From positions 1 through 27,236 of the forward strand of contig CM032194.1 in assembly GCA_018985225.1 (NCBI GenBank): DNA of 27,236 nt. Reading direction: 5' to 3'. Positions 1 through 27,236 of this stretch are shown in pieces (position 1 is the first letter of the stretch; each line of letters starts with the position of its first letter). Origin of the DNA: Amoeboradix gromovi X-113 (Eukaryota > Fungi > Sanchytriomycota). Under the pieces are notes generated by a model that saw nothing but the letters and a program-made list of their open reading frames with translations, did not search any database and was not told where the DNA came from. Made by a program: the position numbers and the translations under genes.

Positions 1-99
1 AGATTTATTAAGTTTATTTAGGTTTAGAAACTAAAGAAAAGGAAAACTTAAGAAAAGAAGAGAAGAAATAACGAAGAAATACACTAATGAAGCCCATCC
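1..99. repeat. 99-bp terminal direct repeat (circular assembly overlap)
   Basis: 1-99 is identical to 27138-27236, including about 35 nt of unique sequence beyond the dispersed element; implies a circle of about 27,137 bp. Confidence 0.95.
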
Positions 100-143
100 A
101 AACAAAAAAACCACACGAAGTAGAGAAAAGGAAAAAAGGAAAA

Positions 144-196
144 TTTCTTAAGGTTCTTTAGGTATTAAACTAAAGAAGGAAAAAATCTTAAGAAAA
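144..196 (+). repeat. Dispersed nested-palindrome element, type A (representative copy)
   Basis: TTCTTAAG-G-TTCTTTAG-GTATTAAA-CTAAAGAA-GGAAAAAAT-CTTAAGAA; similar copies near 400, 5409, 5644, 7491, 9271, 12112, 12780, 15187, 16667, 20860, 21124, 21579, 21954, 25750. Confidence 0.95.
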
Positions 197-271
197 AGGA
201 AAAAAGAAAAAGGAGAAGGGAGGAAAATAAGAAAAAAAGTGGAGGAAAGAGTTGAAGGATGAGGATAAATA

Positions 272-344
272 AGTGAATTAGAGTAGTTGGTTAACTCGTT
301 AGACTCATAATCTAAAGCCACGGGTTCAAGTCCTGTATTCACTA
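272..344 (+). tRNA. trnM: tRNA-Met(CAU), initiator-like
   Basis: Acceptor AGTGAAT/ATTCACT; anticodon arm TTAGA-CTCATAA-TCTAA; D stem GAGT/ACTC with A11-U24 as in fMet tRNAs. Confidence 0.9.
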
Positions 345-527
345 AGAGAAAAACTCGAATAGAAATAGGAGAGATAAAAGGAAAGCCTATTATTCGAAAG
401 TTTCTTAAGGTTCTTTAGGTATAAAACTAAAGAAGGATAAAATCTTAAGAAAAGGAATGAGTTCCAATATAAAAGATAGTGGATTAAAAGACACGTCAAT
501 AAAGAGAAAAAAGGAAAAAGGAGAAAA

Positions 528-5190
<4,663 letters not shown>

Positions 5191-5233
5191 ATAAAGATTA
5201 AAAATTAAGATATATATACTTAGAACTAAAAAA

Positions 5234-5299
5234 GAACTCATAAAGGTTAATTAGTGCAATTATAAGTACTAATAGAGGTTCAAATTCCTCTTGAGTTCA
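5234..5299 (+). pseudogene. D-armless tRNA-like element (trnE-related; TAT in an 8-nt loop)
   Basis: Acceptor GAACTCA/TGAGTTC; T arm AGAGG-TTCAAATT-CCTCT; 8-bp stem with loop AATTATAA; no D stem. Confidence 0.5.
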
Positions 5300-5330
5300 A
5301 ATTCCTCTTGATTTCAAAAAAACATTATTT

Positions 5331-5401
5331 GTCATATTAGTATAATGGTAGTATGCTTGACTTCCAATCAGGTGGTATGTGTTCGATTCACATATATGAT
5401 A
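5331..5401 (+). tRNA. trnG: tRNA-Gly(UCC)
   Basis: Cloverleaf; CTTGA-CTTCCAA-TCAGG. Confidence 0.93.
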
Positions 5402-5480
5402 ATAGAAAATTCTTAAGGTTCTTTAGGTATTAAACTAAAGAAGGATAACTTAAGAAAAGAAGAGAAGAAAAAGGAAAAAG

Positions 5481-5555
5481 GCCTACTTAGCTCCAATTGG
5501 CTAGAGCTCCGATCTTGTAAATCGAGGGTTATCAGTTCGAATCTGGTAGTAGGCA
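5481..5555 (+). tRNA. trnT: tRNA-Thr(UGU)
   Basis: Acceptor GCCTACT/AGTAGGC; loop CTTGTAA. Confidence 0.93.
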
Positions 5556-5556
5556 A

Positions 5557-5631
5557 AGAGTTGGTAGCATAATAGGTAATGCAGTTAATTGCAGATTAAC
5601 GTGATGTTGGTTCGAAACCCATCCAACTCTA
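5557..5631 (+). tRNA. trnC: tRNA-Cys(GCA)
   Basis: Acceptor AGAGTTG/CAACTCT; GTTAA-TTGCAGA-TTAAC. Confidence 0.92.
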
Positions 5632-5810
5632 TATTATATCTTCTTTATTAAGGTTCTTTAGGTATTAAACTAAAGAAGGTATAATTCTTAAGAAGAAGTA
5701 AATATAATATTAAAAATAAATTATAAAAAATAGATCTTAAGATTTATTAAGTATCTTTAGGTTTAGAAACTAAAGAAAAGGAAAACTTAAGAAAAGAAAA
5801 GAAAGAAGAG

Positions 5811-5884
5811 GAGGATATAGCTCAATTAGGTGGAGCAGTCGACTTTTAATTGACATGTTGTGGGTTCGAGTCCCATTATCCTCT
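5811..5884 (+). tRNA. trnK: tRNA-Lys(UUU)
   Basis: Acceptor GAGGATA/TATCCTC; GTCGA-CTTTTAA-TTGAC. Confidence 0.94.
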
Positions 5885-5924
5885 AAGAAAAAAGATAAGT
5901 AAAATAAATAGAAGAAGAAGAAAA

Positions 5925-7247
5925 ATGATATTATTGATGATGTTATGAGCAGTGATACTAGGTGCTGAAGGGACAATAGGAAGAGCAAGAGTAGCACAAG
6001 GAAAAGGAGCAATATGAGTAAAAAGAGTAATGATAACAAGTTTAATATGAGCTAGTATAATAAGTTTGAATAGTATAGTAAGTCTATGGGTATGAGAACA
6101 AGGAATAGAAGAAGGGAATCCACTATATAATGGGTACTTTCAGTGAACACAAATAGGAGGAATACTAGAAGTATTTACGTATATAATAGGAATAGTATTA
6201 ATAAGAAAGGAATGGGGAATAGAAAAAGTATTGTCACTGTGAGGAATAGTAATATTGTTATATGCGAATGACTATATATCATTTTATGTAGCATTAGAAT
6301 GTCAAAGTTTAGTATTATATATATTAGCTTCAAGAGATTCAGTAAGTTCAGGTTTAAAATATTTTGTAATAGGTAGTTTATCTTCAGCTATAATATTATT
6401 AGGTATAGCGATAATATATAGTCAAACAGGGGTAACAGATATAACAATGATAAATAATATAATATTGAGTAGTGAAATAGGATATGAAGAGATAATATGA
6501 GGAAGAAGATTAATAATCGTAGGTATATTGATAAAATTAGGGGTACCACCATTCCACTTATGAAACATAGATATAATGGATAGTTCAAAAACAGATATAA
6601 CAGCTTGATTTGGAACAATAAGTAAATTATCACTTTTATATATATTAAGAATTATAACACCTTCTTATGGTGAAGAATATAATTTAGGATTTTTCATAAT
6701 AATAAGTCTATTAGTAGGGACATTTATGGGGTTAATACAAAATAAGATAAAAAGATTATTAGCATATAGTGGTACTATACATCTTGGGTTTATTTTACTA
6801 GGTCTACATGGTTTTACATCAGCAGAAGGATTACAAATAGAAACGGGATATATAAGTTGAATATTCTATATAGCACAATATTTTATGGCTTTAATAGTAG
6901 TATTGATAATAATACAACAAGTAAACGCAATATATATACAGGATCTAAAAATAAATAATTTTAGTACGGCAATTTTAATCATAAATCTACTTTCTTTAGC
7001 AGGATTCCCACCTTTATTAGGTTTCGTAGGAAAATTTATTATATTAAAAGGAGTGATAGGGCAAGCTTTTTTAATATGTTTAATTGCGATGATCATCTCA
7101 GTCTTTAGTTTCTTTATCTATTTTAATGTTATAGGCCTAATTCAAATCGATAAAACTCATTATATTACTAGTCTGTCCGATGCCTGACTTATAACGACAT
7201 GAACTCTCTTACCTCTTGTTCTTTTTTTCTCTTATTTAGCTAATTAG
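5925..7247 (+). CDS. nad2: NADH dehydrogenase subunit 2 (440 aa)
   Basis: ALECQSLVLYIL, GLKYFVIGSLSS, KLGVPPFHLW, KRLLAYS, LSLAGFPPLLGFVGK; open in code 4. Confidence 0.93.
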
Positions 7248-7261
7248 TCTGTCTTTTATTA

Positions 7262-7333
7262 GAGGGTATGGTCTAATGGTAAGACACAAGGTTGTCAACT
7301 TTGCCGATGTAGGTTCAACTCCTATTACCCTCG
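7262..7333 (+). tRNA. trnD: tRNA-Asp(GUC)
   Basis: Acceptor GAGGGTA/TACCCTC; loop TTGTCAA. Confidence 0.93.
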
Positions 7334-7363
7334 TATATTTACTCGGGAATATTTTACATCTTT

Positions 7364-7445
7364 GGAAAGGTCACATAGTGGTTAGTGTAGGCGTTTGCTA
7401 AACGTTGCCCAACAAGGCTCATGGGTTCAAATCCCATCCTTTCTA
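7364..7445 (+). tRNA. trnS: tRNA-Ser(GCU)
   Basis: GGCGT-TTGCTAA-ACGTT; long variable arm. Confidence 0.92.
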
Positions 7446-7631
7446 TAAATATATAAAGTTTCTTTAGGTATCAAAAAATTAATAATCTTCTTTATTAAGG
7501 TTCTTTAGGTATTAAACTAAAGAAGGTATAATTCTTAAGAAGAAGTAAATATAAGATTAAATATTAAATTAACTAAAGAAAAGGATAAAACGTAAACCCC
7601 TTCATTTTAATTAAGCTCTAGCATTATGTTA

Positions 7632-7673
7632 TAAGAAAGAGAAAGAAGAGAAAGAAGAGAAAGAAGAGAAAGG
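7632..7673. repeat. Purine tandem repeat (AAAGAAGAG)n at the convergence point of the two gene blocks
   Basis: About 4 copies of a 9-nt unit. Confidence 0.75.
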
Positions 7674-7677
7674 AAAA

Positions 7678-7749
7678 TGCAGATAAAGGGAATTGAACCC
7701 TTGTCTTAGTGACCACAACACCACGAATTGACCACTATTCGATATCTGC
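7678..7749 (-). tRNA. trnH: tRNA-His(GUG)
   Basis: Acceptor GCAGATA/TATCTGC; TGGTG-TTGTGGT-CACTA. Confidence 0.93.
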
Positions 7750-7754
7750 GGGGA

Positions 7755-7829
7755 TACCCATTATAGGAGTTGAACCTATATCAGATGACTTAGAAGGTCA
7801 TTGCTCTAATCCAGTTAAGCTAAATAGGC
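7755..7829 (-). tRNA. trnR: tRNA-Arg(UCU)
   Basis: ATGAC-CTTCTAA-GTCAT. Confidence 0.93.
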
Positions 7830-7858
7830 AAAAGGGAAGTAAAAGGGGAAGGAGAGAA

Positions 7859-8197
7859 CTATTTAAGGGGAGTAGGAGTAGATAAGGATTGGAGTTCATA
7901 AATTAAACCGACAGTAAGAATGACTAAAAGTAAAATAAAAGCTCAATAACCAAATCAACCTAAAGTGAAAAAGACACTAGCATAAGGAAAGACTAAAATA
8001 ACTTCAAGGTCAAAAATTAAAAATAATAAGGCGATAACGTAGAAACTTATATCAAATCTCTGTCTTGCATCACCGATCTCTAAGATACCACATTCGAAAG
8101 GAGAAAGTTTTTCAGTGTCACTTTGATAGATGGCACTGATAATACGATTCAAACCAACTAAAACGAAAACGAGGGCGATACTAATAATATAATACAT
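7859..8197 (-). CDS. nad3: NADH dehydrogenase subunit 3 (112 aa)
   Basis: EKLSPFECG, FYVIALLFLIFDLEV, GLIYE; stop TAG. Confidence 0.95.
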
Positions 8198-8293
8198 TGT
8201 CTTATTTTATTTATTTATTTAATATTTCTTAAGTATCTTTAGGTTTAGAAACTAAAGAAAAGGAAAACTTAAGAAAAAGAAAGAGAAAAAAGA

Positions 8294-8364
8294 TAAGGAA
8301 TCTGGGGGTCGAACCCAAGTCTTTGTTATCAAAAAACAATATTTTACCACTAAATTAATTCCTT
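8294..8364 (-). tRNA. trnQ: tRNA-Gln(UUG)
   Basis: Acceptor AAGGAAT/ATTCCTT; TTGTT-TTTTGAT-AACAA. Confidence 0.9.
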
Positions 8365-8369
8365 AAAAA

Positions 8370-8441
8370 TACCCTAATCATGAATCGAACATGAATAACA
8401 TCAATTAACAGTTGAGCGCTCTACCATTGAGCTATTAAGGC
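8370..8441 (-). tRNA. trnN: tRNA-Asn(GUU)
   Basis: Loop CTGTTAA; canonical D and T arms. Confidence 0.92.
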
Positions 8442-8451
8442 AAGAAAGAAA

Positions 8452-9243
8452 TTATTGAGAACCTCATCAATAAACGATACTGAAGACAAACAAGAAAATA
8501 AGGTCGACAATATGTCAATATCAAATAGCAGCTTCTAAACCTAAATGGTGAGATTTAGAAAAATGAGATAATCTAAATGCACCAACTGCTAAAAAAGAAG
8601 CACCAATAAGAACATGTAGACCATGACAAGTAGTAATAATAAAGAAGGCGCTACCATAGACAGAATCAGCCATAGTATAAGGAGCTAATTGGAATTCAAC
8701 ATATTGAAGAGCTAAGAAGAAAAAACCAAGTAGGACAGTAATAATAAGGCCTAATCTAGCTTCTTTTTCTTCACCAGAGATTAATTTTTCATGAGCTCAA
8801 GTAAGAACGGCACCAGAGGATAATAAAACAACGATATTTAAAAGAGGTACGCCTCAAGGGTCAATAACGGAAATACCGACAGGAGGTCAAGAAGAACCTA
8901 ATTCAATATTAGGGGATAGACTACTATGTAAGTAAGCTCAAAAGAAAGAAGCAAATAAACAACATTCACTTACAAAGAATAATATAACACCTAATTTTAA
9001 ACCACTTTTAACTTTAACAGTGTGTAACCCTTGATAAGTACCTTCAACAACTACATCTTTTCATCATAAAGTAGCGGATAAAAGTAATAAGATAAGACCA
9101 GTTGATAAGATTAATCAACTATGCTGGACACTATTAAATTTCATTATTAGACCTGCTGCAAATACAAAAGCTGAGAAAGCTGAAGAGATAGGTCATGGTG
9201 ATGCTTCAACGATATGATAAGGATGTTTAATAGGGTAGTTCAT
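8452..9243 (-). CDS. cox3: Cytochrome c oxidase subunit 3 (263 aa)
   Basis: MNYPIKHPYHIVEASPWP..., HGLHV, HLGLEAAIWYWHIVD, YWWGSQ*. Confidence 0.96.
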
Positions 9244-9348
9244 ATTATTAATTATTTTATTTATTTAATATTTATTAAGGTTCTTTAGGTATTAAACTAA
9301 AGAAGGATAACTTAAGAAAAGAAAGAATAAATTGATTTTTAAGAAAAA

Positions 9349-9419
9349 CAAGAGTGCCGGGATTTGAACTCGAATTTCTCCGTTTGAAGCGGAGTATTCT
9401 ACCATTGAATTACACTCTC
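9349..9419 (-). tRNA. trnW: tRNA-Trp(UCA)
   Basis: CTCCG-CTTCAAA-CGGAG; consistent with TGA=Trp. Confidence 0.93.
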
Positions 9420-9503
9420 AAAGCACCAATTAAAGCACTAATTAAAGCACCAATTAAAGTACCAATTAAAGTACCAATTAAAGTACTAATTAAAGTACCA
9501 ATT
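9420..9503. repeat. Minisatellite, 7 x 12 bp AAAGYACYAATT
   Basis: Seven tandem units with two variable positions, between trnW and trnV. Confidence 0.95.
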
Positions 9504-9516
9504 AGAATAATTTAGA

Positions 9517-9588
9517 TAAGCAATACCAGACTTGAACTGATAACCCACGCTTTGTAGGAGCGGCGCTCTACCATTGAGCTAATTGCCT
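9517..9588 (-). tRNA. trnV: tRNA-Val(UAC)
   Basis: Acceptor AGGCAAT/ATTGCTT; loop CCTACAA (C33). Confidence 0.9.
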
Positions 9589-9597
9589 AGAAAAGGA

Positions 9598-9672
9598 TAT
9601 CCACCATGGGACTTGAACCCATAAAAATACACGTTTTTAAGACGTGCGCGTATACCATTCCGCCAGGTGGAC
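9598..9672 (-). tRNA. trnL: tRNA-Leu(UAA), short variable region
   Basis: CACGT-CTTAAAA-ACGTG. Confidence 0.92.
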
Positions 9673-9746
9673 AAAGAGAAAAGGAAGATTTATTAAGTTT
9701 CTTTAGGTTTCTTAACTAAAGAAAAGGATTTTATACTTAAGAGGAA

Positions 9747-9818
9747 TAAACTCAAGGAGAATTGAACTCCTGCCCAACGCATGAAAAGCGATTGTACTAA
9801 CCATTATACTATGAGTTC
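9747..9818 (-). tRNA. trnE: tRNA-Glu(UUC)
   Basis: Acceptor GAACTCA/TGAGTTT; loop TTTTCAT. Confidence 0.92.
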
Positions 9819-9828
9819 GAGAAAACAA

Positions 9829-10533
9829 TTAACTAACATCTTTTAAATAGCTAGCAGTTAATACGACGAAGACATATGCTTGTAGAAAAGCGATAACGAC
9901 CTCTAAACCAATGAAGACGGAGATAAAGAGAATAGGGATAAATTTAAAGATAAAGAGAGTATTAGTCAACATAAATTTGTATGTAAAGTTACCAAGTATA
10001 TGTAACAAAGCATGACCACTTAAAACATTAGCAAATAATCTTATACCTAAGCTAAAAGCTCTTGCGATATAAGAAACTAATTCGATAATAGAAAGAAGGG
10101 GGATTAATCAGGTTGGTGTACCAGCAGGTAAGAAAAGAGCAAAGAATTTAGAATGATAATTTCTAAGACCAATAATAGTAACACCGACCATAATAGGGAA
10201 AGAGAAACCAACAGTAACAATTAAATGAGAAGTAGGAGTAAAAGAATAAGGAACCATACCAAGAATATTACTAATTAAAATGAAAATAAAGAGGCTAAAT
10301 AAAAAAGGGAAATAGGATTGTTTACCTAATTGTTCTCTTACAGCTTCTAAGATAGTAGATAAGAGAGATTCTTTAACAATATTAGATCTACCGATGATAA
10401 TTTGTTCTTCGGCATTATATCTAACAAAGAAGATTAAGAAGATGAGATTAAGGATTAAGAAAAGAGATAAATTTGTAATAAATGAAAAAACAGTAAAGAC
10501 TTCGAATTGTTCTAAAGGGTTATATATTAACAT
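9829..10533 (-). CDS. atp6: ATP synthase subunit a (234 aa)
   Basis: NPLEQF, NILGMVPYSFTPTSH, IELVSYIARAFSLGIRLFANVLSGH, AFLQAYVF. Confidence 0.96.
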
Positions 10534-10603
10534 AATTATAATTAAATTCTTACTTAATTTTTAGTCAGAAAATAAAGAAATTAACGAATAAATAAATAAT
10601 ACT
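10534..10603. promoter_or_regulatory. Divergent atp6/nad4 intergenic region (candidate bidirectional promoter)
   Basis: The only divergent strand switch in the genome; 70 bp, AT-rich and free of the dispersed element; function inferred only. Confidence 0.4.
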
Positions 10604-12109
10604 ATGTTGTTAACATTAATTTTAATACCATTAATAGGTAGTTTGGCTACGCTTATAATAACACCGTTAGAAGAGAAGGGAAAAGAAAAGGGAAGAGGAA
10701 AAGAAGTAGCATTGATAACAAGTATAGGGACATTTATATACTCATTATGAATATGATTACTATTTGATAATAATGTGTATGCATTTCAATTTGGGGAGAT
10801 AAATAATGAGTGGGGAATAGAGGTAGGAATAGATGGAATATCATTATATTTGATATTATTAACAACATTATTAACAGTACTAATAATAATGAATGGACCA
10901 TTTGATACATATTTTCTATTTTGATTATTAATATCGGAAAGTATATTAATAGGGGTATTTAGTATACTAGATATACTATATTTTTATATATTATTTGAAA
11001 TGGTATTAATACCATTATATTTTATAATAAGAAGATCGATAGAGATATATCCATATAGGAAGAATAAGATACAAAGAGCAATATATAAATTATTAGGATA
11101 TACACTGATGGGATCATTTGTAATGTTATTAGGGATGATATTATTATATATACAAACAGGAAATACGAATTATACATATTTATTAAGTATAGCTGAAATA
11201 GTAGATAGTACAGATCCATTATTTATGAATTCGCCGATAAAAATAATATGAATATGTTTCTTTGTTGCTTTTGCTGTGAAAGTACCAGTAATGCCTTTTC
11301 ATGTATGATTACCAGAAGCGCATAGTGAAGCACCAACAGGAGGATCAATGTTATTAGCAGGGGTGTTATTGAAATTAGGGACATATGGAATGATAAGATA
11401 TTTAATACCATTATTTCCAAATACGACAATGTACTTTAAACCATTTGTAGAAGTATTATTAGTAGTAAGTATTATATATAGTTCTTTAACGATATTAAGA
11501 CAAGTAGAGATAAAGAAATTCATAGCTTATTCATCGATATCGCATATGAATCTTTGTTTATTAGGTTTATTTTCAGGTGAATATGACTCTTTAGCGGGAG
11601 CTTATTTAATAATGATAAATCATGGTTTAATATCAGCAGGACTATTCTATTGTGCAGGTATATTATTTAACAGATATTCATTAAGAGCTATAAAATATTA
11701 TAGGGGGTTAATAATAACGATGCCAGTATTTAGTATAATTTTCTTTATATTGAATTTAGCGAATATAGGATTCCCACCATTTGCTAGTTTTGTATCAGAA
11801 GTATTAATATTTATCGGATTATTTAAACATTCGTTAAGTGTCTCATTTATAGCTAGTATATCTATAATATTAGGTGGAGCGTATGGTATATGATTTATAA
11901 CAAGAATAATATATGGTAAAGCAAAAGCAAATAATATACAATTAAACAAAGAGGAAACAAAAGAAGGAAAGATAATAATATTATCAAATGATGTAACAAA
12001 AAAAGAATTTCTTATATTATTTATACTTATAACTCTTTCGCTGATATTAGGTTTATTCCCGAGTATTATATTAGATGGTATAACTTTTCCTATTAGTAAT
12101 ATTTTGTAA
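10604..12109 (+). CDS. nad4: NADH dehydrogenase subunit 4 (501 aa)
   Basis: [52 protein letters not shown]. Confidence 0.96.
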
Positions 12110-12184
12110 TATTTCTTAAGGTTCTTTAGGTATAAAACTAAAGAAGGAAAAAAACTTAAGAAAAAGAAAGAGGTAAAAAGAGAG

Positions 12185-12267
12185 GGGGTTGTGGCTGAAT
12201 GATTTAGGCGATCCACTGTAAATGGATAGACTCGCGTCTAATGTAGGTTTGATTCCTGCCAACCTCA
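12185..12267 (+). tRNA. trnY: tRNA-Tyr(GUA)
   Basis: ATCCA-CTGTAAA-TGGAT; long variable arm. Confidence 0.93.
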
Positions 12268-12287
12268 AGAATAATAATTATAAATAA

Positions 12288-12359
12288 GAGACCATAGCAT
12301 AAAGGTAATGCTCCCCACTCATAATGGGAAAGATACAGGTTCGAATCCTATTGGTCTTA
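12288..12359 (+). tRNA. tRNA with CAU anticodon: Ile(CAU, modified C34) or elongator Met
   Basis: Acceptor GAGACCA/TGGTCTT; CCCCA-CTCATAA-TGGGA; non-initiator D stem; identity cannot be decided from sequence alone. Confidence 0.85.
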
Positions 12360-12529
12360 GAAAGGTTCTTAAGAAAAGAAAGGAGGGAGAGATAGGAGTT
12401 CTTTAGGTTTATTTCTAAAGAAGAGGAGGGAAATGCACATTGGTGCTACAAGATGGTATAACAGTACTGATTTGACAGGATCAACCAAAAGAGAAATTGT
12501 GAAGGAAGGTTAGAAAGGAAGAACGGTAA

Positions 12530-12769
<240 letters not shown>

Positions 12770-12836
12770 AGAAATAAAAATTCTTAAGGTTCTTTAGGTA
12801 TAAAACTAAAGAAGGATAAAAACGTAAGAAAAAAGG

Positions 12837-12907
12837 GGACTCATTGAGAAGGTCAGTAGACTTGATAGAAAAATCAGGAATAATAGGTTCGATACCTATG
12901 GAGTTCA
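12837..12907 (+). pseudogene. Degenerate tRNA-like element
   Basis: Acceptor GGACTCA/GGAGTTC; T arm ATAGG-TTCGATA-CCTAT; stem CTTGA/TCAGG with an 8-nt loop TAGAAAAA lacking U33. Confidence 0.55.
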
Positions 12908-12958
12908 AAAAGAGAGGAAAAGAGAGGAAAAGAGAGGAAAAGAGAAGAAAAAGAGAGG
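12908..12958. repeat. Purine tandem repeat (AAAGAGAGGA)n
   Basis: About 5 imperfect 10-nt units. Confidence 0.75.
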
Positions 12959-12998
12959 GTTTCTTAAGAAGGAAAAAATCTTAAGAAAAAGGGGGGGG

Positions 12999-13070
12999 AG
13001 GTATATCGTCCAAAGGAAAGGGCAGCATAATACGGATGTGAAGATGTGGGTTCGAGTCCCGCTATACTTG
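12999..13070 (+). tRNA. trnR: tRNA-Arg(ACG)
   Basis: Acceptor AGGTATA/TATACTT; loop ATACGGA. Confidence 0.88.
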
Positions 13071-13092
13071 GTGAAATAAAGAGAGAAGAAAG

Positions 13093-14922
13093 ATGTATAT
13101 ATTATTATTATTTATACCATTATGAAGTACAATAATAGTATCAATATGGGGAAGAAAATTAGGACGTGAAGGGACATATTGAATGAGTATAATATCATTA
13201 ATATTAGTAGTACTAATGTCAATAATAGGGATATATGAAGCAGGAATAGAGCAAATGACAGGAAGAATAGTATTAGGAAGTTGAATAGAAACAGAAGATA
13301 CAAATATAAGATATGGGTTTATATATGATCCATTAGCATTAGGAATGGTATTTGTAATAGCATTTATATCATTAGTAGTATTTATATTCTCAAAGGATTA
13401 TTTAGCAGAAGATCCATATATAATAAGATATTATTCAAATTTATCATTTTTTGTATTATTTATGATAATATTAGTATTAAGTGAGAATATGATATTAACA
13501 TTTTTATCGTGAGAAGGAGTGGGAATAACATCATATCTATTGATAAATTATTGATATACGAGAAGAGATTCAAACCTATCAGCAATGCAGGCAGTATTAT
13601 TGAATAGAGTAGGAGATTGAGGATTTTTAATAGCAATATTTATAATAAATATGTTATATTATACACTAGATTATAATACGTTAAGTATAATAGCAGAGTA
13701 TAGTCCACAACCGACAAATATAATAGCAATGATAAATATGATGATATTAATAGCAGGGATAGCGAAATCAGCACAAATGATATTGCATACATGATTACCA
13801 TCAGCAATGGCAGCACCAACACCAATATCAAGTTTATTACATGCGGCGACGATGGTAACATTAGGGGTGTATATATTGATAAGAGGAGCAGTAGTATTGA
13901 ATGGGATAAGTAATATATTATTGATAATATATTTTATAGGAGCATTAACATCATTAGTAGCATCATTAACAGGGTTTAGTCAATTTGATATGAAGAAAGT
14001 AATAGCTTATTCAACAAGTAGTCAAATAGGGTATATGATAACAGCATGTGGATCACAAGAATATGGAATAGCATTTAATCACTTAGTAAATCATGCATTT
14101 TTTAAAGCATTTTTATTTATAAATGCAGGGTCAATAATACATCATTTAAAAGATGAACAAGATTTCAGGAATATAGGAGTATTAATAAAATCAAATACAT
14201 GACTACATTTTGCATATCTAATAGGGACAATGAGTTTAATAGCGATGCCTTATTTTTCAGGATTTTACTCAAAAGATCTGATATTAGAAGATTTAGCACA
14301 TAGTTGATCAATAACAGTATCAGGGAGAATAGTATATTATTTACAATTATTAACAGCATGTATAACAACGATATATTGTGTAAGATCATATATATACATA
14401 TTTATGACAGATACATCAGCGACATATATACCAATAAAAGAATATAGAGTATGACCATCAATAATATTAAGTGTACCAACATTAATAGCTGGTTATTTAT
14501 TAAGTGATCTTTTAGTAGGACCAGGGACAGCATATTGAGATGGGAATGGATTGACAAAAATAAACGAGAATGAAGTAGAAGAAGATGAAATATTAATAAT
14601 GACAGTAATGATATGTCTAATAGGTACAGCATTAGGATATATATTTACAGTAGCACCACAAATAATAGGAAAATTGAATATAGGAAAAGAACGTTTTTAT
14701 TTTGACCATTTATATAATAATGTTATAGCGTCGACGATCCTAAAAGAAGGAAAACTAACAGGGCAAAAAATAGATAAGGGGATAATAGAAGAATTAGGAT
14801 ATAAAGGTTTATCGAGAATATATAATTCGTATAGGTATAATACATTAGATTCAGGGTTTTTACCTAACTATATTCTTTATCTTTTCATAGGTTTAATAAG
14901 TATCTCAGCTCTAACAATCTAA
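13093..14922 (+). CDS. nad5: NADH dehydrogenase subunit 5 (609 aa)
   Basis: WEGVG, NRVGD, KSAQ..HTWLPSAMAAPTPISSLLHAATMV, HAFFKA, GFYSKD. Confidence 0.96.
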
Positions 14923-15101
14923 CTGGAAAATTTCTTAAAAAATCTTAAGAAAAAAGAAGAAGAAGAAAAAGGAAATTAGAACTAGCAGAGAGTTTATTAA
15001 GTTTATTTAGGTTTAGAAACTAAAGAAAAGGAAAACTTAAGAAAAGAGAGGTAAGAGACATGAATTAAAGGAAAAATTAAGATGAAAAAAGAAATTATAA
15101 A

Positions 15102-16586
15102 GTGTAAAAACGGGTTTGAAAATAGCCCAGGATGAATGCGAGTCATTAGCTTAAAACATGCTAGTCAAAGAAAAGAAAACCCAAAGTTTCTTAAGGTTCT
15201 TTAGGTATAAAACTAAAGAAGGAAAAAAACTTAAGAAAGGGGGAAGTAAAAGAGGCGAACAGGTGAGAAAGGACAAGAGCAACTCAGAAGAGAGAAGGAG
15301 AAAAGTCTTGCGGAAGGAAGATAAAACTTGTAAGTGGTTTAGGGGGAAGCATCTAAGAAGATGAGTTTATTATTCTTAAAGAAAAAATCGAAAAGGAAAT
15401 AAACAGACCGAGGATCCATAGTGAATCTTATTGGATGATTCACCACAATGGTACAGAAAAAAGGACCATCGAATTGCGCAGCAGTTAGGAATATTGGTCA
15501 ATCAACTAGAAAAGGAGGAAAAAGGGTTGGAACCAGCTAAATGACATAAAAAAAGTAAACTGAAAGGAATACAACGAACCGAAGAGTTCTTTAGGTTTAT
15601 TTCTAAAGAAGAGGGGAGGAAAAGAAGTTAGAAAGATAACTAGCAGAAAAGGTCTAGCTAAAAATCTCGTGCCAGCAGCTGCGGTAAAACGGGTAGACCA
15701 AGCATTATCCTAGAGAAATAGGCAAAAAGTGTAGAAAAGATGGAAAGAAAATTACTTAAGGATAAAATCTTAAGTAAAAAAGAGAGAATAGGAAGAGAAG
15801 TCAAAGGAATGGTAGATGGAAGGATAAAATCTTAAGAAATATATTAGAAGGCCAAAGAGCAAAGGCATTTGACTACAAACTATTGACATTGAACTACGAA
15901 AGCCAGGGTAGCGAAAAAGATTAGAGACCTTATTAGTCCTGGCTGTAAACGAAGAGCCCAAAGAAATAAAGAAGGGTTCCGCCTCAAAAGTACGGTCGCA
16001 AGATTGAAATTGAAATTCTTAGACGGCTCTTAAAACTGGCAGTGGAGCATGAAGTTTAATTTGATAACCCGCAAAAACCTTACCTATCCTAGAAACACGA
16101 AGCTGAAAAGAAGAGTGAACAGGTGCTGCATGGCTGTCGTAAGTTCATATTGTGAAAGATAATGGACAAGAAATCATAAGTAGGGGAAAATTTACCGACA
16201 AAATGAAAGAGGACAAGTCATTATGGCCCAGATGGATAGGGCTTAATTTGTGCTACAAAAAGGAAAACAAAGTCTATAAACATGTAAAAGTGGAAAAAAA
16301 GACGAAAGTGAAAGAATTTCGAATATCAACCAAACGAGAAATTGTGAAGGGAGGTTAGAAAGGAAGATCGGATAATAATTTGAAAATCAATTATTTGAAG
16401 TAGGAATTGCTAGTAATCGTAAATAAGTTTGTTACGGTGAACAGATCACTAAAGAGTGTACTAACCGCACATCAAGGTCTAGGAGAAAGGAGGAGAGGAA
16501 ACTATTAGAAATAGTAGTTACTACTGATAATCAACCGGATTTAAGTTGTCACAAGGTAGCTGTTGGGGAACCAGTAGCTGAATGGT
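15102..16586 (+). rRNA. rns: Mitochondrial small-subunit rRNA (ends approximate)
   Basis: ACATGCTAGTC, GTGCCAGCAGCTGCGGTAA, GGTGCTGCATGGCTGTCGT, GGAATTGCTAGTAATCG, ACAAGGTAGCTGTTGGGGAAC. Confidence 0.93.
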
Positions 16587-16761
16587 AAAAAAAAAAGAGG
16601 AAAAAAGGGGAAGAAAAGGAAAATTTCTTATAAAATCTTAAGAAAAAGGAGAGAAGAAAGAGGAAAGTTTATTAAAGTTCTTTAGGTATTAAACTAAAGA
16701 AGGATAAAAAGGAAAAAATATTAAGAAAAGGGAGGAAGATAAAATAAATAGAAAGAAAGAG

Positions 16762-17670
16762 ATGATAATAAATATGATTAGTAGCCTAATAATAATAATA
16801 TCAGTATTGTTAGCACTTGCTTATTTAACATTAGCGGAAAGAAAAGTAATGGCAAGTATGCAAAGAAGGATAGGGCCAAATGTAGTAGGAATATACGGAC
16901 TAGGACAACCGATAATGGATGGGGTAAAATTAATATTAAAAGAAGCAATAACACCAACACATGCGAATAAAATATTATATAATTTAGCGCCAATAGGGAG
17001 TCTAATAATGGCATTAATATTATGAACAGTAATACCAATAAATGGAATAACATATATAGATATGACGTATGATATATTATACATATTAGCAATATCATCA
17101 GTATCAATATTAACAGTATTATGAAGTGGGTGGTCATCAAACTCAAAATATTCATTCTTTGGATCATTAAGATCGACATCACAAATGATATCATATGAAG
17201 TAATAATAGGATTTATAATATTAACAGTGATATTTATGACGAATGAGACGCCGAATTTAACAAAAATAATAGAAAATCAAGAAAGTGTATTAAATATATT
17301 TACATTATTACCATTATTCTTTATGTTTTTAATTAGTATAGTTGCAGAGACGAATAGAGCACCGTTCGATCTACCAGAAGCAGAATCAGAACTAGTATCA
17401 GGGTTTAATACAGAATATGCAGCAGCGCCATTCGCACTATGATTTATATCAGAATATGGGAATATAGTATTTATGTCGTTATTAACAGTAAATCTATTTT
17501 TAGGAGGAAAGATGATATGACTACCAATTATATTGTTTTATTTTATATGAATAAGGGCTGCCTATCCAAGATTTAGATATACAGATTTAATGAGTCTATG
17601 TTGAGAATCATTGTTACCTTTAACAATAGGGTTTATAATAATAGTACCGAGTTTAATAATGATAGGATAG
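16762..17670 (+). CDS. nad1: NADH dehydrogenase subunit 1 (302 aa)
   Basis: [52 protein letters not shown]. Confidence 0.97.
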
Positions 17671-17696
17671 AGATAAAGTAAATAAAGAGAAAAAGG

Positions 17697-17837
17697 ATGG
17701 CACAATTAAAAGTATTATATTTCATAAATAGTCTAACATGAAGTTATCTAGTATTTTACATAACATATTTAATAGTGGGTAAAGTATTTTTACCATATCA
17801 ATTAAAAGCTCAATTATTACGTGCTAAATTACAATAA
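17697..17837 (+). CDS. atp8: ATP synthase subunit 8 (46 aa)
   Basis: MAQLKVLYFIN...FLP...LRAKLQ; size and pattern of fungal Atp8 (MPQL becomes MAQL). Confidence 0.85.
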
Positions 17838-17928
17838 GATTTATTAAGGAAAAAATAGATCTTAAGATTTATTAAGTATCTTTAGGTTTAGAAACTAAAG
17901 AAAAGGATAAAATATTAAGAAAGAAAAG

Positions 17929-18002
17929 GAGAGAGTGGCGGAATAGGTACACGCGTCTTGTTTAGGCCAAGAAAACTGCAGGTTCGACTCCTGTCTCTCT
18001 TA
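17929..18002 (+). tRNA. trnL: tRNA-Leu(UAG), short variable region
   Basis: TCTTG-TTTAGGC-CAAGA. Confidence 0.92.
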
Positions 18003-18032
18003 AGAAGTAAAATAAATGAAAAAAAAGGGGGG

Positions 18033-18305
18033 ATGGTATATAAATTAGCGATGATAATATTTATAATAGGGTTCATCGGATATATAACAAATAGGAAGAG
18101 TATATTGTTTATGATAATAGCATTAGAAATAATGTTACTAGGGGTAGCATATATATTTATATATAATTCAATATTTTTCGATGATATATATTCTTTAAAT
18201 TATGCACTGTATGTACTAGTGTTAGCTGGTGCTGAAGCAGCGGTAGGATTAGGACTGTTAATATCTTTCTATAGAAGAAGAGGATCATTAGAGTTCCCAG
18301 TATAG
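18033..18305 (+). CDS. nad4L: NADH dehydrogenase subunit 4L (90 aa)
   Basis: NRKSIL..ALEIMLL, AGAEAAVGLGLL. Confidence 0.95.
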   Translation: MVYKLAMIIFIIGFIGYITNRKSILFMIIALEIMLLGVAYIFIYNSIFFDDIYSLNYALYVLVLAGAEAAVGLGLLISFYRRRGSLEFPV

Positions 18306-18343
18306 AAGGAAAATTTCCTTTTTCTTAAGAAAAAAAAAATAAG

Positions 18344-18397
18344 ATTTATTAAGTTTATTTAGGTTTAGAAACTAAAGAAAAGGAAAACTTAAGAAAA
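18344..18397 (+). repeat. Dispersed nested-palindrome element, type B (representative copy)
   Basis: TTTATTAAG-TTTATTTAG-GTTTAGAAA-CTAAAGAAAA-GGAAAA-CTTAAGAA; copies near 1, 5742, 8225, 14993, 17866, 19736, 25817. Confidence 0.93.
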
Positions 18398-18419
18398 GAA
18401 GAGAAGAAAAAGGAGAAAG

Positions 18420-18492
18420 GCTTAATTAGCTTAAAGGGTAGAAGCACTAGTCTGAAAAACTAGGGAAGGTAGTTCAAATCTACCATTAGGCA
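18420..18492 (+). tRNA. trnF: tRNA-Phe(GAA)
   Basis: CTAGT-CTGAAAA-ACTAG. Confidence 0.93.
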
Positions 18493-18521
18493 GAAATAAA
18501 ATAAATGAAAAAGAGGAAAAG

Positions 18522-19658
18522 ATGAAAGGAAATCCATATATAACAATAGTAAATAGTTATTTTGTAGATAGTTCAGTACCATCGAATCTATCTTATATGT
18601 GAAGTTTTGGGTCATTATTAGGAATATGTCTAATAGTACAAATAGTGACAGGAGTAATATTAGCAATGCATTATACAGCAGAAATAAATTTAGCATTTAT
18701 AAGTGTAGAGCATATACAAAGAGATGTAATGTATGGATGATTAATACGTTATATGCATGCAAATGGAGCAGGGTTCTTTTTTATATTTGTGTATTTACAT
18801 ATAGGACGTGGGTTATATTATGGGTCATATATGAGACCAAGAACAGTAGTATGATCAGTAGGAGTGATAATATTTTTTTTAATGATGGCGACAGCGTTTA
18901 TAGGATATGTATTACCATTCTCACAAATGAGTTATTGAGCAGCGACAGTAATAACAAATTTAATGTCAGCTATACCATGAATAGGGGGAGATTTAGTGGG
19001 GTTTATATGAGGAGGATTTAGTGTAGATAATCCGACATTAAGTCGTTTTTTTAGTCTACATTATTTGTTACCATTTATAATAGCATTATTAGTATGTATA
19101 CATTTAATAGCATTACAAGAAGCAGGGTCAGGAAATCCGACAGGGATATCAGGAGAAGTGGATAAAGTACCATTTCATCCATATTATACATATAAAGATA
19201 CAGTAGGATTTATATTATTCTTTTTAGCATTAATAACATTTGTAGCATTTTTTCCGACTTATTTATTACATTCGGATCATTTTATACCAGCTAATCCATT
19301 AGTAACACCAACGCACATAGTACCAGAATTTTATTTCTTGGCACAATACGCGATATTAAGGTCAATACCAAATAAATTATTAGGTGTAATAGCGATGGCA
19401 GGGTCAATAGCAATACTATTAATAATGCCAATAGTAGAAACATCAAAAATAAGAGGGTTAAGATTTAGACCGTTAGCTAAATTTACGTATTGATTATTTA
19501 TAATAAATTTCTTTATCCTTGTCTGAATAGGGCAATGTGTACCTCAATTTCCGTATGATATAATAGGACAAGTATGTACAGGATACTATTTTGCTTATTT
19601 TATAATAATAGTACCGGTAACAGGGCTGATAGAGAATGTATTAAACGAAATAAAATAG
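18522..19658 (+). CDS. cob: Apocytochrome b (378 aa, no introns)
   Basis: [48 protein letters not shown]. Confidence 0.97.
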
Positions 19659-19803
19659 AAAAATAAATGATTAACAAAAGAAAAAATAACAAAAGAAGAG
19701 GAAAATTTCCTTTTTCTTAAGAAAAAAAAAATAAGATTTATTAAGTTTATTTAGGTTTAGAAACTAAAGAAAAGGAAAACTTAAGAAGAGAAGAAAAAGA
19801 GAG

Positions 19804-19877
19804 GGGGGTATAGCTCCAATTGGTAGAGCAACTGCTTTGCAAGCGGGTGGCTGTGGGTTCGAGTCCCACTATCTCCA
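19804..19877 (+). tRNA. trnA: tRNA-Ala(UGC)
   Basis: Loop TTTGCAA; G3-U70. Confidence 0.94.
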
Positions 19878-19947
19878 AGAAGGAAAGTTTATAAAGTTTC
19901 TTTAGGTATTTAAACTAAAGAAAGAGGATATAAATAAATTGTGTATT

Positions 19948-20031
19948 GGGAGTATCGCATAAAGGTAGTGTAATGGTCTTGAGTACCATCGAGAGTAAAT
20001 CTCATTGTAGGTTCGAATCCTACTGCTCCTA
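19948..20031 (+). tRNA. trnS: tRNA-Ser(UGA)
   Basis: ATGGT-CTTGAGT-ACCAT; long variable arm. Confidence 0.92.
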
Positions 20032-20059
20032 AGGAGGATGAAATAAATGAAGGAAAACA

Positions 20060-20626
20060 ATGATAAACATAATAAACATGTTAATACCAATAATAATAAT
20101 AACAGCGATAATAACAATATTAAGTAAGAAAATAGAAACATCAGTGTTTAGTCTAGTATTAACATTTGCATTATCAGGTGTAATATTTATAAGTATAGGA
20201 GTACCATTTTTTGGGTTTATATATTTATTAGTATATACAGCAGCGATAAGTATACTATTCTTATTTGTAATAATGATGCTGGATTTACCAAATCCAATGG
20301 CAACAATAACAGATAGAATAACAAGGGGAGTAATATTTACAATAATGATAGGGTTATTCATAATAGTGATATACAAAAATATAACATCGAAGGTGGTAGG
20401 GGAGATGAGTAAAGGAAAGATATGGGAAAGAGAAGAAACACCAGAGATGATAAAATATCATCAAGAATGGGCAATACAAACATTAGATACAATGCAAGGA
20501 TTAGCATATACATTATATACAGAACAAGTAAGTTTACTAATATTGATAGCAATAATATTATTAATAGTGATGGTAGCAATAATAAATTATCTATATACGA
20601 CGACAACAAATAATATAAACAAATAA
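20060..20626 (+). CDS. nad6: NADH dehydrogenase subunit 6 (188 aa)
   Basis: SVFSLVLTF, IYLLVYTAAISILFLFVIMML, LYT..LLIVMVAII. Confidence 0.93.
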   Translation: MINIINMLIPIIIITAIITILSKKIETSVFSLVLTFALSGVIFISIGVPFFGFIYLLVYTAAISILFLFVIMMLDLPNPMATITDRITRGVIFTIMIGLFIIVIYKNITSKVVGEMSKGKIWEREETPEMIKYHQEWAIQTLDTMQGLAYTLYTEQVSLLILIAIILLIVMVAIINYLYTTTTNNINK

Positions 20627-20701
20627 TATTGAATTATAAATAATATAAAATTTCTTATAAAATCTTAAGAAAAAGGAAATAAGAAGGACTATTTACATCA
20701 A

Positions 20702-20774
20702 CTGAAGTTGGTGTTAATAGGTAACATATTCTCTTTGGGAGAGTTTGCTGCAAGTTCGAGTCTTGCACTTCAGA
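20702..20774 (+). tRNA. trnP: tRNA-Pro(UGG)
   Basis: Acceptor CTGAAGT/ACTTCAG; loop TTTGGGA; weak anticodon stem. Confidence 0.88.
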
Positions 20775-20776
20775 AA

Positions 20777-20849
20777 GATGCTATAGTTAAATAGGTAGAA
20801 CACTCGGTTGATAACTGAGAAAATATGGGTTCGACTCCTGTTGGCATTA
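20777..20849 (+). tRNA. trnI: tRNA-Ile(GAU)
   Basis: CTCGG-TTGATAA-CTGAG. Confidence 0.93.
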
Positions 20850-22748
20850 AAAAAGAAAGTTTCTTAAGGTTCTTTAGGTATAAAACTAAAGAAGGATAAA
20901 AAACTAAAGAAAAGAGGAAAAATTAAGAAGAAAAAGATATCACATAACAATGAAAAAGAATAAAGGGCGATTGGTGGAAAACTAGTCATATTAAACGAGT
21001 TAACGTATATAGAAATAGTGAATAACACAGTTTACTCATCTTAAAAAGCAAATTAGAAAAGTTCTTAAGGATAAAAACTTAAGAAAAAGGAGTAAGCTAA
21101 GTTTTACAAGAGAAATCAGAAAAATTATTAAGGTTCTTTAGGTATAAAACTAAAGAAGGAAAAAAACTTAAGAAAAAAGAGGCTAAACCTAGCGAACTGA
21201 AGCATCTAAGTAGCTAGAGGAAAAGAGATTTGGTAAGTAGCGGCGAGCGAAAGTCAAGAAGAAGAAAAAACGAGAGTAGAAGGTAAAAACTTCAGAAGAA
21301 AGAGGAAACTCTAAAACTAAATACGATAATATGAACGATAGTGGAGAGTACCGTGAGGGAAAGTTGAAAAGAACCTAAGCTTATTTAAGCGAACCAAAAT
21401 AGCTAAGTTGAGTGAAAAGGGGGGAAGTTAAATGAGTAAAAAAAGGAGTGAAATAGAACAGGAAACCAAGAAGCCTAAAAGCAGTCTGAGGAAGAGAAAA
21501 TCTGAAGGCGTACCTTTTGCATAATGGGTCAGCAAGTTTATTAGTATAGCAAGATAAAAAGTCTAGAGGAAACTGAAAAATTATTAAGGTTCTTTAGGTA
21601 TAAAACTAAAGAAGGAAAAAAACTTAAGAAAAAGAGAGTTATGCTAATAAGACCCGAAACAAAGTGATCTATTGATGGTCAGGTAAAGAAAGAGAGACCG
21701 AACAGAAGACTGTGGCAATAGTCTCTGAAGAACTGTCAATAGCAGTGAAAAGCTAATCGAACTTTGAAATAGCTGGTTCAGTGTGAAATCTATAAAAGTA
21801 GATAGGTAAAAAAGAAAAAATGGAGGGTATAGCACTGAATTGAAATAACAAAAATTTAATCTAAGAATAACCATTTAACCCACAAAACCAAAACCTTTCT
21901 TAAGGATAAAAAACTTAAGAAAACCAGAAAGTAAAGAAGAAGGAAAAGGAAAATTTCTTAAGGTTCTTTAGGTATAAAACTAAAGAAGGATAAAAACTTA
22001 AGAAAAAGGGGGTACTATTTACTGGTCGGACTTATAGTGATAAGATTATAGGTCGAGAGGGAAACAGCCCAGATCATAAGTTAAGGTCCCAAAAGAAATC
22101 AAAGTACAAAATTTATTAAGGATAAAATCTTAAGAAAAGGTAAGTTGATAAAAAAAAAGTGATAAGAATATTTCCCAACCCCTATAGTAAAAAGTAGGAG
22201 GTAATAAAAATAAGCTAAATGTGGGCTTGGAAGCAGCCATCATTAATAGAAAGCGTTACAGCTCAAAGAGTGGATTAAGGGAGATAGAAAATATAAAGGG
22301 TCTAAAAGGAAAACCGAAACTATGATAGACTAAGAGACTTAAAAAATTATTAAGGATAAAAACTTAAGAAAAAAGTAAGAAAAGTAGGAGGTAACACTGT
22401 ATTCCATAAGTGGGAAGAAGGAAAAATGAAAATTTAACTGGACAAATTGGAAGAAAGAATGCTGACATGAGTAATTAAAAATAAGAGGATATTCCCCTAA
22501 AGTTGAAGAGAAGGAAATAGACGCTTTCTAAGATTGAGACTAAAGTTAAGATCGATGAAAAAAAGGAGCGTATCAACCGACAAAGGACAACGAGCTGGTA
22601 AACAGTGAAGGGGAAAAGGGAGAAACATTGTTAAGGAACTCGGCAAAATGAATGCGTGATTTAGGTATAAGCATGACTAGTTGGAAACAAAACTTAAAAA
22701 AAGGAGTAGAAGACGAGTGACATAAAAAAGGGAAGAGCGACTGTTTAC

Positions 22749-23535
22749 GTGCGACGTGACAGCTCATATTCAATACTCCTTGTGAGTCTTGAGTTTTGTC
22801 CCTCATGTATCTATCCTGACATGCGTTGAGAGTAATCTCTAGGTGTGGAGCTCAGGAGACAAAGTAGCCTAAGGGAGCGAGATATAATACAGCACTAGGA
22901 CAAATGGTAACGTGAAAGTATGAAGAGGCATTATATATTCAGGTTATGTTTTCGTAAACTGGCATAACAGGATGAATAGCGAAGTATATAGTGTAGAGTA
23001 CTTGTCTAAGGTGTTGTTTGGTGGATATGAGTGAACACGGTAAGCCCAATGGGATTGATGTTGAAAAACAGAAAGGAAGAGACGTAAGTGGATTTATCTC
23101 CCAGTGGGTAGACGAGATAGGAGAAAGCAAATGGTCACTTGTAATGAGTGATATAGACTCTTTTGAGTTGATCCGAAAGGGTGCAAAATTCCTTAAGGTG
23201 GTTAGGTCTAATTGATTACTTTGCCTCTTCTTATTAGTGTGTAATGCACATGCAGGATAGTGACCTTAGCTCCTGGAAAGCATGATGGGTGGCGTAATCA
23301 GGTAAGAGTAGGAGCCGTAACCACTAGAATAAATAGCCAAATAATAAAGAAATATGATAAGAAAACAAAATAAAATATTAGAAGCATATAAGTTAGGAAA
23401 CAAGAAGAAATGTTTGTACTCTATAATGCTCCTGTCCCAAGAGGGCAGGTCGTACTGCTTGAGCTGTATGCGGTGAAAGTCGCACGTACAGTTCTGAGGG
23501 GGGGAAAATCCTGAGAAGGAAATACCTATCCCAAG
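22749..23535 (+). mobile_element. ORF-less group II intron (IIB-like) at the LSU L1787-equivalent site
   Basis: 5' GTGCG; EBS1 GTAAAC (22954-22959) pairs with exon GTTTAC; domain V GAGCTGTATGCGGTGAAAGTCGCACGTACAGTTC; domain VI with GAGA loop and bulged A23528; splicing restores ACTGTTTACCAAAAACAC. Confidence 0.93.
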
Positions 23536-24193
23536 CAAAAACACAAAAGTTAGCAAGAAAAAGAAATTTAAAGTATTAGCTTTGACACCTGTCCGGTGTC
23601 TCCAAATGAAAGTAGTGTATAACTAATTAAATTGAGATAAACGACCGCCTTAACTCTGAGGGTGCTAAGAGTAGCAAAGTCCATTGGCTAATAATTGTAG
23701 TCCTGTGAAGGGTGTAACGACTTTTCCGCTTTCTTAACAATGAGCCTGATGAAATTGAAACAGCTGTGCAGATGCGGTAGACCATTAGCTAGACGAGAAG
23801 ACCCTATGAAGCTTAACTGAAACCTTAGACAAGGATAAGGAGAAAAATGTGGAGAACATATTGAAAATAATCACTCAAAAACGAAAGTAAAAGAGAAAAA
23901 TCTAAGGTAGAGAGTTTGACTGGGGAGGTGGCCTGTAAAAGAGTAACACAGGTATATCGAAGGTATGATAATAAATTAGAGAGAAAAATAACGTGTAAGA
24001 ACTCTAATCTAAATAAAGTTAATGGCATAAAAAAATCATGCTTGACTGTAAGACTGAAAGGTCGAGCAGGTACGAAAGTAGGACATAAGATCCTGGAGTT
24101 GAGATATACTCTGGATAAATTGATAAAAGCTACTCTAGGGATAACAGCCTAATACTACTTAAGAGTCCATATTGACAGTAGTGTTTGGGACCT

Positions 24194-25348
24194 CTAATAA
24201 CATTGGGGTCGTAATTGGACTAAATGCTAAAACAGCCATACCATAAGTTAACTACCACTAGGATAGTTAATGTTATACAAAATAAGCCGTGTATAAATGA
24301 TAGATTATTATCTATTAAGATGGTTGTAAAGGTATATTTGAGAAGATATATTTGTGGCCAATCAGCAGGTAACCAAATATTACAATATTCAACTACAACT
24401 GACTTATAAAAGGTCAAACTAAAGGAAAAGTAGAGAGGTAATAAAGTAGGAACCTCAACGACTATATGTCCAACTAAAGAAATTTAGAAGAGATAGTCTA
24501 AACAATAATGTAAATTATTGAAGTTATTTATTTTAATTCTTTATCTCAATTCCTCCACGCACATTGGTGCTACAAGATGGTATAACAGTCCTGATTGGAC
24601 TAATACTAATAAAAGAGAAGAACGGGAAGAGATTAAAAAATAATAGATGAATAAAGAGATAAAGAAATTAGGAGGTAAATTACATGACATTATGATAGGT
24701 ATCTCATTAGGAGATGCACACATTAGAACAAAAACAAAGGGAAAATCATGAACATTAAGATTTAACCAGGGACAAAAAAACAAAGAGTACTGTATCCACG
24801 TATATGAACAGTTCAAAGCTCTGTGTAATAATCCACCAAAAATAACAACAGATAAAGACATGAGGTCCGGTAAATTAGTAGAATATCAAAAAATAACTTG
24901 ACAAACAAGGGTAACAGCAGAATTACATTATTATGGACATTTGTTCTATAAATGAGATGCTTTTAAACCCAGAAGAGTGGGTTCAGGGATAGGTACATTT
25001 GTGAAAGTGATACCAGTTAACATAGAAGAATTAATCAGTCCTATAAGTTTAGCTTACCTGTATATGGATGATGGACATTTACAATTAGATATAAACAATG
25101 GAACTAAAGGAGCATATCTATGTTTAGGTGGATTTACTCAAAGTGAAATATTGTTATTAGTTGGTGTGTTAAACAAGAAATGAGGATTCGATGCAAGAAT
25201 ACATGAACAGAAAAGAATATATATACCTCAAGGAAGTTTAACTAAGTTTTATAGTGTTATAAAACCACATATCATTGATTCAATGAAATATAAAATAAAA
25301 TAACTTACTTAAAAAGGTGTTGATCAAATATCGTATAAATCCTTTTTG
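24194..25348 (+). mobile_element. Group I intron (IB-like) at LSU L2500
   Basis: P1 GACCTC/GGGGTC with U-G at the splice site; AATCAGCAGG, CTCAACGACTA / AAGAGATAGTCT; splicing restores GACCT|CGATGTCGGC. Confidence 0.93.
24647..25303 (+). CDS. LAGLIDADG homing endonuclease (I-SceI-like, 218 aa), free-standing in the rnl intron
   Basis: IMIGISLGDAHI, SLAYLYMDDG, IKPHIIDSMKYKI; own ATG and TAA. Confidence 0.92.
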
Positions 25349-25901
25349 CGATGTCGGCTTAGCTTATCCTGGCGCTGAAGAAGGTGCCAAGGGTTGGACT
25401 GTTCGTCCATTAAAAAGCTACGTGAGCTGGGTTCAGACCGTCGAGAGACAGGTCGGATTCTATCTACTAATGGGAGAAAGAAGGAAAAAAGAAAGCCTAG
25501 TACGAAAGGATCGGTATAACTAGAGCCTATAGTATAACTATTGATTAATAGAGATCATTGTAGTTTAGCCACGCTCTTAAGGATAAGAACTGAAAAAATA
25601 TCAAGTTTAAACCCTATTTTGCTATCTTAAAGTGACTAACTCTAGATCAGGGTATAGGTTGAATGTGAAAGTAATGAGAATTATTAAGCATAACAATACT
25701 AATATGTCAACTTTTTCATTGTTAGATATCTTTACATAGATATGTTAGACTTCTTAAGGTTCTTTAGGTATTTAACTAAAGAAGGAAAAAATCTTAAGAA
25801 AGAGGAAGGAGGAAGGTTTATTAAGTATCTTTAGGTTTAGAAACTAAAGAAAAGGATAAAATATTAAGAAAGGAGGAGATAAAATAAATAGAAGAAAAGA
25901 A

Positions 25902-26627
25902 ATGTTAATAATAAAAAATGATATAGCAAAAGACTATCAATGAGAATTTCAGGACCCTGCAACAACATGATTTGAAGGAATAATAGACCTACATAGTTAT
26001 ATAATGGTATATGTAATGATATTATTAATAGGAGTATTATGAATATTAAGTACAATAATAATGCAATCAATAAAAGGAAGTAAATGAAACAATGAGTTTA
26101 CATATAAATATAATGTAGAGGGAAGATTATTAGAATTTGTATGGACATTGTTACCAGCAGTAATATTAATAATGATAGCAATACCATCCTTTAAATTATT
26201 ATATTGAATGGATGAAGTGATAGATCCAGTAATAACAATAAAAGTGATAGGATTACAATGATATTGAGATGTTGAATTCTCAGATATAGTTGGATACTCG
26301 AGTTATATGGTACCAACTGAGGAATTAGAAGAAGGGCAATATAGATTATTAGAGGTGGATAATAGAATAGTAGTACCAGTAGATACAAAAATAAGAGTAA
26401 TAGTAACAAGTGGAGACGTAATACATTCATGAGCAGTACCATCATTAGGTATAAAAACAGATGCAATACCAGGAAGATTGAACCAAACATCAATGACTTT
26501 GAATAGAGAAGGGGTGTTTTATGGGCAATGTTCGGAATTATGTGGAGTAGGGCATGCATTTATGCCAATAGTAGTACAAGGAGTGAAATTGGAGGAGTAC
26601 ATATTATGATTAGAAAGTCAAAGATAA
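25902..26627 (+). CDS. cox2: Cytochrome c oxidase subunit 2 (241 aa)
   Basis: [36 protein letters not shown]. Confidence 0.97.
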
Positions 26628-26628
26628 A

Positions 26629-27138
26629 ATGAGAAAAGAAGATTTAAATTGAAAAAAATGGAAGGAAAATAGAATAGGGGAAATAATAGAGAAAGGAAGA
26701 CAAGAAAAATGAACATGGAAAATGAAAGAGAATAAGATAGGATATAAAAGAAATGAGAGTGTAATATTAACTGATGAAAAGGATAATAAATGAATAGGTG
26801 GAAATAAGATAGAGATGCCGGAGAGAGGGATAGGATATTTAAATTTAAGATTGTTAGAAAAGTATATAACTAATAGTCAACAAAAAGGATATAAACCACC
26901 GGCAATAGAGAAGATAAGAACAGGGAAGATAGAAATAAAGGGAATAAGAGTAGAGAAAGGAGGAAATATAATGAATGAAACAAGGAAGAATATACAAAAA
27001 GAAACAATAGGAACATTTAAAAATAAATTAATAAGAAAGTTAGATTTTCCATTATACAATAGAAGAGCTATAATAGGACATAAGATAAAAATAGCGTGAT
27101 CAGTAAATGAAAACTTTTTCTTAAGAAAAAAAAAATAA
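26629..27138 (+). CDS. rps3: Divergent ribosomal protein S3-like ORF (169 aa, code 4)
   Basis: Basic, K/R/I-rich; IKGIRVEKGGNI and RAIIGHKIKIAW resemble the two C-terminal uS3 motifs; starts 1 nt after the cox2 stop. Confidence 0.6.
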
Positions 27139-27236
27139 GATTTATTAAGTTTATTTAGGTTTAGAAACTAAAGAAAAGGAAAACTTAAGAAAAGAAGAGA
27201 AGAAATAACGAAGAAATACACTAATGAAGCCCATCC

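What the first reader, a model, noticed from the sequence alone, without database searches (positions are those of the whole stretch)
22749..23535. Group II intron with spliceosome-like GU...AG boundaries
Seen: it starts GTGCG and ends CCTATCCCAAG. Three features place the 3' splice site after G23535. Restoring the conserved ACTGTTTA-CC-AAAAACAC needs C23536 in the exon. The bulged A23528 falls at -8, as in IIB introns. The likely EBS3 (G in AGGA after the EBS1 stem) pairs with C23536. Established: group II introns end in AY, with the last base pairing to gamma in J2/3. Here J2/3 appears to be GGA, so gamma-gamma' would be G.G. The intron has no ORF, no reverse transcriptase or maturase is encoded in the genome, and it interrupts an essential rRNA, so it must splice. 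Inference: a natural AG-ending ribozyme relevant to the origin of spliceosomal 3' splice sites.
Basis: partly seen in the sequence, partly recalled or inferred. Interest (0 to 1): 0.75.

Follow-up and report, generated by a model that had tools for sequence, protein, structure and literature searches.

The report
Intron with flipped end-pairing, ending AG
An intron of the self-splicing group II type in the mitochondrial ribosomal RNA gene of a fungus-like microbe ends in AG, as our nuclear introns do, and the internal base that normally grips the last letter has switched to C, so the two likely still pair: a rare flipped form of a known contact rather than a spliceosome-like mechanism.

Summary
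The intron is real: 787 nt, ORF-less, subgroup IIB1, GUGCG...AAG at 22749-23535, in rnl of a complete circular mitochondrial genome without reverse transcriptase. The site is E. coli 23S position 1781, not 1787. A profile built only from bacterial IIB1 introns matches 23033-23202 (E 1.9e-12) and puts C23113-G-A at J2/3; that column pairs with the last intron base in 22 of 22 references (G-C or A-U). So gamma-gamma' is an inverted C-G Watson-Crick pair, not G.G, which also argues that the terminal G is genuine. The true EBS3 is G22996, pairing with C23536. RNA contigs of relatives join 22748 to 23536 exactly (4 of 4 runs), though from other alleles. GU...AG group II ends are already tabulated for the Ulva cox1-874 family, so the AG end itself is not a first; I found no report of a natural C-G gamma pair or of an L1781 intron. 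Self-splicing is untested. The 3' G is read by a pairing the spliceosome lacks, so relevance to spliceosome origins is modest.

The parts
21140..25708 (+). host gene rnl (mitochondrial LSU rRNA), split by this intron and a group I intron
   Evidence: Rfam LSU matches
22743..22748 (+). IBS1, end of 5' exon; last base = E. coli 23S 1781
22749..23535 (+). group IIB1 intron, 787 nt, ORF-less, GUGCG...AAG
   Evidence: (joint skips 787, GT..AG)
22755..23039 (+). domain 1 (I(i) 4/4, I(ii) 10/10, ID(ii) 5/5, ID(iii+iv) 11/11 pairs); no ID2 loop, no EBS2 found
22795..22801 (+). alpha (IB loop)
   Evidence: pairs 7/7 (two G-U) with 22970-76; inferred
22954..22959 (+). EBS1, preceded by delta C22953
   Evidence: 6/6 Watson-Crick with IBS1
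   Evidence: columns 22970 and 22971 pair with IBS3 in only 4/22 and 1/22 references
22996..22996 (+). EBS3 G in A-G-A of the coordination loop
   Evidence: column pairs with first 3' exon base in 18/22 references; same A-G-A context as rnl-1787 introns with IBS3 C
23044..23109 (+). domain 2
   Evidence: 5/5 basal stem; fold z -2.45; alignment
23113..23115 (+). J2/3 C-G-A; gamma = C23113
   Evidence: nhmmer E 1.9e-12, column 22/22 Watson-Crick with last base in references
23116..23196 (+). domain 3 (basal stem weak: 5/8 paired)
   Evidence: 6/6 basal stem; 23203-23335 folds no better than shuffles (z +1.29)
23461..23494 (+). domain 5 with AGC triad
   Evidence: RF00029
23498..23532 (+). domain 6 with bulged branch A23528 (-8)
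   Evidence: 4/4 and 3/3 pairs; same layout as the rns-952 intron of L034
23533..23535 (+). 3' tail AAG; gamma' = G23535
23536..23536 (+). IBS3 C, first base of 3' exon (E. coli 1782)

Best explanation
This ORF-less group IIB1 intron in the mitochondrial LSU rRNA gene ends in AG and carries C at the gamma position, so it likely splices by the ordinary lariat pathway with an inverted C-G gamma-gamma' pair holding the last base. Shown: the boundaries, all six domains, EBS1-IBS1 complementarity, and C and G at the homologous gamma and EBS3 columns. Inferred: EBS1 binds the 5' exon, A23528 attacks G22749, domain 6 swings and EBS3 G22996 pairs with C23536 to set the 3' splice site, exons join to restore the conserved loop, and C23113 pairs with G23535. 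The swap from the usual purine-pyrimidine pair probably passed through a tolerated mismatch, since EBS3 and domain 6 set the site first. Splicing is probably RNA-catalysed, alone or with general nuclear helpers; with no ORF and no EBS2 the intron is probably immobile.
For: Reference-only profile hits once in 27 kb, 23033-23202, E 1.9e-12; gamma column 22/22 Watson-Crick (14 G-C, 8 A-U), window C opposite G (first seen; 15 G-C and 8 A-U among 23 unique references). EBS3 column 18/22. Both alternative ends break both pairs. Joint 22748>23536 without gap in 4 of 4 RNA runs, 2 studies, 3 of them with 31 or more bases on the shorter side. X2 holds the joined form and a diverged homologous intron piece; X8 holds a 166/166 identical intron piece. 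Canonical fungal rns-952 intron L034 has the same D6 layout with G at gamma and C at the end. Cryo-EM of a IIC intron: EBS3-IBS3 defines the 3' site and gamma-gamma' engages after ligation (PMC10733145, passages). RmInt1 mutants keeping Watson-Crick gamma pairing are less impaired than mismatches (PMC4238363 section 7). ORF-less fungal rRNA IIB1 introns self-splice (PMC8643640, passages).
Against: No RNA from this allele spans the junction: the joined contigs in X2 and X8 carry a 23-nt exon deletion and those in X5 and X6 differ more, so they may be intronless strains. No independent run shows the letters at 23113 or 23535; X1 may be the source. No second L1781 intron end was found (0 of 28 metagenome hits; 0 of 1 genome hit), so the C-G pair rests on one sequence. 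References are related bacterial introns, not independent events, with a 6-nt rather than 7-nt branch spacer. Domain 3 basal stem is weak (5/8). All RmInt1 gamma substitutions lowered efficiency.
Confidence: 0.85

Rival explanations
1. Same boundaries and C-G pair, but the RNA cannot splice on its own and depends on nuclear-encoded helicases or RNA-binding proteins. (Not exclusive with the main reading on boundaries.)
For: Weak domain 3 base (5/8); no EBS2 found; gamma substitutions slow RmInt1; host factors are common for organellar introns.
Against: D1, D5, D6 and branch geometry intact; ORF-less, EBS2-poor fungal rRNA IIB1 introns self-splice well.
Confidence: 0.35
2. One reading: gamma is G23255 and the end is a G.G mismatch, so the G is read in some spliceosome-like way.
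For: A GGA preceded by a hairpin with a GUAA-type loop does occur at 23237-23257.
Confidence: 0.03
3. The intron splices one base later (ends AGC), leaving an rRNA one base shorter.
For: It would give a pyrimidine end; IIB 3' sites can lie 3 or 4 nt past domain 6 (PMC1865049, passage).
Against: Gives C.C at gamma and G.A at EBS3; all joined contigs of relatives keep C23536.
Confidence: 0.04
4. G23535 is a sequencing or assembly error or a neutral recent change.
For: Only one, possibly non-independent, run covers it.
Against: It would have to coincide with the exactly complementary change at gamma, 422 nt away, in a column that is purine in 23 of 23 references; contig depth 48 with no difference.
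Confidence: 0.03

Closest known systems
Fungal and algal mitochondrial rRNA group IIB1 introns (rnl-1787 including P.li.LSUI2, rnl-2059, rns-788, rns-952)
   Same: IIB1 fold, rRNA host, branch A at -8, A-N-A EBS3 context, frequent loss of EBS2 and ORF
   Different: Insertion after 1781, six bases upstream of rnl-1787, whose 5' exon runs on through the A tract; own EBS1; C-G instead of purine-pyrimidine gamma pair
Bacterial chloroplast-like class 1 (CL1, IIB1) retroelement introns (loci L037-L113)
   Same: D2, J2/3, D3 align column for column
   Different: They encode RT/maturase, have a 6-nt branch spacer, an ID2 loop, and always G-C or A-U at gamma (23 of 23)
Ulva mitochondrial cox1-874 (IIB2-LHE) and cob-877 (IIA1) introns
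   Same: Tabulated with AG 3' ends: 21 rows of cox1-874 (17 GUGCGA, 4 GUGUGA) and 1 row of cob-877 (PMC13026550 Table S6)
   Different: Other subgroups, protein-gene hosts, ORF-bearing; their gamma base is not given in the text I could read ('gamma' 0 times in main text and supplement); ends are annotations
U2-type spliceosomal introns (GU...AG)
   Same: Terminal dinucleotides GU and AG, branch A
   Different: The spliceosome has no reported gamma-gamma' pair; it reads the last G through a non-Watson-Crick contact with the first G (recalled, paper not held)

Membership tests
group II intron | 5' GUGYG | tested here: met
group II intron | domain 5 with AGC triad and domain 6 with bulged A | tested here: met
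   RF00029 68.7 bits
group II intron | six-domain structure | tested here: met
group II intron | EBS1-IBS1 | tested here: met
   6/6
group II intron | Watson-Crick gamma-gamma' | tested here: met
   C23113-G23535, (complementarity at the homologous column; pairing itself inferred)
group II intron | 3' consensus AY with purine gamma | tested here: not met
   ends AG, gamma C; consensus with known exceptions
group II intron | splices via lariat | not testable with these tools
   only contigs available
subgroup IIB1 | EBS3-IBS3 in coordination loop | tested here: met
   G22996-C23536
subgroup IIB1 | 7-nt branch-to-3' spacer of eukaryotic IIB1 | tested here: met
   A23528 at -8; PMC9294222 passage
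subgroup IIB1 | IIB1-type D2/D3 sequence | tested here: met
   nhmmer E 1.9e-12
subgroup IIB1 | EBS2-IBS2 | tested here: not met
   no ID2 loop or fitting complement; loss is common in rRNA introns
rnl-1787 family | insertion after 23S position 1787 | tested here: not met
   after 1781
spliceosomal intron | nuclear location, snRNA-supplied catalysis | tested here: not met
   mitochondrial rRNA gene, own D5

The most novel reading that the evidence does not exclude
A natural, protein-free lariat ribozyme with the full GU...A...AG signature, founding a family at an undescribed rRNA site (L1781) in early-diverging fungi, and the first documented natural C-G inversion of gamma-gamma'. It would show that the spliceosomal AG end is two point changes away from a canonical group II intron, and give an evolved scaffold in which to ask whether a first-G to last-G contact can replace gamma.
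Probability: 0.3. Interest if true: 0.65.

Novelty: new variant of a known kind. Interest (0 to 1): 0.47.

Why it matters
Group II introns are the presumed ancestors of spliceosomal introns, yet they end in AY while nuclear introns end in AG. A short, ORF-less intron in an essential rRNA with a compensated C-G gamma pair shows that the AY rule is a preference for purine-pyrimidine orientation, not a requirement, and is an easy in vitro substrate for testing what a terminal G does in a group II active site. It also predicts that the AG-ending Ulva introns carry C at gamma, and warns that AY-based boundary callers will misplace such ends. It does not by itself show a spliceosome-like mechanism.

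Tried and rejected
Homologues at this site: D5-to-exon pattern gave 28 metagenome loci, none in rRNA or homologous, and 1 viral locus, chance; 5'-junction pattern gave 3 viral loci and 1 genome locus, all chance; cox2 found no relative in viral contigs; earlier-finding look-ups by sequence and words were empty. Other introns with pyrimidine gamma: 26 viral loci and 15 more, none with a D5 downstream (a few have under 1 kb downstream). Rfam gives no D2/D3 model hit. Whole-intron MFE fold was not informative. No intron cover in X3 and X7 proves nothing; D5 pieces in X5 and X6 belong to other introns. Papers: terms for L1781 gave 62 papers, 20 listed, none on introns; searches for natural inverted or AG-ending cases gave 0 or off-topic lists; the 1782-2586 covariation was not found in print. 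Li et al. 2011 on rRNA group II introns and Wilkinson et al. 2017 are not held, nor did I see Jacquier and Michel 1990, so a prior mention of L1781 or of natural C-G pairs is not excluded. Some helix coordinates (ID(iv), D3, D4) were mis-set and redone.

Full report
Setting. The window is a complete circular mitochondrial genome (99-nt terminal overlap) using UGA for Trp, with cox1-3, cob, atp6, atp9, nad1-6 and 4L, rns, rnl and 24 called tRNAs. Cox2 has six unnamed relatives at 71-88% identity; named hits (Fonticula, Allomyces, Blastocladiella, Conidiobolus, Rhizophagus) are at 55-60%, so the host is an early-diverging fungus or close relative. No RT or maturase family was found among 20 of 78 ORFs scanned, which include all sense-strand ORFs of 165 aa or more; the nuclear genome is not held.

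Observation. The intron runs 22749-23535 (787 nt), GUGCG to AAG, with Rfam D1 and D5/D6 matches. Counting on E. coli rrlB puts the insertion after position 1781. The rnl-1787 family inserts six bases later (PMC13190283 Table S3, supplement part 9). '1781' does not occur in that paper's main text and a term search listed nothing on introns; Li et al. 2011 was not available.

Is the G real, and is it the last base? The contig of run X1, possibly the source, matches 21968-24300 without difference at depth 48. In 4 of 4 RNA runs laid (2 studies) a contig joins 22748 to 23536 with no gap and no ambiguity; shorter sides are 105, 22, 48 and 75 bases. These contigs are not from the window's allele (23-nt exon deletion in X2 and X8; more differences in X5 and X6), so they fix the mature rRNA sequence in relatives but do not prove splicing here. 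X8 also holds the window's exon allele and an intron piece identical over 166 nt; X2 holds a diverged homologous intron piece (6 of 44 and 9 of 58 differences, letters not shown) beside the joined form, a hint of a spliced relative.

Re-mapping the core. I first accepted GGA 23255-57 as J2/3. I gathered references: 16 plasmid loci chosen from BLAST hits and 61 viral-contig loci from a pattern with the gamma position left free. Of these 77 loci, 23 unique introns had J2/3, D5 and a readable end; the rest lacked the pattern (3), were chance matches, truncated, duplicates or had a broken D6. All 23 pair gamma with the last base: 15 G-C, 8 A-U. A profile from the 22 with enough upstream sequence, window excluded, hits the 27 kb window once (23033-23202, E 1.9e-12) and places C23113-G-A on J2/3. 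Gamma is therefore C and complements G23535. The A-G-A context matches that tabulated for IBS3 = C, and the fungal rns-952 intron in L034 shows A-A-A there, as tabulated for its family. Ending one base earlier or later breaks both pairs. The references are related to one another, so 22 of 22 is not 22 independent events, but it identifies the column. No other intron with a pyrimidine at gamma turned up (0 of 26 and 0 of 15 loci). The rRNA also has C at 2586, which I recall covaries with C1782; I could not find this in print.

Mechanism. Shown are sequence and complementarity; inferred is the standard IIB pathway: EBS1-IBS1 sets the 5' site, A23528 branches, EBS3-IBS3 and domain 6 set the 3' site, and C23113 holds G23535. 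Structures of a IIC intron show gamma-gamma' engaging after exon ligation (PMC10733145, passages), which makes a mismatched intermediate on the way to inversion plausible. In RmInt1 every gamma substitution cost efficiency, Watson-Crick ones less (PMC4238363, passages and section 7; tables not held, so I cannot say which inverted pair was tested). ORF-less fungal rRNA IIB1 introns self-splice (PMC8643640, passages), so autonomy is likely but untested; the weak base of domain 3 (5 of 8 pairs) argues for caution.

Known cases and novelty. Reviews state the end as AY with a purine gamma. However, Table S6 of PMC13026550 lists AG ends for 21 Ulva cox1-874 introns (17 GUGCGA, 4 GUGUGA) and one cob-877 intron (supplement parts 8-10 of 11 read; section 7), without comment on gamma; intron sequences in PMC13190283 Table S5 are cut at 400 letters, before J2/3. 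So GU...AG ends are in print as annotations. I found no report of a natural C-G gamma pair, within a library that lacks the classic papers. Other papers seen as passages only: PMC1865049, PMC9294222, PMC8063479; PMC4424553 passages and section 29. The latter names gamma-gamma' as a feature not reported for the spliceosome, so this intron reads its G in the group II way.

Verdict. New variant of a known kind; interest 0.47.

Noticed in passing
window 24194-25348: Second rnl intron after E. coli position 2500, ending in G like group I introns, with a 218-aa LAGLIDADG_2 ORF at 24647-25303.
   Followed up: partly
window 528-5190: cox1 is split by introns carrying three LAGLIDADG ORFs, two fused in frame to upstream exons.
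   Followed up: no
window 9515-9589 (-) and 20702-20774 (+): ARAGORN calls Cys(aca) and a second Gln(ttg); by eye both read as Val(UAC) and Pro(UGG) one base off, which would fill the two missing tRNAs.
   Followed up: partly
window 26629-27138: 169-aa lysine-rich ORF right after cox2 with no Pfam or PDB match; possibly a diverged rps3 (inference). No atp8 found with a simple motif.
   Followed up: partly
L036 (NZ_CP110133.1) 1-39093; L034 912-3078: A record filed as a Peribacillus plasmid looks like a fungal mitochondrial genome: mitochondrial-type rRNAs, tRNA clusters, group I introns and an rns-952 group II intron.
   Followed up: partly
window 23237-23326: Inside domain 4 a hairpin with a GUAA-type loop followed by GGA-UAG echoes the domain 3 motif; the profile does not score it, so a remnant duplication is unproven.
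   Followed up: partly
window 22688-22713: Exon segment just upstream of the intron is 23 nt shorter in relatives in X2 and X8; X8 holds both alleles.
   Followed up: no
window 22922-22929 and 23223-23230: An 8-nt perfect complement between the coordination-loop region and domain 4; could compete with folding or be chance.
   Followed up: no
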